From assembly GCA_944372055.1 (NCBI GenBank), contig CALVYF010000001.1, positions 54,384 to 118,383 on the forward strand: a stretch of DNA of 64,000 nucleotides, written 5' to 3'. How positions within the stretch are numbered: position 1 is the stretch's first letter; every line of letters begins with the position of its first letter. The notes under the pieces are model-generated. The model made no database searches. It was not told the origin of the DNA and saw nothing but the letters and a program-made list of their open reading frames with translations. The position numbers and the translations under genes were made by a program. The DNA comes from an uncultured Bacilli bacterium. GTDB taxonomy: Bacteria > Bacillota_I > Bacilli_A > RF39 > UBA660. This document shows, in pieces, positions 1-64,000 of this stretch.

Positions 1-817
1 CAGAACTTTGATCACCTACAACAGAAAAGATTCCAACAGGACCACTAAGTTGCGAAATACTAATTCCACCAGTAAATAAATAACCAACAGTAACTGCCAT
101 CTGCTTAAAAATAGAAACAGTCTTTTTACCAGTAAAAGATAATGCTGGAAGTAATCCTTTTTCCACCTCTTGTTCCATACCAATACCATATTGATAAGTT
201 GTCTCACCATCTACTTTTTTCTTTTTTGGTTGCACAGAATACGTTTCAACTTTTTTATTTTCTTTTTCTACTTTAATATCACTAGCTTCTTCTGGATCAG
301 CAACTGCTAAATACAAACTAATATCATCAGTAGTAGAAATAGAATGACCATTAATCTCTAAAATACGGTCTCCTGCTTCAATTCCAGAAGATGCTGCTGC
401 TGAATTCTTAAGAACAGAACTAACCATAGGTTCCATAGAAGAACCTCCCCAGATAAGACCTATGAAAAATAATAATAAAATAGCACAAATAAAATTATTT
501 CCTGCTCCAAAAAACATAATTAAAAATCTTTGCCAAGGTTTTTTAGCCTGTAATCTTTTATCTTTTGGAACCTTCTTGATTTCATCATCTTCTATATCTT
601 CTCCAGCCATCATACAAAATCCACCAATAGGAATAGCTCTTAAGGTATATTCAGTTTCCTTACCCTTTTTACTCCATATCTTAGGCCCCATTCCTATAGC
701 AAACTCATAAACATATACACCATTAAGTTTTGCCATCATAAAATGACCAAACTCATGAACAAAAACAATAATACCTAAAATTAAAACAAATAATATTAAA
801 GTAATAATAAAATTCAT
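1..817 (-). CDS. rseP: Site-2 zinc metalloprotease RseP/RasP, N-terminal ~270 aa; the gene 3' end lies beyond the window start
   Basis: Minus-strand translation from ATG at 817 (RBS AGGAGG 6 nt upstream) gives MNFIITLILFVLILGIIVFVHEFGHFMMAKLNGV... with an HEFGH zinc motif, a multi-TM region and a PDZ-like segment. The ORF is open to position 1. It is absent from the ORF track because it is truncated by the window edge. Confidence 0.8.
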   Translation of the reverse strand, partial: MNFIITLILFVLILGIIVFVHEFGHFMMAKLNGVYVYEFAIGMGPKIWSKKGKETEYTLRAIPIGGFCMMAGEDIEDDEIKKVPKDKRLQAKKPWQRFLIMFFGAGNNFICAILLLFFIGLIWGGSSMEPMVSSVLKNSAAASSGIEAGDRILEINGHSISTTDDISLYLAVADPEEASDIKVEKENKKVETYSVQPKKKKVDGETTYQYGIGMEQEVEKGLLPALSFTGKKTVSIFKQMAVTVGYLFTGGISISQLSGPVGIFSVVGDQSS

Positions 818-828
818 TGGTTGCCTCC

Positions 829-1629
829 TTATAATACACTAGAAAAAATAATAAAAGCTAAAACAACAAAAATCAAACTATCGAATCTATCTAAAATACC
901 CCCATGTTCTGGAATTAAATTAGAAAAATCTTTTTTATCATAATATCTCTTAATTGATGAAAATACCAAATCGCCTAACTGTCCAACTAAAGATAAAATG
1001 ATTGTTACAACAACAACAAAAGCTAAAGAGATAGACGGATTAATAACAGTAACATAAAATGCTGTTGCAACAAAGGTTCCAACAAAAACCCCACCAACTA
1101 AACCCTCAATTGTTTTCTTCGGAGATACAGTAGGACATAATTTATGTTTTCCAACCAGCATACCGGTAAACAATGCAAAAGTATCAGTAATTGTTGTAAT
1201 AAGTAATAAGTAAATAATATACATAATGTCATAATTACGACAAATAATAAGTAAATTAAAACTCAATCCAATAAACAATACAGAGCCTATCAAAAATAAA
1301 GCATCATTTAAATTATACTTCTTAAAGTTATGAATAAATACCATAGGAGATAAAAATGCAAAAATCATAAATGCCACAACTCGATAATCCATAGTATAAA
1401 TAAAATCGATAGATTTAAAATGAGATAGTGAAAAGAAAACTACCATAACATAAGCAAAAACTTTCATTAAAAATGGAAACTCTTTTTTACTTTCTCGAAT
1501 ATGAATCAATTCATATAATCCCATAATAGCAAGTAAAGACATAAAAATAGCAAATACTTTACCACCAATAATTAATAATGGAACAAAAATAGCTATCATC
1601 AAAATAGCACTTAATATTCTCTTTTTCAT
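829..1629 (-). CDS. cdsA: phosphatidate cytidylyltransferase (CDP-diglyceride synthase)
   Basis: 266-aa polytopic membrane protein with a C-terminal CdsA signature region (…EHGGILDRFDSLIFVV…). Directly downstream of uppS as in Bacillus. Confidence 0.85.
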   Translation of the reverse strand: MKKRILSAILMIAIFVPLLIIGGKVFAIFMSLLAIMGLYELIHIRESKKEFPFLMKVFAYVMVVFFSLSHFKSIDFIYTMDYRVVAFMIFAFLSPMVFIHNFKKYNLNDALFLIGSVLFIGLSFNLLIICRNYDIMYIIYLLLITTITDTFALFTGMLVGKHKLCPTVSPKKTIEGLVGGVFVGTFVATAFYVTVINPSISLAFVVVVTIILSLVGQLGDLVFSSIKRYYDKKDFSNLIPEHGGILDRFDSLIFVVLAFIIFSSVL

Positions 1630-2339
1630 GACACATTCCCTCCAAATCTACGATTTCTTTTATTAAATTCTACGATTGCATCCTTAAAATCATTCGTTGT
1701 AAAATCCGGAAAATAAGTTTTAGGAAAATAAAATTCCGCATAACTAGCTTGATATAACATAAAGTTACTAAGTCTAAGCTCGCCACTAGTACGAATAACA
1801 TAATCTAACGGTGGTAAATCCTGATACAAATTATCATGCAATGTATCCAATGTAATATCGTAAATATTTAATTTTCCATCAACAACTTGTTGTGCTATTT
1901 TTTTAGTCATATCTAATATTTCAGTCTGACCACCATAATTAAGGCAAAGATTAACAACAGCTTCAGTATTATTTTTAGACTCCTCAGTGATTCTATCCAT
2001 AGCATCTAATACTTTAGCAGGAAGAGGCTCTCGTCTTCCAGAAAAAACAACTTTAATACCGTTCCTCATAAGATCTTGAAACTCATCTTTATAAAGTCTA
2101 ACAAATAAGTTCATTAAATAATCAACTTCTTTTTTTCCTCGTTTAAAGTTTTCTATAGAAAAAACATAAAGAGATAAATATTTTAATCCCATTTCTTTAG
2201 CATAAATACAAATTTCTTTTAAACGATGAAAACCAGCTTTATGGCCACCACTTCTAGACAGTCCCCTCTCTTGAGCCCATCTACCATTGCCATCAACAAT
2301 AATTCCTACATGTGTAGGGATAATTAATTCTTCATTCAT
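1626..2339 (-). CDS. uppS: undecaprenyl diphosphate synthase
   Basis: N-terminal HVGIIVDGNGRWA...ENFKR motifs typical of cis-prenyltransferases. Overlaps cdsA by 4 nt. Confidence 0.9.
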   Translation of the reverse strand: MNEELIIPTHVGIIVDGNGRWAQERGLSRSGGHKAGFHRLKEICIYAKEMGLKYLSLYVFSIENFKRGKKEVDYLMNLFVRLYKDEFQDLMRNGIKVVFSGRREPLPAKVLDAMDRITEESKNNTEAVVNLCLNYGGQTEILDMTKKIAQQVVDGKLNIYDITLDTLHDNLYQDLPPLDYVIRTSGELRLSNFMLYQASYAEFYFPKTYFPDFTTNDFKDAIVEFNKRNRRFGGNVS

Positions 2340-2373
2340 TATTCTTCTACCTCAAAATTATTATATAACAAGT

Positions 2374-2402
2374 AAAACAAAAAAGAAAGCAAAATTGCTT
2401 CC
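2374..2402 (-). terminator. intrinsic terminator after the KH-protein/rpsP operon
   Basis: Minus-strand RNA GGAAGCAAUUUUGCUUUC followed by UUUUUUGUUUU, immediately after the KH-protein stop codon. Confidence 0.5.
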
Positions 2403-2650
2403 TAGAACTTATCAATATCTATTTTTATATATTTGTTATCTTTCAAAGCACTACTTGCTTGTACTAGTGTACGAATAGCATTAGCACATCTTCCACCTTT
2501 ACCAATGACACGTCCCATATCATCTTCAGCAACAATGACTTGAATTAACATAACATCTTCTTCTTCAGTAGGAAACTCTTTTACACTAACAGCATCTCGA
2601 TCTACTACTAATGATTTAACAATTTCCTCTGTTAACTGAACTAAATCCAT
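2402..2650 (-). CDS. KH-domain RNA-binding protein (YlqC-like)
   Basis: 82 aa with the ...VIGKGGR... KH motif. Sits downstream of rpsP as ylqC does in Bacillus. Confidence 0.7.
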   Translation of the reverse strand: MDLVQLTEEIVKSLVVDRDAVSVKEFPTEEEDVMLIQVIVAEDDMGRVIGKGGRCANAIRTLVQASSALKDNKYIKIDIDKF

Positions 2651-2652
2651 AA

Positions 2653-2928
2653 TTACTTATCCTTCTTTTCTTTAGATTCAGTAAATTTCTTCATAATACC
2701 AGCTTTAGAAAATAAATTCTTAACTGTATCAGTAGGAATAGCTCCACTATTAAGCCATTTTAAAGCCACTTCCTCATTGATATTAACTTTAGCTTCTCCA
2801 ACAGGTGCATAAGTACCAATTAATTCAATATATTGACCATCTCTAGGACGTCTAGAGTCAGTAGCAACAATTCTATAAGTAGGTTTCTTTTTAGCACCCA
2901 TTCTTGTTAATCTAATTTTAACTGCCAT
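2653..2928 (-). CDS. rpsP: 30S ribosomal protein S16
   Basis: [35 protein letters not shown]... is a classic S16 N-terminus. The true start is the internal ATG at 2928, preceded by a GGAGGGA RBS. The 122-aa ORF in the track is an upstream over-extension. Confidence 0.9.
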
Positions 2929-3008
2929 AGTATCCCTCCGTTTCTTAAATACAGATATAGTATAATAGAAAAAAAGAGTGCTGTCAACCTTTTTTTGATA
3001 ACAAGCAG

Positions 3009-3033
3009 CAAAAAATAGCACTTATTAGTGCTA
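3009..3033 (-). terminator. intrinsic terminator after cotE
   Basis: Minus-strand RNA AGCACUAAUAAGUGCU followed by AUUUUUUG, just downstream of the cotE stop. Confidence 0.5.
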
Positions 3034-3038
3034 AATAA

Positions 3039-3569
3039 TTAGATTGGATTATCTTGAATAAAGTCATCACTTAACTCTTCATCAAGTGTATCATTCGAAG
3101 TTTCATCAACAATTTCGTCCCATGGGTCTTCTTCCTCATTGGCTTCAATCTTTACTTTAACATCTCCAACTAATTCTATACCAAGTTCTTTTTCAATAGT
3201 ATAGTGTATTTCATGATTATTAATAGTAATATCAGAACAAGTAGGTTGCTTTAGACTACGAACAATGATTTGTTCACCAGTAACATCTTCGTCTCGATTA
3301 CGCATATGTACCATTTCACGGTAAGTTTGCGTCTCTTTAATAACATCTGTCTTAGTATCACCATCATAAGAGTACCAAATATTAACATCATAACTACCAG
3401 AAATAATAATTTGATCCCCTTGTTTTTCCCCATGGAAATTATGATTAATAACCCAACAACCTAAAATTGTAGATGCTTCTTCTTTTAGTGATACAACATG
3501 ATCTGTAGTAAATAACTTTTTACCCTTACCGATAACCGCCTTTGTAACAATTTCTTTATAACTAGACAT
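3039..3569 (-). CDS. cotE: outer spore coat morphogenetic protein CotE-like
   Basis: 176 aa. MSSYKEIVTKAVIGKGKK...ILGCWVINHNF...SGSYDVNIWYSYDGDTKT... followed by a strongly acidic C-terminus aligns closely with my recollection of B. subtilis CotE. miaB(ymcB)-ymcA-cotE synteny matches Bacillus. Confidence 0.65.
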   Translation of the reverse strand: MSSYKEIVTKAVIGKGKKLFTTDHVVSLKEEASTILGCWVINHNFHGEKQGDQIIISGSYDVNIWYSYDGDTKTDVIKETQTYREMVHMRNRDEDVTGEQIIVRSLKQPTCSDITINNHEIHYTIEKELGIELVGDVKVKIEANEEEDPWDEIVDETSNDTLDEELSDDFIQDNPI

Positions 3570-3668
3570 ATCTACCCCTCCTAACTTAATGTATGCAATA
3601 ACTAATATATGTTTGACTAATATTTTGTTTTTTAAAAAATTATGTTACACTATTACAGGAGGTAAAAT

Positions 3669-4304
3669 ATGGCATCAGCAGTAATACATTTAGCAGTAGC
3701 AAAAGTACTAGAACCTTATTTTGACATAAAAAATAGAAAAGACTATTATCTAGGCTCAATTGCTCCTGATATTGCAAAACAGATAGGAAGAACAAAACAA
3801 GAATCACATTTTCTATATAACGAGAAAGAAGATGTACCAAATATAAAAATGTTTACAGATAAATATCCCCTATTTTATAAAAAAGATTTTGATTTAGGGT
3901 ATTATATACATTTATTTACAGATAAATTATGGTTTGACAAATTTTTAAATACTTTAGTACAAAGTAATTCTATTCGTTTAATAGATGGAACAATTGTAAA
4001 CATAGATCCAGACGAATTACCAAAATTAATTTATTCAGACTATACCAATCTAAATATTAAAGTAATAGAAGAATATAATATGGATTTATCACTTTTTTAT
4101 GAAAAATTTGAAAAGCCAGAAACTACAATCAATGAAGTTCCTATAGAACAGTTAAATATATTAATAGACAAAATGGGAATTATAATTGAAAACTCTACAA
4201 ATGAAAAAAATTATATTTTTGATATCTACTTAATCAAAGAATTTATTGAAACAACAAAAGAAAGAATACTAAAAGAAATAAAAGACTATGAACAAAATTC
4301 ATAG
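3669..4304 (+). CDS. hypothetical protein, possible zinc-dependent phospholipase-C-like fold
   Basis: 211 aa with N-terminal H-L-A-V-A, GSIAPD and HLFTD motifs that resemble the metal ligands of the Zn-dependent PLC family. A strong RBS (AGGAGGT) precedes the ATG. Confidence 0.35.
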   Translation: MASAVIHLAVAKVLEPYFDIKNRKDYYLGSIAPDIAKQIGRTKQESHFLYNEKEDVPNIKMFTDKYPLFYKKDFDLGYYIHLFTDKLWFDKFLNTLVQSNSIRLIDGTIVNIDPDELPKLIYSDYTNLNIKVIEEYNMDLSLFYEKFEKPETTINEVPIEQLNILIDKMGIIIENSTNEKNYIFDIYLIKEFIETTKERILKEIKDYEQNS

Positions 4305-4309
4305 TCTTT

Positions 4310-4630
4310 TTAATTAAATAATTGATAAAAATAATCGTTTAAATCATCTTCAACATAAGAAATCATCTGGTTTACTTTTTTTAAATGTCCTATATAAGTA
4401 ACATAAATTGGTATTTCATACAATTTATTCTCTACTTCTTCTAATTTTTCCCTATCTTGATAGCCATTCTTAACATATTCTTTCTGTAGAGTTTTTAATG
4501 TATCAATCAACTGCATTAGCTCTGCATTTTTTTTCATCTTTTCTTTTAACTTAATGCACTCTTGATAATCTTTACTATCTTTAATAACAGTAATAACTTC
4601 TTCTAGTTTTTTATTCAATAGCTTCACCAT
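4310..4630 (-). CDS. YlbF/YmcA-family regulatory protein
   Basis: About 106 aa, helical and charged. Located immediately downstream of miaB (ymcB), as ymcA is in Bacillus. Likely start is the ATG at 4630 with a GGAG RBS. The longer 114-aa ORF in the track overlaps the miaB 3' end. Confidence 0.55.
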   Translation of the reverse strand: MVKLLNKKLEEVITVIKDSKDYQECIKLKEKMKKNAELMQLIDTLKTLQKEYVKNGYQDREKLEEVENKLYEIPIYVTYIGHLKKVNQMISYVEDDLNDYFYQLFN

Positions 4631-6026
4631 CCAAACTCCACGTTTTAGCATCATTTATCTTAACCATAACTAAATCTCCAGGAGTAAGTTCTTTTTCACT
4701 AGAAAAATTAATTAATTTATTAGTATCACTATATCCATAATACATATGTTTTTTATCAGAAATCCCCTCTACTAGAACTTCAACTTCACGACCTTCAAGT
4801 TTTTTATTATTCTCTAAAAAATAATGATTAACAACTTCATTTAATCGTTGAAGACGTTCTTCTTTTTCTTTTTGAGAAACAGGGTCAGCTAATCTACAAG
4901 CAGGTGTTCCTTCTCTTTTAGAAAAGATAAAAGTAAAAGCATTATCATATTGACATTCACGAACTAAATCTAAAGTTTCTAAGAAATCCTCTTCAGTCTC
5001 ACCTGGAAAACCTACAATAATATCTGTAGAAATAGTAACACCAGAAACCCTATCCTTAATTTTATGAAATAACTCTAAATAACTTTCTTTAGTATATCTA
5101 CGTCCCATAAGTTTTAAAATACGACTAGAACCACTTTGTACTGGCAAATGAACACTAGGCATAATATTAGGATATTTCGCAATAACATCAATCATACAAT
5201 CTGTAAAATCCCATGGATGAGAAGTAGTAAAACGAATTCTAGGAATTCCCATATGTGCAACATCTTCCAATAAATTAGCCATAGTATAGTCATCATATAA
5301 ATCTTTACCATAGGCATTCACATTTTGACCAAGCAAAGTTACTTCCTTATATCCATCATCTACTAATTTTTGTACTTCTGCTAAAACATCTTCTTTTAAA
5401 CGACTTCTCTCACGTCCCCTAGTATAAGGAACAATACAATAAGTACAGAATTTATTACAACCATAAATGATATTAACATATGCCTTATAATCATTAACAC
5501 GAAGTACAGGTAATCCCTCAATCAAATCCCCTTCTCGAGAGAAAACCTCAATCTGTTGTTTATTCTCTTCAATAGCCTTATCTATAATTTCAGGTAATTG
5601 ATACATATTATGAGTACCAAAAACAAAGTTAACCCATTTATAATCTTTAAGAATAGTCTCAACAACACTTGCTTCCTGTGCCATACAGCCGCATAATCCA
5701 ACTATTAAATCTTTCTTCTCTTGCTTTAAATGTTTAAGTCTACCAAGCATTCCAAATGCTTTATTATGGGCATTTTCACGAATAGAACAAGTATTTAACA
5801 ATACTAAATCAGCATCCATATAATCATCGACTTTAGAAAATCCTAAAAAAGTAAGTAATGCTTCTATATTCTCACTATCATGCTCATTCATCTGACATCC
5901 ATAAGTCTTTAAATAAAATGTTTTTCCCCGATATTTATTTTTAACTTTATCATCTTCCTGAAATACCACTCTTTGATATGGTCTAATATCTCTTTTCCTA
6001 GCCTCTTTATAATCAGGTAAATGCAT
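4611..6026 (-). CDS. miaB: tRNA (N6-isopentenyl-adenosine-37) methylthiotransferase MiaB
   Basis: 471 aa. Radical-SAM CxxxCxxC (…YGCNKFCTYCIVP…), an N-terminal MTTase domain with conserved cysteines and a C-terminal TRAM domain. Confidence 0.9.
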   Translation of the reverse strand: MHLPDYKEARKRDIRPYQRVVFQEDDKVKNKYRGKTFYLKTYGCQMNEHDSENIEALLTFLGFSKVDDYMDADLVLLNTCSIRENAHNKAFGMLGRLKHLKQEKKDLIVGLCGCMAQEASVVETILKDYKWVNFVFGTHNMYQLPEIIDKAIEENKQQIEVFSREGDLIEGLPVLRVNDYKAYVNIIYGCNKFCTYCIVPYTRGRERSRLKEDVLAEVQKLVDDGYKEVTLLGQNVNAYGKDLYDDYTMANLLEDVAHMGIPRIRFTTSHPWDFTDCMIDVIAKYPNIMPSVHLPVQSGSSRILKLMGRRYTKESYLELFHKIKDRVSGVTISTDIIVGFPGETEEDFLETLDLVRECQYDNAFTFIFSKREGTPACRLADPVSQKEKEERLQRLNEVVNHYFLENNKKLEGREVEVLVEGISDKKHMYYGYSDTNKLINFSSEKELTPGDLVMVKINDAKTWSLDGEAIE

Positions 6027-6064
6027 AATACCACCTCACAAGTCACCAAAAATTATAACATAAA

Positions 6065-6096
6065 AATAAAAAACAAAAAAGAGGAATTATCCTCTT
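6065..6096 (-). terminator. intrinsic terminator after the ankyrin-repeat gene
   Basis: Minus-strand RNA AAGAGGAUAAUUCCUCUU followed by UUUUGUUUUUUAUUUUU. Confidence 0.5.
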
Positions 6097-6790
6097 ATAT
6101 CACACTTTCTCTTAATGAAGTATTAATCATCTGATCTAATAAAGAAAATTTACCTCTCATCAAATCATGTTTAATAACTTCCATATTTTCTACAATTTTA
6201 TCTAACAATTCACTCATACTAGGAACCAAGTTATCTTTTTTCTCTAAACTATCAACAATATTTTCTAAATTTGTTAATTTAGAGTACTTACCATAATAAT
6301 TATTTTTTATACACAATTGATATAATTGTTTAAATGACAATACATCAATATTATTAAAACGTTTTTCTTCTAATATTTTTAATGCTTGAAAAGCACTTTG
6401 ATTATGAATAGCTAAATCTAAAACAGTCTCACCATTCTTATTCTTAATATTTAATAAATATCTTTTACTTTTCGTAAGATGTTCTAAAACCTTTAAAGCA
6501 GAAACTGATGTATCTTTTACAAGTAAATGACCAATGGTATTTCCATCTAAATTCTGATGATTTAAATTCCAACTACGTTTACGAATAAACTTTAAAACCA
6601 AATCATATTGTTTTGCTTTAAGCAAACGAGCAACAACGTCATTACCAGCAACATCGACTGTATTAATATCTACTTTATTTTTAGAAATAAGTTCATCTAC
6701 CAAATGATAGTACCCTTCCTTAATTAATTCAAAAATCAGGGACGGTTCCTCTTCACAAGCACGTAATGCCTGTTTTTCATCATAAAACAT
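6095..6790 (-). CDS. ankyrin-repeat protein
   Basis: Repeated ...G.T.LH.A...G...V..LL..GA..N... blocks (e.g. DVAGNDVVARLLKAKQYDLV, LDGNTIGHLLVKDTS, KNGETVLDLAIHNQSAFQALKILEE). Probable start is the ATG at 6790 with a GAGAGGTG RBS. Confidence 0.55.
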   Translation of the reverse strand: MFYDEKQALRACEEEPSLIFELIKEGYYHLVDELISKNKVDINTVDVAGNDVVARLLKAKQYDLVLKFIRKRSWNLNHQNLDGNTIGHLLVKDTSVSALKVLEHLTKSKRYLLNIKNKNGETVLDLAIHNQSAFQALKILEEKRFNNIDVLSFKQLYQLCIKNNYYGKYSKLTNLENIVDSLEKKDNLVPSMSELLDKIVENMEVIKHDLMRGKFSLLDQMINTSLRESVI

Positions 6791-6961
6791 GTATAACACC
6801 TCTCTGTTTATGTGACAGTTATATATTTTACCAGAAGAATCTATTTTTGTCAAATTATCATCCCTTCCCAAATACATTATTAGTATGGAAAAAAAGAAAA
6901 AATTTATACGAATTTCTAAGAAAGTGATATAATAAACTCAATTTAAGAAATGAGGAGTATT

Positions 6962-7882
6962 ATGAAAAAAAGCATAGACTTAGATGAAACATTAAAAACG
7001 ATTATACAATATTCTAGCAATATAAATACTTTATATCAAAACGCAGCTACTGCAAAAATAAAAGATGATGAAGAAGAATATAAAACACAACTAGACTACA
7101 TCGCTTTAACAGAAGAATACGAAGAAAAAGAATATCAAAAAATCGACTTTGAAAAGAACTTAAATGAAAGATTATATAGAAGGTTTATCTATCTATTAAA
7201 ACACAGCAATACCCCTCAAGAGATACATAATGATATATACCAAAGATTTAAAAATCATATTAATGAATTACTAATTAGAAATCCTTTTTTATCAAGGAAT
7301 CCATTTCTCTTAGAAAGAAAAGAAGAAAATGATGCATCAATTATATGGCAAGCAATGAGAGACTACTCTATCACAGCCCTATATTTTATGAATAAAGATA
7401 TAAATATCATAAAGAATGAAGCAATAAGACAAGATGCAATAGATTTTTACTATAAATTTATCTTTAAACAAAAAATCTTAAATCAATACCTGAAAACCCC
7501 TCCTCAAGAAATAGAAATTACAGGAAGAAATCGCTGTCTAGTGTTTAGACAAAATGAGAAACAAGTAAATGAATGCTATAACAAAATCATTATGGAAGCA
7601 TTAAATACAAGTATACCCATAATACTAAGCTATACAGATAGTTTTATAATAAATAACCCAAATCAATTAGCAGGACAAAGAATTCTTTTAAATCTCTTAA
7701 AAGCCGCAATTGCAATCGCAACAGATGAAGATAAAAAAGGAGTACGTATAAACTATCCAGAAATAGCAAAAGAAAATTCAAAAATCAGTATATATAGAAT
7801 AAATCGTGCAATCGAAGAAGCAAATTTAACTGTTCAAGATAAATTAGCACAAAAAAAGAAGTCTATGGACAAACCAAATTAG
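6962..7882 (+). CDS. hypothetical helical protein
   Basis: 306 aa with no recognisable motif. Divergent from the ankyrin gene. AGGAG RBS 5 nt before the ATG at 6962. Confidence 0.4.
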   Translation: MKKSIDLDETLKTIIQYSSNINTLYQNAATAKIKDDEEEYKTQLDYIALTEEYEEKEYQKIDFEKNLNERLYRRFIYLLKHSNTPQEIHNDIYQRFKNHINELLIRNPFLSRNPFLLERKEENDASIIWQAMRDYSITALYFMNKDINIIKNEAIRQDAIDFYYKFIFKQKILNQYLKTPPQEIEITGRNRCLVFRQNEKQVNECYNKIIMEALNTSIPIILSYTDSFIINNPNQLAGQRILLNLLKAAIAIATDEDKKGVRINYPEIAKENSKISIYRINRAIEEANLTVQDKLAQKKKSMDKPN

Positions 7883-7894
7883 ACTTCTTTTGTT

Positions 7895-9100
7895 TTATTT
7901 TAATTTAGTACCGCAATTAGTACAGAAATTACCCCCATTAGTAGGAGTACCACAATTAGGGCAGAAACTTGCTCCTTGAGTGGCTGGAGATTGTTGCTGT
8001 GGTTGTGATTGTTGTGGAGATACAGCTTGACCAGCAGCCACTGCACGAGCTTGATTTAATTGTTCTGCAGCTTGATTGGCATAAGGATCATATGCTTGCG
8101 TATTACCAGGAGTAGCTTGTGGATTAACTGCATTAGTTGCTACACCACCCATCATACCACCTGATGCCATATTCATCATACCAACACCTAAGAAACCATT
8201 CATAGCACCAGCTTCATTTTTAGCTGCATCTTGTACAGCATTAGCATAAGCACCAGTAAGAGTTCCTTGTTGCATAAATTGGTTAGATGATAATTCATAA
8301 TGATCAATTTTTTGATTAGATTCATCATCTAAAGTAACAGATTCAACAACAAATCCAACAATACTTAATCCTCTATCACGAATTGGTTGATCAAATACTT
8401 TTTCATCCATAACTTTTTTAATTTCATCAGTACTACTAGGTAACTCTAGTACTGGAACTTTATGTTCTGAAGTACCAAGTTCATTTAAGACATTTTGGAA
8501 AGCTCCAACGACTTCAGATCTCATTTGTTCACATAATTCATCTTTACGATACTCTTCTGCTGTACCTGCAATACGTGACATAAAAATAGCTGGATCACTA
8601 ATTTTAAATGTATACTTACCAAAACATTTTACTTCAACACGAAGTGGACTCATAGAACCAGTCATTTGATTTGGAATAGGATGAGACCAATCTTGATAAG
8701 GAATTGGTGCAGGTGTACCAAACTTATTATCCATAATCTCTTTAGCATTAATATAAAATACTGCTTGTTCTTTAAAAGTTCCACCATTATAAGTGAATCT
8801 TCCCCACATTTCTTTAAATACTGCACCAAATTGGCCAGCAAAGAATGATGGTGTTGTTGACTCATCAAAAGTAAAAATACCTTCTTCTGCAGTTGCATCT
8901 AAAATTTGACCATTTTGAAATACAACTGCAATTTGTCCAGGAGCAACCTGAATAGCACTATCTTTAGAGATAACACCATTAGGAGTGGATACTCTCTTCA
9001 TTAAAATATCTTGTCCTAAATCATCACATCTAATATACTCTTTCCATTGATCATGTAATGTACTTCCAATTGCAGACGCTGCTGCTTTAATTAACCCCAT
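7895..9100 (-). CDS. SPFH/band-7 family protein with C-terminal double zinc ribbon (B. subtilis YdjI-like)
   Basis: MGLIKAAASAIGSTLHDQWKEYI... is an N-terminus typical of the Band_7_1 family. The C-terminus FCPNCGTPTNGGNFCTNCG is a zinc ribbon. A Q/A/G-rich linker lies in between. Confidence 0.65.
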   Translation of the reverse strand: MGLIKAAASAIGSTLHDQWKEYIRCDDLGQDILMKRVSTPNGVISKDSAIQVAPGQIAVVFQNGQILDATAEEGIFTFDESTTPSFFAGQFGAVFKEMWGRFTYNGGTFKEQAVFYINAKEIMDNKFGTPAPIPYQDWSHPIPNQMTGSMSPLRVEVKCFGKYTFKISDPAIFMSRIAGTAEEYRKDELCEQMRSEVVGAFQNVLNELGTSEHKVPVLELPSSTDEIKKVMDEKVFDQPIRDRGLSIVGFVVESVTLDDESNQKIDHYELSSNQFMQQGTLTGAYANAVQDAAKNEAGAMNGFLGVGMMNMASGGMMGGVATNAVNPQATPGNTQAYDPYANQAAEQLNQARAVAAGQAVSPQQSQPQQQSPATQGASFCPNCGTPTNGGNFCTNCGTKLK

Positions 9101-9175
9101 AAATTTACCTCGCCTTCTATTTTCCAATATTATATATAAATAATATCACAATCAAACTATAAAAACCATATTTTT

Positions 9176-10072
9176 TTAAAATCTATGACCTCCACCACCG
9201 TGACTTCTTCCACTACTTCCACGATGTGTAGAACTTCCGCCACCACTTCCACCACTACTATTACTTTGATAAATTGGTGTAACCGTAGTATGTGTAGATA
9301 CTAATCTATCATGTATTGTTTTAATATGAACAGAATCTTTTACTAAATATTCTCTAGAAGAAGTAGCTTTCCTAACTAACTTATTTTTACTAACCATAAT
9401 TTTAATTACAATAACTGTAATAATGAAAGGAATACCAAACACTAAGAAATAAGGAAACTTTCGAACCACTTCACCATCATTTAATATTTCATAATTACTG
9501 TCTTTATTACTAGGTAAACCTAATTCAAAATAGTTTTCTAAAGTATTTATTGTACCTAAAACTCCTTCATAATAATTACCATTACTAAACTCTAAATAAA
9601 TATTATCTAAACAAGAATTAATACGATAATCACTATAATAATCTATAGCTTGACCTGTTGTTGAAATATATATTTCTCTTGTATCCATATCTACTAAAAA
9701 TAATACTCCAGTATTACTACTACCAACACCAAAGTCATTGTAATCATAAAAGTCATCAGCATAACTTTGAGCACTATTTTTATTATTCTCACTTATTGTC
9801 ACAACAACAAAATCCATATTAGTTGTATCAATATACTTCGTAATTTTCTTATATATAGTATCTTCTTCACTATCACTTAATAATTCTGCAAAGTCATATA
9901 CTTTTTCACTAGCATCAACAGCTGGAGTTGCTAGAATATCATCTTGATTATAAGGAGTAAGAACCCCTTCTGAAACTAATAAATTATCCGTTGTTCTAGG
10001 AAAGGTATTAGTACTAGCTGATACAGGTAAAAAAACTGAAAAAAGTAAAATAAAGACAATTAACTTTTTCAT
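9176..10072 (-). CDS. secreted TPM-domain-like protein with TM anchor and Gly/Ser-rich C-terminal tail (YdjH-like)
   Basis: Signal peptide MKKLIVFILLFSVFLPVSAS, a C-terminal TM segment and a GGSGGGSSTHRGSSGRSHGGGGHRF tail, an architecture typical of TPM/YgcG-type proteins. The ATG at 10072 overlaps the upstream stop (ATGA). Confidence 0.45.
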   Translation of the reverse strand: MKKLIVFILLFSVFLPVSASTNTFPRTTDNLLVSEGVLTPYNQDDILATPAVDASEKVYDFAELLSDSEEDTIYKKITKYIDTTNMDFVVVTISENNKNSAQSYADDFYDYNDFGVGSSNTGVLFLVDMDTREIYISTTGQAIDYYSDYRINSCLDNIYLEFSNGNYYEGVLGTINTLENYFELGLPSNKDSNYEILNDGEVVRKFPYFLVFGIPFIITVIVIKIMVSKNKLVRKATSSREYLVKDSVHIKTIHDRLVSTHTTVTPIYQSNSSGGSGGGSSTHRGSSGRSHGGGGHRF

Positions 10073-11106
10073 ATTACCCCTCCTAAATATAGACCTAACA
10101 TAATAAGAAAACATACTAAATAAATTCCTAAACTCCATAAAATAGTTCTTAATGGACTAATAGGTAAATCTCCCACTATTTTACCAGTTTGCCCATTCAT
10201 CGCAAAAGTATATTGTTTATCATGAAACTTAGTATTAACCATAAATACCGGTAACAAAATATAATTAACTTCATTACTTTTAATATCTAAACTATGACTA
10301 GTCATCGTAGAAGTTTGATGTCTAACTTTTTCCTTTACTAAACTTATTGTAGTATTAACAGTTCTCTCTTTTGCTCTTAAAATAGCTGTATCATTATCTA
10401 CATCATATTTTTCAGATAAAAATCCCGCTAAAAAAGCTTGATTATAACTTATTAATTCTTGGTAATCAAAAGGTTCTAAAGAATCCATCAAATCATCAGA
10501 AAATCTAGAAGAACCATCTGCTAATACTTTATCATAACTCATCTCTCCAGAACATGTAACATGAAATCTATCTGTTTTAGTATAACGATTACGTACATCA
10601 CTCCAAGTATGAACATCTGTTGCACTAAAATTTATCTTACCTGAAACATAAAAATCATAAGCCCAAAAAGGAATATAAATACCGGTTATTTTTTCTATAT
10701 TTTTTTTCGTTTTAAACTCTCTAGGAACTAATGGTTTATATTTAACAACCCTAACAAAAGCTTTAACTGCATCATCTTTTACTTTTTTAAAAGGAATGAT
10801 GTAATCTGGGATTCTACTATTATGAATACGATCCTTTAATATTGCTGTATTTCCACAATAAACACAAAATGTTGCTGTCATATTTTCATCAGCTATTATC
10901 TCAGCACCACAACTCTCACAACGATAAACATCTTTATCTTCAACTAAAATATCTTTTTTAACAACATTTTCTTTTTGATTTTTTTCTAACTCTTCTAACT
11001 GAAACTCTCCCCCACAATAAGAACATACCCAGCATTGTTTTTCAGCCGAAAATGGAATATCAGCACCACATCCAGGACATTTATAATTAACTGCACTTGA
11101 CTGCAT
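10069..11106 (-). CDS. zinc-ribbon protein (YdjG-like)
   Basis: The N-terminus carries two C-x2-C...C-x2-C ribbons (KCPGCGADI...CWVCSYCGG and YRCESCGAEI...CVYCGN) and there is a C-terminal TM helix. First gene of a three-gene operon with the TPM-like and SPFH genes. Confidence 0.45.
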   Translation of the reverse strand: MQSSAVNYKCPGCGADIPFSAEKQCWVCSYCGGEFQLEELEKNQKENVVKKDILVEDKDVYRCESCGAEIIADENMTATFCVYCGNTAILKDRIHNSRIPDYIIPFKKVKDDAVKAFVRVVKYKPLVPREFKTKKNIEKITGIYIPFWAYDFYVSGKINFSATDVHTWSDVRNRYTKTDRFHVTCSGEMSYDKVLADGSSRFSDDLMDSLEPFDYQELISYNQAFLAGFLSEKYDVDNDTAILRAKERTVNTTISLVKEKVRHQTSTMTSHSLDIKSNEVNYILLPVFMVNTKFHDKQYTFAMNGQTGKIVGDLPISPLRTILWSLGIYLVCFLIMLGLYLGGVI

Positions 11107-11142
11107 ACACATCACCTATCATATATAGAATAGCATAATCCT

Positions 11143-11170
11143 CCAAAAAAAAGAAGAGATTTACTCTTCA
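11143..11170 (-). terminator. intrinsic terminator overlapping the stop of a small upstream ORF, directly 5' of the ydjG-like start
   Basis: Minus-strand RNA GAAGAGUAAAUCUCUUC followed by U8, then a GGAGG RBS and the operon start. There is no room for a promoter between the terminator and the first gene. Confidence 0.45.
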
Positions 11171-11301
11171 ATCTTTTTAAAACTAGATTCTTTATCAACA
11201 ACTTCAACTAAAATTTTCCCTTCCCTTGAATTAGAATCAATATAAATATTTTTCATAGCAGATTCCTGCCCTACCACTTCACATCTTTTCTCTTCTTCCA
11301 T
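11161..11301 (-). CDS. small acidic ORF (46 aa), possible leader peptide or small protein
   Basis: MEEEKRCEVVGQESAMKNIYIDSNSREGKILVEVVDKESSFKKIEE. GGTGA RBS 4 nt upstream of the ATG at 11301. Its stop codon lies inside the terminator hairpin. Confidence 0.2.
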   Translation of the reverse strand: MEEEKRCEVVGQESAMKNIYIDSNSREGKILVEVVDKESSFKKIEE

Positions 11302-11354
11302 TCTATCACCATTAAATAGTATGCCAAAAGAAAAAAGAAATATACCAATATTTC

Positions 11355-12638
11355 TTATTCTGCTTTAATAACTTCTTTTCCACCCATATATGGTTGTAAT
11401 ACTTTAGGAATTTTTATACTTCCGTCTTCTTGATAATTATTTTCAATGAAAGCAATCAATCCACGAGGAGTCGCAACAACAGTATTATTCAAAGTATGTA
11501 AGAAATAAGTACCTTTTTCACCCTTCTTACGAATGCCAAGACGTCTAGCTTGTGCATCTCCTAAATTAGAACAACTTCCAACTTCAAAGTATTTCTTTTG
11601 TCTAGGACTCCATGCTTCAATATCACAAGACTTAACTTTCAAATCAGCTAAATCACCACTACAACATTCAAGTTGTCTTACTGGAATATCTAAACTTCTA
11701 AAGAAGTCCACAGTTAATTTCCACATCTTTTCATACCAATCCATAGATTCTTCAGGTTCACAAATAACAATCATCTCTTGTTTTTCAAATTGATGAACAC
11801 GATAAAGCCCTCTTTCTTCCAATCCATGAGCTCCACCCTCTTTACGGAAACAAGGAGAATAACTTGTCATATGAATAGGAAGTTCACGATCTTTAATTAT
11901 CTGATCTTTAAACTTACCAATCATAGAATGTTCTGAAGTTCCAATTAAATATAAATCTTCTCCCTCAATCTTATACATCATAGCTTCCATCTCTGGGAAA
12001 GACATAACACCAGTAACAACATCACTATGAATCATAAACGGTGGAATTGCATAAGTAAATCCAGCATCTATCATAAAGTCTCTAGCATAAGCAAGCATTG
12101 CTTCATGAAGACGTGCAATATCACCAAGTAAATAATAAAATCCTTGTCCACTAGTTCTACCAGCCGCATCTTTATCCATACCTTGAAGTCTTTCAATGAT
12201 ATCAGCATGATATGGAATCTCATACTCTGGAACTACAGGATCACCAAATTTTTGTACTTCTACATTTTCACTATCATCTCGACCAATAGGTACAGATGAA
12301 TCCATAATTTGTGGAATTACCATCATACGGTCTTTAATTTCACGAGAAAGTTCTTCTTGTTCCTTCTCCAAAGCACTAATTTCATCAGCAGTCTTCGCAA
12401 TATCAGCTTTAATTTTTTCAGCTTCATCCCTTTTTCCATCTTTCATTAACTTACCAATTTCGCCACTCATACGATTCTTATCAGCTTTTAATCCGTCAGC
12501 TTTAACTTGTACTTCACGTACTCTCTTATCCATTTCATAAACTTCATCTACCAAAGGAAGTTTTTCATCTTGAAATTTATTTTTAATATTTTCCTTTACT
12601 AAATCCTTATTTTCTCTAATTAATTTAATATCTATCAT
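11355..12638 (-). CDS. serS: seryl-tRNA synthetase
   Basis: 427 aa with an N-terminal coiled-coil arm and class II motifs (…FRKEGGAHGLEERGLYRVHQFEKQEM…). Confidence 0.95.
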   Translation of the reverse strand: MIDIKLIRENKDLVKENIKNKFQDEKLPLVDEVYEMDKRVREVQVKADGLKADKNRMSGEIGKLMKDGKRDEAEKIKADIAKTADEISALEKEQEELSREIKDRMMVIPQIMDSSVPIGRDDSENVEVQKFGDPVVPEYEIPYHADIIERLQGMDKDAAGRTSGQGFYYLLGDIARLHEAMLAYARDFMIDAGFTYAIPPFMIHSDVVTGVMSFPEMEAMMYKIEGEDLYLIGTSEHSMIGKFKDQIIKDRELPIHMTSYSPCFRKEGGAHGLEERGLYRVHQFEKQEMIVICEPEESMDWYEKMWKLTVDFFRSLDIPVRQLECCSGDLADLKVKSCDIEAWSPRQKKYFEVGSCSNLGDAQARRLGIRKKGEKGTYFLHTLNNTVVATPRGLIAFIENNYQEDGSIKIPKVLQPYMGGKEVIKAE

Positions 12639-12640
12639 AT

Positions 12641-13594
12641 CTATACCTCTTTTCTAAATAATTGATTGTAACTATTTTCATATAATATTTTATTAATCTC
12701 TTCTATACTTAAATATTTTTCTAGTAATCCCTTGATTTCATTATAAACATTTGCATATCTAAATACTTGAATATCTTCACCATACTCAAGCAAAGCAGTA
12801 TCTGATTTAAACAAAACAAGATCAAACTTCATATCATCAGTAGATACCCCAATAGCATCAATTCCAAGTAAATCTTTAACATGTAAAATATGTTTTACAT
12901 ACAACCTCTTTAATTCATCTAAATTCTCACTCGAGGAGACAAAAGGCCCATAAGAAACAAGCCCAACAACAGGATTTAATTCCCTAAGTAATAACAATTG
13001 TTCATCTGTTAAATTTCTTGGATGAGAATATAAATCATAACAATTAGAATGACTGACAATAACTTTCACATCTCTACCTTTCTTTTTTTCTTCTTTTAAT
13101 AAAGAAACGGTATCAGAAAAAGTTTTTGTATTCATATGAGATAAATCAATACTGATACCAAGCTCTATAGCCTTTTTTAAAAAGTCCTTACCATCCTCAC
13201 TAAGTCCATTACTACTACGATTACCAGAACCATACTTATTTTTGTTATTCCAAACAAGTAAAATATTACGAAGCCCCAATTGAAAAAGTTCCTCTAATTG
13301 AGAAAGATTATCAATATAATCACAACCTTCAATACTATAAACAGCATCCAACTCTGGAAAATATTTACGAAATAAAGTTGTTGCAATACGAAACATCTCT
13401 ACTACATCAATCGGTTCATAAAACTCACCTAGTTCTTCTTTCATTTCTTCTTCACTCATAAAATAAAGATTAGCAACTACTCCTCGAACCCCGTTATTTT
13501 GATAATACTTCTGAATAGTTTCTATATAACTAAAATCATTCTTTTTATAACAATAATATAAAATAGATAATAAATCATAATGTAAATCTATCAT
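12641..13594 (-). CDS. membrane dipeptidase (peptidase M19) family protein
   Basis: MIDLHYDLLSIL... (DxHxD-type start) and the overall length fit renal-dipeptidase-like M19 enzymes. The true start is the internal ATG at 13594; the upstream part of the ORF-track ORF is the translated T-box terminator. Its stop abuts the serS start, so the two genes form an operon. Confidence 0.6.
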   Translation of the reverse strand: MIDLHYDLLSILYYCYKKNDFSYIETIQKYYQNNGVRGVVANLYFMSEEEMKEELGEFYEPIDVVEMFRIATTLFRKYFPELDAVYSIEGCDYIDNLSQLEELFQLGLRNILLVWNNKNKYGSGNRSSNGLSEDGKDFLKKAIELGISIDLSHMNTKTFSDTVSLLKEEKKKGRDVKVIVSHSNCYDLYSHPRNLTDEQLLLLRELNPVVGLVSYGPFVSSSENLDELKRLYVKHILHVKDLLGIDAIGVSTDDMKFDLVLFKSDTALLEYGEDIQVFRYANVYNEIKGLLEKYLSIEEINKILYENSYNQLFRKEV

Positions 13595-13599
13595 AAACT

Positions 13600-13846
13600 C
13601 ATCTCCTAAAACCAAAAAAAGAATAGTACAAGGAGTGCAAAGCACGGTACCATCCTTTTCTTTAACTCAAAGTATAACGGACTTCTCCGGAAATAATTCA
13701 TCTATAGAGTAGATAAATAAGACTTTAATATCGTTTTCACCAACCACGATTTCTCTACAATTAAAGATTCTTATTATTAGTTCTAATCACCGATTTGTAA
13801 ATAGTATATTACTTTTTTTTAATTTTATCAACCATTTTAATAAAAT
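13600..13846 (-). promoter_or_regulatory. T-box riboswitch leader upstream of the dipeptidase-serS operon
   Basis: The minus-strand RNA contains AAAGAAAAGGAUGGUACCGUGC, which matches the T-box consensus AAnnnGGGUGGUACCGCG. This is followed by the hairpin GUGCUUUGCAC and a U7 tract, a terminator that competes with the antiterminator. The upstream stem I candidate is UAGAG...AUCGUGGUUGGUGAAAACGAU...AAAGUCUUA...CUCUA. The specifier could be AGU or UCU (Ser) or GUC (Val); it is not resolved. Confidence 0.55.
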
Positions 13847-14335
13847 TTAAACTGTAATTAATACTTGTTTTAATCGATACGCTTCTTCTTGATACTTATT
13901 AATAAAATAACATCGTTTCTCTTCATCCAATCTATTTAAACGTTCTAAACTCAAATGATCCATAATATCAGCGTATTTAACTTTAAGAGCTTCAATATTA
14001 TTAGTTTCAATAATTTCACTAATCCAATCATGATAACATTTCTTTTTACTTTTATCTTTCGTTACAATTCTAACGATTTCAACAATATCATTAGAAAAAC
14101 CTAAAGTTTTCAAATCATCCAAAGTAAAATTAGAAATATCTTCAACAACATCATGAAGTAATCCTGCAATTTTAGTATTAGTAGAATCCAACATCTTGCT
14201 AACACAAATCAAATGATCTATATAAGGCATCCCAGCCTTATCTGTTTTATCACGAAATAGATAAGAAACTAACTGATATGCTCTATCATAATCATCTTTA
14301 ATCTTTTTAAATTTTAAAACTTCACTAGCTATCAT
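13847..14335 (-). CDS. HD-domain hydrolase (RelA/SpoT-type HD, small alarmone hydrolase-like)
   Basis: The motifs ...HLICVSKMLD...GLLHDVVED... are HD signatures like the (p)ppGpp hydrolase domain. About 162 aa from the internal ATG. Confidence 0.55.
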   Translation of the reverse strand: MIASEVLKFKKIKDDYDRAYQLVSYLFRDKTDKAGMPYIDHLICVSKMLDSTNTKIAGLLHDVVEDISNFTLDDLKTLGFSNDIVEIVRIVTKDKSKKKCYHDWISEIIETNNIEALKVKYADIMDHLSLERLNRLDEEKRCYFINKYQEEAYRLKQVLITV

Positions 14336-14357
14336 AATACACCTACTCACTAAAAAA

Positions 14358-15464
14358 TTATTTTTTACAAAGAATTGCCCCTTCTGGAAGAGAAACATCA
14401 TCAGGACTTATATCACTTTCATGAGAAGAAAAAACATGTTCTCCATCAGTCAAATTATAAGATACAACTATTTTATCTTTGGAATTCTTAATATGAAAAT
14501 AACCAGAGATTTTCTTTCCATTTAAAGAAGAACGAATAGGAATAGGATAATTCTGAATATCGGAAAGATTAGTAACAGAAACATAATATTCTAATAACGA
14601 AGATTCAGTATCATCACAAGAATAAATACCATCATAAAAATCTTGTTTCACTGTGCCAGCAACCCTATCAATGTCCTTCATAACAAAATAATTAGCTACA
14701 TCATAGGAAAATGGTAATTGCGTAAATCCCAAAAATAAAAGAAAGACAACTATAGAACAAATAAAAGCAGGTATTTTAGTATTTCTTTTTTTACCTTTTT
14801 CTACATATTTTTTATACTTTTTTCCAGGTCCACTATAGACTGCCCTATCACTAAAAGCAATAATTGGTAACATAATAAATGGAAAAAGTAAAGTGAGCGC
14901 CCCGCTCTTTCCAAAACATTTTCCTATTTTATATGTAGTATAAAGAAGATAAACAAATCCAACAACAGGAATGAAAGTAATTAAAAATAACCAGCCATTA
15001 CCAAGCGCAATATCAAAATAGGCATATTGGCCATAAAAAGGAACAAAAGAAACAAAACCTGAATAACCACCTTTCATATAAATGGATATGGTAGTTAAGA
15101 TAGCAAATACAAAAACAAAAAACAACAAACACAACCAAAAAATCATTGTAAAAGAATAAGGAAAAACAAAATAATAAATAGCTGCTAAACAAAGAGTTAT
15201 AACAAAAAGTAATCCTACCATAACTCTAGTATCTACATATGTATTTTTTTTATCAGTAGCAGAAAGATCTGCATAAGTTTTACCAGCAATTCCCATAATT
15301 TCATTAGCTACTTTTTGATATTCTTCATTTGCTTGTTCAAACTCTTGCTCGGTAATATAATTTTTCATTTTTTGATTATCTGGATGTTCATAATTTAAAG
15401 CACCACATTTCATACAATAACGCTGCTTAGAATTTAATGTAGTACCACAACGAGGACAAACCAT
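14358..15464 (-). CDS. membrane protein with N-terminal zinc ribbon
   Basis: MVCPRCGTTLNSKQRYCMKCGALN, then a charged region, 5-6 TM helices and a ~130-aa C-terminal extracytoplasmic domain. Confidence 0.4.
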   Translation of the reverse strand: MVCPRCGTTLNSKQRYCMKCGALNYEHPDNQKMKNYITEQEFEQANEEYQKVANEIMGIAGKTYADLSATDKKNTYVDTRVMVGLLFVITLCLAAIYYFVFPYSFTMIFWLCLLFFVFVFAILTTISIYMKGGYSGFVSFVPFYGQYAYFDIALGNGWLFLITFIPVVGFVYLLYTTYKIGKCFGKSGALTLLFPFIMLPIIAFSDRAVYSGPGKKYKKYVEKGKKRNTKIPAFICSIVVFLLFLGFTQLPFSYDVANYFVMKDIDRVAGTVKQDFYDGIYSCDDTESSLLEYYVSVTNLSDIQNYPIPIRSSLNGKKISGYFHIKNSKDKIVVSYNLTDGEHVFSSHESDISPDDVSLPEGAILCKK

Positions 15465-15520
15465 AGAACTAACCTCCTATCATTATTAAGTTTATCACGA
15501 CACATTCAAAAAAAAAAGAC

Positions 15521-15781
15521 CTATTTGGCCTCAATAATTAATTTAATAGCAGTACGCTCTTCTCCATCAATTGCAATATCTTGAAAAGCAGGAATACAGA
15601 CTAAATTTTTCCCAGAAGGAGCAACAAACCCTCTAGCAATCGCTATTGCTTTAATTGCTTGATTTAATGCACCAGCACCAACTGCTTGAATTTCTGCAGA
15701 ACCTTTTTCTCGAAATACATTAGCAAGAGCACCTGCCACACTATTGGGATTAGACTTACTACTAACTTTTAATGTTTCCAT
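15521..15781 (-). CDS. spoVS: stage V sporulation protein S
   Basis: 86 aa, METLKVSSKSNPNSVAGALANV...IQAVGAGALNQAIKAIAIARGFVAPSG...CIPAF..I.IDGEERTAIKL. Near-identical in pattern to SpoVS. Confidence 0.9.
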   Translation of the reverse strand: METLKVSSKSNPNSVAGALANVFREKGSAEIQAVGAGALNQAIKAIAIARGFVAPSGKNLVCIPAFQDIAIDGEERTAIKLIIEAK

Positions 15782-15842
15782 AAATATTAATTCCTCTCTT
15801 TCTATACATTTAATATATGAACAAGAAGAAAAAATATGATAT

Positions 15843-16862
15843 CTATTTTATATATTTCATAAGCTCTTCAGTAATAACTTCATACCCTTCATCACTAATG
15901 TGTAAACCATCTTTAGAATAATCATCAAACAATTGATCTTTATCACTGTCAGGATCAAGTAACAAATCATACATATCAATAAAAGTAACATCGTTTTTCT
16001 TACAATATTTTTCTAAACTATCATTAATAGACTGAATTTCCTTATTCGTTCTACTTTGTGCCCCACTGCTACCTTCAATAACAGGATAAATAGCTTCTAA
16101 ATAAATCTTCGCATATGGCCTATTTTTCTTTAACTGTGACAAAATATCTTCTATGTTTTGAACAATTTCTTCTTCCTTAACACCAGCTTGAATATCATTT
16201 GTTCCAATTAGCAAAAACACCTTAGAAGGATTATATTGATATGCTCGTTCCTCTAAATTGTCTAAAATACTTTTCGTTTGATTACCACTAATCCCACTAT
16301 TAACAACAGGTAAATCATGATAATATTCATCTAAATCATATTGCTCCGTAATAGAATCCCCTAAAAACAAATAATTATCATCCATTACAACAACTTCTTC
16401 TTTCTTAGTAATAACTTTTACTTTCTCTGGTCGCATAAAAAGGAAAACACAAATACCCAATAAAACTAAAATAGAAAAAATTACTAAAAATCGACTAAGA
16501 TGAGTATTAGAACGATGCTTCTTTTCTCTTTTTTGTTGCTGCACTTTTTCTTTCTCATAAGACTGAGCTAATTCATCAACAATTTGCTCTTTTTTCTTTC
16601 TTCTATTTTCAACAAAACTAGTATCAATTTCATCAGAAAATTTCATTTCATCAAAAGCTTGCTTAGTAATACTAAAATCTAAATCATTCGCTTTTTTATG
16701 ATAAGAATCCCTTCTATTCTTAGTATGATTCTTATAATGATTATTAGAATTAGTTCTATTAGAACCTTTAAAATTCTTATTATATTTAGAACTACGTCTC
16801 CTATTATTAGTATTAGAATTACTACGATAATTTTCGTTATTCATACGATTCCTCCTAACCAT
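15843..16862 (-). CDS. membrane-anchored SGNH/GDSL hydrolase with highly basic N-terminal tail
   Basis: The C-terminal domain has LFLGDSITE and ...GTNDI... motifs (SGNH blocks I and III). There is one TM helix. The N-terminal ~100 aa are Arg/Lys/Asn/Ser-rich low complexity. Confidence 0.55.
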   Translation of the reverse strand: MVRRNRMNNENYRSNSNTNNRRRSSKYNKNFKGSNRTNSNNHYKNHTKNRRDSYHKKANDLDFSITKQAFDEMKFSDEIDTSFVENRRKKKEQIVDELAQSYEKEKVQQQKREKKHRSNTHLSRFLVIFSILVLLGICVFLFMRPEKVKVITKKEEVVVMDDNYLFLGDSITEQYDLDEYYHDLPVVNSGISGNQTKSILDNLEERAYQYNPSKVFLLIGTNDIQAGVKEEEIVQNIEDILSQLKKNRPYAKIYLEAIYPVIEGSSGAQSRTNKEIQSINDSLEKYCKKNDVTFIDMYDLLLDPDSDKDQLFDDYSKDGLHISDEGYEVITEELMKYIK

Positions 16863-16934
16863 AAAGAAAAAGGTAATACTTACCTTTTAAATTACAAAAA
16901 GATTATACATCATAAAAAACAAAATAGTCAATTT

Positions 16935-18119
16935 CTAATGAAAAGAAAAAGTAAATTTTCCAGCAACTAAATCGCAAATACCTTTACCCAAGAGTTGTAA
17001 AAAAGAAAGTTGTGATATAGATTCTGAAGATGTAAGCGCTACTGTAGTAACTTGCTTACCTTTATCTTTAACAATAACATTCCCAAGAACATCGCCTTTT
17101 TTCACTGGTAAATCAAATTCCTTTATTTCAATAGAATAAGTATACTCTTTTTTAGAATTAGACTTTTCAGTTAATACACCAATATCAGATATAGGAACAA
17201 AAGAAATACTACTCTTCGTTGCTTTATCCAAAGGAATCGTTTTAAGAACTTCATCCTTTGACTGAATCAAATCCATTTGATAATGATTAAAACCATAATC
17301 TAACAAACTCATTACTTCTTGATTTCGAACATTACTATTCTCTTCTCCTAAAACAATTGCAATAAAGCGAAGATTATTCTTTTTAGCAGTAGCAGCCAAA
17401 CAATATTTAGCAGCATCTGTATGCCCCGTTTTTAATCCATCAGCGCCTTCATAAAAACGTACCAATTTATTAGTGTTAACTAACCAAAATTTATTGGCTG
17501 TATCCTCTCTCAAATAATCTTCATAAACGGAAGAAAATTCCAAAATTTCTGGATAATTAACTACTAACTCTCGAGCAATCATCGCCATATCATAGGCACT
17601 AGAATAATGTCCCTCTTCATCAAGACCAGTACAATTTTTAAAAACTGTATGTTTTAAACCTAATTCTTTTACTTTTTGATTCATCTCTTTAACAAAAGCT
17701 TCCTCACTACCAGCTAACACCTCAGCCATTTGGACTGTTGCATCATTAGCGCTGGCCATGGATATTCCTTTAAATAAATCTCGAATACTGATTTTTTCTC
17801 CTACACCTAAATAAATCTGAGATCCACCCATATCACTAGCATTCTGACTGACAGTAACGACATCATCCCACGAAATTTTATCATCTCGTATAGCATCCAA
17901 AATTAATATTTGTGCAACCATCTTAGTCATAGAAGCTACTGCAACTTCTTTATCTGCTTCTTTAGAAAATACTATCTTCCCACTACTGGCTTCCATTAAA
18001 ACACCACTAACCGCACCAGGAATCAGTTCAGTTTCCACACTCTCTTCTGCCGAAACTGGAATAATAAATAAACTATTAAAAACAAAAGAAAGTGAAAATA
18101 TAAACACTAAATATTTCAT
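16935..18119 (-). CDS. D-alanyl-D-alanine carboxypeptidase (PBP5-type, DacA/DacF-like)
   Basis: Signal peptide, an SMTK (SxxK) active-site motif, an SAN-type motif (…ISMASANDATV…) and a KTG motif (…LKTGHTDAA…). Start at the ATG at 18119 with a GGAGGT RBS. Confidence 0.8.
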   Translation of the reverse strand: MKYLVFIFSLSFVFNSLFIIPVSAEESVETELIPGAVSGVLMEASSGKIVFSKEADKEVAVASMTKMVAQILILDAIRDDKISWDDVVTVSQNASDMGGSQIYLGVGEKISIRDLFKGISMASANDATVQMAEVLAGSEEAFVKEMNQKVKELGLKHTVFKNCTGLDEEGHYSSAYDMAMIARELVVNYPEILEFSSVYEDYLREDTANKFWLVNTNKLVRFYEGADGLKTGHTDAAKYCLAATAKKNNLRFIAIVLGEENSNVRNQEVMSLLDYGFNHYQMDLIQSKDEVLKTIPLDKATKSSISFVPISDIGVLTEKSNSKKEYTYSIEIKEFDLPVKKGDVLGNVIVKDKGKQVTTVALTSSESISQLSFLQLLGKGICDLVAGKFTFSFH

Positions 18120-18205
18120 ATATACCTCCATTATTTTCTATGTAAAATATTAAAAAAATATACATAAATATAAAAAAGAATGATATGATGAAAATAGGTG
18201 ATAAA

Positions 18206-19069
18206 ATGAAAAAAAGGAAAATAAAAAAAGGGCCTAAAATAGTTTTGTTTTTATTAATTGTTTTTTTAGTGATAGGAGGCCTAATCATAAATCAAAATAA
18301 CCAAGAAACAAAAGAAAAACCCAAAAAGCAAACAAAAGAGGAACAAAAAATAAACAAGTTAAAATCGATTCCATATTACAAAAAAGAATATCAAAAAAGA
18401 TATTTAGAATATCAAAAAGATAATCCTAACTTATCAGTAGAAAATATAGTAACTTATGTAAACATAGGAATAGATAAACCATACTACACAAACACAAAAC
18501 CATCAAAAAACTTAAATACAAATTTAATATTAGTAAATAAATACAATTATTTAACAGAAGACTACTTACCAAAAAATCTAGAACCAATCGATATAGCATA
18601 TGCCAGAAGCGGAATGCAATTAGTAAGTGAAGCAAGGTCTGCATTCGAAATACTTTCAGAAGACGCTAAAAAAGAAGGAATGAATATTATTGCTATGTCT
18701 AGTTATAGAAGTTATGACTACCAAGTGAATCTATACGATAATTATGTAGCAACGGATGGAAAAGAAGCTGCAGACACCTATTCTGCTAGAGCAGGATATT
18801 CTGAACATCAAACCGGTTTAGCAGTAGATGTCTATAATAAAGTTTTACCTTACACATCATTTGAAGAAACAGAAGAATTTAATTGGATGCAAGAAAATGC
18901 CTATAAATATGGATTCATTTTAAGATTTCCAAAAGATAAAGTAAATATCACAGGTTATCAATATGAATCATGGCATTATCGTTATGTAGGGAAAGAAGCT
19001 GCTAAATATATTCACAACCACGATTTAACATTAGAAGAATACTATGTAAAAAAGGTTGAGAAAAATTAA
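18206..19069 (+). CDS. M15/VanY-type D-Ala-D-Ala carboxypeptidase, membrane anchored
   Basis: N-terminal TM helix and Lys-rich linker. The C-terminal domain has ...SSYRSYDYQ...GYSEHQTGLAVDV...ESWHYRYVG..., typical of VanY/M15B zinc peptidases. GGTGA RBS before the ATG at 18206. Confidence 0.65.
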   Translation: MKKRKIKKGPKIVLFLLIVFLVIGGLIINQNNQETKEKPKKQTKEEQKINKLKSIPYYKKEYQKRYLEYQKDNPNLSVENIVTYVNIGIDKPYYTNTKPSKNLNTNLILVNKYNYLTEDYLPKNLEPIDIAYARSGMQLVSEARSAFEILSEDAKKEGMNIIAMSSYRSYDYQVNLYDNYVATDGKEAADTYSARAGYSEHQTGLAVDVYNKVLPYTSFEETEEFNWMQENAYKYGFILRFPKDKVNITGYQYESWHYRYVGKEAAKYIHNHDLTLEEYYVKKVEKN

Positions 19070-19665
19070 TTCTCAACCTTTTTTTCATCAAATTTTTTCT
19101 TAAAAAACAAATACAAATAATAAAAACAACTAACGACAACCCAAAATAATGTAACCAAATTACTAACCTGAACTAATGACAAAATCTGATTATTTTGATA
19201 TAAAAGCACGGTATCAGCAAAATCTATCTTACTATAAACAGCCAGTACAATAAACATTGAAAAAAGCAAAAAAACAATAATACTACAACAATAATTAAAT
19301 ACTTTTTTCATTGGTTTCATTTTCTTACTAAACATAGTAATGAAACACACTGCGACCATAAAAAGAAAAATAAAGAAATAAACAATAGTAGAAGGAAAAT
19401 AATAGTAATCCATAATTTTCATAATAAAAGAATCAAGACAGGTAATAGCATAAGAAGAAAAGATAAAACAAAATACACTAATACCACTAACAATAAAAAT
19501 AGCTAAAACAATAGGAACGATTTTATTTTTAATCTTAACATTAAAAACTAACACTAAAAATAATAAAAGGAAGAATAAAACTAGTTCAATAGACATAAAA
19601 GATGAAAATAATAATTGAAATATTATTTTCATCTTATCAAAAAGTCCTAAATCCATAGCCCACAC
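19066..19665 (-). CDS. polytopic membrane protein, unknown function
   Basis: 199 aa with about 6 hydrophobic helices and no motif I recognise. Confidence 0.35.
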   Translation of the reverse strand: MWAMDLGLFDKMKIIFQLLFSSFMSIELVLFFLLLFLVLVFNVKIKNKIVPIVLAIFIVSGISVFCFIFSSYAITCLDSFIMKIMDYYYFPSTIVYFFIFLFMVAVCFITMFSKKMKPMKKVFNYCCSIIVFLLFSMFIVLAVYSKIDFADTVLLYQNNQILSLVQVSNLVTLFWVVVSCFYYLYLFFKKKFDEKKVEN

Positions 19666-19671
19666 CTCCTA

Positions 19672-20346
19672 TTATACTAATTCTGCAATATAAATAGTTT
19701 GTGTAGTATCATCATTTTTTGTACAGGTAATTAATGTCAAAGTTGTCTTATTATAATTTCTATAAATCGCAACTTTTCCTGCTTTCGGAACCGTATATAT
19801 ATTCACAATATTATATCTATATCTTTGTCCTTGATATGTAATATAAGCAGAATCGCCAACATTTAATCGATATAGATATGCAAAAAACGAAATATAAGCA
19901 TCTCCAGAATGAGCCATCAACATTAAATTACCATTAGAAGTATCAGGCATAGTAGACCCTGGAACAACAGTTATGTTATATTCGATACTATTATACTTAG
20001 AATCAGTATTATAAAAACCTCTTTTTAATCCTATTTTAGGGATTTCAAGCACCCCAGTATATTTACTATAATCAATCTCTGTTTCAGCTTGCTGATAAAC
20101 AGTACCATCAGATACGTTATCAGCAACAGGAACGTCTATTTCCTCTTCTTCATCACTTGGTAAATTCAACCCAGCAATTGCAATTTTCATATTAGAATAG
20201 ACTTGCTCTTTCAAAAAAGCCAAATGATTATAAGAAAGAATGAAAAGACCTATAAATACAAGGAAAGAGCCGATTAATAATAACTGACTCTTTCGCAACC
20301 ATTTTCTTTTTTTATTGTTGTTTTTGTCTTGGTTTGGCATTTGCAT
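19672..20346 (-). CDS. sortase (class D/B-like)
   Basis: N-terminal TM anchor, LMAHSG (catalytic His region) and TLITCT (TLxTC catalytic Cys). Immediately downstream of, and overlapping, its putative substrate gene. No Arg is visible after the catalytic Cys in the short C-terminus. Confidence 0.65.
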   Translation of the reverse strand: MQMPNQDKNNNKKRKWLRKSQLLLIGSFLVFIGLFILSYNHLAFLKEQVYSNMKIAIAGLNLPSDEEEEIDVPVADNVSDGTVYQQAETEIDYSKYTGVLEIPKIGLKRGFYNTDSKYNSIEYNITVVPGSTMPDTSNGNLMLMAHSGDAYISFFAYLYRLNVGDSAYITYQGQRYRYNIVNIYTVPKAGKVAIYRNYNKTTLTLITCTKNDDTTQTIYIAELV

Positions 20347-21526
20347 AGATAATACCTACTCCGCATAACAATACGACAAGACCAATAAAGTAAACTGATT
20401 GTGCAATACTCATGCTAGTATCAGGTACTTCTGGAGTATAGTTAATAGGAATATCAAGATCATCAAAAGCTTTAACGTCAGTAGTAAATACAGTACTTAC
20501 AGTTTGAGCTCTACCAGCTTTGTATTCATAACCATCATATCCTCTAAAAGTTCCTTCAGCATGAAGTAAAACACTCTTATTTTCTTCAGTTACAGACTCA
20601 ACAGGAATTCTTACATAAAATCTAGGATTCTTTTCATTAACAGTTTCAATTTGTCGACCATTTTCATCAATTAGAATTGTTCCATCTGGAGCAGATTGAA
20701 TTTCAACTTTCAATGAACCTGAAACAAAGTTATTAGGATCACTATTAGTAATAGTAACTAAAGAAGTCTGATAATATTTTTCATCTTCTGTAATTGACAT
20801 CTCTTGATTAGCAAGACTAACAGTAATTGTACCATTTGCAGTAACATTAGATTGTCTAGCTTCAGCTACAATTGGAGCAATATAAGTATCATAGAAAGTA
20901 GCTTGACTAGTAGCTCCAGCACCACAACCATCTACACGACATCCTACAACTTCTGTATCCCATGAAAGACTAACAGCTGTTTTAATATTTTCTATATTAG
21001 CAACATTTCCAGAACCAGTAGCATTATTAGCTGCACCTGTCTCATATAAATATTGCCAAATAGTAGCTTGAGTAATCCAAGTTTGAACTTCATCTGGGAA
21101 TACTTGTCCTTTAGAATCATTAAATTTTACATGTGGAAAAGTATGAGCCATTACATATAATAAACCTTGATCTGTAATTGGCTTTTCCTTTTTCATAGTA
21201 ATACCACCACGATAATCAATATCACGCTCTAAACAGAAAATTGGAATTCCACTATTAGTAGAATACATTAATATTGGAAATCCTGTATTACTAACAATTT
21301 CAGTACCAGGCGCAGAAGTAGTAAAGCTCTCACCCAATCCTGTATCCTCAGGAATTTCAGTAACTGCCGCATAAGAAACATTAGTAACTCCTATTAATAA
21401 AAATGAAAAGAAAGATACTAATACCATAAATGCTGATAATTTTTTAGACAACTGTGATTTAAAAACTTGTTGAAATGTAGATTGATTTTTTTTGTTATTA
21501 TTATTTTCCATATATATCTTCTCCAT
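20312..21526 (-). CDS. sortase-anchored surface protein (VPDTS sorting signal), possible thioester-domain adhesin
   Basis: Signal peptide. The C-terminus ...TPEVPDTSMSIAQSVYFIGLVVLLCGVGIIYANAKPRQKQQ has a sorting motif, a hydrophobic stretch and a basic tail. VPDTS resembles the LPDTS motif of the B. subtilis YhcR/YhcS class-D pair. The N-terminal domain contains FCLERD and TQATIWQY, reminiscent of thioester-domain Cys and Gln motifs. Confidence 0.5.
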   Translation of the reverse strand: MEKIYMENNNNKKNQSTFQQVFKSQLSKKLSAFMVLVSFFSFLLIGVTNVSYAAVTEIPEDTGLGESFTTSAPGTEIVSNTGFPILMYSTNSGIPIFCLERDIDYRGGITMKKEKPITDQGLLYVMAHTFPHVKFNDSKGQVFPDEVQTWITQATIWQYLYETGAANNATGSGNVANIENIKTAVSLSWDTEVVGCRVDGCGAGATSQATFYDTYIAPIVAEARQSNVTANGTITVSLANQEMSITEDEKYYQTSLVTITNSDPNNFVSGSLKVEIQSAPDGTILIDENGRQIETVNEKNPRFYVRIPVESVTEENKSVLLHAEGTFRGYDGYEYKAGRAQTVSTVFTTDVKAFDDLDIPINYTPEVPDTSMSIAQSVYFIGLVVLLCGVGIIYANAKPRQKQQ

Positions 21527-21585
21527 AATACACCACCTTTATAAATATAATTATAACATAGTTTTTTATTTTTCAATATGTTTTT

Positions 21586-22812
21586 TCATCTTATTACAAA
21601 AATATCTTCAAAATCTTGTAAACGAGGAGCTTTCCTATAGTAGACTTTCGCCAAGGGTTCTCCTTTTTTTACTTTATCACCAACTTGTTTTAATAATTCT
21701 ATACCAACATCATAATATATAGAATCTTCTTTAGAAATACGTCCAGCTCCCAAAGAAACAGATAGCTCTCCCACTTTAATAGCAGAAATACTTTCGATAA
21801 TACCAGCTTTATTAGCTTTAATTTCTTTATATTTTTTACTAACAGATAATCCCTTTAAATTCCCATGCTGAGCTTTTACCAAATCTAAAAACTTTTGATA
21901 AGCAGCACCAGAATGAATGGCCTGTAATACCATATCCTGAGCATCCTGTGGCAAAACGCCTTTAGCCATACATACAAGCTCAGTCGATAAATCAATACAC
22001 AGCTTAGTTAAATTATTGCCTACCTCTTCTCCTTTTAAAATACGAATAGCTTCCATAACTTCCAAACTATTACCGATACAAAAACCAAGCGGAGTATTCA
22101 TATCACTAATCATAGTATGTACTTCTTTTTGATAAACTTTACCTATTTTTTTAACTAAAGAAGAAAGTTCCTGAGCATCTTCCTTAGTTTGTAACAAAGC
22201 TCCATTACCAACCTTAATATCAATTAAAATTTTATCAGCACCACCAGCAATTTTCTTACTCATAATACTAGTGGCAATCAAAGGAACTGAAGAAACGGTA
22301 GCAGTAACATCTCGTAAAGCATAAATTTTCTTATCCATAGGTGCTAAACTAGCAGTTTGACCTGTAATAACAATTCCAATATCCTGAATTTGTTGAATTA
22401 CCTCTTCGTCAGACAAATCCACATGATATCCAGGAATACTCTCTAATTTATCAATCGTACCTCCTGTATATCCAAGCCCACGACCACTCATTTTCAAAAT
22501 TGGAATACCAAGACTAGCTACAATAGGAGCAATAACCAAAGTGGTTTTATCACCTATTCCTCCTGTAGAATGTTTATCAACAACAACACCAGGAATAAAG
22601 CTTAAATCTAATGTATCCCCACTATCAATAAATATCTTTGTCAAAGAAAATATTTCCTCTTCACTCATCCCATTAATACAAATAGCCATAAGCAAACTGG
22701 ACATTTGATAATCCTTAACAGTACCATCTAAATAACCATTGAAAAAAACATCTAATTCATGATAATTCAATTCTTGACCTAATCTTTTTTTATTTATAAT
22801 ATCAGTAATCAT
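21586..22812 (-). CDS. pdp: pyrimidine-nucleoside (thymidine) phosphorylase
   Basis: 408 aa with an N-terminal glycosyl-transferase family 3 helical domain and a C-terminal PYNP domain. Characteristic ...TGGIGDKTTL... motif. Confidence 0.9.
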   Translation of the reverse strand: MITDIINKKRLGQELNYHELDVFFNGYLDGTVKDYQMSSLLMAICINGMSEEEIFSLTKIFIDSGDTLDLSFIPGVVVDKHSTGGIGDKTTLVIAPIVASLGIPILKMSGRGLGYTGGTIDKLESIPGYHVDLSDEEVIQQIQDIGIVITGQTASLAPMDKKIYALRDVTATVSSVPLIATSIMSKKIAGGADKILIDIKVGNGALLQTKEDAQELSSLVKKIGKVYQKEVHTMISDMNTPLGFCIGNSLEVMEAIRILKGEEVGNNLTKLCIDLSTELVCMAKGVLPQDAQDMVLQAIHSGAAYQKFLDLVKAQHGNLKGLSVSKKYKEIKANKAGIIESISAIKVGELSVSLGAGRISKEDSIYYDVGIELLKQVGDKVKKGEPLAKVYYRKAPRLQDFEDIFVIR

Positions 22813-23216
22813 ACGATCTCCTTTCGAAACACATCTGTCTCACGAACCTGAAACCCCAACTTATGATATAAATGATGTGCAGCAGCTCTCTTTGGATTAG
22901 AAGTTAATTCTAAATATGCAACTCCTGTTTCCTTACAAAGAGAGAATACTTTTTCAAACATTTTAGTAGCAATATGCTGATTACGAAAATTAGGATGAGT
23001 ACAAACATAATTAACATAAAAATAGTTAACTCCTCGAATTCCATCTATCAAACGGTTCAAAACAAGATACCCAACCACTTTGTCATCCACAACAGCAATA
23101 AGTTCTATATCTTGATCAGCAACCTTTCCAACTTTTTTTAACTGAAAAGATAAATCTAAAAGTTCATTAAGTGAATCTAAATACTTATCTTCATAATTTA
23201 TAATATCCATAAACAT
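22809..23216 (-). CDS. GNAT-family N-acetyltransferase
   Basis: 135 aa with acetyl-CoA binding motif A, …HIATKMFEKV… (Q/RxxGxG/A-like). Confidence 0.7.
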   Translation of the reverse strand: MFMDIINYEDKYLDSLNELLDLSFQLKKVGKVADQDIELIAVVDDKVVGYLVLNRLIDGIRGVNYFYVNYVCTHPNFRNQHIATKMFEKVFSLCKETGVAYLELTSNPKRAAAHHLYHKLGFQVRETDVFRKEIV

Positions 23217-23249
23217 CCCACCCTAGTATTATTATCATATCAAAAAAAA

Positions 23250-23267
23250 AACACTAATTCTAGTGTT
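23250..23267. terminator. bidirectional-looking hairpin terminator, serves the ssb/kinase-like operon
   Basis: AACACTAattcTAGTGTT flanked by an A9 run upstream and a T5 run downstream. Confidence 0.45.
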
Positions 23268-23368
23268 TTTAAAATTATCTCTTCTTCTCCAAAACTTTAA
23301 GATATTGATTTGGCATATTAGGTACAGGATAAGCCTGCATTCGATAAGTATCAGCAATGTGAAATACG

Positions 23369-24160
23369 TCATCCCCCCAAATATTCAAGAGAACCACGAC
23401 CATGCATAGCCTTATAAACTTTATCCATAATATCCCAATCATCTAAGTGAATACAATTAAAAAAATCATCTAAAGTAACACGATTATTAGTGCCTGGATA
23501 AAATTGACCTACTTTAGTTAAATCCATATGGAATGTTGTTAAAAAATATAGATGAATTAAACTTTTGATATCAAGTTCTTTTTTAAAAGACATATCAGGA
23601 TTTGTATATTGACTTTGCATAATCTGACGATAATCACCAAGAGCAGTAGAAACAGAAAAACTTTTATATTTTCCAACTTGTAAACCGTCATAGTCAATAA
23701 ATTGAATATCATACCCACCCTGTTTAGGCTGAATAAAAATATTATCACAAGTACAAAGATCAGGAAAAACAACATCACTAGCTTCACGAACCGGCTTTTC
23801 GATAGCAGCATACATTTCAGCAAATTTATATAAATCTTCCTGTTCTGTGATAGGTAAACTCTTATTATAATCTACAAAACTTTTCCCGTTTGCACAATCC
23901 ATAAAGTACCCAACAAAATCATTTCCAATATAAGCAGCCCCTTTAGGTACTATAATCTCAGGAACATTGGAAATTTCTTTAGCATTTAAAATTTTATCTT
24001 CCATACTCTGACCAGTAAACAAATAAAATGTAGAAAGATAAGAAGGTGATAAAATTTTAAGAATATCACCAGACTCAGTTTGAAACAAAGCATTTTCATT
24101 AGATGAAATACACCTCAACTCGTTAAGCGCATTTTTTGTTATTTGTATTTTTTTCATATA
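23369..24160 (-). CDS. hypothetical protein with protein-kinase-like/phosphotransferase fold features
   Basis: DLCTCDNIFI resembles a kinase catalytic loop (DLxxxNI) and FIDYDG a DFG-like motif. The length (~263 aa) fits the CotS/APH-like family. RBS AGGGGGAT before the ATG at 24160. Confidence 0.35.
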   Translation of the reverse strand, partial: YMKKIQITKNALNELRCISSNENALFQTESGDILKILSPSYLSTFYLFTGQSMEDKILNAKEISNVPEIIVPKGAAYIGNDFVGYFMDCANGKSFVDYNKSLPITEQEDLYKFAEMYAAIEKPVREASDVVFPDLCTCDNIFIQPKQGGYDIQFIDYDGLQVGKYKSFSVSTALGDYRQIMQSQYTNPDMSFKKELDIKSLIHLYFLTTFHMDLTKVGQFYPGTNNRVTLDDFFNCIHLDDWDIMDKVYKAMHGRGSLEYLGG

Positions 24161-24204
24161 TCCCCCTAAAAGCAAACATATTGTATCAAAAAAACAGAAG
24201 AAAA

Positions 24205-24555
24205 TCAATTTTTTTCTTCTGTTCCTGCTTGTTCTGTACTTTTAGAAGTCAAAAAAGTAACCTTCTCTCCTACCACCTCCATAATAGTTTCTTTTTTATT
24301 CTTCTTCTCTACAATTCTAGACTGCAATCTTCCCTTCACTCCAACAATATCACCTTTATGACAATATAAACTAGTATTCTCTGCAATATTATCCCAAACA
24401 ATACATTTAATAAAATCAGTATCGTAATTGCCTTCCATATTTTTAAAACTTCTAGGAATAGCTAGAGTAAAAACTAAGTATTTTTTTAAAGAATCGCTTT
24501 TCTTAAGTTCTATATCATAGACAATTCTTCCAACCAAAACCACCTGATTTAACAT
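24205..24555 (-). CDS. ssb: single-stranded DNA-binding protein, short form without acidic tail (SsbB-like)
   Basis: MLNQVVLVGRIVYDIELKKS...FIKCIVWDNIAE...GDIVGVKGRLQSR... is an OB-fold SSB pattern. Confidence 0.7.
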   Translation of the reverse strand: MLNQVVLVGRIVYDIELKKSDSLKKYLVFTLAIPRSFKNMEGNYDTDFIKCIVWDNIAENTSLYCHKGDIVGVKGRLQSRIVEKKNKKETIMEVVGEKVTFLTSKSTEQAGTEEKN

Positions 24556-24647
24556 ATTTCACCTCCTTTCAAAAACATCATAATGAATCAAAAAAGAATT
24601 GACAAACAAGCAAAAAATAAAATTACAAAAAAAAGTACAACGAAAAA

Positions 24648-24676
24648 AGAGAAATCATCATCAAATTTCTCTTTTT
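24648..24676 (-). terminator. intrinsic terminator after the cysteine desulfurase gene
   Basis: Minus-strand RNA AGAGAAAUUUGAUGAUGAUUUCUCU followed by UUUUUCG. Confidence 0.5.
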
Positions 24677-24700
24677 AAAATACATGTAAAAGAACAAAAA

Positions 24701-25903
24701 TCAATATTCAACAATTTTAAAAATATTCTGACAGTTTTTTAATGACGAAACTAAAGCATCAATTTCTTCCGTTGTATTATAAAAGTATAGACTTACTCTA
24801 ACTGTAGATAAAACATTAAGATCTTCTTTTAACATTTTACTACAATGACTCCCAGAACGAACACAAATATGATACATACTTAAATATTTAGAAGCATCCA
24901 TACTGGAAACACCTTCTACATTAAAAGCCAAAATACCACTATTACTATCTTTATTATAAATAGTAACCGAAGGAACTTCACTTAATTTCTCTACTAAATA
25001 TCTTTTTAAATACATTTCATAAATATGAATATGTTCAAGACCTATTTTCATCAAATATAAAATAGCACTCCTCAACCCTAGAACTTCAGCAATTGGTGGC
25101 GTTCCCGCTTCAAATCGAACAGGAATATCCTTAAGTTGATACCCTCCTTCGCTATGAAAAGACTCATTCATACCTCCGCCATAAAAAACAGGAGCCATCT
25201 TTTTCAATAGATTTTCTCTTACAACTAACACCCCAACACCAGTAGGCCCACACATTTTATGACCAGAAAAACTTAAAAAATCAATATTATCATGAATAAA
25301 ATCAATACTTAAGTGAGGTACACTTTGAGCACCATCAACATGAAATAAAATATTATGATTCCTACAATAATTACCAATTACGCGAATATTACGAACATCT
25401 CCAATCACATTAGTAACATGAGCCAAAGATACAACTTTCGTTTTTGATGTAATAGAAGACAAAAAATTTTTATAAGTAACAGCATAATTTTCATCAAGTG
25501 GAATAAAACGAATAACTATACCTATTTCTTCTGCCAAACGAATCCAAGGTAAAATATTAGAAGCATGTTCTGCTTTAGACAATAAAACCTCATCTCCTGC
25601 TTCTAAATAATTCTTCATAAATCCAAATACCATTAAATTAATAGAATGTGTAGTACCACTAGTAAAAACAACTTCTTCAGCACTAGAGCAATGAATAAAA
25701 TCTCTAACTACAAACCTTGTAGAATCATACAAGTAATCTGCTAAAATAGAACTTTCATAAAGACCACGATGAATATTAGCAGTATAATAATTATAATAAT
25801 CATTCATAGCATCAATAACACACCGCGGCTTTAAAGTGGTAGCCGCATTATCAAAATAAATAATGTTTTTATTAGATAATATTGGAAAATCTTCTCGTCT
25901 CAT
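24701..25903 (-). CDS. cysteine desulfurase (class V aminotransferase, NifS/SufS-like)
   Basis: 400 aa. PLP-lysine motif ...SFSGHKMCGPTGVGVL..., a catalytic Cys near the C-terminus (…SGSHCS…) and an N-terminus typical of SufS/CsdA. No sufBCD genes are adjacent. Confidence 0.8.
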   Translation of the reverse strand: MRREDFPILSNKNIIYFDNAATTLKPRCVIDAMNDYYNYYTANIHRGLYESSILADYLYDSTRFVVRDFIHCSSAEEVVFTSGTTHSINLMVFGFMKNYLEAGDEVLLSKAEHASNILPWIRLAEEIGIVIRFIPLDENYAVTYKNFLSSITSKTKVVSLAHVTNVIGDVRNIRVIGNYCRNHNILFHVDGAQSVPHLSIDFIHDNIDFLSFSGHKMCGPTGVGVLVVRENLLKKMAPVFYGGGMNESFHSEGGYQLKDIPVRFEAGTPPIAEVLGLRSAILYLMKIGLEHIHIYEMYLKRYLVEKLSEVPSVTIYNKDSNSGILAFNVEGVSSMDASKYLSMYHICVRSGSHCSKMLKEDLNVLSTVRVSLYFYNTTEEIDALVSSLKNCQNIFKIVEY

Positions 25904-25964
25904 AGCATCACCTCATAGATATGATATTTTATGAGAAAAAAGAAGAAAGCTCCATAATATTAAA

Positions 25965-25992
25965 CCAAAAGAAAAAGTATCTTTCGATACTT
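25965..25992 (-). terminator. intrinsic terminator after the coiled-coil protein gene
   Basis: Minus-strand RNA AAAGUAUCGAAAGAUACUUU followed by UUCUUUUGG. Confidence 0.5.
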
Positions 25993-27345
25993 TTAAGCAA
26001 CTTTTTGATATTCATAACTCGCTGTCTCTGTAGAACTAGAATTAATACCCAATTCTTGTCTAATCTGATTCATCGTATTTTCTAATCCACCATTAAGAAC
26101 TGTAAGCTTTCTATTTTCTTCTAACAATCTAGAATTTTCATCCCTTAAGCTAGATACTTCTTGTATTTGAGACTGATATTTTTGAGTTTCTTGCTCCAAT
26201 TCCATGATTCTAGCTTCTAAATCTTTATTTTGCTCTTGTAATTGTCGATTTCTTTGAACAATATCACTAACTGCATGAACAACATCACCCATATCTTGAG
26301 TTTCCATAGAAGCTTCTTCACTATTATCTCCACTAGAAATACTATCTTCCTCTTTAGATATAGCCTCATCTACACCAGAAAAAGGTTCCATACTTTCATC
26401 TTTTATTTCAGTATCATCTTGTGCTTCTGTAACAACTGAATTTTCTACCTCTTTAGTTTTATCAATAGAAATAGGTGGAATTAAAGTTCCAAGAGAATCA
26501 TTTGATTCCTCAGCTTTCTCTTCTTCGAAAGACTCCGTGTTTTCAGCAGTAGAATCAGAAGCAGTTAAAGCAGCATCAATTTTATCTTTTGAAACAGAAA
26601 CACCTGTAACATCTAAAGTATCCTCTTTCTTTTCTTCTGTTGGCTTGATTTCTGGAAGCACTGGGTCAACAACTACTTTATCATTAGATGGCTCTTCTTC
26701 TGCCAAGATTCCACTTGGCTTTACCGCAAATAAATCAGTACGTGGAAATTGGGCAACAGAAGATTCAGGAACATTAGTACTACAATAGAAGGAATCATCG
26801 GTCATTCCAATAAAACTATAATATTGATTATCAAATATATTTTTTCCATCTAAAGTATAAACTGTACCTTCAGATAGCAAATCATTTAAAATAAACTTAC
26901 CATTAACCTCATCACCTTGACCATTCATTATTCTATTTAACTTATCTTTAATACTAGCATTAGCATTAACCATCTTTTCAGCAGAAAGAGGATCATTTCT
27001 AGAAGCAATAGCATCCAAAACACTTTTTGTTTTAGCTTCACTTCTAACAACCAATAAATACTTATCTTCTATTGTTTTTATAGATTTGTTTTCAAAAGGA
27101 ATAATTATATCACCTTTTTGATTGATAACCCCCAGGTGAGTACGAAGAATCTGAGAATCAATTGCTTCTTTTAACACAGTAGAAGCGATATAAAAACCAT
27201 TATCTAATTTTTTATCATTTAAAAGATAGTACACATCCTGTTTTGAACCTTCAGTGACCGTTACAAAATCACAATAGATATCTTGTTGACCATTATATTC
27301 AGAAACTTTACCTTTTTCAAACTTTACTTGTTTTTCTTCCTGCAT
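25993..27345 (-). CDS. hypothetical protein: N-terminal globular domain, acidic disordered middle, C-terminal coiled coil
   Basis: The acidic segment (…ESFEEEKAEESNDS…DDTEIKDESMEP…) is followed by heptad-like RNRQLQEQNKDLEARIMELEQETQKYQSQIQE.... Start at the ATG at 27345 with an AGGTGGTG RBS. Confidence 0.35.
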   Translation of the reverse strand: MQEEKQVKFEKGKVSEYNGQQDIYCDFVTVTEGSKQDVYYLLNDKKLDNGFYIASTVLKEAIDSQILRTHLGVINQKGDIIIPFENKSIKTIEDKYLLVVRSEAKTKSVLDAIASRNDPLSAEKMVNANASIKDKLNRIMNGQGDEVNGKFILNDLLSEGTVYTLDGKNIFDNQYYSFIGMTDDSFYCSTNVPESSVAQFPRTDLFAVKPSGILAEEEPSNDKVVVDPVLPEIKPTEEKKEDTLDVTGVSVSKDKIDAALTASDSTAENTESFEEEKAEESNDSLGTLIPPISIDKTKEVENSVVTEAQDDTEIKDESMEPFSGVDEAISKEEDSISSGDNSEEASMETQDMGDVVHAVSDIVQRNRQLQEQNKDLEARIMELEQETQKYQSQIQEVSSLRDENSRLLEENRKLTVLNGGLENTMNQIRQELGINSSSTETASYEYQKVA

Positions 27346-27492
27346 CGTCAAAACACCACCTTCTATCATACTCTAATCATATAAAATTATAATACCACAA
27401 ATCACTATCGAAAACAACTCCTTTTCCATAGATTTTTAACAAATAAAATTGCCAAAAAAAGAAAAAAAAGTTACAATGAAAATGGTGATAAA

Positions 27493-28272
27493 ATGAAACA
27501 AGATAAAAAATTAATATTAGGAATGGCACTTCTTTTTTTCATAACTTTTGTGTCACTTGGAACATTAGTAGTAACTGAAAAATTAGCTCCCTATTATACA
27601 GATAAAATAAAAATAAAGATGGAAAAATATTTAAACGAAAACTATAAAGAAGAAAGAAAAAATTTAAAACTAGGAAAAATTACTTACAAAGCACAAACAT
27701 ATACAGCAAAAGTGACAAACATAAAAAATAAAGATTTATATTTTAATATTACTTATAAAAACAAAAAAATAACGGATACTTATAAAAAAGATTATCTAGA
27801 GGGAAAAACAATTCTTTCAAAATTAGAAACAACTATAGAAAAAGAAATAAAAGAAAATTTAAATATAAATACAACCATTACCTTTCCTCTAACATTAAAT
27901 AAATATACAAAAAATATACAACAAAATATAATTAATAACAATATAGAACAATTGAATATCTATAACATTAAATTCAATATCAATAGTTCCTTACAAACAG
28001 AAGAAATTTCTACTCTAGTTACTAAAATAATAAATCAAATTCAAAATATCCATACATTAAATATCAATCCAAATTACTATACAATAAAAATAAATAGTAA
28101 AAAAGAGAATAAAAGTCTCACGATTAAAAATTTAACAGAAAAAAACTTAAATCAAGAAAACTTGACACAAATAATCTACTACATTATGATAGAAGATGAA
28201 AACAGTATTGGAAACAGCATCATTAAAGATAATAATATCAAATATGAATATAAAAGATATGGAGATGAATAA
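27493..28272 (+). CDS. membrane-anchored Lys/Asn/Ile-rich hypothetical protein
   Basis: N-terminal TM helix followed by low-complexity K/N/I-rich repeats. GGTGA RBS. Ends at the TAA at 28270 in the same frame as the downstream HIT domain. Confidence 0.35.
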   Translation: MKQDKKLILGMALLFFITFVSLGTLVVTEKLAPYYTDKIKIKMEKYLNENYKEERKNLKLGKITYKAQTYTAKVTNIKNKDLYFNITYKNKKITDTYKKDYLEGKTILSKLETTIEKEIKENLNINTTITFPLTLNKYTKNIQQNIINNNIEQLNIYNIKFNINSSLQTEEISTLVTKIINQIQNIHTLNINPNYYTIKINSKKENKSLTIKNLTEKNLNQENLTQIIYYIMIEDENSIGNSIIKDNNIKYEYKRYGDE

Positions 28273-28653
28273 AAAGATTGTATTTTTTGTAAAATCATCA
28301 ACAACGAACTACCATCAAAAACAGTATATGAAGATAGTAAAGTCAAAGTAATTATGAACATTAATCCAATTGTTAATATTACCAAAAAGCATTATGAAAA
28401 TATTTTAGATATTCCAGAAGAAGTATTAATGCACGCTATGAAAACATTACGAGAAAATATATATCCTATATTAAAAGAAAAATTAAAATGTGAAGGTTTT
28501 ACTATTTGTGAAAATAACTTTTTAGGACAAGATATTAGACATTTTCATATACACGTAATACCAAGATATCAAAATGACAAAATAGATTTTAATTACAATA
28601 AAGAACAATTAAAAGATTTAGATAACATATTTAAAGTCTTACAAGACAAGTAA
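28265..28653 (+). pseudogene. HIT-family (histidine triad) hydrolase gene with an apparent -1 frameshift in an A5 run near the start
   Basis: Frame 1 from 28273 encodes (K)DCIFCKIINNELPSKTVYEDSKV...HFHIHVIPR, a complete HIT domain including the histidine triad, but it has no in-frame start. The only ATG is at 28265, in frame 2 (MNKKIV...). One extra A in the A5 run at 28271-28275 would give MNKKDCIFCKI.... Confidence 0.5.
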
Positions 28654-29134
28654 GAATAGCATCAATTATAATGAAAACTAATGCCAAGATACTAAACCAT
28701 CTTGGTATTTTTTTTACTATTTTTTCCTCAATAGGTAAAATAACATAAACTAACAATATAGATATAAATCCCCATAACAAACTCATTCCCAATGAAATAT
28801 ACGGACCTAAATTATATTTTTGATTGCGATAACTCCAAAACTCTTTATGAAAAACAGCCTCAATCACGACTCCTCCCAACCATTCTAATAAAGAAAGTAA
28901 TAAAAAAACCGTAAAAAATAAAACAACTGTTTTCCAAAGCTTAGATAATTTTAGTTTACGAAAAACAACTTTACTAACCGCTACAATAATAATCGCTCCA
29001 AAGCCATATACGGGAATCCAAGGACCAAATAAAATTCCATTATTCATACCATGAAAAACAAAAACTTTTAATCCAGTTTCTAATAAAAATCCCAAAAAAG
29101 AATTAATAAAAAATAAATTTAAATAATAATACAT
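28631..29134 (-). CDS. polytopic membrane protein, unknown function
   Basis: About 167 aa with 4-5 hydrophobic helices. GGTGA RBS before the ATG at 29134. Confidence 0.35.
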   Translation of the reverse strand: MYYYLNLFFINSFLGFLLETGLKVFVFHGMNNGILFGPWIPVYGFGAIIIVAVSKVVFRKLKLSKLWKTVVLFFTVFLLLSLLEWLGGVVIEAVFHKEFWSYRNQKYNLGPYISLGMSLLWGFISILLVYVILPIEEKIVKKIPRWFSILALVFIIIDAILTCLVRL

Positions 29135-29179
29135 ATTATCACCATTATTAGTATTCCACAAAAAATAAAAAAGATAAGA

Positions 29180-29305
29180 ATTAAATTCTTACCTTAATTA
29201 ATAACACATTGTGCCACCTAAAATAATAGCTAATAAGATGTATAAAACAATAATAATAACAAAACTATTATTTCTTCTTGGAGCAACATTTTCAGAACAA
29301 GACAT
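29180..29305 (-). CDS. tiny transmembrane peptide (41 aa), YjcZ/tiny_TM_bacill-like
   Basis: Strong RBS UAAGGAGGUG 5 nt upstream of the ATG. MSCSENVAPRRNNSFVIIIVLYILLAIIFRWHNVLLIKVRI has a single hydrophobic helix. Below the ORF-track size cutoff. Confidence 0.35.
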
Positions 29306-29317
29306 TAAAACACCTCC

Positions 29318-29398
29318 TTAAATATAAGCACCTAAGATAATAACCAAAAGAATGAACAAAACTAATAAGATTGCTGAAGACGAAATACAATTACTCAT
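29318..29398 (-). CDS. tiny transmembrane peptide (26 aa), YjcZ/tiny_TM_bacill-like
   Basis: RBS AAGGAGGA 6 nt upstream. MSNCISSSAILLVLFILLVIILGAYI resembles the ...FALIVVLFILLIIVG... core of the Bacillus YjcZ tiny-TM family. Tandem with the 41-aa peptide, and both share an MS(N)C N-terminus. Confidence 0.4.
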   Translation of the reverse strand: MSNCISSSAILLVLFILLVIILGAYI

Positions 29399-29528
29399 AT
29401 CTTTTCCTCCTTTTTTTATGCTTTCATGATATTCTATGGCAAAATTGAAATTTGTGTGATTATATCTAGTATATTTATTGCACGAATTTATTTTTTTTGT
29501 TATGATATGTGTGTTTAGGAGGAATAAC

Positions 29529-30527
29529 ATGAATAAAAAAATAGGAATAGGATTATGTTCGCTATTAGCTATTACTGCAATCACTACAGGATGTGGTAAA
29601 GAAGCAAAATTAGATGATAATAAAACAGCAGTATCACTAAAAGGTGCTAAAATTACTGCTACAGACTACTACAATGAAATCAAAACAAGCAATATCTCTA
29701 AGTTAGTAAATATGATTGATCATGAATTATTTGATGAAAAATATCCAGCAACAGAGGAAGAAGACGAATCAGTAAAAAATCAAATTAATCAAATTAAGGA
29801 AAGTTATGGCTCAAATGATACAATGTTTCTAAGTGCTATTCAACAATATTTCGGAGTAAACTCCGAAGATGAGCTTGAAGATATGCTACGTCTAGAATAT
29901 AAAAGAAATGAAGCAGTAGTGGATTATTTAAAAGATGAATTAACAGATAAAGAAATTGAAGATTACTATGACAAAAACATTATTGGAGATATTAAAGCCA
30001 GTCATATTTTAATTACTCCAGATGTAGATAGCGATGCAAGTGATGAAGAAAAAGAGAAAGCTGAAAAGAAAGCACAAAAAGAAGCTGAAAAGATTATAAA
30101 AAAACTAAATAATGGAGAAGATTTTGCAGATCTTGCGAAAAAGTATTCTGACGATAATGCAACTGCAAAAGATGGTGGAGACCTAGGATATTTCAATACA
30201 GACGACATGGACGAAAACTTCATGGAAGCTGTAAAAGAATTAGATAATGATGAATATACAAAAGAACCAGTAAAAACACAGTATGGATATCACATCATCT
30301 TAAAAGTAGACCAAAAAGAAAAACCTAAATTAAAAAAGGTAAAAGATGATATTAAAACAACTTTAGCAAACAATAAATTAGACAACAACTCTACTCTACA
30401 CTATCAAACATTAATAGATATTAGAGAAAAAAATAATATAAAATGGAAAGATGATGAACTAGAAAAACAATATGAAGATCTAATGGATCAATTATTAGAT
30501 GCTGTATCAGGTTCTACAACCAACTAA
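29529..30527 (+). CDS. prsA: foldase protein PrsA (parvulin-type PPIase lipoprotein)
   Basis: Lipobox ...AITTGC. Central ...IKASHILI... and ...LGYFNTDDMDENFMEAV...GYHIILKV... match a parvulin domain. GGAGG RBS before the ATG at 29529. Confidence 0.85.
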   Translation: MNKKIGIGLCSLLAITAITTGCGKEAKLDDNKTAVSLKGAKITATDYYNEIKTSNISKLVNMIDHELFDEKYPATEEEDESVKNQINQIKESYGSNDTMFLSAIQQYFGVNSEDELEDMLRLEYKRNEAVVDYLKDELTDKEIEDYYDKNIIGDIKASHILITPDVDSDASDEEKEKAEKKAQKEAEKIIKKLNNGEDFADLAKKYSDDNATAKDGGDLGYFNTDDMDENFMEAVKELDNDEYTKEPVKTQYGYHIILKVDQKEKPKLKKVKDDIKTTLANNKLDNNSTLHYQTLIDIREKNNIKWKDDELEKQYEDLMDQLLDAVSGSTTN

Positions 30528-30552
30528 AAAGTACCATATTAGGTACTTTTAT
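30526..30552. terminator. bidirectional terminator between prsA and the convergent membrane-protein gene
   Basis: AAAGTACCatattaGGTACTTT followed by TATTTT, with an A run on the other side. Confidence 0.5.
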
Positions 30553-31966
30553 TTTGTTTAAAAATTACACAAGTATCATCAGAATAAATCATACGATACA
30601 CATGACTATCTTTCAAATAACTAAAGATACCGCTTTTTTTAGGAACAATAAAATAATCGAATTGATATTTAGTTAACAAATTAGTAAAACGATAACGAAG
30701 TCTAGAAATATCTTGGTAATCTTGATATATTTCTCCAGAATATAAATCAGCACGACCATCAATAAAAACAGGAATATCTCGATAAATTAAATAAGCTCCA
30801 TAATCATAATAGTTAAACAGCCTTTTAGGTTTTTCTTTTTCTAAAACTGTAATTGCTTCATCTGACAAAGTTTTTGTAGTAATAATACTAGAATAAGAAA
30901 AACTATGAACAAAAAACAAAAACAACAAAAATGAAAACATAAGAATTAGGAAACAAGAATAACAATCTTGTTTTCTTTCTGAAATATAATAAAATATAAA
31001 AAAACTAAATACAATATAACTAAAAAACCAAAAACGAATACTCTTTAATCCGAGATACAAAAATACTATATAAAACAATGCATCAATAAAACGTATCTTT
31101 TTTTTACTAAATACCATAACAACAAGAACAAAAAAAACAAATATAAAATAAACATAATGAGACAATTCATTTAAATTACTTGGTTGCCATTCTGCAATCG
31201 TAGAAAGCATCAGAGAATCTCCCATATTTTGATATGGATAAAATAACATTGTAATACCATGAGGATTAAATAAAATACCAAGCATACATAATAAAGCAAC
31301 TACAAGATAAGTAATAATTTGACTCCTAGTTAACCGCACTGCCTCAATCTTCCTACAAGAAAATTGAAATAATCCGGCAAAAATAGCGAAAAAACACAAC
31401 AAGTATGGCAAATTAGAAGACCCACCATGAATATTAGCCCAAAGCAAACTAACGAAAGGTAAAAAATATATTTTTTTAGAATTAGGGTGATAGAAAAAAT
31501 CAAATACAAGCCAAACACTAATAGCAAGAAACAAAAAACTAAGTAACTGCGGTCTCCCACTTAAGCCTGTAAAAATCAAAGAAAAAAAGATAGTCCATAA
31601 TAAAGCAAAAGGAACATTTTTTAAATACTCTCGTTTTTGTATAAAAAATAAAAATAATAACAAACCAAAAGAAACAGAAAAAACATAAATAAACAAATGA
31701 AAATCTCCAAACAAATAATCAAGACCATACAGTAATATTTCAAACAGCCATTCATGAGAAACCCATGGAGAATGAAAGAGACTCCATGAAAAAACATCTT
31801 GAGTCAAAATAGTAGAATGTTGAACCATATACTTCCCAGCTTTATAATGCCAAAAATAATCAATATCCATTCGTAAAAACAACATTAAAAATAACGAAAA
31901 AGAAAATAAAAAAGCAAAAAAGGAAAGCTCTAATTTATGATGCTTTATAAAACGCCTAATCTTCAT
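30539..31966 (-). CDS. polytopic membrane protein (about 11 TM) with C-terminal extracytoplasmic domain, unknown function
   Basis: 475 aa. The hydrophobicity pattern resembles a GT-C-type glycosyltransferase or O-antigen-ligase topology, but I recognise no motif. Confidence 0.35.
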   Translation of the reverse strand: MKIRRFIKHHKLELSFFAFLFSFSLFLMLFLRMDIDYFWHYKAGKYMVQHSTILTQDVFSWSLFHSPWVSHEWLFEILLYGLDYLFGDFHLFIYVFSVSFGLLLFLFFIQKREYLKNVPFALLWTIFFSLIFTGLSGRPQLLSFLFLAISVWLVFDFFYHPNSKKIYFLPFVSLLWANIHGGSSNLPYLLCFFAIFAGLFQFSCRKIEAVRLTRSQIITYLVVALLCMLGILFNPHGITMLFYPYQNMGDSLMLSTIAEWQPSNLNELSHYVYFIFVFFVLVVMVFSKKKIRFIDALFYIVFLYLGLKSIRFWFFSYIVFSFFIFYYISERKQDCYSCFLILMFSFLLFLFFVHSFSYSSIITTKTLSDEAITVLEKEKPKRLFNYYDYGAYLIYRDIPVFIDGRADLYSGEIYQDYQDISRLRYRFTNLLTKYQFDYFIVPKKSGIFSYLKDSHVYRMIYSDDTCVIFKQNKST

Positions 31967-32702
31967 AATATAAACCTTTCTGATACAATTTTTCTTTTAT
32001 TTTAAATTCCAACTCTTTTCCTGAATACTTTTTACTAAGTCTACGATATAATTTCTCTGCTTCCTTCTTAGCAATATCTTTTGTATTACCAAAATCTAAA
32101 CGTGATAACACTTCATCAATCAAAGAAACACTATAACCCAAATTCTGTAAATCGTGAATAATCTTTTTACGCAAAACAATTCCTCCACGAGTTCTATTGC
32201 TTTTAATTAGTCTACCAGCAACCTTCTCAATCCTTAAAACCTGTTCTTCTTTAGTAAAAATTTCTAGTTCTTCTAATACAATATCTAAGGATACTCCTTT
32301 ATCCAACAATTCTCTTTCTAATTTTTTAGGACCTTTAGAAGTAGTAATCATCTGCGTATTAATATATGCCTTAGCAAAACTTCTATCATTTAAATATCCT
32401 TGATCCAATAATTTTTGGATGGCCTTGTCCACATACTCCTGTGGATATTCTTTTTGTAACAAAGAAAGACGCAAATCCTTTACTGATTTGAAGCGACTTT
32501 TTAAAGATTTTAAAGCCACATAATAAACATCATACTCCTGATTAGCAAGTAATATTTTTTCTAACTCATAATCACTAATATCCTTTTTTAATAATAATTC
32601 AAATTGTAAAATGACCTCTTCATATAAATCCAAACTTTTTTGAGACTCCAACTGCAGTTCATATTGTCCATTTCGTTTTTTCTTATATTTTAAAATTTTC
32701 AT
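31956..32702 (-). CDS. recX: recombination regulator RecX
   Basis: 248 aa. ...YLNDRSFAKAYINTQMITTSKGPKKLERELLDKGVSLDIV... aligns with the B. subtilis RecX (YfhG) repeat region. Confidence 0.75.
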   Translation of the reverse strand: MKILKYKKKRNGQYELQLESQKSLDLYEEVILQFELLLKKDISDYELEKILLANQEYDVYYVALKSLKSRFKSVKDLRLSLLQKEYPQEYVDKAIQKLLDQGYLNDRSFAKAYINTQMITTSKGPKKLERELLDKGVSLDIVLEELEIFTKEEQVLRIEKVAGRLIKSNRTRGGIVLRKKIIHDLQNLGYSVSLIDEVLSRLDFGNTKDIAKKEAEKLYRRLSKKYSGKELEFKIKEKLYQKGLYYED

Positions 32703-32745
32703 GTCATCACCCGATAATAGTATATCACGAAAAAAGAGAAAAGTA

Positions 32746-32952
32746 TTACTTCTCTCCTTTTTTCACTTCTATCAGTCCTTCTGTGACTTCTTCTAAAGCC
32801 CTTCCAATATTTTTCGTACTCTTATACTCATTAGCAGGCATTTGCAAATAACCTGTTTTTGATATCTCTTTACTACGACGTGCAGCAATATGAACTAATT
32901 CGTACTTTGAGTCAACAATATTTAATAGTTTATCAATTGAAGGATAAATCAT
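32746..32952 (-). CDS. rpoZ: DNA-directed RNA polymerase subunit omega
   Basis: MIYPSIDKLLNIVDSKYELVHIAARRSKEI...GRALEEVTEGL matches the RpoZ pattern (xPSID.L....SKY.LV..AA.RAR). Start at the ATG at 32952 with an AGGGAGTG RBS. Confidence 0.7.
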   Translation of the reverse strand: MIYPSIDKLLNIVDSKYELVHIAARRSKEISKTGYLQMPANEYKSTKNIGRALEEVTEGLIEVKKGEK

Positions 32953-33090
32953 TCGTATCACACTCCCTATCATTAGAATAAAACACTCTAAAAAAATAAT
33001 CAAGCAAGCTGACATAATTAGACACAATGATTTACAAATAAATATTAATTATTAAAAAACGAACATCAATATGTTCGTTTAAAAGAAAGA

Positions 33091-33429
33091 TTATCTAAAT
33101 TGACAACAAGATCCGCACTGAACATTACTTACTACATTCTCTTCAGAACAAGTATACTGAGGACGATAAGTATGCCTAAAAATATGATGATTAATAATTC
33201 TAGTATGGATTGGACAAACATGAGGTACTTCATGAACGATTGTCTTATGAATACATTTTTGCTGAACTCCTTCTTGTACTGGACATCCCATATTTGAATT
33301 CATATTCATTCCCATGTTCATCCCATTCATTTCGCTATTCATATTAATATCAACATTCATATCATTATCAACCACATTATTATTCCCTTTAACAGTAGAA
33401 TCAAAATCAAAACTGTTTTGATCAAACAT
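33091..33429 (-). CDS. Cys/His-rich small protein, possible CotD-like inner spore coat protein
   Basis: 112 aa. ...CPVQEGVQQKCIHKTIVHEVPHVCPIHTRIINHHIFRHTYRPQY...CGSCCQ shows the His/Pro/Thr periodicity and terminal Cys cluster I associate with CotD. The N-terminus is Met/Asn-rich. Confidence 0.4.
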   Translation of the reverse strand: MFDQNSFDFDSTVKGNNNVVDNDMNVDINMNSEMNGMNMGMNMNSNMGCPVQEGVQQKCIHKTIVHEVPHVCPIHTRIINHHIFRHTYRPQYTCSEENVVSNVQCGSCCQFR

Positions 33430-33533
33430 TATAATTACCTCCTATATTTTATCTTATGTAAAATAACTAATTAGAAAACGACATATGCCTATAAAAAATA
33501 GATATCAACAAAAAAAGTACTAAAACTTAGTAC

Positions 33534-34841
33534 TTAAAAAGGCAACTTCATATTTCCATTAGAAAACTGTTTCATCATTTTCTTCATTTGATCAAACTGT
33601 TGTAACAACTTATTCACTTCTTGCACCGAAGTACCACTACCATTAGCAATTCTAGTTTTTCGACTAGCTTTAATAATCTCTGGATGTCGTCTTTCTTTTG
33701 GTGTCATAGATAAAACAATAGCTTCAATATGAGCAAGCTGTTTAGGATCAATTTTAACATTATTAAGCCCCATCTTCTTTGCACCAGGAATAAGTTTAAG
33801 TAAATTTTCTAAAGGTCCCAACTTTTTCATCTGTTTCATTGTAGATAAAAAGTCTTCCAAATCAAATTTTCCTTGTTGCATTCTTTTAGCTGTTTTTTCT
33901 GCTTCTTTTTCATCGATAGCTTCCGTTGCTTTTTCCACCAATGAAACAATATCACCCATTCCAAGAATACGTCCTGCCATACGTTCTGGATCAAAAGAAT
34001 CCAGACCATCCAATTTTTCAGATATACCAATAAACTTAATAGGAACATTAGTCAAATGACGAACAGATAAAGCGACCCCTCCTCTAGTGTCACCATCTAA
34101 TTTTGTAAGAACAACACCAGTAAGAGGTAATTTTTCATTAAAACCTGTAATAACATTAATAGCATCTTGACCCATCATTGAATCGATTACTAATAAGATT
34201 TCATCTGGATTTATCTCAGTACGAATATTCTCAAGCTCACCCATCAAATCTTCATCGATATGTAAACGACCTGCTGTATCAACCAAAACATAATCATAAC
34301 CATTCTCTTTTGCATAACTAATAGCATTTTTAGAAATTTCTATAGGATTACCATTACCTTCATCATAAACTTCTATATTTAATTGCTTTCCAATTTGTTT
34401 CAACTGATCAATTGCTGCCGGACGATAAACATCACAGGCAACTAACAAAGGCTTTTTTGCATGCTTTTTTCTTAAAAAATTAGCTAATTTCCCAATCGTA
34501 GTTGTTTTACCAGAACCTTGCAAACCAACTAACATCAAAACGGCTGGATTACCCTTCAAACAAATATCTTCTTGTTCTCCACCAAGTAATTCTGTCAATT
34601 CATCTTTTACAATCTTAACAAACAAATCACCAGGGTTGATACTACTAGCAACTTCTTCTCCTAAAGCCTTTTCTTTAACCGAAGTAGTAAATTCTTTTAC
34701 AACCTTATAATTTACATCTGCTTCTAATAATGCCAATCTAATCTCACGCATCATATCAGAAATATTATCTTCCGTTATTTTGCCATATCCTTTTATTTTA
34801 TGAATCGCATTTTGTAAACGATCTCCTAAACTTTCAAACAT
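33534..34841 (-). CDS. ffh: signal recognition particle protein Ffh
   Basis: N-domain, SRP54 GTPase domain (…VGLQGSGKTTT…DTAGR…TKLDG…) and a Met-rich M-domain. AGGTGA RBS before the ATG at 34841. Confidence 0.95.
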   Translation of the reverse strand: MFESLGDRLQNAIHKIKGYGKITEDNISDMMREIRLALLEADVNYKVVKEFTTSVKEKALGEEVASSINPGDLFVKIVKDELTELLGGEQEDICLKGNPAVLMLVGLQGSGKTTTIGKLANFLRKKHAKKPLLVACDVYRPAAIDQLKQIGKQLNIEVYDEGNGNPIEISKNAISYAKENGYDYVLVDTAGRLHIDEDLMGELENIRTEINPDEILLVIDSMMGQDAINVITGFNEKLPLTGVVLTKLDGDTRGGVALSVRHLTNVPIKFIGISEKLDGLDSFDPERMAGRILGMGDIVSLVEKATEAIDEKEAEKTAKRMQQGKFDLEDFLSTMKQMKKLGPLENLLKLIPGAKKMGLNNVKIDPKQLAHIEAIVLSMTPKERRHPEIIKASRKTRIANGSGTSVQEVNKLLQQFDQMKKMMKQFSNGNMKLPF

Positions 34842-34884
34842 ATAATCACCTAGCATCTATTATACAAAAAAATAAAAAACAAGT

Positions 34885-34912
34885 AAATGAAAAAAGCAGG
34901 AATACCTGCTTA
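34885..34912 (-). terminator. intrinsic terminator after the HerA-like ATPase gene, separating it from ffh
   Basis: Minus-strand RNA AAGCAGGUAUUCCUGCUU followed by UUUUCAUUU. Overlaps the ATPase stop. Confidence 0.5.
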
Positions 34913-37243
34913 TTGATTACCATCTGTAGTAAGTGATACTAACGGTGTACCATTAGGAGTCACTACATCAATAGGATTTACATTTTGACTATTACTAGCA
35001 TCAGAACTACCAAAAGGCATAATAGATGGTTCAGCAGAACTAGTATTCTGATTAACATTTAAATTAGGAATTTCTAAATCTAAAGCAGAATCTTCTGTAA
35101 CCTCTATTAAAGGTTTAGAACTAGCAGGAATCTTACCAAAATCAGTTGGAACTGACGGAGTATCAAAAGAATTTTCTCCCGCTGGAGTATCGATATCATC
35201 ATCCATCTCACCATCACCAAAATCTAAATTGCTAAAATCCTGAAAAACGGAAGAAGTTGTAGTCTTAGGAACAGCATTTGTAACAACATCAGGCATAGCT
35301 TGAGATGATTTTTCTTCCGTTAAATTAAATAATGGTGTATTATTATTTGGAGTTGGATTAGAATCCATACTTGAAGAATTATGATTTAAAGTAGGATTTG
35401 ACATACTATTAGTCATAGACATGGACGAAGTAGTAGGAATCGCTGGAGAACTAACTTGTGTAGAAATACTATTCCTAGACTGACTATTACTATTACCACT
35501 CCATACCGCAACGACATCACAGTTACCACTCCATGGAGCAGGATTAGGCATTTCTAATTTACAAATCAACGGTATCTTAAAGGCCATACCAAATCCTAAA
35601 CACGTACCAGCTTGCAATGTCTTTTGTTTTTCAACAATTTCATCACTAATATTTGGAACCATCTTACGAATATAATCAACATCGGTAGGGTGATTCATCT
35701 TAAAAATCAAGAAATTAGAACATTGAGAAATAACCGTATCAGAAAGTTCTACTGGTCTTTGAGAAATAAGTCCAAGTAAAACACCATACTTACGTCCTTC
35801 TTTAGCAATACGTTCGAAAATATTATAACCAATCAAAAATCTATCCGTATCATTTTGAATATAACGATGTGCTTCTTCAACAACAATATGAAAAGGAATA
35901 CTAGCTCTATCTTTCAATCCTTTTGCAAATTCAAAAACAAGTCTTGAATAAATCTTTGTAATAACTTTTGCAAAATCATCATCGACATCATCCAAATTAA
36001 AATTAACCATTTGATATTTACGACCATTACTAATTAATAAAGAAGATAAATAACTTTCAAGAGAAACATAATCAGAAACATCAAAGAATTTAGCATATTC
36101 CCCAACAATTAAAGCATGTAAACGAACTTTAAGAGTAACAGCATCTCCATAAGTATTTTCATTTCTTAACCAACCCTCACTAATCAAAGTGAAGTTAAGT
36201 GCTTTCTCTAATGTATCTAAAGTATAGAAAACTCCGCCTTTTGGTTCGTAGTTATCATATTCATTCTTAATAAAGGAAGAAACATATTCTGTAAGCAAAA
36301 CACTTTCAGAAAATTGACCTTGAGAATCAATCAAAAAGCACTCACGGAATTTTCTAGTATAACCAATCCCTTGTACTGGGGCTTCCAAATTAAACTGTGG
36401 AGTAGAACAACTTGCTAAAATAGAAAATATTTCATTTCTCTTATTAGGAGATGTTTCATTTGTATAAAGAATTGTCATAATAGCTTTCGCAATTAAATGA
36501 TTTTTATAGTTATTAGCATCCATATCATTTTGAGAAAATATTAATGCCAATTTTAGCATTCTCTCAATAATTGGTAGTTGAGAATGATTCGTAGCCTGTA
36601 ATAATAAAGCTAAGTCACTTGCATTAAGTAACCAAATAGGTAAACGTAATTTTTCACCAATTCCGTCTACTTCATTAGTACTAAAAAAACGATAATGATA
36701 ATTTGGATTTATAGAATTCAAATTCTTAAACGCATTATAATATTCACCTGATGAATCAAAAAGTAATATATTTGCTTTATAAGGAAATAGTCTTTGATCA
36801 TGAAACATATTCTGAAAAAGGCGAGATACACCACAAGATTTACCACTACCACTGTTACCAAAAATAGCAAAGTGATTACTAAAGAAATTATTAACATCTA
36901 AATAAACTGGAAAGTCATTATAAAATGGACTAACACCAAATTTCATATATCCTGCTTTATCTTCTCCAACAATCATAGGAATTTCTGATTGATCAATAAC
37001 ACGAATAGAAGCATCCAAAGCAGGCTTACGAATAGTACCACCAATTAACCTTCCATCAACAATTTCACCCAAAAATCTCGCTTTAACAATATCTTTATCT
37101 AAATCATCAACTTCGCCTAATACCTTCTTGTCTTTATCCTCAAAAACAAGATGTAAATTCATCAAATTAACAGCTAAATTATCTGCATCCTTCAAACGAA
37201 TATTTGCAGAATGATCGCTAATATAAACAATTCTATCAAACAT
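34910..37243 (-). CDS. HerA/FtsK-superfamily P-loop ATPase (HAS-barrel + DUF87-like core) with ~230-aa disordered Ser/Thr/Asn/Pro-rich C-terminal tail
   Basis: 777 aa. An N-terminal ~110-aa beta-rich region is followed by Walker A FGNSGSGKS, a Walker B-like ILLFDSSGEY, then HIVVEEAHRYI and ...LISQRP... blocks characteristic of HerA/DUF87 ATPases. The last ~230 aa (…SGNSNSQSRNSISTQVSSPAIPTTSSMSMTNSMSNPTLNHNSS…) are low complexity. Confidence 0.6.
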   Translation of the reverse strand: MFDRIVYISDHSANIRLKDADNLAVNLMNLHLVFEDKDKKVLGEVDDLDKDIVKARFLGEIVDGRLIGGTIRKPALDASIRVIDQSEIPMIVGEDKAGYMKFGVSPFYNDFPVYLDVNNFFSNHFAIFGNSGSGKSCGVSRLFQNMFHDQRLFPYKANILLFDSSGEYYNAFKNLNSINPNYHYRFFSTNEVDGIGEKLRLPIWLLNASDLALLLQATNHSQLPIIERMLKLALIFSQNDMDANNYKNHLIAKAIMTILYTNETSPNKRNEIFSILASCSTPQFNLEAPVQGIGYTRKFRECFLIDSQGQFSESVLLTEYVSSFIKNEYDNYEPKGGVFYTLDTLEKALNFTLISEGWLRNENTYGDAVTLKVRLHALIVGEYAKFFDVSDYVSLESYLSSLLISNGRKYQMVNFNLDDVDDDFAKVITKIYSRLVFEFAKGLKDRASIPFHIVVEEAHRYIQNDTDRFLIGYNIFERIAKEGRKYGVLLGLISQRPVELSDTVISQCSNFLIFKMNHPTDVDYIRKMVPNISDEIVEKQKTLQAGTCLGFGMAFKIPLICKLEMPNPAPWSGNCDVVAVWSGNSNSQSRNSISTQVSSPAIPTTSSMSMTNSMSNPTLNHNSSSMDSNPTPNNNTPLFNLTEEKSSQAMPDVVTNAVPKTTTSSVFQDFSNLDFGDGEMDDDIDTPAGENSFDTPSVPTDFGKIPASSKPLIEVTEDSALDLEIPNLNVNQNTSSAEPSIMPFGSSDASNSQNVNPIDVVTPNGTPLVSLTTDGNQ

Positions 37244-37304
37244 AATAATACCCCTCTATTCATATTCCCCTATCATATTATAAATTATATCTTTTTTTTT
37301 CACC

Positions 37305-37336
37305 TTTTACAAGCCAAAAAGAAAAAGAACAAAAAC
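37305..37336 (-). terminator. intrinsic terminator after ylxM
   Basis: Minus-strand RNA AGAACAAAGUUUUUGUUCU followed by UUUUCUUUUU. Confidence 0.5.
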
Positions 37337-37343
37337 TTTGTTC

Positions 37344-37637
37344 TTACAAAACATCCTCAATCCGTTTTTTTACATCATCAATAGAAGAAAAATCTAAAGC
37401 TTCCTCTAACTTTTTCTTTTTTTGATAAAGATGTAAAGCATCTTCATATTCTTCTAGCTTAGCAACCGTAATATGAATTTGTTTAAAAATTGCATTACGA
37501 CTAACATCATAAGCATCAGACATCTCACCAAGACTTAAATTATCAAAATAATAATCTTCAAAATACTTCTTTTGTTTCTCAGTAAGTAATCCCTGATACA
37601 AATCATATAACTCTCCATAATAAACAAAATCTTCCAT
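37344..37637 (-). CDS. ylxM: YlxM/UPF0122 helix-turn-helix protein (SRP operon component)
   Basis: 97 aa. ...LTEKQKKYFEDYYFDNLSLGEMSDAYDVSRNAIFKQI... is a sigma-70 region-4-like HTH. Located between ftsY and ffh as in Bacillus. Confidence 0.7.
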   Translation of the reverse strand: MEDFVYYGELYDLYQGLLTEKQKKYFEDYYFDNLSLGEMSDAYDVSRNAIFKQIHITVAKLEEYEDALHLYQKKKKLEEALDFSSIDDVKKRIEDVL

Positions 37638-37638
37638 A

Positions 37639-37956
37639 CTATACTCCTATAAAATGTACTCCAAGATATATAATCAAATCTAAAATCAATAAAATAATTC
37701 CAACAATTGCATATAAAATTGTTGCTTTTTTACGTCGATAAATTATCTGATTATTATATGCCATAACAAGTAAAGTGAGTCCTAAAAACAATTGAAAAAT
37801 ATAAATCATATCATGGTCTACAATATACCAAATAAATAATCCTAAAGTAAAAAAAGTAAGAAAAAGTTGAATATTAATAAAAATAATATTAAATCTAGTG
37901 ACTTTTCTTGGTTGTGTAACTATTGTGTCTTGTTTTATTTCTTTTTTCTTCGTCAT
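37639..37956 (-). CDS. small membrane protein (3 TM), unknown
   Basis: 105 aa hydrophobic protein between ftsY and ylxM; stop and start abut the neighbours. Confidence 0.3.
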   Translation of the reverse strand: MTKKKEIKQDTIVTQPRKVTRFNIIFINIQLFLTFFTLGLFIWYIVDHDMIYIFQLFLGLTLLVMAYNNQIIYRRKKATILYAIVGIILLILDLIIYLGVHFIGV

Positions 37957-37957
37957 T

Positions 37958-38968
37958 TCACATCATATCCTTAAATAATCCATAAATATATTTTTCAATA
38001 TCAAATACTTGTAAATCCTCTTTGGCTTCGCCCAAACCAATAAATTTAACAGGCAATCCCAGTTGCTCTTTTATTGCTAAAACAATTCCACCTTTTGCAG
38101 TCCCATCAAGTTTAGTTAAAACAATACCTGTAATATTAGTAATCTCTTGAAATGCTTTTGCTTGACTAATTCCGTTTTGACCAGTAGTAGCATCAATAAC
38201 TAATAAAGTTTCATGCGGTCCCTCCGGAATAATACCACCAATAACTTTATTCATTTTTTCTAATTCTTTCATCAAATTTACTTTATTTTGCAGGCGACCA
38301 GCAGTATCAATTAAAACAACATCATAACTTTCATTTTTTGCCATCTGACAACCATCATATACAACACTAGCAGGATCACTTCCCTCTTCTTTACCATAAA
38401 AAGAAACACCTACTCTTTCGCTCCAAAGCTTCAATTGTTCTACCGCTCCAGCTCTAAAAGTATCGGCCGCAACTAGCAATACCTTCTTGCCCTCCTGCTT
38501 CATTTTCCAAGCAATTTTCGCAATCGTTGTAGTTTTGCCAACTCCATTGACTCCAACAAATAAAATAACGGTAGGACCATTCTCACAATATTTAATTTTA
38601 CTAGACAAAACCTCATCGCCTACATAGATAATAAATAATTCATCAACAATAATTTCTTTTAATAACTCTGGGTCACTAATCTTTTCTTTTCCAACTCTAT
38701 CTTTTAAACGATCAATAAAGTCCATAACCGTATTAACACCAATATCAGCCATAATCAAAATTTCTTCTAACTCATCAAAATATTCATCATTAATAGTACG
38801 ATATTTATTAGTTAAATTAGCTAACTTAGAAACAAAACCTTCTCTAGACTTACTAAGTCCTTTTTCATAAACCTTTACTTCTTCTGTTTTCTTCTGTTCT
38901 TCTTGCGTTATATTTTTTTCTTGTTTATCAGACTGAAACATAGTCTTTAATTTATTAAAAAATCCCAT
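37958..38968 (-). CDS. ftsY: signal recognition particle receptor FtsY
   Basis: SRP GTPase motifs (…VGVNGVGKTTT…DTAGR…TKLDGTAKGG…). Start at MGFFNKLK with an AGGAGTGGTGA RBS. Confidence 0.9.
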   Translation of the reverse strand: MGFFNKLKTMFQSDKQEKNITQEEQKKTEEVKVYEKGLSKSREGFVSKLANLTNKYRTINDEYFDELEEILIMADIGVNTVMDFIDRLKDRVGKEKISDPELLKEIIVDELFIIYVGDEVLSSKIKYCENGPTVILFVGVNGVGKTTTIAKIAWKMKQEGKKVLLVAADTFRAGAVEQLKLWSERVGVSFYGKEEGSDPASVVYDGCQMAKNESYDVVLIDTAGRLQNKVNLMKELEKMNKVIGGIIPEGPHETLLVIDATTGQNGISQAKAFQEITNITGIVLTKLDGTAKGGIVLAIKEQLGLPVKFIGLGEAKEDLQVFDIEKYIYGLFKDMM

Positions 38969-39033
38969 AATAATCACCACTCCTATTTTAACATAGAAGA
39001 ATGATGTTTACAATCAAGAATATCAACTATATA

Positions 39034-39062
39034 TAGACAAAAGAAAAAATATATAGTATAAT
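39034..39062 (+). promoter_or_regulatory. putative sigma-A promoter for rnjA
   Basis: -35 TAGACA (39034-39039), a 17-nt spacer, -10 TATAAT (39057-39062), about 40 nt upstream of the rnjA ATG. Confidence 0.4.
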
Positions 39063-39102
39063 TTCATAGTCAGCTTAACGAAACAAAAAGAAAGGAGTTA
39101 TT

Positions 39103-40779
39103 ATGGAAAAACCTAATGGAACAAAGATTGTTGTTTTAGGAGGTCTCGGAGAAGTCGGAAAAAATATGTATTGTGTAATGCATAACGACGCTATTGTAAT
39201 TATTGATACCGGTGTAAGTTTCCCAGAAAGCGAACTTATGGGAGTAGATTATGTTTTACCTGATTTTACATTTCTAAAAAAGAATGAAAATAAAATCAAA
39301 GCACTTTTAATTACTCATGGACATGAAGATCATATTGGAGGAATTCCCTTTTTATTACAAAGTCTTAATATTCCTGCCATTTATGCACCAAATCATGCAA
39401 AAGAATTAATTGCTGTAAAATTACAAGATAAAAACATAAGATACGATAATTTATTTGTTTATACAGAAGATACAAAATTAAAATTTAAAGAAATCGAAAT
39501 TGAATTTTTTAGAGTAACTCACTCTATCCCAGATTCTCATGGAATTAGTATTAAAACACCAGATGGAAGAATTGTAACAACAGGAGATTATAAATTTGAT
39601 CTTACTCCAATTGGACCAATGGCCAACTTATATAAAATGGCATGTCTTGGGGAAGATGGAGTAGATTTATTCATAGGGGACTCTACAAATGCGTTAAATG
39701 AAGGGTTTTCAACAAGTGAATCCGTAGTAGATGAAACGTTAGGAGAAATGTTTGATAAATGTAAAACCAATCGTATTATCATCGCAACATTTGCTTCTAA
39801 CATTTATCGTATCAAGCATATTTTTGAAACTTGCTATAAACATAATAGAAAAATATGTATCTTCGGTAGAAGTATGGAAAATAATATTAATATTTCTCTA
39901 AATGCTGGCTATATTAATCATAAAGAACTGCTAGTTTCTCCTGAAGAAGCTAACAACTTAAAACCTGGAGAAGTAGCAATCCTTTGCACAGGAAGTCAAG
40001 GAGAACCACTTGCTGCCTTATCAAGAATTTCCAATGGTACGCATAAACAAATCAAATTAAGACCAGATGATGTAGTTATTTTTTCATCTAGTGCCATTCC
40101 AGGAAATGCACTAAGCATAACAAAGACAATTAATAAATTATGTCTAAAAGGAGTAAAAGTTTATACAAACTCATCTCTAGCAGACTTACACACATCAGGA
40201 CATGCCAATGAAGAAGAAATAAAACTAGCAATACGTTTATTAAAACCAAAATACTTAATGCCATTCCATGGAGACTATAGAATGTTAAAACGACAAGCAG
40301 ACATTGGAATTAGTTGTGGAATACCAAAAGAAAATACTTTCATTCTAAAAAATGGTGATAGCTTAACTCTTAAAGATCACGTAGTAACAAAAGGAGAAAG
40401 CATGCCAGGAGCTGACGTCTATGTAGATGGAAATAGAATTGGAGAAATTGGTAGTGCCGTAATTAAAGACAGAAAAATTATGGCAAACGATGGTATTTTA
40501 GTAGTAATTGTCAACGTAAACATGAAAAAAAGAGAACTATTAATAAAACCAAATATTACAACGAGAGGCTTCGTCTTAGTAAATGAAAATGAAGAATTAA
40601 TTCATAAAATTGAAAATAAAGCAGAAACAATTATTAAATCCGAGTTAACAAATCCTAAAACAACATTTCAATCATTAAAAACTGATATAACAGAAGAATT
40701 ATATCCATTTATTAATGATTTAACTGGTAGAAAACCAATTATTTTACCAATTATTTTAGATATCAAAAAAGAAAAATAG
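39103..40779 (+). CDS. rnj: ribonuclease J (metallo-beta-lactamase/beta-CASP)
   Basis: 558 aa. HGHEDHIGG motif, beta-CASP region and a C-terminal domain. Confidence 0.9.
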   Translation: MEKPNGTKIVVLGGLGEVGKNMYCVMHNDAIVIIDTGVSFPESELMGVDYVLPDFTFLKKNENKIKALLITHGHEDHIGGIPFLLQSLNIPAIYAPNHAKELIAVKLQDKNIRYDNLFVYTEDTKLKFKEIEIEFFRVTHSIPDSHGISIKTPDGRIVTTGDYKFDLTPIGPMANLYKMACLGEDGVDLFIGDSTNALNEGFSTSESVVDETLGEMFDKCKTNRIIIATFASNIYRIKHIFETCYKHNRKICIFGRSMENNINISLNAGYINHKELLVSPEEANNLKPGEVAILCTGSQGEPLAALSRISNGTHKQIKLRPDDVVIFSSSAIPGNALSITKTINKLCLKGVKVYTNSSLADLHTSGHANEEEIKLAIRLLKPKYLMPFHGDYRMLKRQADIGISCGIPKENTFILKNGDSLTLKDHVVTKGESMPGADVYVDGNRIGEIGSAVIKDRKIMANDGILVVIVNVNMKKRELLIKPNITTRGFVLVNENEELIHKIENKAETIIKSELTNPKTTFQSLKTDITEELYPFINDLTGRKPIILPIILDIKKEK

Positions 40780-40798
40780 ACACCAGTCTATTTTTTTT
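40775..40798. terminator. hairpin terminator at the rnj stop / convergent gene end
   Basis: ATAGACaccaGTCTAT followed by T8, with an A-rich tract upstream, so it can act bidirectionally. Confidence 0.5.
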
Positions 40799-41282
40799 GA
40801 TGAATTTTTTCCATAATATCATTAGTAATATTTGGATAAAAATCTGGAACTTCACAAAACTTTTTCAAATCATTAGGAATTCCAGAAAAAGGTCTAATAA
40901 AAGAAGATACAACAAATTGCTCTTTTCCCAAAATTTCCGCTTGATAAAGAGAACTATAATATTTAACTGTATCTGATAAATAAGGAAGAATATCTTGATT
41001 ACCCCCAGCTGCATAATAATTTTTTATTTGATAAGAAAGAAATGATAAATCACCTTTATTATCTAAATAATTAGGATTTAAACACATTCTAAAGTTATGA
41101 TTTAAAATAAGTAAAGAACGATAAGCTTCGTAAGAATATGTATCATCATGATAAATAATGGATTCTAAAATCATATTCATGCGATGCAGTGTATCCAAAA
41201 GGGTAGCACTATCCATATTAGAAAAACGACAGCTCTCATCAATCAACCATAAAAATTGCTTCTCCATAATATCATTCAGCAT
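40788..41282 (-). CDS. hypothetical protein
   Basis: 164 aa, no motif recognised. Located just upstream of rny on the same strand. Confidence 0.3.
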   Translation of the reverse strand: MLNDIMEKQFLWLIDESCRFSNMDSATLLDTLHRMNMILESIIYHDDTYSYEAYRSLLILNHNFRMCLNPNYLDNKGDLSFLSYQIKNYYAAGGNQDILPYLSDTVKYYSSLYQAEILGKEQFVVSSFIRPFSGIPNDLKKFCEVPDFYPNITNDIMEKIHQKK

Positions 41283-41297
41283 CCAAAAAAAGGAAGC

Positions 41298-42851
41298 TTA
41301 CTTAGCCTCCTCTTGAGCTCTTGTTTCACGAACAACAGTAATTTTAATAGTTCCAGGATATTTCATATTAGCTTCAATTTGTTCTTTAACTTCTCTAGCA
41401 ATCTTATGTGCCTCTAAGTCATCAACCTCTTCAGGTTTAACAATAACACGCAACTCACGACCTGCCTGAACAGCATAAGATTTTTCTACACCTGGAATAT
41501 GATTACCAACTTCCTCCAATTGAGAAAGACGATTAATATAATTTTCTAATGAATCATTTCTAGCACCAGGACGTGATGCAGAAAGAGCATCCGCAATTGC
41601 TACAATACTAGAAATAACACTAGTTGCTGGAGTATCACCATGATGAGAAGCAATAGCATTAATTATAACAGAATCTTCATGATACTTTTTCGCAATATCT
41701 ACACCGATATCTACATGACTACCTTCAATCTCATGATCAATTGCCTTCCCAATATCATGCAAAAGACCAGCACGCTTTGCTAATGTCGTATTTTCTCCCA
41801 ACTCACCAGCAAGAAGACCAGATAAATGAGCAACTTCCAAAGAATGTTGCAAAGCATTCTGACCATAACTAGTTCTAAAATGAAGTTTACCAATAATTTC
41901 AATTAACTCTGGATCAAATTTTGTAAGCCCTAGTTCAAAAGTAGCATCTTGACCATATTCAATAATCTGTTGTTTCATATCCTGACAAACTTTATCATAA
42001 AGTTCTTCAATTCTTGTTGGATGAATCCGACCATCTTTAATCAAAGTTTCCAATGTAACACGTGCAATCTCACGGCGCAAAGGATCAAAACTAGATAAAA
42101 CAACCGCTTCTGGAGTATCATCAATAATTAAATCTACACCTGTAATAGCTTCTATAGTACGTATATTTCTACCCTCACGACCAATAATACGACCCTTCAT
42201 TTCATCATTTGGTAAATCTACGACAGTTACTGTTTGCTCACCTGCAATATCCGCAGCATATTTTTGCATAGATGTAACAATTAATTCTCTAGCTGTTCTA
42301 TCTGCAGTAAGTTTAGCTTCATTCTCGCTTTCACGAACAAATTCTGCTATTTCTTTACTCATATTCTCTTTTACTTGACTCATTACCATTTCTTTAGCTT
42401 TTTCTTTGCTAAATCCTGAAATTTTTTCTAATAAATCTAGCTGTTGTTTTTTTATCTCATCCACTTTACTTTTTTCATTTTGGATTTCACTATTTTTAAG
42501 AGAAAGTCTATCTTCTCGTTCATCCAAAGATGCTTCACGTTTTTGACATAATTCATCTCGTTTATCAATACTAGCCTCTCTTTGTAATAAACGATTTTCT
42601 GATTCCTTAATTTCTTCTTTCTTTTCACGAATTTCTTTATCTAAATCCATTTTTAATTTATGTGCTTCCTCTTTTTGCTCCAAAGCAGCGTCTCTTTTCA
42701 TCTTTTCAATATCTTTTTTTGCATTAGCCATAAGTGACGCAACTTTTTTAGAAGCAACACTAACTCTGATACTATTTATAACAAATGCTATAAAAAGCCC
42801 TATAAGTAATCCAAGCATTACAAGTAAAATGGAGAAAATATAATTATTCAT
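41298..42851 (-). CDS. rny: ribonuclease Y
   Basis: 517 aa. N-terminal TM, long coiled-coil, KH domain (…IGREGRNIR…) and HD domain (…LLHDIGKA…). Confidence 0.9.
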
Positions 42852-42963
42852 AAATTCCCTCCATCTAGATTAAGGAAATACCTAAATCTAATTCTATTGT
42901 AATTTTATTTCTATACAATGTCAAGGAAAAGAAAAAGTCCATAGGATTACCTATAGACTTAAA

Positions 42964-43500
42964 TTAACTAACTTTAAAAAACACTTTAGACCGTCCAAAC
43001 CCACTTGATTTTTGTTCTTCCCTAGCCAAGGAAAAATCATATTTAGAAACCTGAATTGCCCTAGTATTAGCAGATATACTTTTAGATTCATCAACACAAA
43101 GTTGCTGTGTATCAGGCTGTAAAAAACTAGGATTAGAAGCATTTCTAATCAACTCATCATACTCTCTAACAGAAAAAACTCTAATATCATCAATATCAAT
43201 TTTTTCTAAAAAAGACTCAATAACTCTACTAGTTCTATCATCAGTATCAAAATGATAAATAATTTTAGAAATAGGAGTAAAATCCACAATACCGTTTTTT
43301 GGAAAAAACATAGGTACTAAATTACCAGTAGAATAACCAGGATGAAAAAAATGCTTAGTAGAATAATTACCATCTAACCTCATAGAATAAAGCTCATTAA
43401 TAAATTCTCTTTGCCTAAAATAATGAATATGCCCTAAAACTTCACGAACAACTTCCTTCTCTTCATCAAAATAACAAAACAAAACAGTATAATCATTCAT
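42964..43500 (-). CDS. hypothetical protein
   Basis: 178 aa, no motif recognised. Its upstream region carries the tandem TTTTGTC(A/G) repeats. Confidence 0.3.
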   Translation of the reverse strand: MNDYTVLFCYFDEEKEVVREVLGHIHYFRQREFINELYSMRLDGNYSTKHFFHPGYSTGNLVPMFFPKNGIVDFTPISKIIYHFDTDDRTSRVIESFLEKIDIDDIRVFSVREYDELIRNASNPSFLQPDTQQLCVDESKSISANTRAIQVSKYDFSLAREEQKSSGFGRSKVFFKVS

Positions 43501-43532
43501 GATAAATTCTCCTTCATATAGCTATAGGCAAT

Positions 43533-43570
43533 AATATCAAGAACTTTTGTCATATTTTGTCACATTTTGT
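43533..43570 (+). repeat. three tandem direct repeats TTTTGTCAT-ATTTTGTCAC-ATTTTGTCGAAAA, including a perfect Spo0A-box heptamer TGTCGAA
   Basis: Read directly from the sequence ttttgtcatattttgtcacattttgtcgaaaa. It lies in the 76-nt region upstream of the 42964-43500 gene. Confidence 0.6.
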
Positions 43571-43576
43571 CGAAAA

Positions 43577-44980
43577 TTATTCTTTAATTAAATATTTCAT
43601 AATAACATCATAATCAGAATATGGAATTCTTTTATCTAAAACAGCCATATAATTATCTCTTCCCTTACCAATAACTGCAACAACATCACCCTTTTTAGCA
43701 TTTTGAAAAGCAAAATTTATCGCATCTGGTCGACTAGAAATAAAAGTATAGTTGGTATCCTGATGACCTCCTATCATATCAGAAACAATATCTTTAGGAT
43801 TTTCAAACCTAGGGTCATCCATAGTAAAAACGATATAATCAGAATATCTAAATAAAATATCTCCTATTCTTGGACGCTTCTCCACTTCTCTTCCACCAGC
43901 AGCTCCAGTAACAACGATAATTCTAGAATACCCTGACAAGCTTTGCAATAAATTTAAAATACCATTTTCAGTATGAGCATAATCAAGTAAAACAGTAAAT
44001 CCCCTCTTGTCATAAAATAATTCTCTTCTTCCTAACACAAGAGATAATTTAGATAAATCATGAATTAAGTCTTGATAAGGAATAGAAAAACTATTTACAA
44101 GCAAACAAGCAAGAACCACGTTGTAAACATTATATAATCCCTGAAAAGGACTAGAAACTCGATAACTATGACCACCATAAGTAACTGTAAAATTTGTTCT
44201 TTCTTTACATTCAGAAACATCAGAGATGACACAATCATTATTTTTATTTACACCGAAATTTACTATATGATTAGCAGTCAAAAGTTGACAATTACTATCA
44301 TCACCATTAACAAATATGTTAGCATCTTCTCGACATAAATTAGCCAATTGAAACTTACAATTTCTATAATTTTCAATTGTCTTATGAATATTCAAATGAT
44401 CTTCCGTAATATTAGTATAACCAATGGCATCAAATAAAATAGAATCAACTCTATGATGTAAAAGAGCTTCACTAGACACTTCCATCACAACAACTTTACA
44501 ACCATATTTTTTAATAATAGAAAAATAATGGTAAAGATCTTCAATACATGGTGTAGTATTACTAGTAGGATAAACATCATCCCCACAGAAAAGACCATTA
44601 GTACCAAGATAAGCAGTAGGAATATATAAATTTAATAAATTTCTTGTAATAGTAGCAGTAGTAGTTTTTCCATCTGTGCCAGTAATACCTATAAAACGAA
44701 ATTCACTACTAGAAACATCATAAAACTTTTCACATATCGACAATAATTCTTTATCAATATCAGAAACAACTACAGTAGGAACAGAAATATCTGTATCCCT
44801 ATCAGCAACTACCGCAACAGCACCATGTTCTATAGCATCATCAATAAAATCATAATGATCAACATTGAATCCATTAATAGCAATAAACAAATACCCTTCT
44901 TTAACATTTCTAGAATCAGTAGCAATTCCCAATATTTCTATATCAAAGTCACAATTTACCAGTTGATTTAATCGTTTCAT
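43577..44980 (-). CDS. murE: UDP-N-acetylmuramoyl-tripeptide synthetase (MurE-type Mur ligase)
   Basis: ...ILGIATDSRNVKEGYLFIAINGFNVDHYDFIDDAIEHGAVAVV... and the P-loop GITGTDGKTTT fit a Mur ligase with a MurE-type N-terminus. Confidence 0.7.
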   Translation of the reverse strand: MKRLNQLVNCDFDIEILGIATDSRNVKEGYLFIAINGFNVDHYDFIDDAIEHGAVAVVADRDTDISVPTVVVSDIDKELLSICEKFYDVSSSEFRFIGITGTDGKTTTATITRNLLNLYIPTAYLGTNGLFCGDDVYPTSNTTPCIEDLYHYFSIIKKYGCKVVVMEVSSEALLHHRVDSILFDAIGYTNITEDHLNIHKTIENYRNCKFQLANLCREDANIFVNGDDSNCQLLTANHIVNFGVNKNNDCVISDVSECKERTNFTVTYGGHSYRVSSPFQGLYNVYNVVLACLLVNSFSIPYQDLIHDLSKLSLVLGRRELFYDKRGFTVLLDYAHTENGILNLLQSLSGYSRIIVVTGAAGGREVEKRPRIGDILFRYSDYIVFTMDDPRFENPKDIVSDMIGGHQDTNYTFISSRPDAINFAFQNAKKGDVVAVIGKGRDNYMAVLDKRIPYSDYDVIMKYLIKE

Positions 44981-45022
44981 AAAACACCTCTATTCAAATA
45001 CTATGAAAAAAGAAAAAGAATA

Positions 45023-46066
45023 TTAATTATCCTTTTCTTTTTTTAGTTTTTCCGCATCCCCCAAGTCAATATCATAATACTCACGAACTTTTTTCTCAAT
45101 TTCTTGACATAATTCAGAATTATCCTTAAGAAGTAATTTAACATTTTCCTTTCCCTGTCCAAGCTTTTCTCCTTGATAAGAATACCAAGCTCCCGTTTTT
45201 TCAACTACGCCAGCCTCTACTCCTAAATCAATAACTTCTCCTTCATGAGAAACACCTTCACCATACATAATATCAACAGTAGCAGTTTTAAATGGTGGAG
45301 CAACCTTATTCTTAACAACTTTTATCGTAGTTTTATTACCAACAACCCCATCTCCCATTTTTAACTGTTCGTTGCGGCGAATATCAAGACGAATCGTAGA
45401 ATAAAACTTAAGTGCACGTCCTCCCGGAGTAGTCTCAGGATTACCAAACATAACACCAACTTTTTCACGCAATTGATTAATAAATATAGCAATCGTATTC
45501 GTTTTATTAATCGTACCAGAAAGTTTTCTTAATGCTTGAGACATTAAACGTGCTTGAAGTCCAACATGAGAGTCCCCCATTTCTCCATCAATTTCAGCCT
45601 GTGGCACTAAAGCAGCAACAGAATCAATAACAACAATACTAATTGCTTGACTACGAACTAAAGCTTCGCAAATTTCAAGTGCCTGTTCTCCAGTATCTGG
45701 TTGAGATAGTAACAACTCATCCACATTAACTCCTAAGCGTTCAGCATATACTGGATCCAAAGCATGTTCAGCATCGATAAAAGCTGCTCTTCCACCTGTC
45801 TTTTGTACTTCAGCAATAGCCTGAAGTGCAAAAGTAGTCTTACCACTAGACTCAGGACCATATATTTCAATAATTCTTCCTCTAGGATAACCACCTACTC
45901 CCAAGGCAATATCCAAAGATAAACAACCGCTAGAAACAACATCAACCTTCATATGTTTACTGTCACCAAGCTTCATAATAGACCCTTTACCAAATTGTTT
46001 TTCTATATCATTTAATACTTGTTCCAAAGCTTTATCTTTTGAAGCTTCTTTACTTACACTTTTCAT
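45023..46066 (-). CDS. recA: recombinase RecA
   Basis: ...[16 protein letters not shown]... Walker A and high overall RecA identity. Likely start MKSVSKE... at 46066. Confidence 0.95.
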
Positions 46067-46222
46067 AATTCCTCCTATTAATAACAAAAGTATTTACAAA
46101 CTAATTATATAATAAAAAAAAAGAAAAAGCAACATCTTTTTCGAACAATTGTTTTATACATAAATTTTTGCTCAAAAATAAAATTTTCCCTAATCGAATA
46201 GAGAAAATTTATTCTTATTTTA

Positions 46223-46828
46223 TTATGAATTTACTTTTTCTTCTTTTCCAAATATCAATGCTTTATTCATATTGAAATATTGAATAGCAGAAACAATAGA
46301 TAAAATTGTTGCTATATAAAGTAGAATCTGTGCAACACTAATATTAATAAATTCAAATGGAACATTATAAAAGAAAACTAATGTTGTACCTACCATCAAT
46401 GTAGCAGTCTTTAACTTTCCAGATCCGATAGCGGCAACTACTCTTCCACGTCCTGCTGCTTCCATCTTAATTGCATTAACTACAATGTCACGAAGAACTA
46501 CAATAACTGGAATAATAGCAGAAATCATATTTTGACCAGCTAAAATAATTAAAACACTATTTACTAAAGCTTTATCAGCAATAGCATCTAACATCTTACC
46601 AGTATTAGTAACCTGATTATTTTTTCTAGCTAAATAACCATCTACAAAATCTGTAAGGCTAGCAACAATAAAGATTACTCCAGCGATAATATATTGTAGT
46701 GATATCCCACCTAACACATTATAAGTTGGAAATTGTACTCCTACATCATAAAAAGGAAAACATAATAAAATAATAAGAACTACAGTTAATACAAGACGAA
46801 GAACTGTAATTTTAGTAGGTAAATTCAT
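46223..46828 (-). CDS. pgsA: CDP-diacylglycerol--glycerol-3-phosphate 3-phosphatidyltransferase
   Basis: CDP-alcohol phosphatidyltransferase motif D-x2-DG-x2-AR...G-x3-D-x3-D (DFVDGYLARK...GKMLDAIADK). Confidence 0.85.
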   Translation of the reverse strand: MNLPTKITVLRLVLTVVLIILLCFPFYDVGVQFPTYNVLGGISLQYIIAGVIFIVASLTDFVDGYLARKNNQVTNTGKMLDAIADKALVNSVLIILAGQNMISAIIPVIVVLRDIVVNAIKMEAAGRGRVVAAIGSGKLKTATLMVGTTLVFFYNVPFEFINISVAQILLYIATILSIVSAIQYFNMNKALIFGKEEKVNS

Positions 46829-47309
46829 TTACATACTCCTCCCTTACCTTTGGCATTAACTCTGTATCAACAACAGGCGCTTTATTAATTGTACTTACAA
46901 TTGCATAGATAACAATAAATAGAAAAACAACAGCAATAGGAATAAACATAAAAGGCCAAATAGGAAGTTTCTTCTTATGTTCAATTGTATAAGGTGATTT
47001 AACTTTCTTTTCCCCTTTTTCTTCCAATTTACGCTGTGCCTCTCTAATATCATCTAAAGAAATTTTGGATGTATGTTCAAATAAAAAACCGTTGAATTCA
47101 TCCACAACTTTTTCTGGTTCTAACCCTAAATACTTAGCATAATGACGCACATATTGCTTTAAACTATAAACATCTTTAAAAGCACGTACGTTACCACTCT
47201 CTATATTTTCAAGTTGAGATGTAGAAAGTTCTAAATCTTCAGCAGCTTCTTCCATACTAACACCATTACTAATTCTAGTATGCTTTAAATACTCTCCTAG
47301 TTCTTTCAC
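46812..47309 (-). CDS. HTH (XRE-type) membrane protein, RodZ/YmfM-like
   Basis: N-terminal HTH (...SMEEAAEDLELSTSQLENIESG...), one TM helix and a short C-terminus. ymfM(rodZ)-pgsA-recA order as in Bacillus. Confidence 0.5.
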   Translation of the reverse strand: MKELGEYLKHTRISNGVSMEEAAEDLELSTSQLENIESGNVRAFKDVYSLKQYVRHYAKYLGLEPEKVVDEFNGFLFEHTSKISLDDIREAQRKLEEKGEKKVKSPYTIEHKKKLPIWPFMFIPIAVVFLFIVIYAIVSTINKAPVVDTELMPKVREEYVNEFTY

Positions 47310-47334
47310 AGAAACACCTCACAATAATAACAAA

Positions 47335-47672
47335 AAATATAAATAAGCCATGTTCTGTTCCTGTTTCCAGGCGACAAACATTTATCTACCATCACTGGTC
47401 CTTAACTTCGTTCGTTTCCTCTGTTAAAGCTCTCCTACCAAATTTGGATTTCTCACTCGCGGGGTTTACCACGTTTCACTCTTTCGTTTCCAAAAGCATC
47501 GTCTCTGTGGCACTTTATGGAATAAATCATATCCTAAGACTTAGATCATATCCGCCGTTAGCAAATAGCTACCCTAGGTTATTTTTTCCCTAGGCACGAA
47601 CACTACAATCATCACAGACTGTATGAGCATGGACTTTCCTCTAATATAAAAATATCAGCGTTTGTCTATATA
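47335..47672 (-). ncRNA. rnpB: RNase P RNA, bacterial type B
   Basis: GC-enriched island. The minus-strand RNA contains AGAGGAAAGUCCAUGCUC (P4), GUAGUGUUCGUGCCUAG, AAAGUGCCACAGAGACGA, CGUGGUAAACCCCGCGAGUGAGAAAUCCAAAUUUGGUAGG and ...GGAACAGAACAUGGCUUA. All these blocks match B. subtilis rnpB nearly identically. P2 pairing GACAAAC/GUUUGUC is present. Lies directly downstream of gpsB as in Bacillus. Confidence 0.85.
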
Positions 47673-48014
47673 TTAATTGTCATTATCTTTATTAGTACCA
47701 TATACCATTTTTTCAAGTTGAGAAAGACGTCTTAAAATATCTAAATTAGTAACCTCAGGAACCTCTACATTACTACGAGCAACTTCCATACTCATTTTTG
47801 AATTCCGAAGTTCTTGCTTTAAGCTCATAATCTCACCCAATAAATCAGCTTTTTCTTTCTCTAAATTATTAATGATATTTAAGAACTGTTCATAGTCTCC
47901 AATGATAATATCAAGAAACTGGTCCACTTCTTTTAATCGGTATCCACGAGTATCAATTTTAAACTCTTTTTCCAAAATATCTTGCGGCATAAGTGTAATC
48001 TTATTCTGATACAT
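47673..48014 (-). CDS. gpsB: cell-cycle protein GpsB (DivIVA-domain)
   Basis: ...KITLMPQDILEKEFKIDTRGYRLKEVDQFLDII..DYEQ... matches the GpsB/DivIVA N-terminal domain. 113 aa. Confidence 0.75.
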   Translation of the reverse strand: MYQNKITLMPQDILEKEFKIDTRGYRLKEVDQFLDIIIGDYEQFLNIINNLEKEKADLLGEIMSLKQELRNSKMSMEVARSNVEVPEVTNLDILRRLSQLEKMVYGTNKDNDN

Positions 48015-48334
48015 GTTATCACCAATCCCTTACAGTAATATTATGTCATTGATTAAGGGTTTTGTCAATTAGATAACCTCTGTTTTATAAAAGAGCATAA
48101 AAGGTCTGATTTTGCTATTCTAGTCTTACTAGAAAGCATATTAAAAATCTGTATTGCCTGAAAACTATTCATAGTATCACCAAAAAAATAATACTAAAAA
48201 AAAAGAAAATTTTCACACACTTCGACAAAGCATCCTAAAATTAGACAAATAAATTTTAGAAAAGTTATGACTTTATGATGCAAAATTATAGAAAAATTAT
48301 AAAACATATAGTATAATACAAAATAGGTGATGAG

Positions 48335-48904
48335 ATGAACTATCCAAATGGAATCAAGAAGCAAAATATGCAATCCCCTATCACATATAGAAACCGAGGA
48401 ATGTCATTAGAAAGCGATCTTAACGAATCCAATGAATATTATAGAGAAATAGATAAAGCATATATATATAAAAAACCAACACCAGTAAAGATTGTAAAAG
48501 TAAACTATCCATCACGTGATAAAGCGGTAATTACAGAGGCTTACTACACAATTCCATCAACTACTGACTATAATGGTTTATACAAAGGAAAATACATTGA
48601 CTTTGAAGCAAAAGAAACAAAAAACAAAACAGCTTTTCCTCTAGCTAATATTCACTCTCACCAAATAAAGCATATAAAAAATATATATAACCATCAAGGA
48701 ATAGTTTTCTTAATTGTAAGATTCATTCATTATAATGAAACATATTTATTATTAGGAAAAGATTTTTTAGAATTTATAGAAAAAGAAAACAGAAAATCAA
48801 TTCCTTATTCTTTTTTTCAAAAAAAAGGATATTTAATCAAAGATGGTTATAGACCGAGAATCGACTATTTAAGTATAGTAGATACTATAATTGGAGGTAT
48901 ATAA
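48335..48904 (+). CDS. recU: Holliday junction resolvase RecU
   Basis: ...GLYKGKYIDFEAKETKNKTAFPLANIHSHQIKH... matches the RecU catalytic region. Upstream of, and overlapping, ponA as in Bacillus. Confidence 0.85.
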   Translation: MNYPNGIKKQNMQSPITYRNRGMSLESDLNESNEYYREIDKAYIYKKPTPVKIVKVNYPSRDKAVITEAYYTIPSTTDYNGLYKGKYIDFEAKETKNKTAFPLANIHSHQIKHIKNIYNHQGIVFLIVRFIHYNETYLLLGKDFLEFIEKENRKSIPYSFFQKKGYLIKDGYRPRIDYLSIVDTIIGGI

Positions 48905-51680
48905 AATGCAGAAAAAAGTAATAAAAAGGAAAAGTGCCCCAAAACAAAGACGAAGTAAAAGTAATAGTGGAAGCACAAAAGAATACAGCATAAAAAGAAA
49001 ACCTCAAACATCATCCAAAGCTAAAAATGAAAATATAAATGTTCAAATAGCTTGTTGGATTGGTTTTGTAGCATTACTATTGCTATGCTATTTAAAACTA
49101 GGGTTAATTTTTACATTAATTACTGCTGTAGGAATTGGAATTATTGTAGGAGTAGCGCACTTACTACGAAAAGCTAAAAATGATAAGAAAAAGAAAAAAA
49201 TTATTAATATTATTCTAATAATTATCTTAGGACTAGGTATTTTATGTTTAGCCTTATTTGCTGCATTCTTAGTCTATATCACAGTTACAGCACCTGAATT
49301 TGATGCTAAAAGGCTAGATAAAAAAGAAATGAGCTTATTCTATGACAAAGACGAAAAGAAATATGCGGAATCAGGAGACGAAAGAAGAGAAAAAATTTCA
49401 TACGAAGAGCTTCCACAAGTGTTTGTAGATGCCCTTGTCGCAACAGAAGATTCAAGGTTCTTCGAACATAATGGATTCGATGCACCAAGATTCCTAAAAG
49501 CAAGTATGGGACAATTGTTAGGAAATTCCGATGCTGGTGGAGCATCAACAATTTCAATGCAAGTAATAAAAAATACAATGACATCAAAAACCGATAGCGG
49601 AATCAAAGGTATTATTCGTAAATTTACAGATATCTATTTAGCCATATTTAAACTAGAAAAAAATTATACCAAAGAACAAATTATTGAATTCTATGTAAAT
49701 AATCATGGACTTGGTGGTATGGTGTATGGAGTAGAAGAAGCTGCTCAAACATACTTTGGAAAAAGTGCAAGCGACCTAAACTTAAGTGAAGCCGCAACAT
49801 TAGCTGGTATGTTCCAAGCACCTACTTACTATAAACCAGATGTTAATCCTGAAAATGCCGAAAAAAGACGTTCTACGGTACTATATTTAATGGTAAGACA
49901 TGGATATATCACCCAAGAAGAAGCAGACATAGCAAATAGTATTCCAGTAGAAGATTTGATAGTAGAGCAAGCAGCATCTTCTGACCCATACCAAGGATAT
50001 CTTGATACAGTAATAAGTGAGCTTGAAGATAAATACAACATTGATCCAAGTAAAACACCTGTAGAAGTTTATACAAACCTAGATAGAAGTAAACAAGAAG
50101 CCGTAAACTCTGTCATGAATGGAGAAACCTATACATGGATTGATGATAAAGTTCAAGCAGGTGTTACTGTTCTAGACTCAGAAACCGGTAAAGTTTTAGC
50201 AATCGGAGCTGGTAGAAATCGTATTGCTGGAGATTGGAACTTTGCAGTAGATAATAAACGTCAACCAGGATCAACTGCAAAACCATTATTCGATTACGGT
50301 CCAGGAATCGAATATAATAACTGGTCTACTTATCAATTATTTGATGATTCTCCATATACATATACAGGAGGCCGTCCAATTAAAAACTGGGATAATGGAT
50401 ACTTTGGAACAATTACTTTAAGACGAGCTTTATCAGCATCACGTAATATCCCAGCATTAAAAGCATTCCAACAAGTAGATAATAATAAAATTAAAGAATT
50501 TGTTACAAACTTAGGTATTACTCCAGAAATTTGTAACAGTGGATATGAATATGATAAAGAAAAAGATGTTTGTATAAATCCAAAGAACAAAACAGATACT
50601 CATAAACCTAACAAAATTCACGAAGCTCATTCTATTGGTGCCTTTAGCCCAGGAGTTTCATCAATGGAAATGGCCGGAGCTTATGCAGCATTCTCTAATG
50701 GCGGATATTATAATGAGCCACATACAATCGAAAAGATTGTATTCCGCGATACGGGAGAAGTAATCGAGTTTGATGGAGAAAAGAAAAAAGTTATGTCTGA
50801 TGCCACTGCATTTATGATATCAGATGTATTACAAGATGTTGCTTTAACTGGTGGCACTCCAACAAATGTTGCTGCTAAAACCGGTACTACAAACTACGAT
50901 TCAGAATACATGGAAAAACATAACCTACCAGGAGATGCAATCAGAGATTCCTGGGTAGTAGGATATTCTACGAAAACAGTTATTGCATTATGGTATGGAT
51001 ATCAGAACAACGATACCACTGGACGCTATGTATTACACAATGTACCAGCAACAATCCAAAAAGATAGAATATTTAATGCCTTAGTAAAAGCTGGAGCCAT
51101 GGAATCAAATAGAGAAGCATTTAAACAACCTTCAAGTGTTGTAAAACTTGGAATCATCTCTGGTTCTAACCCACCTATCGTAGCTGGAAGTGGCTATACT
51201 GGAAGTGTAGTATATGAATACTTCAAAAAAGGACATGAACCAGAGGAAACAGATCTTTCAAGTATAAAATTAGGAAAACCTGGAAATTTAAAAGTATCTT
51301 ATGATGAAAGCAGCAACAAAGTAACGTTGTCATGGTCTGCAGTAGACCCTGGTGATAATAAAAATCTAGGAACATTTGGATATAATGTATATATAGGATC
51401 AACATTAATTGCTTTCACTGAAAATACAAGTTATACTTATACATTAAGTGGTTCTTCTTCTCCATATGGAACATACAAAGTTGTCGCAACATTCAAAGGA
51501 TATAGTGGAGTGCAAGGAACCCCTGCTACCTACACATTAGAAGAACCAGAAGAAGAAGAAGAAATAGATCCATATGAAGAAGAGAAAAAACAATGTGTTG
51601 CTAACGGCGATACTTGGGACAGTACAACTAATACTTGTACACCATCAATTGAGGGTGGAGAAACTCCAGTTACTCCATAA
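48891..51680 (+). CDS. ponA: class A penicillin-binding protein 1A (transglycosylase/transpeptidase) with C-terminal fibronectin-III-like domain
   Basis: GT51 motifs (…EDSRFFEHNGFD…), TPase SxxK (…GSTAKP…), SxN and KTGT motifs. C-terminal region ...LSWSAVDPGDNKNLGTFGYNVYIGS... and an acidic EEPEEEEEIDPYEEE segment. Confidence 0.9.
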   Translation: MEVYKMQKKVIKRKSAPKQRRSKSNSGSTKEYSIKRKPQTSSKAKNENINVQIACWIGFVALLLLCYLKLGLIFTLITAVGIGIIVGVAHLLRKAKNDKKKKKIINIILIIILGLGILCLALFAAFLVYITVTAPEFDAKRLDKKEMSLFYDKDEKKYAESGDERREKISYEELPQVFVDALVATEDSRFFEHNGFDAPRFLKASMGQLLGNSDAGGASTISMQVIKNTMTSKTDSGIKGIIRKFTDIYLAIFKLEKNYTKEQIIEFYVNNHGLGGMVYGVEEAAQTYFGKSASDLNLSEAATLAGMFQAPTYYKPDVNPENAEKRRSTVLYLMVRHGYITQEEADIANSIPVEDLIVEQAASSDPYQGYLDTVISELEDKYNIDPSKTPVEVYTNLDRSKQEAVNSVMNGETYTWIDDKVQAGVTVLDSETGKVLAIGAGRNRIAGDWNFAVDNKRQPGSTAKPLFDYGPGIEYNNWSTYQLFDDSPYTYTGGRPIKNWDNGYFGTITLRRALSASRNIPALKAFQQVDNNKIKEFVTNLGITPEICNSGYEYDKEKDVCINPKNKTDTHKPNKIHEAHSIGAFSPGVSSMEMAGAYAAFSNGGYYNEPHTIEKIVFRDTGEVIEFDGEKKKVMSDATAFMISDVLQDVALTGGTPTNVAAKTGTTNYDSEYMEKHNLPGDAIRDSWVVGYSTKTVIALWYGYQNNDTTGRYVLHNVPATIQKDRIFNALVKAGAMESNREAFKQPSSVVKLGIISGSNPPIVAGSGYTGSVVYEYFKKGHEPEETDLSSIKLGKPGNLKVSYDESSNKVTLSWSAVDPGDNKNLGTFGYNVYIGSTLIAFTENTSYTYTLSGSSSPYGTYKVVATFKGYSGVQGTPATYTLEEPEEEEEIDPYEEEKKQCVANGDTWDSTTNTCTPSIEGGETPVTP

Positions 51681-51690
51681 AAAAGAAGAA

Positions 51691-52314
51691 TCAATCCAGA
51701 TTCTTCTTTTTTTCACGACAAAATTCTTTTAAAGGACAATCCTTACATAAAGGTTTAACTGCTTTACAATAATATCTTCCAAAAAGGACCATTTGCAAAT
51801 GAAACTTTGCCCATCTGTCCTTAGGAACTTTCTTCATAAGCTTTCTTTCCACATCCAAAACAGAATCATTCAAATAAGCGAGTTTTAAACGCTTAGAAAC
51901 GCGTTCAACATGTGTATCAACAGCAATAGCAGGAACTCCATAAAACTCACCTAAAAACACATTTACAGTCTTTCTACCTACCCCAGGAAAGCTCTCAAGC
52001 ACTTCTCTATCGATAGGAACCACTCCATCAAATTCATCGACTAATCTAGTCGCAATCCCTTTTAAAAAAGCAGCTTTCTTTCTAAAAGAACCTACTGGTC
52101 GAATAATTTCTTCTAAATCAGAAAGATTTGCCTTTTTCAAATCCTCTAAAGTCGGATATTTTGAAAAAATAATCGGAGTAACAGAGTTTACTCTTTTATC
52201 GGTAGATTGAGCACTAAGAACAACAGCCATCAACAATTGATAATCCTTTTGATAAATAAGTTCACACTTAGGATTAGGAAACAAATAATCTAAATAACCC
52301 AAAAGTTTATTCAT
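51691..52314 (-). CDS. nth: endonuclease III
   Basis: HhH-GPD domain (…PGVGRKTVNVFL…) and a C-terminal 4Fe-4S Cys cluster (CKAVKPLCKDCPLKEFC). Start uncertain; MNKLLGYLD... at about 52314. Confidence 0.85.
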   Translation of the reverse strand: MNKLLGYLDYLFPNPKCELIYQKDYQLLMAVVLSAQSTDKRVNSVTPIIFSKYPTLEDLKKANLSDLEEIIRPVGSFRKKAAFLKGIATRLVDEFDGVVPIDREVLESFPGVGRKTVNVFLGEFYGVPAIAVDTHVERVSKRLKLAYLNDSVLDVERKLMKKVPKDRWAKFHLQMVLFGRYYCKAVKPLCKDCPLKEFCREKKKNLD

Positions 52315-52987
52315 CATCGTCATCAAACCAGTCCCAATCAACAATATCTAAATCAACATTACTATCCGCCTCTTCTTCCCTACGTTGTGCTCTTTTCTTC
52401 CGATGATTTTCTACATCCTTAACCGTTTTAATTCCTAATTTCCCCCATTCATATAATATTTTATCAATATACCTTAAGTTAGATACCCCATTAAATGTTG
52501 CTTCTTTAATAGCTTCCTTAATTAATGCTTCATCCATATCATTATCTAACCATGCCTTAATAATTTCATATTCAATTGGACTAAGCGTTCTACCAAATTC
52601 TTTTTCAATAGTTTCAAAAATATTAGACTGATAATTAGCGCTTTTTTCATTACTATCTTCTACCATAAATAAAGACAATTTTCTATAAAAACCATCTAAT
52701 AGTACAACTTCTTCCATCAAATCTTTTTCATTTTTAATAACTTCCACTTGAATTAATTTTCTATCAGTCAAAGTTCCAATATACTCCATAACCATAGAAG
52801 AATCTAAATCCAACTCTTCAGAATATCTATTAGGATTAAATAAACTCTTATCACCAAGATGATATAAATACATTAAAAACAAAAACTCCTCCATAGTAAG
52901 ATTAAACTTTTTATATTTTCTTAGAAAGTAAAGAGGAATCACTATATTTCCAGCTTTAAACACATCCATAAATTGAGAACCCTTCAC
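52307..52987 (-). CDS. dnaD: DNA replication initiation/membrane attachment protein DnaD
   Basis: ...FGRTLSPIEYEIIKAWLDNDMDEALIKEAIKEATFNGVSNLRYIDKILYEWGKLGIKT... aligns with the B. subtilis DnaD C-terminal domain. Apparent GTG start at 52987, 7 nt after an AAGGAGA RBS. dnaD-nth order as in Bacillus. Confidence 0.75.
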   Translation of the reverse strand: MKGSQFMDVFKAGNIVIPLYFLRKYKKFNLTMEEFLFLMYLYHLGDKSLFNPNRYSEELDLDSSMVMEYIGTLTDRKLIQVEVIKNEKDLMEEVVLLDGFYRKLSLFMVEDSNEKSANYQSNIFETIEKEFGRTLSPIEYEIIKAWLDNDMDEALIKEAIKEATFNGVSNLRYIDKILYEWGKLGIKTVKDVENHRKKRAQRREEEADSNVDLDIVDWDWFDDDDE

Positions 52988-53048
52988 TTTATCATCTCCT
53001 TTAAATAATGACTATATAATATCACAAAATAGCCAAGAAAAAAAGCTC

Positions 53049-54152
53049 CTAATCATTAGAAGCATAATTTTTACGAATATAAGAAAGCAACTTTTCTTTC
53101 TCGTTGGGTAACCTATGGTATAATACCTCTTTTTCAATATCCTCATAGATATCACTAATATATTCCCCAGGCTCTTTTTTCATACAATCAATAATATCTT
53201 CACTAGAAATGTCCAAATCTTGCCTACGCTGAATTACTAAACTATTATAAGATTCCGTAATCTTCTTTTTATCTAAGCCTTTCATTTCACCAGCAACACT
53301 ATTCACATATAAACCATAACGATATAAAGTCATAGGATCATAGTTATTCAATGTCATAACTTTACGAATATCTTTCATCATTTCTTTTTCATTATTAGAA
53401 AAAGGATAATACTCTTCTACATTTAACACACTCCAAATGCCTATTAAACTATCAGTATTTTCAACTTTAGACAAATTTTCCAAATCTAAATACTTATCCA
53501 AGTGATATTCTAACAACATATCAATACCCCGGGGAGCATATCCACTAACAAACATCTTATCCAATTCCTCTTTTTTACGATGATAAGACAATTCTTTTAA
53601 CAATACACGATGTTTTCGTACTGCTTCAACTACTTCAGTATCTAATTGAAAATCAAGCACAGTAGCAAAACGGATAGCTCTAAGAATACGTAATGCATCT
53701 TGCTCAAATCTTTCATCAGCATCACCAACAGTGCGAATAAGTTTACGTTCTAAATCATCTCTTCCACCTAAAAAATCAATAATTTGCCCATCTTCATCAA
53801 TACAGATAGCATTAATTGTAAAATCTCTTCTAAGAAGATCTTGATACAAATCATCAATATATTCTATCTCAATAGGTTTACGATGATTTTCATAGTTAAA
53901 TTCTTTACGAAATGTCGTAATCTCAAAACGGATTCCATATTTATTAACAACTACACTACCGTAATCATCTGTAGGTAAAAATCCATCAGGAAATACCTCT
54001 TTAATTTCCTTAGGTGTAGCATTAGTGCAAACATCAATATCCTGAGATTCTCTACCTAACAAATAATCTCTAACAAACCCTCCTACAAGATAAGCTTTAT
54101 AATTATGTTCTGTAAGCTCTTTAATCAATTTTAATGCATTATCTAACATCAT
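53049..54152 (-). CDS. cca: CCA-adding tRNA nucleotidyltransferase
   Basis: N-terminal ...YLVGGFVRDYLLGR...DID... Pol-beta NTase head motif. 367 aa. Confidence 0.8.
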   Translation of the reverse strand: MMLDNALKLIKELTEHNYKAYLVGGFVRDYLLGRESQDIDVCTNATPKEIKEVFPDGFLPTDDYGSVVVNKYGIRFEITTFRKEFNYENHRKPIEIEYIDDLYQDLLRRDFTINAICIDEDGQIIDFLGGRDDLERKLIRTVGDADERFEQDALRILRAIRFATVLDFQLDTEVVEAVRKHRVLLKELSYHRKKEELDKMFVSGYAPRGIDMLLEYHLDKYLDLENLSKVENTDSLIGIWSVLNVEEYYPFSNNEKEMMKDIRKVMTLNNYDPMTLYRYGLYVNSVAGEMKGLDKKKITESYNSLVIQRRQDLDISSEDIIDCMKKEPGEYISDIYEDIEKEVLYHRLPNEKEKLLSYIRKNYASND

Positions 54153-54205
54153 ATCACCATAAATATTATATCATATTTTTTACTTCTTTAAAATCGAAAA
54201 AAAAA

Positions 54206-54228
54206 TACAACAAAAAAAGAGATGCTAA
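54206..54228 (-). terminator. intrinsic terminator after hup
   Basis: Minus-strand RNA AAAGAGAUGUUUAGCAUCUCUUU followed by UUUUGUUG. Confidence 0.5.
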
Positions 54229-54255
54229 ACATCTCTTTATCAATACATATTAATC

Positions 54256-54528
54256 TTAGTTTACAGCATCTTTTAATGCAGAACCAGCCTTGAAAGTAAC
54301 TGCGTTTCTAGCAGCGATAGTAACTGTTTCACCAGTTCTAGGGTTACGACCTTCACGAGCTGCTCTCTTAGATACATCAAATGTTCCAAATCCAACTAGT
54401 GGTACTTTGTCTCCATTTGCTAAAGCATTAGTGATTACTTTAAAAGTAGCATCAATTGCTCTTGTAGCATCTGCTTTAGTTAATCCTGTTTCTTCAGCAA
54501 CAGCTTCTACTAATTCAACTTTTTTCAT
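54256..54528 (-). CDS. hup: DNA-binding protein HU
   Basis: MKKVELVEAVAEETGLTKADATRAIDA...GFGTFDVSKRAAREGRNPRTGE... is classic HU/HBsu. Start at 54528 after a GGGAGGT RBS. Confidence 0.9.
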   Translation of the reverse strand: MKKVELVEAVAEETGLTKADATRAIDATFKVITNALANGDKVPLVGFGTFDVSKRAAREGRNPRTGETVTIAARNAVTFKAGSALKDAVN

Positions 54529-54625
54529 TAATATATACCTCCCTAACAATATTAATTAAGCACTTTATGCTTACATATTGAATTTACCATGTTTCTATCT
54601 AAATTGCAAGAAATATCAACAAATT

Positions 54626-54964
54626 TTACGCACTTTTACGCAAGGTTTCTTCAATAGCGGTAAGTAATGAAATAATATGACCAATAGCAAAAAAGAAAAG
54701 ACAAACTAAAAAGGATATAAACCAAAAAAACAACATCAAAGAAAAATTAAATTCTGTAGTAGTACAAGTACCATAAAAATTAGAACTAGAACCACAGGCA
54801 GGAAATAAATTTCCTAAGATAATACCAAAGCAAAAGCATACTAAAAATACTACAATAGCAAACTTTTGATAGCCATTAAATTGATAATGAGATACTTCTT
54901 TAGTAATAGTTTTAAGCTTAGGAAGGTCTTCTTTTTCTTTTTCTATTTCTTCAAACATATTCAT
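54626..54964 (-). CDS. small membrane protein, unknown
   Basis: 112 aa with 2-3 hydrophobic helices and no motif. Confidence 0.3.
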   Translation of the reverse strand: MNMFEEIEKEKEDLPKLKTITKEVSHYQFNGYQKFAIVVFLVCFCFGIILGNLFPACGSSSNFYGTCTTTEFNFSLMLFFWFISFLVCLFFFAIGHIISLLTAIEETLRKSA

Positions 54965-54966
54965 CT

Positions 54967-55857
54967 TTACTTATCCTCCTTACGATTATTTTTCTTTATA
55001 GACTTTTTACTAGTACTTTTAGAAGCCTTTTTTGTCTCTTTCTTAGTCTGTTTTTTACTTTTCTCTTTATTATTCACATCATCTTTTACATCAAATGTAT
55101 CTTCTATTTTATCTTGAATTTCCTCAACCAAATCAGAAGCAGAATCACTAACGTTATCTACGACTTCTTCAATTTTCTCTTTTGCATTCATAACTGCTTC
55201 CTTTACTTCTTCAAAACTAGTAGTAGGGTTAATTTTCTTTTCTTTATTATCTAAAAAACAACCATACAAGAAAATATACCTATCAAAAAGTAACAAAAAT
55301 ATTGTATCTAAACAAGTAAGAATGGTACCATCAAGTGTTGTTGTTGCAATTAAATCAACGGCACATAGCAAAACAGTTAAAATAAAAACAGTGGAAAAAT
55401 AAGCATCATTCTTAATTTCATTAAATGGCGACTTATCTAAATGGAATTCTTTCCATACCCTAGTTCTACGAAACATTGTATGAAACAAATAAATAAATAA
55501 CACCAAATGCAAAACACAACCAACTAAAGACTCCAAAGAAAAAGATTGGAATATAGTTAAAATAGATGTAATAGCATTAATAAAATATAATAAAATTAAA
55601 AATACATTTAAAAAATCAAAATATCGTTTACCTGTTTTTGTCTTTAATGCTACAAAGTATACCAACATAATTAAGTAAAGACTATTATGATTAATAATAC
55701 TTCTTAAAATCTCTCCTGTACTAAGATTATTATTAATAGCAAAAGATTGACTTAAAATAATAATAATAGCAATAAAAATAATAATCAAATCAGTAATAAT
55801 ATTAGGGTTATCATACCACTCAACTTGAGTCTTTTGTTTTTCTATTTCCATATCCAT
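54967..55857 (-). CDS. polytopic membrane protein with Lys-rich C-terminal tail, unknown
   Basis: About 6 TM helices, then an acidic and basic low-complexity tail (…KEKSKKQTKKETKKASKSTSKKSIKKNNRKEDK). Confidence 0.3.
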   Translation of the reverse strand: MDMEIEKQKTQVEWYDNPNIITDLIIIFIAIIIILSQSFAINNNLSTGEILRSIINHNSLYLIMLVYFVALKTKTGKRYFDFLNVFLILLYFINAITSILTIFQSFSLESLVGCVLHLVLFIYLFHTMFRRTRVWKEFHLDKSPFNEIKNDAYFSTVFILTVLLCAVDLIATTTLDGTILTCLDTIFLLLFDRYIFLYGCFLDNKEKKINPTTSFEEVKEAVMNAKEKIEEVVDNVSDSASDLVEEIQDKIEDTFDVKDDVNNKEKSKKQTKKETKKASKSTSKKSIKKNNRKEDK

Positions 55858-55972
55858 CCTCCTTACTTTAATATTATAACATACTTAAATGAAGTTTTTA
55901 GGACAGATATGAATTTTTCTTTAAAATTTGACAATCATATGATATAATACCAGTGAATTGGAGGGGATACAA

Positions 55973-57277
55973 ATGATACCTACCGTAGCTCTAGTTGGTA
56001 GACCGAATGTTGGTAAATCAACTTTATTTAACAAAATTGTAGGAAAAAAAGTTGCTATTATAGAAGATCTTCCAGGAGTAACCAGAGATAGAATTTATCA
56101 AGAAGCAACCTATAATAATAAAAGATTTTACTTAGTAGATACAGGTGGAATTGATGCTAGCAAAATGAAATTTAACGACGAAATAAAGATGCAAGCAGAA
56201 ATTGCAATTAAAGATGCTGATATCGTCGTATTTATTGTTGATGGAAAAGAAGGATTAACTAGTAACGATTTAATAGTAAGAGACTTACTTAGAAAAAGTA
56301 ATAAAAAAGTGATTGTCGCAATCAACAAAGTGGATAATAAAGAATCAATGAATCATATCTATGATTTTTATGAGCTAGGATTTGATACTTATATTCCAAT
56401 TAGTAGTATCCACAACACTGGATATATTGAACTAATGGACGAAATTACAAAAGACTTTACAGAAAAAGAAGAAACAGAAGATACAAGACTAAAATTTTCT
56501 ATTATCGGAAGACCAAATGTAGGAAAAAGTAGTCTAATGAATGCCTTATTAAACGAAGAGCGTGTCGTCGTATCTGATGTAGCAGGAACAACAAGGGACT
56601 CCATTGACTCAGTATTAAAATACCATAATGAGGAATATATACTAATTGATACTGCCGGCATGAGAAAAAAAGGACGTGTCTTTGAAGCTATTGAAAAATA
56701 TAGCCTATTTCGTTCCTTAAAAGCAATTGATAGAAGTGATATATGTCTAGTAGTAATCAACGCAGAAGAAGGAATCAAAGAACATGATAAACATATTGCA
56801 GGATACGCTATAGAACGTGGCAAAGGTTTAATCTTTGTAGTTAATAAATGGGATACTGTAAAAGATAAAACGATACCAGAATTTGAAAAAGAAATGCGTG
56901 CCGAATTCCAGTTTGCCACCTATGCTCCAATTGTTTATCTATCCGCATTAACAAAAAAAAGAATCCATACTTTAATGCCAGAAATCATTAAAGTAGGAGA
57001 AAATATAAAAAGAGAAATTTCAACAAGTCTTTTAAATAATGTCATTCTAGATGCCTATCAATTAAATTTACCACCTTCATATAAAGGTAAACGATTAAAA
57101 ATTTATTTTTCCAGTCAAACTGGAACAAAACCACCAAAATTTACTTTAAGAGTAAATAATAAAGGTTTAGTTCATTTTTCATACGAAAGATACTTAGAAA
57201 ATAAATTAAGAGAAAACTTTGAGTTAGAAGGAACTCCAATTATCCTTCAATTCAAAAATAGAAATGGAGAAGAATAA
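55973..57277 (+). CDS. der: ribosome-biogenesis GTPase Der (EngA), double GTPase domain
   Basis: Two G-domains (GRPNVGKSTLFN... and GRPNVGKSSLMN...) plus a C-terminal KH-like domain. GGAGGGG RBS before the ATG at 55973. Confidence 0.9.
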   Translation: MIPTVALVGRPNVGKSTLFNKIVGKKVAIIEDLPGVTRDRIYQEATYNNKRFYLVDTGGIDASKMKFNDEIKMQAEIAIKDADIVVFIVDGKEGLTSNDLIVRDLLRKSNKKVIVAINKVDNKESMNHIYDFYELGFDTYIPISSIHNTGYIELMDEITKDFTEKEETEDTRLKFSIIGRPNVGKSSLMNALLNEERVVVSDVAGTTRDSIDSVLKYHNEEYILIDTAGMRKKGRVFEAIEKYSLFRSLKAIDRSDICLVVINAEEGIKEHDKHIAGYAIERGKGLIFVVNKWDTVKDKTIPEFEKEMRAEFQFATYAPIVYLSALTKKRIHTLMPEIIKVGENIKREISTSLLNNVILDAYQLNLPPSYKGKRLKIYFSSQTGTKPPKFTLRVNNKGLVHFSYERYLENKLRENFELEGTPIILQFKNRNGEE

Positions 57278-57590
57278 TATGTTATTTGGAAATAATTTTA
57301 ATAATAAAAATAACCAATCCAATTTCACAAAACCATTAGGAAATCATTTTGAGAATAATCAATTTGTAAACAAGAATCATGAGTTCCAACAAAATATAAA
57401 TCAAAATATAAATCAAAAAAATGTATTTACAAATGATATAAAAACACAACAACATATTAATCCCATAAATAAAAACGATATGGCCGATAAAACCTTAGCT
57501 TTACTACATGAACGCCTAGAACAAGGATCTATATCATTAGACGAGTTTAATAGAAGATGTGAAGAATTAGGAAAAAAAAGAAGTCAATAA
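57264..57590 (+). CDS. Asn/Gln-rich hypothetical small protein
   Basis: About 100 aa. Low-complexity N/Q-rich N-terminal half with a 12-nt tandem repeat (caaaatataaat x2), and a helical C-terminal segment. Weak coding evidence. Confidence 0.25.
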   Translation: MEKNNMLFGNNFNNKNNQSNFTKPLGNHFENNQFVNKNHEFQQNINQNINQKNVFTNDIKTQQHINPINKNDMADKTLALLHERLEQGSISLDEFNRRCEELGKKRSQ

Positions 57591-57626
57591 TATAAAAAGA
57601 AACATATACTAACATAGGAGGTTACT

Positions 57627-57866
57627 ATGTTTGGTGATAATTTCTTTAAACGTGTCGAAAATAAAACTAATGTAGACAAGAATACAATTTTATCTTTAGC
57701 AAAAAAAATACAAAATACGAATATGAAAGATGAAAACACTTTAAGAGAAGTAATACAGGAAATTAGTAAAATGACAGGAAAAGAAGTATCTAAAGAAAAA
57801 GAAGATAAAATTATAAATAATATTATAAAAGATAACGTTCCACAAAATATAGATAAAATGTTTTAA
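57627..57866 (+). CDS. small hypothetical protein
   Basis: 79 aa, charged and helical. A GGAGG RBS precedes the ATG. Confidence 0.25.
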   Translation: MFGDNFFKRVENKTNVDKNTILSLAKKIQNTNMKDENTLREVIQEISKMTGKEVSKEKEDKIINNIIKDNVPQNIDKMF

Positions 57867-57931
57867 ATACCGTCAAGGTATTTTTCTTATACCTAAAATA
57901 TGATACAATGAAAAAAATAAGAGGTGAAAAA

Positions 57932-59032
57932 ATGTACTGTTTACGATGTGGAACCAAGGTAGATGACAAAGTTGAATACTGTCCTCACTGTGGTGCTAAT
58001 ATTAAAGAAGAATTATCTCGTTATGATTACAAACCAAAAGAGACCGATCACAAAGAACCTACAATAAACTTACAACCAAGTCATGAAGAACAATTTGAGT
58101 ATAGTCAAAAATATAGTTATGCAAAAAACAATCAACAATTACAAAACATACTAAAAAATAAAAAATCAACAATCTCTCCACAAAATGAAGAATACTTAAA
58201 AGCCTATGTTGGTAATAATTATGAAAAAATAAAAAAATCTAGTTTTTCATTCCCTACTTTTTTCTTCGGACCAATTTATATGTTCTATCGAAAATTATAT
58301 ATGGTAGGGTTCATATGGGTACTACTATCAATAGTAGCTATTATCTTTTTTGAACTATACTTTATAGCAATGATAATAATGGCTACCTTATTTAGAAATA
58401 TATATTTCGCTCATGCCCTAAAGAAAGTGGAAATAATAAAAAGAAAATTAACAGGCTTAGACCATGAAACGATTATAAAAGAATGCAAAAAAAGTGGTGG
58501 AACCAATATCTTAGTACCAATAATAATATGTATTATAGTATTTGTGCTAACCTTCACTGGCATCACTATAATAACAGATAATATATCCAATATAATAGAA
58601 GATTCACCCCCACTAAAACAAGACACAACTTATAATGAAAACAATTTATCATATACAATTCCAAAAGGATTTATATTAAATTACGAAAATAAAGATGACT
58701 ATCATTCCTATCAAGGATTTAATAATGATAATTGCGATGTATATATCAGAATAACTTTTGATGCTGATTATTATGAAGATGAGACTGATTATTTAAATAG
58801 CATAGTCACTACAAACATAAACGATGAAGTAAGTCCTATTACAACCCTTGCAATCAATAACAACAACTGGACTACAATAACCGTAAAAAAAGAATATTAC
58901 ACCCAAACAACTTATGTATTAGAAAAGAATAATGACTTCTACAGAATTGAGACAAAATGTGATAATGAAGACATAACTACTTGTCAAAGTGAATTTGATA
59001 AAATAATCAATAGTTTAACATACAAAAATTAA
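57932..59032 (+). CDS. membrane protein with N-terminal zinc ribbon
   Basis: MYCLRCGTKVDDKVEYCPHCGANI, then 3-4 TM helices and a ~160-aa C-terminal extracytoplasmic domain. Same architecture as the 14358-15464 protein. AGAGGTGA RBS. Confidence 0.4.
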   Translation: MYCLRCGTKVDDKVEYCPHCGANIKEELSRYDYKPKETDHKEPTINLQPSHEEQFEYSQKYSYAKNNQQLQNILKNKKSTISPQNEEYLKAYVGNNYEKIKKSSFSFPTFFFGPIYMFYRKLYMVGFIWVLLSIVAIIFFELYFIAMIIMATLFRNIYFAHALKKVEIIKRKLTGLDHETIIKECKKSGGTNILVPIIICIIVFVLTFTGITIITDNISNIIEDSPPLKQDTTYNENNLSYTIPKGFILNYENKDDYHSYQGFNNDNCDVYIRITFDADYYEDETDYLNSIVTTNINDEVSPITTLAINNNNWTTITVKKEYYTQTTYVLEKNNDFYRIETKCDNEDITTCQSEFDKIINSLTYKN

Positions 59033-59102
59033 AAGAGACGATATAAAATCGTTCTTTTTTTTTAATTATAATCATAAAGTTAACTGTATAAGGAGAATGT
59101 GT

Positions 59103-60578
59103 ATGGATAAACATGAAATTATTAAAAATATTGCTAAAAGAAGTGGCGGGGATATTTATTTAGGTGTCGTTGGAGCCGTAAGAACTGGAAAATCTACTTT
59201 TATTAAAAGGATGGTGGAAACATTAATCGTTCCAAATATTGAAGATGAATATGAGAGAAAAAGAGCATTAGATGAAATACCGCAAAGTGCCGCCGGGAAA
59301 ACCATCATGACAACAGAACCAAAATTCGTACCAAATAACACTGCAAAAATAAAAATAGATGATTTCACTTGCAACATTAGATTAATAGACTGCGTAGGAT
59401 ATATGATTGACAAAGCCCAAGGAGCGACAGACGAAAACGGGCCGAGAATGGTAAAAACTCCTTGGTATACAGAAGAAATTCCATTCGTAGAGGCAGCAGA
59501 AATAGGAACCGAAAAAGTAATTAAAGACCATTCTACTATCGGGATTGTTGTAACAACAGATGGATCCATTGGAGATTTTGAACGAAGTGACTACTTAGAA
59601 GCAGAAACGAGAGTCATTGAGGAACTAAAAAATATTGGCAAGCCATTTATCGTAATATTAAATTCTACTCACCCAACCCTACCAGAAACACAAAGATTAG
59701 CAGAATCACTAAAAGAAGAGCATCAAGTTCCAGTACTTCCTATTAGTATTGAAGCAATGAATGAAAAAGATATGTACGATATTTTAAGAGAAGCATTATA
59801 TGAATTCCCTGTATTAGAGGTAAAAGTTAACATGCCGGAATGGATTACCATTTTAAACCCAGATCACCCTGTAAAACAAAGTTATATAAATGCAATTAAA
59901 GAAAGCGTAGTAGAAATAGACAAACTAAAAGATATAGAACATATTACAGATCATTTCTTAAATAACGAAATGATTGAAAAAGCTTATCTTTCAGAAGTAG
60001 ACCCTTCTACTGGAATAATCACTATTACCCTAACTGCACCTGCTGATTTATATAACCAAACACTAACAGAAATTATAAAAATCGATGTAAAAAGTAAAGC
60101 AGACTTGCTAGCGTTATTTCAAGAATATAACACTGCAAAAAAAGAATATGATCAAATTAAATATGCATTAAAAATGGTAAAACAAACAGGATATGGTGTA
60201 GCAACCCCATCCATAGAAGACATGAAATTAGATAAGCCGGAAATTATTAAACAAGGTCCACGATATGGCATCAAATTAAAAGCCGTCGCGCCGTCAATTC
60301 ATATGATACGCGTCGATGTAGAATCAACCTTTGAACCAATTATAGGAAGTGAAGTGCAAAGTAAAGAATTAATTGACTATTTAACTAAAGACAAAGATAA
60401 AAGTCCAAATGAGATTTGGAAAAGTGAAATATTTGGTCGCAGCCTAGACTCCATTGTTCAAGAAGGAATCCAAGCAAAAATAAATATGATGCCGGATAAT
60501 ATCCGATTAAAGCTTCAAGCAACTTTAACAAAAGTAGTAAATAAAGGTTCAAATAATATGATTGCTATTGTAATATAA
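59103..60578 (+). CDS. spoIVA: stage IV sporulation protein A (spore coat morphogenetic ATPase)
   Basis: MDKHEIIKNIAKRSGGDIYLGVVGAVRTGKSTFIKRMVE... is near-identical in pattern to the B. subtilis SpoIVA N-terminus including Walker A. Full length about 491 aa. AAGGAGA RBS. Confidence 0.9.
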   Translation: MDKHEIIKNIAKRSGGDIYLGVVGAVRTGKSTFIKRMVETLIVPNIEDEYERKRALDEIPQSAAGKTIMTTEPKFVPNNTAKIKIDDFTCNIRLIDCVGYMIDKAQGATDENGPRMVKTPWYTEEIPFVEAAEIGTEKVIKDHSTIGIVVTTDGSIGDFERSDYLEAETRVIEELKNIGKPFIVILNSTHPTLPETQRLAESLKEEHQVPVLPISIEAMNEKDMYDILREALYEFPVLEVKVNMPEWITILNPDHPVKQSYINAIKESVVEIDKLKDIEHITDHFLNNEMIEKAYLSEVDPSTGIITITLTAPADLYNQTLTEIIKIDVKSKADLLALFQEYNTAKKEYDQIKYALKMVKQTGYGVATPSIEDMKLDKPEIIKQGPRYGIKLKAVAPSIHMIRVDVESTFEPIIGSEVQSKELIDYLTKDKDKSPNEIWKSEIFGRSLDSIVQEGIQAKINMMPDNIRLKLQATLTKVVNKGSNNMIAIVI

Positions 60579-60613
60579 AATAATCCACAAAAATTGTGGA
60601 TTGTTTTATATTA

Positions 60614-61318
60614 TTAGATATCAGCAACTAAAGAATTATATTGATTTACCAAATCCTCTGTAGAAAATTGAATCTCATTATTCTCTATTTTCCAATTATT
60701 AGCATTAGTTTTTAAAAAACCAAGTGTACGAGTAACAGTATTAAAAATTTTATTCATTTGATTTTCACTCTCTAAAAATGACACTTTGTAATTCTTAAGT
60801 TTGATAAATAATGATGAATCGAAAACACTTGACACAAACACCTCTTGATAGTAATCAGATAAGGAAGTATCTTTAGAAAACCGTACAAGTCCTTCCTTAG
60901 TACAAAACTGAAAAAGCTTATCTATATCTTTTTGAAAACGAGCTCGAACTTCTTCCACATACTCCAAGCTACTATTAAACTCTTTACCATCCTCTAAATA
61001 ATTAGTAACAGAAAGTAACGTTGTAAGTCTCTGATCATCTGCATAACTCATAACTTTTTGATACTGTTTATAAAAATCATTAATATAATCTTCTATAACC
61101 TCTTCTACTTCCTGATATTTAAAAGAAACCGTAGAAGAAGAAAACGTCATATCATTAAAAATATCTTGCTCAGCAAACTTTTCTATATCATTTACCAATC
61201 TATCTTCTTGAACTCTTCTGTTTATAATTACCAAATAGCTAAAAATTATAAACAGAAGAAAAAAAGCAAACAAACCTATGAATATATACTTTTTTTTCAT
61301 CATAAAATTCACCAACAC
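60614..61318 (-). CDS. membrane-anchored hypothetical protein
   Basis: N-terminal TM helix, then a ~200-aa soluble domain with no motif. Confidence 0.3.
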   Translation of the reverse strand: MLVNFMMKKKYIFIGLFAFFLLFIIFSYLVIINRRVQEDRLVNDIEKFAEQDIFNDMTFSSSTVSFKYQEVEEVIEDYINDFYKQYQKVMSYADDQRLTTLLSVTNYLEDGKEFNSSLEYVEEVRARFQKDIDKLFQFCTKEGLVRFSKDTSLSDYYQEVFVSSVFDSSLFIKLKNYKVSFLESENQMNKIFNTVTRTLGFLKTNANNWKIENNEIQFSTEDLVNQYNSLVADI

Positions 61319-61351
61319 ATATTATAGCAACAATTAAAAAAAAGTCAAAAA

Positions 61352-61807
61352 CTAACACTTTCTCCATTGAAACATAATAGTATATAAATCTTTACCATAG
61401 ATAAAATCACCAAACTCTATGATATTTTCAATATTGGGAATATCATCCACATTACAATAATAATACCCATTTGCATAATATATATCAGCATCAGGCAATA
61501 AAAAATAATCATCTGTTCTAAAATAAATTTTTTCATCTAAATACACAAGAGTCCTAAAATCCAAAGTAGAATGATAATCAGAACTTTCCAATTGAATTAA
61601 TTCTAAAAAAATTCCAACTCTAGAATAAAAATAAACTTTTACTTTATAAAACCCCCGGAGAAATAATCGATATTGAAGTTTAAACAATAAAGACTTTACT
61701 AATTCGATAATTTTATCTCTATCAGGATTCACATTAGATACATACGCAGAATTAACAAAAATAGAAAATCTTTGTTCTCCTAATTTCTCGATTCTCATAC
61801 ATCTCAC
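61352..61807 (-). CDS. hypothetical protein
   Basis: 151 aa, Tyr/Asp-rich C-terminal half, no motif recognised. Confidence 0.3.
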   Translation of the reverse strand: MRCMRIEKLGEQRFSIFVNSAYVSNVNPDRDKIIELVKSLLFKLQYRLFLRGFYKVKVYFYSRVGIFLELIQLESSDYHSTLDFRTLVYLDEKIYFRTDDYFLLPDADIYYANGYYYCNVDDIPNIENIIEFGDFIYGKDLYTIMFQWRKC

Positions 61808-61830
61808 CTAATGTAATATATGAAAAAAGT

Positions 61831-62427
61831 CTAAATAACATCACCGTTAATTAGACTTTCAATTTTCTTGACTACTTCTTTTACACCTAATTTAGTAACA
61901 CTAGAGAAAACAACCAAATCATCTCCAACTACTAAATCCAAGGTATCTAAAATATCCTTTAAATTTTTCTCTTTTTTACTGCCGCCAACTTTATCCGCTT
62001 TAGTAGCGATAACAGTTACTGGTAAATTATAATATTTTAAAAAATTATACATAAGCAAATCATCTTCTGTAGGTTTATGACGAAAATCAATTAATAAAAA
62101 GACTCTTTTTAATACTGTTCGCTTTTCTAAATACTCTTCAATCATCATACCGAATTTAGACTGCGTCTTTTTATCAACAGAAGCATACCCATATCCAGGA
62201 ACATCAATCAAATAAAAACTATCATTGACAGAATAAAAATTCAAAGTCTGCGTTTTCCCAGGTCTAGAAGATGTATAAGCTAAATTTTTACGTGATAAAA
62301 TTGCATTAATAAAACTACTTTTACCAACATTACTACGTCCAACCAATAAAAATTCTGGTTTTCCCTCTTCTGGATACTGACTACGTCTAGTAGCAATAAT
62401 TTCCAAACTAGCATCTTTAATTACCAT
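61831..62427 (-). CDS. engB: ribosome-biogenesis GTPase EngB (YsxC/YihA)
   Basis: ...EFLLVGRSNVGKSSFINAI... G1 motif, ...DVPGYGYA... G3 motif, 198 aa. Confidence 0.85.
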   Translation of the reverse strand: MVIKDASLEIIATRRSQYPEEGKPEFLLVGRSNVGKSSFINAILSRKNLAYTSSRPGKTQTLNFYSVNDSFYLIDVPGYGYASVDKKTQSKFGMMIEEYLEKRTVLKRVFLLIDFRHKPTEDDLLMYNFLKYYNLPVTVIATKADKVGGSKKEKNLKDILDTLDLVVGDDLVVFSSVTKLGVKEVVKKIESLINGDVI

Positions 62428-62430
62428 ATC

Positions 62431-63384
62431 CTACACCTCACTTTGATACTCTATCAACACTTGCTCCAAATCATCAATAATTTTCATAGCTTCATCCATT
62501 GTTTTTACCCTAACACCACTAGCAAACTTATGTCCTCCACCATGATACTTTTCGGCTACTTGATTAATCACAGGACCACGAGAACGAATGGAAATACGAA
62601 TTTGATCATTTTTAACATCCTCTGTCATCGTAACCCAAACAAGTACTTCTTTAATGAAATTAAAATTATTAATCATATTACCAGCACTAGCACTATCAAC
62701 TCCATATTTCTGTATAATAGCATCAGTAATTGGAATATAACCAAGACCATTCTCAGTTACAGTCATATTTAAAGAAATATAACCTTCTAAACGAACTTCA
62801 TTTAACGGTCTTAAATACAATTTTTGATAACACTTAGAAAGATCAAAAGGATACTTATCCAAATAATAAGAAATTAAAGAAAACAAATGCGAAGTAGAAC
62901 TATCAAAAAGAAATCGATTAGAATCAGAAACAAGACCCATATACAATAACTCAGCAATAGAAGAGTTTAAAACTAACTTCATCTGCATTAAAAGTTCCAT
63001 AATAATCTCACATGCCGAAGAAGCTTGGTCATTAATAATCTCTAATCCTCCAAAATCCTCTACAAATGGATGATGATCTATCTTAACAATATAAGAAAAA
63101 TCAGAAAGTACTGCCGAATCTATTCTTCTTTTATCTGGTGTATCAGTTACAATTAATAAAGCATTGTCTACTTTCTCAAGTTTATCTAACTTTCCAATAT
63201 GTGCAAACTTTTGACTTCCTGTACCAATCGCTATAACTTTCTTCTCTGGAAAATTAAGCCTAATAGCATCACGAAGAGCAAGTTGACTACACAAAGCATC
63301 AGGATCAACACCAATATGTCTAGCTATAACTATCGTATCATACCTCTTAATTGTCTTTAAAAGTTTCTTATACATGATAAACAT
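62431..63384 (-). CDS. nrnA: DHH-family phosphoesterase (NrnA-like oligoribonuclease/pAp phosphatase)
   Basis: DHH motifs (…DTIVIARHIGVDPDALCS…, …IDHHPF…) and a DHHA1 GGGH motif near the C-terminus (…KYHGGGHKFASG…). Confidence 0.7.
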   Translation of the reverse strand: MFIMYKKLLKTIKRYDTIVIARHIGVDPDALCSQLALRDAIRLNFPEKKVIAIGTGSQKFAHIGKLDKLEKVDNALLIVTDTPDKRRIDSAVLSDFSYIVKIDHHPFVEDFGGLEIINDQASSACEIIMELLMQMKLVLNSSIAELLYMGLVSDSNRFLFDSSTSHLFSLISYYLDKYPFDLSKCYQKLYLRPLNEVRLEGYISLNMTVTENGLGYIPITDAIIQKYGVDSASAGNMINNFNFIKEVLVWVTMTEDVKNDQIRISIRSRGPVINQVAEKYHGGGHKFASGVRVKTMDEAMKIIDDLEQVLIEYQSEV

Positions 63385-63385
63385 C

Positions 63386-64000
63386 CTATCTATTAATTAA
63401 ATGTAATGTATCTCTAGCAATCATTAATTCCTCATCTGTTGGGATAACATAAACATCAATGGAAGAATCATCAGTACTAATTTTAACGACTTCTCCACGT
63501 ACATTATTTTTATCTAAATCAATCTTAACACCAAAACATGCAAGTTCTTCACAGATTTGTCTACGAACAGGAATACTATTTTCTCCTACTCCTGCAGTAA
63601 ATACAATGACATCAGCGCCACCTAATAATACATAATATTGTGCGATATAATCAACAACACGACGAACATACTTATCACGAGCAACAATTGCCTTTTCATC
63701 TTGTTGACCACATTTTTCCAAAATATCACGCATATCACTACTATATTCGCTCATTCCGAATAAACCACTACGTTTATTTAAATCATCAATAACTTCACTA
63801 GCATTCTTACCTTCTTGTTCCATAACATAAGGAATAATAGAAGGATCAATATCACCAGAACGAGTTCCCATCATAATTCCTGCAAGAGGTGTAAATCCCA
63901 TAGATGTATCTACACACTTACCATCTTTAATAGCAGTAATAGAACCACCATTACCAATATGACAACTAATCAAACGAAATTCATCTTTTCCTAGCATTTC
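63386..64000 (-). CDS. ackA: acetate kinase, C-terminal ~200 aa; the gene 5' end lies beyond the window end
   Basis: ...LISCHIGNGGSITAIKDGKCVDTSMGFTPLAGIMMGTRSGDIDPSII... and ...VIVFTAGVGENSIPVRRQI... match acetate/propionate kinase C-terminal signatures. Confidence 0.85.
   Translation of the reverse strand, partial: EMLGKDEFRLISCHIGNGGSITAIKDGKCVDTSMGFTPLAGIMMGTRSGDIDPSIIPYVMEQEGKNASEVIDDLNKRSGLFGMSEYSSDMRDILEKCGQQDEKAIVARDKYVRRVVDYIAQYYVLLGGADVIVFTAGVGENSIPVRRQICEELACFGVKIDLDKNNVRGEVVKISTDDSSIDVYVIPTDEELMIARDTLHLINR

Follow-up and report, generated by a model that had tools for sequence, protein, structure and literature searches.

A tiny acidic protein gene and a three-gene membrane module without pspA, which follow each other on the minus strand of the DNA analysed here (a stretch of 64,000 nucleotides, called the window), probably form two adjacent expression units rather than one attenuated operon. 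The first unit would consist of the small gene, whose acidic product of 46 residues is translated by way of a GGTGAT RBS and the ATG at 11301. An intrinsic terminator of the ordinary kind would end the transcript of this gene, with the stop codon happening to fall within the hairpin. The second unit would be the module itself, which encodes two membrane proteins, one with zinc ribbons and one with a TPM domain, besides a soluble SPFH protein. It would be transcribed mainly from an extended -10 promoter of its own (TGCTATTCT) that lies between the T-run and the RBS, and whose -35 region would overlap the terminator. The terminator would insulate the module from transcription of serS and the small ORF. 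The hairpin is weak, with a predicted stability of -5.8 kcal/mol, so that some passive read-through probably adds to module expression. Neither structure searches nor the loci of relatives gave an indication of regulated read-through.

In one gut-associated Bacilli lineage, YdjGHI-type modules that lack PspA are consistently preceded by a tiny conserved protein. Should the small protein and the module interact, this would offer a handle on how PspA-less membrane-maintenance modules are organised.

Genes of the module

The features of the locus are listed in Table 1. An earlier reading, made from the sequence only, had described the three genes, the small ORF and the terminator, and the coordinates it gave check out.

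Table 1 Features around the small ORF and the module, in window coordinates.
Feature	Positions	Strand	Description
SPFH (YdjI-like) gene	7895-9100	-	PF13421 E=3e-21
YdjH-like TPM-domain membrane protein gene	9176-10072	-	298 aa; PF04536 E=3e-28
YdjG-like gene	10069-11106	-	345 aa; four CxxC pairs, C-terminal TM segment
RBS GGTGAT of YdjG-like gene	11111-11116	-	read from sequence
Candidate extended -10 element TGCTATTCT	11127-11135	-	inferred from conservation
Small-ORF intrinsic terminator	11145-11169	-	6-bp stem GAAGAG/CTCTTC (hairpin GAAGAG-TAAAT-CTCTTC, 11169-11153), then T8 (11152-11145)
Small protein gene	11161-11301	-	46 aa, acidic, net charge ~ -4
RBS GGTGAT of small ORF	11305-11310	-	kept in relatives
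serS intrinsic terminator	11326-11356	-	AAGAAATAT-tggt-ATATTTCTT, then T-rich run
serS (seryl-tRNA synthetase)	11355-12638	-	427-aa ORF; upstream neighbour, outside module

The order ydjG, ydjH, ydjI on one strand is found both in the ORF calls of the window and on an identical public contig (L004). Gene calls on that contig hold the same three module genes, and its serS copy matches PF02403 and PF00587. The three genes had been described as overlapping. This is true of the YdjG-like and TPM genes, which share 4 nt, and not of the SPFH gene, which starts 75 nt past the end of the TPM gene.

The YdjG-like protein combines two predicted zinc ribbons with a central domain rich in beta structure and a C-terminal TM helix, which an AF2 model (pLDDT 75) places at residues 318-341. 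Its zinc-ribbon Pfam matches fall below threshold; the CxxC cysteines are invariant across 30 homologues, and more than 6,600 homologues were found in all. A protein scan of genome contigs with this query gave only 3 loci, one of them incomplete. The TPM protein carries a signal peptide, and its TPM domain is followed by a TM segment; its tail is Gly-rich. It matches the TPM domain of PDB 7tbr at 4e-9 in a PDB sequence search that brought up nothing but TPM domains. The SPFH protein is soluble, with a Q/A/G-rich region, a C-terminal CPNCG..CTNCG and no TM segment, and its cluster mates at 90% identity are named 'SPFH domain-containing protein [Candidatus Faecimonas]' by NCBI. PADLOC returned no defence-system match except a weak zinc-ribbon hit.

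The small gene

The substitution pattern marks the 46-aa ORF as a true gene for a protein, a possibility the sequence-only reading had kept as its second choice. Over 99 pairs, drawn from 15 distinct nucleotide versions, the median dN/dS is 0.09. Variable columns are spread 22/15/34 over the codon positions, Ser codons switch between TCT and AGT, and the open frame and its RBS are retained in all relatives that have the ORF. This RBS is of the same GGTGAT type as that of the YdjG-like gene. The core motif of the protein is NIxIDxNSKEGKLLVEVVDKES, and a core of 14 residues is invariant in the family alignment. Three lineages have Leu in place of the internal Met16, and the first ATG is therefore the start of translation.

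The family is restricted to Candidatus Faecimonas and close relatives. It counts 29 clusters of homologues, and 1.84 billion proteins contain just 13 representatives of it at 50% identity. A profile made from the alignment, run against 1.84 billion representatives, found no distant homologues in larger families; its single long match is a fusion to a FlgL-like protein. A pattern scan of metagenome contigs gave 6 loci. The small protein has no Pfam, NCBIfam or PADLOC match, and AlphaFold predicts a beta-hairpin at low confidence (pLDDT 60).

Terminators and stop codons

The TAA stop of the small ORF (11163-11161) sits within the hairpin loop, and the hairpin begins 9 nt before the end of the stop codon. 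The embedding of the stop in a hairpin followed by T8 was thus described correctly, as was the short distance to the module: about 30 nt had been given from terminator to RBS, and 28 nt were measured from the end of the T-run, with the ATG of the YdjG-like gene at 38 nt.

Going by the stems found in relatives, the stem-loop and T-run are a conserved intrinsic terminator, and the changes in the stem are compensatory. A hairpin with T7-T10 is kept at the same place with at least five different stem sequences, among them GAAGAC/GTCTTC, GAAGAT/ATCTTC, GAACC/GGTTC, GATATG../..CATATC and AACACTTTAC/GTAAAGTGTT. Both the small ORF and the hairpin are conserved in relatives. MAFFT misaligned these shifting stems, and hairpins were therefore judged per sequence. 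Predicted stabilities of the hairpin run from -4.7 to -9.3 kcal/mol. In one relative (L032) the hairpin starts about 10 nt past the stop and does not overlap it.

Terminators that embed a stop codon are the usual style in this DNA, and the small-ORF terminator is an ordinary example. In the window, 13/25 terminator-like sites after genes overlap or abut a stop codon, and 18/25 lie within 5 nt of one. The serS terminator is another case: its stem begins within the stop codon of serS (-2 nt relative to the stop in a first scan), and equivalent hairpins follow serS in relatives. A scan of 7500-12000 gave 4 terminator-like sites, with 1.2 expected by chance. Stop-proximal terminators have been described for B. 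subtilis and linked to uncoupled transcription and translation (PMC7858274). The small-ORF terminator shares this trait of Firmicute 'runaway transcription' and has nothing distinctive about it. A terminator that swallows the stop codon 30 nt from the next gene is no evidence of attenuation in low-GC Firmicutes.

Searches for a leader RNA came back negative. A scan of 10900-11500 against Rfam 15 with a permissive E-value found nothing above threshold, the sole hit being a plant miRNA model that reached 27 bits where the gathering score is 96. The single-sequence fold of the small-ORF region has a z of -0.28, and RNAalifold gave a consensus energy of -0.55 kcal/mol with an unfavourable covariation term. 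Neither kind of folding found an antiterminator or a conserved structure beyond the terminator in this region.

A promoter-like element

The sequence-only reading held that the promoter of the module must lie upstream of the terminator. This does not follow, since a conserved TGnTAnnnT lies between the T-run and the RBS. It is present in 12/13 distinct sequences from relatives, 14-30 nt before the start codon, and its middle bases vary; the exception in position is L016, with two motifs at 60 and 93 nt. Versions include TGATAAAAT, TGATATAAT, TGATATCAT, TGATATGCT, TGGTATGAT and the TGCTATTCT of the window, and several relatives have a perfect TGATATAAT. The motif is also found in L028, L032 and L033. 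Loci L006-L008 have no small ORF, yet keep the terminator, the motif (as TGATATCCT) and an intact three-gene module. The window and L009 share 23 identical nt around the motif despite a dS of 0.33 in the adjacent ORF.

From this conservation we infer that TGnTAnnnT is probably an active promoter of the module. In DNA as AT-rich as this, chance alone would produce it about 0.003 times per nt. Its enrichment upstream of genes in the window is only 1.7-fold, which is weak, and the promoter argument therefore rests on conservation across lineages. The loci of the relatives are not independent, because the clade is narrow. Within the family, the window has the weakest -10 hexamer, TATTCT, which counts against a promoter, and the candidate has no recognisable -35. 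A sigma-W-type promoter (TGAAAC-N16-CGTA) has no match anywhere in the window.

Gene order in relatives

From an M19 peptidase through serS to an Ank protein and MiaB, synteny is kept in all relatives, and the order of small ORF, terminator and module is kept in nearly all. Five different insertions were found, all of them between serS and the small ORF: PHP; LysR with PHP; GNAT with rubrerythrin; proteins of 136 aa and 514 aa; and a 77-aa protein with a sortase. On the other side, between the small ORF and ydjG, every protein found was a membrane or zinc-ribbon protein. Where the module is reduced, the small ORF stays directly upstream of what is left, which is the SPFH gene alone in L016 and L022, and YdjG plus TPM in L028. 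In L030 and L031 the small ORF occurs without a module. A second paralog (L018/L019) precedes another pair of membrane and zinc-ribbon genes with no terminator in between, and so in one genome it appears to be co-transcribed with other proteins of these kinds.

On the strength of this gene context, whether the small protein works with the module is about an even call.

Alternative explanations

The sequence-only reading had proposed that the module is transcribed from upstream of the terminator and depends on attenuation-like or translation-coupled read-through of it. The module would then lack its own promoter, and a ribosome finishing the small ORF would regulate read-through by masking the hairpin. 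There is something to be said for this. The stop lies in the hairpin loop, so that a ribosome terminating there would sit over the 3' arm; just 28 nt separate T-run and RBS; the order of small ORF, terminator and module is kept in nearly all relatives; the hairpin is weak; and the candidate -10 of the window is poor. Against these stand the conserved extended -10 downstream of the terminator, perfect in several relatives, and the intact modules of L006-L008, which lack the ORF. No conserved antiterminator was found in the folded region, and the peptide is under purifying selection over its whole length, unlike typical leader peptides. The overlap of stop and terminator is itself the norm in the window and is absent in L032, and such Firmicute terminators have been taken as a sign that ribosomes do not keep close to RNA polymerase (PMC7858274). 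Attenuation-like control is thus improbable. A non-coding RNA, be it an sRNA or a riboswitch-like leader, with the ORF as an incidental feature of the 140-nt stretch, has next to no chance of being right. An RNA of about 150 nt with a terminator at its end would be laid out like a riboswitch or sRNA, and the best sigma-70-like match (10/12) would start transcription inside the ORF. Yet the dN/dS of 0.09, the third-position changes and the Ser-codon switching, along with an open frame and RBS in all relatives that have the ORF, are those of a protein gene, and there is neither an Rfam match nor conserved structure beyond the terminator. The substitution pattern effectively refutes this reading.

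The small ORF may also be a real gene that is an unrelated neighbour, its position being inherited synteny in a narrow clade. This fits the synteny of the whole neighbourhood, the occurrence of either part without the other (the small ORF in L030 and L031, the module in L006-L008), and the terminator and separate promoter-like element between them. It fits less well with five insertions that all chose the gap between serS and the small ORF, with the restriction to membrane and zinc-ribbon proteins on the other side, with a small ORF that stays directly upstream of reduced modules (L016, L022, L028), or with a paralog that precedes such a gene pair without a terminator (L018/L019). An unrelated neighbour is therefore rather doubtful, if still the likeliest of the alternatives. 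Less probable again is that the small protein is a dedicated, hitherto unrecognised component of the YdjGHI-type module in this lineage, sitting in PspA's slot, or that its translation tunes read-through. It could then be, for example, a small adaptor or regulator that binds zinc-ribbon partners. The slot before the terminator would be a highly expressed one, which PspA fills in Bacillus.

Known systems

By its predicted domain architecture the module is a probable match for the YdjG/YdjH/YdjI type. The sequence-only reading had recognised this, and PF04536, PF13421 and the published architectures of B. subtilis (PMC11237479, PMC8581546) agree with it; the comparison was made at the level of domain architecture and literature. 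The pspA-ydjG-ydjH-ydjI operon of B. subtilis, part of the sigma-W regulon, encodes these three kinds of protein as well, and neither their order nor their orientation differs from the window. YdjG of B. subtilis has two zinc ribbons, then one uncharacterised domain (NTF2-like, YpeB-related) and a TM segment, and YdjH has a TPM domain with a low-complexity tail (PMC11237479). The TPM protein of the window has the YdjH feature set of PMC11237479, and the SPFH protein the YdjI features of PMC8581546.

In B. subtilis a Rho-independent terminator divides pspA from the ydj genes, and this layout of pspA, terminator and ydjGHI has been read as a partly read-through operon (PMC8581546). The persistence of small ORF, terminator and module across lineages would also fit an operon of that kind. 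The window departs from B. subtilis here. The slot before the terminator holds the 46-aa acidic protein and not pspA, and after the terminator there is a sigma-A-type extended -10 motif, with no sigma-W promoter. That pspA is missing from its usual place had been noted before and stands: no pspA (PspA_IM30) is adjacent, and the ORF that lies upstream hits neither Pfam nor NCBIfam and does not detectably resemble PspA. Of the other ORFs in the window, ten have the size of PspA; they belong to other families or are unassigned.

A terminator before ydjGHI is not novel, and neither are pspA-less triads. Both other Firmicute loci examined, from Clostridia MAGs (L002, L003), have Band_7_1/YdjG-like/TPM triads without an adjacent pspA; these also lack a small-ORF homologue, and their order is SPFH, YdjG-like, TPM.

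Ribosome-mediated attenuators are known from trp in E. coli, and from bmrB-bmrCD and vmlR in B. subtilis. These likewise have a short ORF, an immediate terminator and then structural genes, with a leader peptide and a choice between terminator and antiterminator. Here there is no competing antiterminator, the peptide is conserved over its full length, and a conserved promoter-like element follows the terminator. The module also persists without the ORF (L006-L008), and so shows no dependence on a leader in cis.

Annotation

TTGGCA-16-TAGAAT at 11327-11300, which scored best in the region as a sigma-70-like match (with TG, 10/12), was rejected as a promoter of the small ORF, as it overlaps the RBS and ATG. 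GGTGAT RBSs themselves mimic TGnTAnnnT, and part of the sigma-70 resemblance at 11327-11300 comes from GGTGAT and an AT-rich spacer passing for an extended -10. The idea that the small ORF is a remnant of a 232-aa gene of relatives was also dropped, since both coexist in L012, L020 and L033. Gene callers disagree on the small ORF, with versions of 31, 46 and 55-73 aa; it is best called as a gene of 46-47 aa from the first ATG.

Layout of the locus

The three genes of the module, for a YdjG-like, a TPM (YdjH-like) and an SPFH (YdjI-like) protein, are co-oriented, with a small ORF between them and serS. Gene prediction on a public contig of identical sequence agrees with the coordinates below. 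A reading made from the sequence only had described the three genes as overlapping. This is true of the first two, which share 4 nt, but the third lies 75 nt further downstream. Its observation of a small acidic ORF whose stop codon sits inside a hairpin followed by a T-run is confirmed.

Features between serS and the module, in window coordinates
Feature	Position	Strand	Remarks
serS	11355-12638	-	upstream neighbour of small ORF
serS terminator, AT-rich hairpin and T-run	11356-11326	-	stem begins within serS stop codon
Small-ORF ribosome-binding site GGTGAT	11310-11305	-	
Small ORF, 46 codons	11301-11161	-	
Small-ORF terminator hairpin GAAGAG-TAAAT-CTCTTC	11169-11153	-	TAA stop of small ORF in loop
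T8 run of small-ORF terminator	11152-11145	-	directly after hairpin
Candidate -10 element TGCTATTCT	11135-11127	-	TGnTAnnnT motif match
Ribosome-binding site GGTGAT of ydjG-like gene	11116-11111	-	28 nt beyond small-ORF T-run
YdjG-like protein, 345 aa	10069-11106	-	two zinc ribbons, C-terminal TM segment
TPM-domain protein, 298 aa	9176-10072	-	PF04536, 3e-28; signal peptide, TM segment, Gly-rich tail

NCBI gives the name Candidatus Faecimonas (class Bacilli, incertae sedis) to proteins that cluster with the SPFH protein at 90% identity. Converging on the SPFH gene is a 310-aa ORF (6950-7882, plus strand) with no Pfam or PADLOC match, and most relatives keep an opposite-strand counterpart of 290-306 aa. 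Just 3' of the module lies a gene for an ankyrin-repeat protein (6095-6877, minus strand; Ank_4, E=2e-7). It is syntenic in all relatives, with a MiaB-like radical-SAM gene after it. In bacteria, ankyrin repeats are rather uncommon.

The small ORF as a protein gene

That the small ORF might simply be a small protein gene had been offered as a fallback. It is now the strongly supported reading. The ORF is conserved in relatives: protein search finds homologues of 46-47 aa in 29 clusters, sharing the invariant core NIxIDxNS...K.L.EVV.KES. Among 15 distinct nucleotide versions from related contigs, the median dN/dS is 0.09 (pairwise Nei-Gojobori, 99 pairs), variable columns at codon positions 1, 2 and 3 number 22, 15 and 34, and serine codons alternate between TCT and AGT. 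Selection on the translated product is the sole source of such a pattern; judged by it, the small ORF is a real gene.

Some gene callers start at an internal Met, which gives a 31-aa version. This Met is Leu in three lineages, and synonymous change is also found within the N-terminal 15 codons, so translation starts from the first ATG.

The family is small: among 1.84 billion representative proteins, a profile search picked out only 13 members at 50% identity, with no tie to any larger family, and there is no match in Pfam, NCBIfam or PADLOC. AlphaFold models a beta-hairpin (residues 18-22 and 31-35) at low confidence, pLDDT 60. One metagenomic protein, P0153 (258 aa), consists of a FlgL-like flagellar protein with a homologue of the small protein as an in-frame C-terminal extension. 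Loss of a stop codon or an error of assembly probably accounts for it, but it may be a sign of a different genomic context.

Terminator and probable module promoter

The hairpin at the end of the small ORF, with T7-T10 immediately after it, is kept in every relative, bar one paralog. Its stems vary (GAAGAG/CTCTTC, GAAGAC/GTCTTC, GAAGAT/ATCTTC, GAACC/GGTTC, GATATG.../...CATATC, AACACTTTAC/GTAAAGTGTT), so selection acts on structure and not on sequence. In L032, which diverges most among the relatives, the hairpin starts about 10 nt past the stop, so the overlap with the stop codon is itself not conserved. Nor is it rare: a terminator-like site follows 25 of the 54 window genes scanned, the stem overlaps or abuts the stop codon at 13 of these sites, and it lies at most 5 nt from the stop at 18. 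The small-ORF hairpin is an ordinary conserved terminator, and its embedded stop codon is nothing special.

Such stop-embedded terminator-like hairpins across the window (for example at 11326-11356, 18185-19665 and 39103-41282) are consistent with uncoupled transcription and translation in the source organism. B. subtilis has the same stop-proximal terminators. A review (PMC7858274, citing Johnson et al. 2020) reads these as a result of RNA polymerase running ahead of the ribosomes, and on this reading ribosomes are unlikely to mask terminators that overlap the stop. Several terminator-like hairpins in the window serve convergent gene pairs in both directions. One relative, L014, has a 19-nt tandem duplication (agagtagaggaact...) in the small-ORF terminator region, at about 4640-4700; it leaves the outer stem and T-run intact, and is absent in L015.

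The sequence-only reading held that the roughly 30 nt between terminator and module are too short for a promoter, and that transcription would have to read through by an attenuation-like mechanism. The gap can however hold a -10 element. TGnTAnnnT is an extended -10 form, common in low-GC Gram-positives, with a chance rate of about 0.003 per nt. Of 13 distinct sequences, 12 have it downstream of the T-run and ahead of the ribosome-binding site of the next gene, 14-30 nt before the start codon; the exception in distance is L016, with two motifs 60 and 93 nt upstream. L028, L032 and L033 likewise have it. Its TG, TA and last T do not change, and its other positions vary (TGATAAAAT, TGATATAAT, TGATATCAT, TGATATGCT, TGGTATGAT; TGCTATTCT in the window). 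The window and L009 agree at all 23 nt around the motif, even though adjacent synonymous sites have a dS of 0.33. This conservation makes a separate promoter for the module very probable.

One lineage, L006-L008, lacks the small ORF and retains a terminator, TGATATCCT and the intact three-gene module. The loss looks to be one deletion, which apparently begins just past the stop codon of serS and reaches the 3' arm of the terminator of the small ORF. There (about 3934-4001), serS now ends in a GAAGA/TCTTC hairpin, with the module's -10-like motif directly after it. In the small-ORF region no antiterminator or other conserved structure was found (fold z-score -0.28; RNAalifold energy -0.55 kcal/mol, covariation term positive), and an Rfam scan of it returned nothing. 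With the -10-like motif past the terminator, the intact module lacking the small ORF and no conserved antiterminator, read-through control is unsupported. The hairpin is weak (-5.8 kcal/mol), and may still be leaky.

Just past the T-run (11121-11144, minus strand), GGAGGA is followed by a 5-codon mini-ORF, ATG CTA TTC TAT ATA TGA. The GGAGGA is not kept in L009, so the mini-ORF is probably due to chance.

Module identity

In B. subtilis, YdjG combines two zinc ribbons with an uncharacterised domain and a TM segment, and YdjH a TPM domain with a low-complexity tail (PMC11237479; PMC8581546; PMC9239133). The TPM and SPFH proteins of the window agree feature for feature with the published descriptions of YdjH and YdjI; the YdjG-like protein has the zinc ribbons and TM segment described for YdjG, and its central domain may correspond to the uncharacterised one. 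The proposed YdjGHI-type assignment is supported at the level of architecture; orthology would rest on architecture and gene order.

AlphaFold gives the YdjG-like protein a pLDDT of 75 and unusually long beta-hairpins; its central domain is modelled, with pLDDT up to 95, as three beta strands, each about 23-33 residues long. This model has no significant match among solved structures (PDB), and does not confirm the published 'NTF2-like/YpeB-related' assignment.

As had been noted, the slot upstream of the module holds the small ORF and not pspA. No pspA adjoins the module or is found among the ten PspA-sized ORFs in the window, which also has no sigma-W-type promoter. In two Clostridia MAGs, Band_7_1, YdjG-like and TPM genes sit side by side with unrelated genes as neighbours, and more than 6,600 members of the YdjG-like family can be detected. 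Such triads without a neighbouring pspA are not unusual, and the layout of upstream gene, terminator and ydjGHI is already known. Mildly new is a lineage-restricted, uncharacterised 46-aa family that fills the "pspA slot" in a module of YdjGHI type.

Gene context

A functional link between the small protein and the module has about even odds, on gene context. Counted for it are five different unrelated insertions in relatives, all between serS and the small ORF (PHP; LysR and PHP; GNAT and rubrerythrin; 136-aa and 514-aa proteins; a 77-aa protein and sortase). Any genes that separate the small ORF from ydjG encode membrane or zinc-ribbon proteins: a TM and zinc-ribbon family of about 232 aa, a protein of 268 aa, or two of 224 and 294 aa with a second copy of the small ORF after them. 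The small ORF also stays directly upstream where the module is cut to SPFH alone (L016, L022) or to YdjG and TPM (L028), and in L018/L019 another membrane/zinc-ribbon pair has a second paralog in front of it, and no terminator separates the two. Against a link, the region is syntenic throughout a narrow clade. Either partner is also found without the other, the small ORF in L030/L031 and the module in L006-L008.

One relative (L018/L019) carries both paralogs, copy A at 4501-4641 and copy B at 6358-6504. Copy A lacks a terminator; after it come a 224-aa protein with two TM segments and a 294-aa protein whose N-terminus carries a zinc ribbon. After copy B there is a hairpin with T7, then TGGTATGAT, then the ydjG-like gene. 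The window lacks the protein of about 232 aa (L012 3263-3961, L020, L023-L026, L033 3043-3744). This protein carries a TM segment at its N-terminus and a zinc ribbon, CPNCG..CSYCG, at its C-terminus, gives no Pfam match above cut-off, and may be a further module component.

Follow-up and report, generated by a model that had tools for sequence, protein, structure and literature searches.

A conserved gene unit of a thioester-domain adhesin, a sortase with glutamine at the canonical arginine position and a membrane protein in RF39-group Bacilli

The window analysed here (the whole 64-kb stretch of DNA) comes from an uncultured Bacilli bacterium of the RF39 group and harbours a conserved three-gene unit, in which the gene of a thioester-domain (TED) adhesin is followed by that of a dedicated sortase and by a gene coding for a membrane protein without known family (Table 1). 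In the sortase, a Gln takes the place of the canonical catalytic Arg, and we favour, with moderate confidence, the view that the unit is a surface-display operon whose enzyme comes from a clade of active His-Cys-Gln sortases devoted to the display of thioester adhesins. The genomes of RF39-group bacteria are about 1.4 Mb in size and, to our knowledge, these organisms are known from metagenomes only. An assignment of the organism to order RFN20 was rejected, Candidatus Faecimonas being placed by GTDB in genus CAG-877, family CAG-611, order RF39. The substrate gene and the sortase gene were taken for an operon in the first-pass annotation, in agreement with two ORFs that lie on the same strand and share 35 nt; this overlap suggests translational coupling. 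Of the 79 related loci that have an upstream gene, 78 show an overlap of 28-37 nt and one an overlap of 7 nt; overlaps of 13-28 nt are present in a distant subgroup of the Gln-type clade.

Table 1. Features of the adhesin/sortase locus, in the order of transcription (positions are those of the window).
Feature	Position	Strand	Basis
Promoter-like hexamer pair, weak	21576..21547	(-)	Consensus scan only; no evidence of function
Ribosome-binding site AAAGGTGGTG	21531..21540	(-)	5 nt 5' of the substrate ATG; direct sequence reading
Substrate gene, 404 aa; secreted, stalk-less Class II TED adhesin with C-terminal sorting signal	20312..21526	(-)	ORF, Pfam, AF2, Foldseek
Signal peptide, residues 1-53, predicted cleavage VSYA-A	21368..21526	(-)	Hydrophobic segment 30-48; site inferred by the -3/-1 rule
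Codon of Cys98 (FCLE), predicted thioester cysteine	21233..21235	(-)	Conservation and BaTIE alignment
TQATIW, residues 152-157, on helix 145-162	21056..21073	(-)	Accessory motif of TEDs; its Gln is not the one that forms the bond
Codon of Gln341 (AQTVS), candidate thioester Gln, tip of hairpin 318-336/343-360	20504..20506	(-)	Conservation and AF2
Sorting pentapeptide VPDTS, residues 367-371	20414..20428	(-)	ORF translation and homologue conservation
Hydrophobic anchor, residues 377-395, followed by the basic KPRQKQQ tail	20315..20413	(-)	Alignment, TM prediction
Substrate/sortase gene overlap, 35 nt	20312..20346	(-)	ORF coordinates
Sortase gene, 224 aa	19672..20346	(-)	ORF, Pfam PF04203, AF2, Foldseek
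Codon of catalytic His146 (AHSG)	19909..19911	(-)	His in 129/129 relatives listed
Codon of catalytic Cys208 (TLITC), end of strand 202-208	19723..19725	(-)	Cys in 129/129 relatives listed
Codon CAA of Gln216, start of last strand 215-223	19699..19701	(-)	Canonical catalytic Arg position by alignment
Third gene, 196-aa membrane protein, about 5 TM segments	19066..19656	(-)	ORF; ATG at 19656, AGGAGG before it

Both the substrate and the sortase have hundreds of conserved homologues which, together with the recurrence of the gene pair, argue that these ORFs did not arise by chance. The pair was present in all 80 species-level genomes retrieved (uncultured gut Bacilli of the RF39 group), and tblastn placed the third gene directly 3' of the sortase gene in 80 of 80 species loci. 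The order ssb-gnat-pdp-TED-srt-mem-vanY-pbp5 is kept with the same neighbours in 59-76 of the 80 species. One must bear in mind that the patterns used for locus retrieval partly contained Gln, the HMMER searches alone being unbiased on this residue, and that the genome scan was queried with a closer sortase alignment than the one underlying the active-site counts given below (129 sequences among the matches listed, from about 130 cluster representatives down to 35% identity). At 50% identity, the sortase clade as a whole falls into more than 100 clusters, and a tblastn search of the PLSDB plasmids with the sortase returned no match at 1e-8. None of the 34 third-gene products scanned matched a Pfam, NCBIfam or PDB sequence entry; this protein may have a part in surface display.

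The N-region of the predicted signal peptide of the substrate is unusually conserved, with F18, Q19, Q20, K23, L26 and L30 invariant in the homologue alignment. At the opposite end the translated ORF reads ...NYTPEVPDTSMSIAQSVYFIGLVVLLCGVGIIYANAKPRQKQQ, in agreement with the VPDTS, hydrophobic segment and KPRQKQQ tail recognized in the first-pass annotation. This is the layout of an LPXTG-type signal (pentapeptide, hydrophobic segment, positive tail), from which VPDTS deviates at positions 1 and 5. The form VPDT[S/G] was found in 104 of 120 homologues among the matches listed, and 71 of the 79 species loci conform to x-P-[DNS]-T-[GSA]; seven of the eight deviating loci lack Pro yet retain D-T-[GA]. 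The family signal can be written as [VAIS]P[DNS]T[GSA], with LPNTA and LPDTG as occasional variants and Leu rare at the first position. Since the motif is conserved while the residues flanking it vary, it is under constraint. The suggested likeness to LPDTS applies to positions 2-5 of the family signal; the class D signals are LPDTS, LPDTA and LPNTA (PMC8225981), and VPDTG also serves the pneumococcal pilin RrgC as its sorting signal (PMC11231552). Within the stretch ...YTPEVPDTSMSIA... the scissile bond is expected to be Thr370-Ser371.

The presence of a thioester domain in the substrate, supposed on account of FCLERD (with Cys98) and TQATIW, was borne out by a PF08341 (TED) match in Pfam, with a slim margin of 23.5 bits over a cut-off of 22. 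Many substrate homologues carry a precomputed match to the same family, and among the adhesins adjoining distant Gln-type sortases nine of ten score 29-39 bits. The AF2 model of the substrate, with a pLDDT above 90 over residues 60-360, matched only 6fwv, 6fwy and 6fx6 in Foldseek at E <= 0.001, all of them Class II TEDs. In this model, helices 120-127, 145-162 and 211-223 are followed by strands across residues 234-317 and by a hairpin (318-336/343-360), that is, helix 3 precedes a beta-sandwich and a long hairpin runs back to the N-lobe, as in the Class II architecture, where the hairpin returns the bond-forming Gln into the N-lobe (PMC6194298). At the sequence level, the substrate profile gave no match to PDB sequences at E <= 1, and a single-sequence PDB search (E <= 10) gave only a weak match to BaTIE (E 0.17), which served for comparing motif spacing and aligns YCLTPD...TQLAVW across the same span. 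Pfam revealed in the substrate neither the isopeptide domains brought into consideration in the first-pass annotation nor CnaB/SpaA or ester stalk domains, and the TED ends about 5 residues ahead of the sorting motif.

Cys98, which aligns with the YCL motif of BaTIE in the single-sequence search, is invariant in 53 homologues as well as in 38 diverse TED proteins adjoining Gln-type sortases; Q153, W157 and the TQxxIW motif are likewise invariant in the homologue alignments. It was initially proposed that the Gln of TQATIW is the thioester partner and that a spacing of about 55 residues is shorter than usual, and neither point can be maintained. In characterised TEDs, the TQxx(hydrophobic)W motif is located on helix alpha2 and adjoins the bond without forming it, the bond-forming Gln residing on the last strand, 171-204 residues past the Cys (PMC6194298), and Gln153 is ruled out by these motif roles. 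The Cys-to-TQ span itself is normal, as judged from BaTIE and from positions 2-82 of the Pfam TED model, which span the corresponding stretch of the substrate. Gln253 was rejected as well, since it lies where the beta-sandwich begins and faces a Glu in the BaTIE alignment. Meanwhile, Gln341 lies in a segment, A340-Q341-T342-V343-S344, of which every residue is invariant. Because it is invariant, is the only Gln of the hairpin and belongs to a secondary structure that fits the Class II topology (PMC6194298), Gln341 is, judging from sequence and model, the likely partner of Cys98.

The closest known counterparts of the substrate are the Class II TIE adhesins BaTIE (6fwv), EfmTIE86 (6fwy), SaTIE (6fx6) and TIEpLS20, with which it shares the predicted three-helix bundle of the N-lobe, the beta-sandwich insert and the long hairpin, as well as the motifs [YF]C-hydrophobic-hydrophilic and TQxx(hydrophobic)W. 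Of these, BaTIE, SaTIE and EfmTIE86 are sortase-displayed (PMC8092201). In contrast to this group, the window TED has no CnaB/SpaA stalk and is directly followed by its sorting signal, the distance along the chain between Cys98 and the candidate Gln is 243 residues as compared with 171-204, and VPDTS with a dedicated Gln-type sortase takes the place of LPXTG with the housekeeping SrtA.

The ORF overlapping the substrate gene encodes a sortase with TLITC, as originally annotated; the protein has 224 aa and also contains MAHSG. It matches PF04203 (59.8 bits against a cut-off of 26.6) and passes the threshold of the NCBIfam model TIGR01076, sortase_fam (45.9 against 39.35). A TM helix (residues 20-38) is followed by an acidic linker and a catalytic beta-barrel (93-224), the AF2 model having a pLDDT of 88 overall and of 53-61 in the linker, which is predicted to be disordered. 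The model and its structural matches reveal the eight-stranded sortase barrel, in which the His comes after strand 4 and strand 7 ends with the Cys of TLxTC. Foldseek returned 133 PDB matches at E <= 0.001, of which the best 50 are all sortases; those to class C, D and A enzymes have E values of about 1e-10 and rmsd of 2.5-3.2 A over about 130 residues. None of the NCBIfam sortase class models reached its threshold. The class D reference models, against which a classification had been suggested, fell far below their cut-offs (NF033746, 33.8 against 165; NF058671, 45.3 against 140), and the highest-scoring one, the class C model NF033745, gave 59.4 against 160. The best single-sequence PDB match was 4d70 (E 2e-7), while the top PDB profile match was a class C pilus sortase.

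Class D, with C. perfringens SrtD (4d70), B. anthracis SrtC and B. subtilis YhcS with its substrates YhcR (LPDTS) and YfkN (LPDTA), resembles the window sortase in the barrel, the N-terminal anchor, the absence of a lid and of a C-terminal helix, and in being encoded beside its own substrate. The xPDT[S/A/G] and LPNTA-like signals of the window family also resemble those of class D (PMC8225981). The window sortase differs from this class by Gln in place of Arg and by K-x-G instead of P-T-D in the beta6/beta7 loop; the family signal starts with V, A or I rather than L, and the substrate belongs to the thioester adhesins instead of being associated with sporulation. With class C (E. faecalis Ebp SrtC, 24rr; S. 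pneumoniae SrtC-3, which processes RrgC with its VPDTG signal) the window family shares VPDTG, which is common to many substrate homologues. The class C profile and model matches, the RrgC-type signal, the two or three tandem TED paralogues that precede the sortase gene in some relatives and the reduced peptidoglycan pathways of related orders (PMC10868615) would all suit an active sortase whose acceptor is not the lipid II cross-bridge, but adhesin subunits, as in a pilus, or another envelope polymer or protein. This reading seems to us very improbable, since the class C score is far from its cut-off, no DP[FWY] lid motif was found in residues 60-100 of the sortase, the linker is predicted to be disordered, TM prediction detected a single N-terminal helix and no C-terminal one, and pilin partners are missing: the 64-kb window contains no substrate-like ORF beyond the one described, and Pfam detected no pilin domains in the substrate. 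In addition, a class A PBP, a Mur ligase, a PBP5-type carboxypeptidase and VanY are encoded in the window, and with these wall-synthesis genes a cell wall would be available as the acceptor.

The catalytic His-Cys-Arg triad has been described for all sortases (PMC8225981). In the window sortase the tail past Cys208, TKNDDTTQTIYIAELV, is free of Arg, as first noticed, and no canonical Arg had been overlooked, the relevant alignment column being occupied by Gln216. In profile alignments this residue stands opposite the Arg of 4d70 (C. perfringens SrtD) and 2kw8 (B. anthracis SrtA), and in the AF2 model it comes second in the last strand, where SrtA has its Arg (PMC11231552). An hhalign comparison of the sortase profile with S. 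aureus SrtA was uninformative on the Arg position, as it ends before strand 8 owing to a longer beta7/beta8 loop. Among the matches listed, the position is Gln in 128 of 129 and Asn in the remaining one. Over 156 loci the codon is CAA in 133 and CAG in 23, and the use of two Gln codons, each a single transition away from an Arg codon, points to selection for Gln. Nothing relevant on Arg-less or Gln-type sortases was found among open-access papers.

With Arg described as a universal member of the sortase triad (PMC8225981), a loss of activity or an altered reaction is conceivable. The protein could be a pseudo-enzyme or a weak protease that forms a docking or chaperone complex with the third protein, the adhesin being held in the membrane by its C-terminal helix without transfer to the wall. 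Besides the absence of the canonical Arg, such a reading would accommodate the conserved polytopic partner encoded 3' of the sortase and the anchor helix of the substrate, YFIGLxxLLCGxGIIYANxKP, whose conservation is unusual, far above that of ordinary LPXTG signals, and could reflect its retention as either a permanent anchor or a binding partner. We nevertheless regard it as unlikely. Pseudo-enzymes normally lose their active-site residues, whereas here His146 and Cys208 are retained across a deep divergence in 129 of 129 relatives and the active-site-proximal N119, N140, P134 and G148 are invariant or nearly so; xPDT[GSA] is kept just outside the helix while its flanks vary; and the distant Gln-type subgroup lacks the third gene altogether, its helix being ordinary and variable and its tail Lys-rich.

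A different solution would be the relocation of the Arg function, with Arg196 (or Lys188) of the beta6/beta7 loop reaching the active site and Gln216 playing merely a structural role. At position 196, 110 of the 129 sequences have Arg and 12 have Lys; at position 188, Lys is found in 126 of them and Arg in 2. In alignments these positions replace the P-T-D of the beta6/beta7 loop and non-basic residues of solved sortases, and their basic character is therefore specific to the clade. However, seven of the 129 are non-basic at position 196, and Gln216 is near-invariant and found exactly at the Arg position; hence this explanation, too, appears improbable.

The pairing of Gln-type sortases with TED adhesins extends beyond the close relatives of the window. 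Distant enzymes, 35-40% identical to that of the window, again overlap genes of TED+SpaA adhesins with VPxT signals. The same arrangement of sortase and TED adhesin characterizes clade members on mobile elements of gut Firmicutes (modules L161-L166), which differ from the window cassette and its conserved chromosomal context in that the adhesins are 820-1300 aa long with 5-10 SpaA stalk domains. Their neighbours include ParA/ParB, KilA-N, a 2598-aa SNF2-type helicase and a PcfM-like protein, and there is no conserved third gene. Tentatively, at slightly less than an even chance, the Gln-type enzymes may be considered a separate, as yet unclassified sortase class, with a functional His-Cys-Gln active site, a VPxT-X specificity (cleavage before X, X being G, S, A, E, D, Q, L, N or K) and strict TED pairing, distributed between gut-Firmicutes mobile elements and an RF39 core cassette that has a new membrane partner.

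According to the favoured reading of an active His-Cys-Gln sortase, the first protein of the operon would be exported by the Sec pathway and fold as a Class II TED, in which Cys98 and Gln341 would probably form an internal thioester, by homology to TEDs of the SfbI and BaTIE type. The thioester of such TEDs binds the adhesin covalently to its target. VPDTS, the helix and the basic tail would hold the adhesin in the membrane, and the membrane-anchored sortase would cut after Thr370 by means of Cys208 and His146. The acyl-enzyme would then be resolved by the amine of a cell-wall precursor, fixing the adhesin to peptidoglycan. The carboxamide of Gln216 may supply hydrogen bonds (to the substrate and for oxyanion stabilisation) in place of the Arg guanidinium, possibly assisted by Lys188 and Arg196.

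If this reading is true, a clade with fixed Gln that keeps His and Cys represents a natural experiment on the job of the Arg, that is, on hydrogen bonding versus charge; and if the enzymes are active, they may add a new specificity (VPxT with a varied next residue) to the sortase toolbox for protein ligation. One study recovered neither srtA nor srtB from RFN20 and ML615J-28, two related orders (PMC10868615), and annotation by srtA/srtB orthologues may under-count divergent sortases. Finally, that the RF39 group should throughout keep one fast-evolving, covalently binding adhesin together with its own sortase would suggest that attachment, to host or partner cells, is central to the lifestyle of these bacteria, and the adhesin of the window would offer a concrete surface molecule for studying it.

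Three genes in head-to-tail order on one strand of the window encode a secreted substrate, a sortase and a membrane protein; re-reading of the ORFs confirmed everything that the first-pass annotation had stated on the sequence of this locus. A pyrimidine-nucleoside phosphorylase gene (pdp) is the upstream neighbour of the cassette, while genes for a VanY-type and, next, a PBP5-type carboxypeptidase are located downstream on the opposite strand. Since the window contains these and other genes of wall synthesis (class A penicillin-binding protein, Mur ligase), a peptidoglycan acceptor for the sortase is plausible, and the use of a different acceptor seems quite improbable. The G+C content of the window is ∼30%. 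The nearest genome in the scan is a MAG of Candidatus Faecimonas intestinavium (95% sortase identity); Candidatus Faecimonas corresponds to GTDB CAG-877 (order RF39, family CAG-611), and the other named Faecimonas species has a genome of ∼1.4 Mb with 28% G+C (PMC8035907).

Features of the sortase cassette (window coordinates)
Feature	Position	Strand	Remarks
Substrate gene, 404 aa	21526..20312	minus	ORF
Signal peptide, substrate residues 1-53	21368-21526	minus	predicted cleavage VSYA/A
C-terminal helix, substrate residues 377-395, then tail KPRQKQQ	within 20315-20413	minus	predicted
Sortase gene, 224 aa	20346..19672	minus	ORF; start 35 nt within substrate gene
Third gene, 196 aa	19656..19066	minus	ATG with AGGAGG ahead

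The 224-aa protein is a genuine sortase by both family (Pfam Sortase, 59.8 bits) and fold, its model (pLDDT 88) aligning with sortases of classes C, D and A at 2.5-3.2 Å. It matches no defined sortase class: the best NCBIfam class scores are all under the cut-off (class C 59/160, SrtD exception 45/140, class D 34/165), and NCBI labels one clade member just 'sortase'. A single N-terminal helix is followed by an acidic linker of low model confidence; neither a DP[FWY] lid in the linker nor a C-terminal helix was found in this enzyme. Like the dedicated sortases of classes C and D it has a neighbouring substrate gene, but it stays below the thresholds of both models.

The catalytic Arg has been described as a feature common to all sortases (PMC8225981), and the suspicion that the window's sortase lacks it was borne out. 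Among 1.8 billion cluster representatives searched, 104 clusters scored E < 1e-30 and 804 scored E < 1e-10; wherever the C-terminus is intact, the best 150 always display TLITC, 5-8 residues, Gln and a hydrophobic strand, the sole exception carrying Asn. When 129 of the best 150 representatives (33-58% identical to the window's sortase) were aligned, His146 and Cys208 proved invariant and position 216 was Gln in 128/129. A profile built from this alignment and run against PDB sequences matched Gln216 to the catalytic Arg in both C. perfringens SrtD (…TCTNRGKDRYIV) and B. anthracis SrtA (…TCVSVKDNSKRYVV). In the sortase model Gln216 is residue 2 of the last strand, the same spot to which reviews assign Arg197 of SrtA (PMC11231552). 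Both Gln codons are in use over 156 loci (CAA 133, CAG 23), each being one transition off an Arg codon, which argues that the Gln is maintained by selection. Gln-containing patterns were partly used to fetch both locus sets described below, and the unbiased evidence for the Gln is that of the homologue searches, including the 1.8 billion representatives, not of the locus scans. No description of Arg-less sortases was found in the open-access literature.

The Arg function might have been relocated elsewhere in the sortase. The beta6/beta7 loop of the clade carries K188-x-G190 where P-T-D is usual, and position 196, occupied by non-basic residues in solved sortases, is Arg or Lys in 122/129 sequences; as a hypothesis only, these clade-specific basic residues may make up for the loss of the guanidinium. 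Such a relocation is nevertheless considered unlikely. Similarly low is the probability that the protein, with its invariant His and Cys, is a pseudo-enzyme and the adhesin permanently membrane-anchored.

The thioester domain suggested by the first-pass annotation for the substrate found support. Pfam TED (PF08341) narrowly passes its threshold at residues 96-168 (23.5 bits vs 22), and the AlphaFold2 model (53-sequence alignment; pLDDT above 90 across residues 60-360) gave significant Foldseek matches in the PDB only to the B. anthracis TIE protein, E. faecium TIE86 and the S. aureus TIE protein (E 2e-12 to 2.5e-4), exactly the three on which the definition of Class II thioester domains rests (PMC6194298). 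The predicted secondary structure (helical and beta N-lobe, beta-sandwich past the third helix, long hairpin 318-336/343-360) fits this assignment, and the model thus identifies the adhesin as a Class II TED. The Gln of TQATIW (Gln153), proposed earlier as the thioester partner, is ruled out: the Gln of the TQxx(hydrophobic)W motif belongs to helix alpha2 and neighbours the bond without forming it, whereas solved TEDs have their bond-forming Gln 171-204 residues past the Cys, in the last strand (PMC6194298). The 55-residue Cys98-Gln153 gap, previously regarded as unusually short, is therefore an ordinary two-motif spacing; in the BaTIE alignment, YCLTPD...TQLAVW spans the same length. The likely candidate partner of Cys98 is Gln341, the sole Gln of the hairpin, which falls within the invariant AQTVS of the 53-sequence alignment. 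No stalk domain is present in the substrate, the TED stopping ∼5 residues ahead of VPDTS. The TED N-lobe has an insertion with two more Cys, five residues apart (residues 196-201, GCRVDGCG; window 20924-20941); the pair is conserved among close homologues, whose majority consensus reads C.VDGC, and might form a disulfide or a metal site.

The substrate's signal peptide has a long N-region of ∼30 residues, helical in the model, that is strongly conserved (F18, Q19, Q20, K23, L26 and L30 invariant in 53 homologues). This region may represent a specialised export or targeting signal, similar in idea to YSIRK-type signal peptides.

A scan with one genome per species revealed relatives in 471 genomes, of which the best 80 were retained; these are uncultured gut Bacilli, although some records are labelled otherwise, e.g. 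Muribaculaceae. Directly upstream of the sortase, 79/80 of these RF39-group loci encode a 356-474-aa product ending in a sorting signal, and its gene and that of the sortase share 7-37 nt (28-37 nt except in one locus). The motif is x-P-[DNS]-T-[GSA] in 71/79 loci; seven species lack the Pro (VDDTG, TDDTG, VEDTA, VNDTA, TEDTG) and retain D-T-[GA]. A membrane protein of 190-198 aa comes next in most loci; tblastn detects its gene in 80/80, invariably right behind that of the sortase. The window's copy has ∼5 TM segments and conserved motifs FSSF, YxYFPS, FNY, LYxN and QxSN, and matched nothing in Pfam, NCBIfam or PDB sequences. Most of the 80 loci conserve the order ssb-gnat-pdp-TED-sortase-membrane protein-vanY-pbp5; the cassette is therefore inherited vertically. 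Identity is 54-80% for pdp, 53-78% for the sortase and 22-57% for the far faster diverging adhesin, yet the sorting-signal helix of the latter (AQSxYFIGLxxLLCGxGIIYANxKP) is near-invariant over ∼80 species (L001-L080). Ordinary sorting-signal helices show no such conservation, and here the helix may be in contact with that of the sortase or with the third protein. One locus, L037, has three tandem TED paralogues ahead of the sortase (2322-6035): the first (324 aa) has the thioester Cys replaced by Ser and no sorting signal, the others (418 and 434 aa) carry FCYE/FCLD and the signals TPDTG/VPNTG. Loci with at least 1.1 kb extra between pdp and the TED gene include L021, L025 and L069.

A second scan, for distant Gln-type sortases (TLITC[KR]xNTNKQ; 35-40% identity to the window's enzyme), returned 80 metagenome loci. 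Here every intact upstream gene overlaps the sortase (13-28 nt) and encodes 820-1300 aa with N-terminal YC[ILV][EQ]P and TQxxIW, ending in [EK]VP[NSDI]T, then G/E/D/L/S/Q, a helix and a Lys-rich tail; Pfam TED is over threshold in 9/10 of the adhesins searched, with 5-10 SpaA stalk domains. The surroundings are those of mobile elements (ParA, ParB, KilA-N, a 2598-aa SNF2-type helicase, a PcfM-like protein), and the conserved third gene was not found in these loci. A TED adhesin thus adjoins the Gln-type sortase in both subgroups, making the pairing a property of the entire clade, while the lack of a stalk on the adhesin and the presence of the membrane partner set the chromosomal RF39-group version apart. 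Among the distant loci, L161-L166 are human-gut contigs (e.g. GCA_948979055.1 CARGCH010000011.1) whose sortase is very abundant (1650 member sequences in one 90% cluster) and adjoins a 909-aa TED/SpaA adhesin; DUF6664 proteins occur there besides the neighbours named above, the PcfM-like one being DpnD/PcfM-like. These loci look like a plasmid or integrative element, and no transfer genes were seen across the 20 kb read.

In the mechanism we propose, the adhesin would be exported by the Sec pathway, its TED would fold and the Cys98-Gln341 thioester would form, with the C-terminal helix retaining the protein. Cys208/His146 would attack the Thr370-Ser371 bond and a wall-precursor amine would resolve the acyl-enzyme. 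Roles in substrate binding and oxyanion stabilisation have been attributed to the catalytic Arg (PMC8225981); Gln216 would supply the hydrogen bonds otherwise coming from that residue. We infer this chemistry as a whole, on an anatomy and a conservation that are observed.

Elsewhere on the minus strand, the window encodes a HerA/DUF87-type ATPase (34910-37243, 777 aa) and two large proteins that match no Pfam family, an acidic one with much coiled-coil-like sequence (458 aa; 25993-27369) and another of 475 aa (30539-31966). An 86-aa ORF (15521-15781, minus; METLKVSSKSNPNSVAGALA...) presumably resembles the sporulation protein SpoVS; if so, a reduced genome of the RF39 group would contain a sporulation-related gene.

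In related orders, sortases were counted by one study solely as srtA/srtB orthologues, whose absence it read as reduced surface display (PMC10868615). The finding is of interest mainly to specialists, for the fixed Arg-to-Gln change and its tight clade-wide tie to covalent-binding adhesins.

Follow-up and report, generated by a model that had tools for sequence, protein, structure and literature searches.

The window, that is, the whole 64-kb stretch of DNA that was analyzed, derives from a member of the order RF39 (genus CAG-877, Candidatus Faecimonas), with a genome of ~1.4 Mb (PMC8035907), and carries housekeeping and sporulation genes only. Between ylxM (37344 to 37637; PF04297) and ffh (33534 to 34856), the minus strand holds a complete open reading frame (34910 to 37243; stop codon, 34910 to 34912) that encodes a stand-alone HerA-family ATPase of 777 amino acids. 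The flank also includes ftsY (37958 to 38980) and a gene for a 105-amino-acid membrane protein, in the order ftsY-(TM)-ylxM. The start of ffh is more likely at 34841 (MFESL...) than at 34856. An exact-sequence lookup returned no record for the 777-amino-acid protein. The surrounding region also carries genes for recombination and replication, namely recX at a distance of 2 kb as well as recA, recU, dnaD, and ssb. At 10 kb from HerA, the usual recU-ponA arrangement includes a short gene for a GpsB-like protein with a DivIVA domain.

The protein scored 77.5 bits against the Pfam DUF87/HerA central domain (PF01935; cutoff, 23.2) and 363 bits, across residues 94 to 592, against the PADLOC HerA model PDLC04102; a PADLOC system call requires a partner gene besides the HerA HMM match. 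The best PDB sequence matches were all HerA proteins (9c1m, 8xau, 8ziq, and 4d2i). When an AlphaFold monomer model, with pLDDT values of ~85 to 90 in the core, was searched with Foldseek, the top 50 matches were all HerA chains, with alignments of ~600 to 660 columns that cover the whole core, including the N-domain, and with TM-scores (normalized to the target) of 0.55 to 0.76. These results bear out a preliminary description of this DNA, which had recognized a HerA/DUF87-type P-loop ATPase and, in the part now covered by the model and the Foldseek matches, a HAS-barrel-like N-domain. The predicted structure shows the complete three-part HerA architecture, composed of an N-terminal beta-barrel, a RecA-like core, and a helical insertion. 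The HAS-barrel-like domain (36959 to 37243, minus strand; residues 1 to ~95, with model strands at 2 to 82) is 73 to 85% identical across 80 species, the best 80 of 176. The helical insertion subdomain (35984 to 36631, minus strand; residues ~205 to 420, with predicted helices at 208 to 403) lies within the ATPase core; in E. coli DUF4297-HerA, the equivalent subdomain touches DNA (PMC11291478), an equivalence drawn here at the level of the subdomain.

All of the motifs quoted in the preliminary description are present. The Walker A motif GNSGSGKS (36836 to 36859, minus strand) spans residues 129 to 136, with the lysine at K135, and G129, G132, G134, K135, and S136 are invariant in an alignment of 44 sequences (A2). 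The ILLFDSSGE block corresponds to residues 159 to 167. The Walker B segment HIVVEEAHRY (35861 to 35890, minus strand; residues 452 to 461) contains the VVEEAHRY quoted earlier, and its E456, E457, A458, H459, R460, and Y461 are likewise invariant in the 44 sequences of A2. Further along the protein, the putative trans-acting finger KEGRKYG (R484 and K485) is followed by ISQRP at residues 493 to 497 (together 35753 to 35803, minus strand; residues 481 to 497). In the phmmer alignment, EGRKYG faces residues 455 to 457 of 8xau, and R484 and K485 pair with R455 and K456, which together form the R-finger of E. coli HerA (8xau; PMC11291478); the finger residues of EGRKYG are also invariant in A2 (44 sequences). 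As judged from the sequence, the Walker A and Walker B motifs and the trans-acting R/K finger are intact. Solved HerA structures hold double-stranded DNA in the pore (PMC11291478).

Conserved signals indicate that HerA, lying between ylxM and ffh, is transcribed as a unit of one gene. A sigma-A-type promoter-like element, TTGTAA-17-TATAAT (37284 to 37312, minus strand), lies upstream of HerA; elements at this position scored at least 9/12 in 79 of 79 loci, compared with mostly 7 to 8 for random windows, and, in the listed loci, end ~37 to 43 nt before the ATG. In seven related species, a gene on the opposite strand separates ylxM from HerA, and HerA must therefore have its own promoter in those species. 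At the other end of the gene, a predicted intrinsic terminator overlaps the HerA stop codon (AAGCAGG-TATT-CCTGCTT and then a T-run; 34884 to 34911, minus strand). Its 7-bp stem and T-run at 34894 to 34911 (−9.9 kcal/mol; z = −4.5) are kept in position in 50 of 50 related loci, in which the stems differ in a compensatory manner. Clean terminators had been described on both sides of the gene. The HerA-side terminator is clear, but the element on the ylxM side is weaker, an AT-rich hairpin with a U-run just after the ylxM stop codon (37316 to 37345, minus strand; −6.5 kcal/mol; z = −2.0) that may serve as a terminator or an attenuator; a hairpin and T-run were found there in 41 of 55 loci by loose criteria. 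The separate HerA unit proposed earlier is upheld by the promoter-like boxes, the terminator, and the seven species with an opposite-strand gene. A promoter of its own had also been expected for ffh, and a matching promoter-like element, TTTACT-17-TATAAT (34859 to 34887, minus strand), ends ~17 nt before the probable start at 34841; these boxes are conserved in position, ending 17 to 19 nt before the start codon. The intergenic regions on either side gave no regulatory RNA in an Rfam scan.

A relative of this HerA is encoded in 176 species genomes. Loci were analyzed from the best 80 of the 176 matching species genomes, a set that covers the less divergent clade members, and wherever the flank reaches far enough in these 80, the order is ftsY-(TM)-ylxM-HerA-ffh. 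The median identity of the HerA core was 83.5%, and in the same loci the values were 88% for Ffh, 87% for RNase J, 74% for FtsY, 55% for YlxM, and 55% for RecX. Core dN/dS was 0.02 to 0.03 in most of ten species pairs (range, 0 to 0.07). These values show very strong purifying selection on the core, which evolves as slowly as Ffh and RNase J. The 2.3-kb gene has been retained despite a genome size of ~1.4 Mb (PMC8035907). Across these loci, RF39 HerA does not have the patchy distribution over variable sites that marks defense islands and mobile elements. The preliminary description had treated the gene as an insertion between ylxM and ffh. It does lie there, but on these comparisons its presence in the SRP cluster is neither recent nor mobile; it is an ancient event fixed across the clade, in which the order ylxM-HerA-ffh is kept. 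Universal presence in the clade as a known housekeeping factor had been raised there as the contrary case, and of this one half holds: the gene is universal in the clade, yet it does not correspond to any known housekeeping factor.

Recent horizontal acquisition was considered and rejected: the GC content of the HerA gene is that of the adjoining genes, and no close relatives were found on plasmids, phages, or viral contigs. Plasmid, phage, and IMG/VR collections contained no member of the stand-alone family to which the window HerA belongs. In the 80 RF39 loci, the check was confined to the flanking genes and the enlarged gaps. A hidden partner open reading frame in the enlarged ylxM-HerA or HerA-ffh gaps was also rejected, as the inserted genes vary by lineage (an opposite-strand open reading frame of ~285 amino acids, zinc-ribbon membrane proteins, and an fmt cluster).

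Sequence conservation ends near residue 583, and the remainder of the protein is an acidic Ser/Asn/Thr/Pro-rich tail that is predicted to be disordered (34913 to 35494, minus strand; residues 584 to 777; 24 D+E versus 5 K+R), with AlphaFold pLDDT values of <50 for residues 575 to 777. The disorder ascribed to the tail in the preliminary description is thus found in the model, but the length of the disordered tail is ~195 to 203 amino acids and not the ~230 given there. A tail is present in 80 of 80 complete homologs (the best 80 of 176); it is hypervariable, ranges from 37 to 372 amino acids, and has a dN/dS of 0.23 to 0.76. Conservation of the DFG patches singled out earlier as a tail feature does not extend past close relatives. 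What is conserved is instead a proline followed by hydrophobic residues, P[LI][VIL]x[LIVFM], which occurs 73 times in the tails versus 5.8 expected from shuffled tails and, in 39 of the 80 species compared (the top 80 of 176), lies in the 16 C-terminal residues. The window protein carries an internal copy, KPLIEVTE (35093 to 35116, minus strand; residues 710 to 717), and a C-terminal copy, GTPLVSLT (34928 to 34951, minus strand; residues 765 to 772). Disordered extensions have been gained independently in other lineages, either at the N terminus (starting MGLFGE...) or at the C terminus. We rejected mimicry of the FtsZ C-terminal peptide or the SSB tip as a general explanation, since the pattern of an acidic run, a hydrophobic residue, and P-x-F is not enriched (5 versus 2.3 in shuffles). 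In ~11 species, the tail ends in an acidic ...DF(S/A) tip.

Relatives with 40 to 50% identity in other uncultured Bacilli are solitary genes among housekeeping genes. Four subfamilies were distinguished, with SRP genes (here), an LtaS-like gene (subfamily 2), yqeG-yqeH (subfamily 3), or sepF-divIVA (subfamily 4) as neighbors. The neighbors are fixed in two of them (SRP genes and sepF-divIVA), and no single functional neighborhood is common to all. All 6 subfamily 4 contexts have HerA immediately before sepF-divIVA, with variable outer genes on both sides and, often, ftsK or dnaE nearby; at one locus (L094), a HerA of a sister subfamily adjoins ftsK. In this subfamily sepF has its own promoter, and a terminator separates HerA from sepF in 2 of 6 loci; the adjacency could be synteny inherited within one clade. 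A sister subfamily fixed beside sepF-divIVA lends indirect support to divisome tethering, which the preliminary description had put forward as speculation. Canonical FtsK is also encoded in subfamily 4 genomes, and HerA is therefore no simple FtsK replacement. An arrangement of sepF or divIVA beside HerA in the window genome was looked for by tblastn with the SepF and DivIVA proteins of relatives and rejected, as neither was found in the window. No publication on this HerA family emerged when the literature on HerA or DUF87 was searched for SepF, DivIVA, or cell division.

The preliminary description had seen no partner gene adjacent to HerA, and this was confirmed: no Sir2, NurA, or DUF4297 is encoded beside HerA or within the 64-kb window. 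NurA was also absent from the enlarged gaps of the RF39 loci and from 13 gene-annotated contexts of relatives, and no SIR2 or DUF4297 effector was found in the gene-annotated contexts of relatives. As a positive control, SIR2 was recovered directly upstream of plasmid homologs with 28% identity. One alternative is a DNA-repair or recombination motor like the archaeal and Deinococcus HerA-NurA systems, acting on DNA ends or recombination intermediates together with a nuclease from another part of the genome that the tail motifs would recruit. Sequence and fold are held in common with archaeal HerA (4d2i and 9x1m), the region contains recX (at 2 kb) and the other recombination and replication genes listed above, and dnaE lies near relatives. 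However, no NurA or dedicated nuclease adjoins HerA in the window or in the 13 annotated contexts, and the nearby recombination genes represent ordinary Bacillus-like synteny with no specific link to HerA. The NCBIfam repair-HerA models do give 91 to 112 bits, but these scores are far under cutoffs of 800 to 970 (NF040937, 112 versus 800; NF040819, 91 versus 970). We regard a repair motor as improbable.

The FtsK-HerA superfamily includes protein-secretion ATPases, and across the clade the gene is found within the ftsY-ylxM-ffh cluster. Both facts, together with the hydrophobic, strand-like character of the tail motifs, would suit a ring ATPase that handles proteins or ribonucleoproteins in connection with the SRP pathway, as a secretion or unfolding motor like VirB4, VirD4, or EssC; such a role would account for the position of the gene between ylxM and ffh. 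HerA has its own promoter and terminator, however, and so is not cotranscribed with ffh; relatives in other clades are not beside SRP genes; the match to the VirB4-like model NF045971 is negligible (17 bits versus a cutoff of 325), with no conjugation genes nearby; and the protein has no transmembrane segment and no secretion-system neighbor. A role of this kind is very unlikely. Least credible of all is an anti-phage defense ATPase of the Sir2-HerA or DUF4297-HerA type with its effector elsewhere or lost, for although the nearest solved structures and profile models are defense HerAs and plasmid relatives lie directly downstream of SIR2 genes, those SIR2-linked relatives are just 27 to 31% identical (partnered defense HerAs, whether with Sir2 or DUF4297, reach at most ~31%), the NCBIfam anti-phage HerA models score below their cutoffs (NF042944, 170 bits versus 850; NF042943, 133 versus 800), no effector occurs in the 64-kb window, the window HerA's own family was not found on plasmids, phages, or IMG/VR contigs, and the fixed clade position and a core conserved as strongly as Ffh (dN/dS, ~0.02 to 0.03) are set against the patchy distribution and fast evolution usual for defense genes.

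The reading that we favor, at a probability of roughly 45%, is that the gene encodes a hexameric motor with a housekeeping role that works on DNA, is tethered through the tail, and may take part in handling the chromosome at division; this function is inferred. That it is a conserved, stand-alone housekeeping HerA with its own transcription unit is highly probable, and because the gene is permanent, slow-evolving, and partnerless in the SRP cluster, it probably does a housekeeping job that has gone unrecognized. The protein, from the HerA branch of ring ATPases in the FtsK-HerA superfamily, would be expressed vegetatively and, as in solved HerAs, may form a hexamer that hydrolyzes ATP to move along double-stranded DNA through a central pore. 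By analogy with those proteins, we lean toward its translocating DNA. Since no nuclease or Sir2 partner was found, the output would be movement or clearance of DNA rather than its destruction. The tail may provide a flexible tether, and its short motifs would then attach the motor to a partner, most plausibly a component of the cell-division or chromosome-segregation machinery; the link to division or segregation is tentative. The role would be analogous to that of SftA, the soluble FtsK-like translocase of Bacillus subtilis.

More speculatively, a large radiation of uncultured spore-forming gut Bacilli with small genomes (RF39 and its sisters) might possess a class of housekeeping HerA not recognized before, a partnerless hexameric pump for DNA recruited via short motifs in the fast-evolving disordered tail, or in an N-terminal extension in other lineages, to the division apparatus (on the SepF, DivIVA, or FtsA side), where it would clear or segregate the chromosome. 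If this doubtful generalization is true, the class would be a third bacterial solution besides FtsK/SpoIIIE and SftA, and it could be the ancestral stock of defense HerAs, or the reverse. The characterized HerAs that we found in the literature serve in NurA end resection or as the scaffold and motor of abortive-infection defense systems; the window HerA, with no partner gene and a core held as tightly as the SRP protein Ffh, points to a third use, kept in ~1.4-Mb genomes that are otherwise much reduced. The family offers clean material for studying experimentally how a HerA ring operates when it has no effector. In its tail it supplies a natural case of a disordered tether that is hypervariable and bears conserved short motifs, and it may help to explain how abundant uncultured gut bacteria divide.

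Among known systems, the HerAs of DUF4297-HerA and Sir2-HerA (Nezha) (PDB 9c1m, 8xau, 8ziq, 8wiv, 8j4u, and 8su9) are the best sequence and structure matches and have the same three-domain fold, Walker A and B motifs, EGRKYG finger, and helical insertion. Their identity to the window HerA is ~17 to 31%, and these proteins of 550 to 700 amino acids are without its long disordered acidic tail; the window HerA differs further in its fixed housekeeping position, its evolution as slow as that of Ffh, and the lack of an adjoining Sir2 or DUF4297. The HerA of HerA-NurA (Sulfolobus, 4d2i; Thermococcus, 9x1m) likewise has the fold of a HAS-barrel and RecA-like hexameric DNA translocase, whereas the window HerA has a larger helical insertion, a disordered C-terminal tail, and no adjoining NurA. 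The comparison with SftA and FtsK/SpoIIIE is one of functional analogy only; these ring ATPases belong to the same superfamily and work on the chromosome during division. The window HerA falls on the HerA branch and not the FtsK branch, is without gamma and membrane domains, and has no match to PF01580 (FtsK_SpoIIIE), FtsK_gamma, or FtsK_4TM; some relatives have only faint precomputed PF01580 matches. In FtsK, a long disordered linker joins the motor to its anchoring module, and the soluble SftA is recruited to the septum; the window HerA, with its disordered tail, would be comparable to both in function.

The interval from ffh to ylxM contains a single ORF, the 777-aa HerA-family ATPase gene (34910..37243, minus strand). 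Upstream of it, in the same orientation, lie ylxM (37344-37637; PF04297, 83 bits), a predicted 105-aa membrane protein gene (37639-37956), and ftsY (37958-38980). The 105-aa protein had no significant family match, and only some related loci have one in this position. Downstream, ffh (SRP54 domains) was called mechanically at 33534-34856 on the minus strand, starting with MLGDYMFESL, but translation more likely begins at the conserved ATG at 34841 (MFESLGDRL). Directly beyond ffh, a 112-aa ORF (33091-33429, minus strand) whose N-terminal half is rich in Asn and Met and whose C-terminal half is rich in Cys and His (...HKTIVHEVPHVCPIHTRIINHHIFRHTY...) recurs there in most related loci (median identity of 69%, 40 loci). 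It matched nothing in Pfam or NCBIfam; it may resemble spore-coat CotD-like proteins. The rpsP gene (ribosomal protein S16; 2653-3021, minus strand), which comes after ffh in Bacillus subtilis, lies ~30 kb from ffh, indicating that the operon downstream of ffh was also rearranged in this clade (ffh-orf112-rpoZ-recX).

A homolog scan of one genome per species identified 176 genomes with a relative, and the best 80 (64 to 94% identity over the best segment) were kept. These were MAGs of gut origin bearing the labels uncultured Bacilli, Tenericutes, "Mycoplasma sp. CAG:877," Ca. Faecimonas, or Ca. Onthousia. The nearest relative among them was Ca. Faecimonas intestinavium (GTDB genus CAG-877, family CAG-611, order RF39). 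The genome of its sister species, Ca. F. gallistercoris, is ~1.4 Mb in size, at ~28% GC (PMC8035907). When the best 80 loci were examined by tblastn with the neighbour proteins of the window, the order ftsY-(TM)-ylxM-HerA-ffh was found wherever the flank was long enough, and the GC content of HerA equals that of its neighbours. As ffh comes directly after ylxM in B. subtilis, these observations indicate a single insertion at the base of the clade, fixed since. HerA is thus inserted between ylxM and ffh, as the preliminary description held, but the event was not recent. One MAG (CALVUV01) carries different HerA copies on two contigs (best-segment identities to the window of 80% and 67%), meaning that one copy is a paralog or that the bin is mixed.

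Profile and structure searches agreed on the family. Pfam DUF87, the HerA central domain, scored 77.5 bits (cutoff, 23.2), and the PADLOC HerA model PDLC04102 scored 363 bits over residues 94 to 592; NCBIfam HerA models gave 91 to 170 bits, far under their equivalog cutoffs of 800 to 970. All nine significant PDB sequence matches (E ≤ 7e-8) were HerA or HerA-type ATPases, including DUF4297-HerA (9c1m, 8xau, and 8ziq), Sir2-HerA (8wiv and 8j4u), Sulfolobus HerA (4d2i), a HerA-NurA complex (9x1l), and TdpA (8wet). An AlphaFold2 model built on a 44-sequence alignment was confident in the core (pLDDT of ~85 to 90), where a beta-barrel at the N terminus (strands 2 to 82) precedes a RecA-like core that has a helical insertion (helices 208 to 403); residues 575 to 777 had pLDDT values of <50, indicating disorder. 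The first 50 Foldseek matches in the PDB were all HerA chains (alignments of ~600 to 660 columns; target-normalised TM-scores of 0.55 to 0.76). These results bear out the HerA-type ATPase with an N-terminal barrel that had been proposed, and the motifs quoted for it were found at residues 129-136, 159-167, 452-461, and 493-497. The Walker A lysine of E. coli DUF4297-HerA is K157, and its trans-acting finger consists of R455/K456 (PMC11291478). R484/K485 of the window HerA occupy the finger positions in a phmmer alignment, and the 44-sequence alignment shows no variation in Walker A, Walker B, or the finger; on these sequence grounds, the protein is most likely active.

Comparison across related loci supports the proposal that HerA forms its own transcription unit. 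A predicted terminator hairpin with a 7-bp GC-containing stem and a T-run (34884-34911, minus strand; -9.9 kcal/mol, z = -4.5) overlaps the HerA stop codon. Right after it lies an ffh promoter-like element, TTTACT-17-TATAAT (34887-34859, minus strand), which ends ~17 nt ahead of the probable ffh start; with that start, the leader after TATAAT (34859-34864) is very short. In relatives, this element ends 17 to 19 nt 5′ of the ffh start codon. All 50 short-gap loci (gap of 36 to 165 nt; median, ~56 nt) have a HerA-ffh hairpin and T-run, the stems varying in sequence while retaining complementarity. Of the two clean terminators first described, the one on the HerA side thus stands, while the AT-rich hairpin and U-run past the ylxM stop codon (minus strand) are weaker (-6.5 kcal/mol, z = -2.0). 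The latter is followed by a HerA promoter-like element, TTGTAA-17-TATAAT (37312-37284, minus strand), which scored ≥9 of 12 in 79/79 loci (random windows mostly scored 7 to 8) and ends ~37 to 43 nt 5′ of the ATG in the loci listed. In seven species, an opposite-strand gene of ~285 aa separates ylxM and HerA, so that HerA cannot rely on the ylxM promoter there. In related species, both gaps next to HerA have repeatedly received insertions: the ~285-aa ORF occupies the ylxM-HerA gap of L005, L011, L013, L014, L015, L042, and L072; a block of a ~410-aa gene, fmt, and a ~240-aa membrane protein gene occupies the HerA-ffh gap of L067, L074, L076, and L080; and zinc-ribbon membrane proteins occupy a flanking gap in other loci.

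The core (residues 1 to 583) is strongly conserved. Its median identity to the window was 83.5% (minimum, 78%) across the 80 loci, compared with 88% for Ffh, 87% for RNase J, 74% for FtsY, 55% for YlxM and RecX, and 52% for RpoZ; the 80 are the best matches of 176, and the comparison with Ffh within them is still fair. Nei-Gojobori dN/dS over ten species pairs was 0.02 to 0.03 in most pairs for the core (range, 0 to 0.07) and 0.23 to 0.76 for the tail. The core thus behaves as an essential-type housekeeping gene, not as a defence gene.

An acidic tail follows a conserved ...PNPAPWSGNCDVVxxW segment in all 80 complete homologs (best 80 of 176). It spans 37 to 372 aa (median, 174), is rich in Ser, Asn, Thr, Pro, and Val, is alignable among close relatives only, and is acidic in all species but one (net charge mostly -8 to -42). 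One pattern, P-[LI]-[VIL]-x-[LIVFM], as in KPLIEVTE, GTPLVSLT, and TDTGVPLVD, occurred 73 times, versus 5.8 ± 2.3 in shuffled tails; it was present in 46/80 species, 39 of which had it among their last 16 residues. Tails of other species had related hydrophobic and acidic tips: PIPEINI (10 species), LNIDDIIN (9), and ...DDDLGPDFS-like (11). An FtsZ C-terminal peptide-like pattern was not enriched in the tails. The tail would thus resemble a disordered linker bearing short motifs both at its end and within it, as expected of a flexible partner tether.

Searched exhaustively with HMMER, 1.84 billion cluster representatives yielded 4,501 relatives (E ≤ 1e-3) in clear tiers. The window's clade comprised two full-length 50%-identity clusters (75 to 79% identical). 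The 40 to 45% tier aligned from residue 1 to ~585, and most of its members were ~590 aa and tailless; relatives at ≤35% included proteins with longer N termini, like defence HerAs. A profile search gave many members at 40 to 50%, every one of metagenomic or MAG origin and carrying no name more specific than "DUF87 domain-containing protein [Bacilli bacterium]." Clustering of this solitary family gave four subfamilies. In 13/13 inspected contexts, HerA was solitary amid housekeeping genes, with no Sir2, DUF4297, or NurA nearby. It directly followed yqeG-yqeH in subfamily 3 (3/3), lay beside an LtaS-like gene in subfamily 2 (1/1), and lay directly upstream of sepF-divIVA in subfamily 4 (6/6). 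Farther out, subfamily 4 contexts varied both upstream (restriction enzyme, deacetylase, PP2C, M16 peptidases, and unknown genes) and downstream (ftsK, ileS, ion exchanger, and dnaE). Because sepF has its own predicted extended -10 promoter and a terminator separates it from HerA in 2/6 loci, the link is one of adjacency, with co-transcription not proven. Disordered extensions arose independently in several subfamily 4 lineages, some C-terminal and Pro/Gln-rich, others N-terminal (~115 to 185 aa), with three lineages starting MGLF[GD]E. In P0126, P0281, and P0338, an N-terminal extension of 156 to 186 aa replaces the C-terminal tail and begins with a conserved motif, MGLF[GD]E[NK]L, possibly a docking or membrane-targeting peptide. 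P0133, a 582-aa relative (35% identity, full-length alignment) with degenerate catalytic motifs (EKAD for EEAH, EGSKYG for EGRKYG, and VQKV for SQRP), may represent an inactive paralogous lineage within the family.

The genes of the 64-kb window all serve housekeeping or sporulation: rpsP, cotE, miaB, serS, PBPs, sortase, ssb, prsA, recX, rpoZ, rnj, rny, a Mur ligase, recA, pgsA, RNase P RNA, a GpsB-like gene, recU-ponA, nth, dnaD, cca, hup, der, and spoIVA. CotE (3039-3569, minus strand; 162 bits), SpoIVA (59097-60578, plus strand; 364 bits), the Mur ligase, a class A PBP, and D,D-carboxypeptidases indicate that this RF39 organism is apparently walled and spore forming; several records label its relatives "Tenericutes" or "Mycoplasma." Class B RNase P RNA (47339-47674, minus strand; 278 bits) adjoins the short GpsB-like DivIVA-domain gene (47673-48014) and recU-ponA (48335-51680), an ordinary Bacillus-like synteny.

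We place a probability of roughly 0.9 on a catalytically intact HerA fold at a fixed single-gene housekeeping locus, with extreme purifying selection on the core and an ever-present, motif-bearing tail predicted to be disordered. By homology with solved DNA-bound HerA structures, the protein would be a hexameric ATP-driven double-stranded DNA motor, a reading that we favor slightly. With no effector present, DNA movement itself would be its product. The sepF-divIVA adjacency of a sister subfamily and the tether-like tail tentatively suggest a role in cell division or in segregating the chromosome, by analogy with SftA or FtsK, although we would not bet on it. A repair motor whose nuclease is encoded elsewhere is unlikely. 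A HerA-NurA complex is among the PDB sequence matches, and no Sir2, NurA, or DUF4297 was found within the 64-kb window, in keeping with the reported absence of an adjacent partner. Its SRP neighbours notwithstanding, an SRP- or secretion-related ATPase is improbable for a gene predicted to be separately transcribed. Least probable of all is a defence HerA whose effector lies far away or was lost, given the housekeeping-like core identity and dN/dS. Phage genomes gave no meaningful match, and IMG/VR viral contigs gave only relatives of ≤~32% identity over most of their length, none aligned from residue 1. Among the papers searched, we found none linking HerA/DUF87 with SepF, DivIVA, or a Bacilli housekeeping role, and NCBIfam offered no model for the solitary family, which is suggestive of novelty but not proof. 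The best plasmid relatives are 27 to 31% identical, and both partnered plasmid HerAs inspected overlap a SIR2-family gene and lie immediately downstream of it; the window protein, in contrast, suggests a known machine in a housekeeping form not described before, one that lacks a partner and carries a disordered tether.
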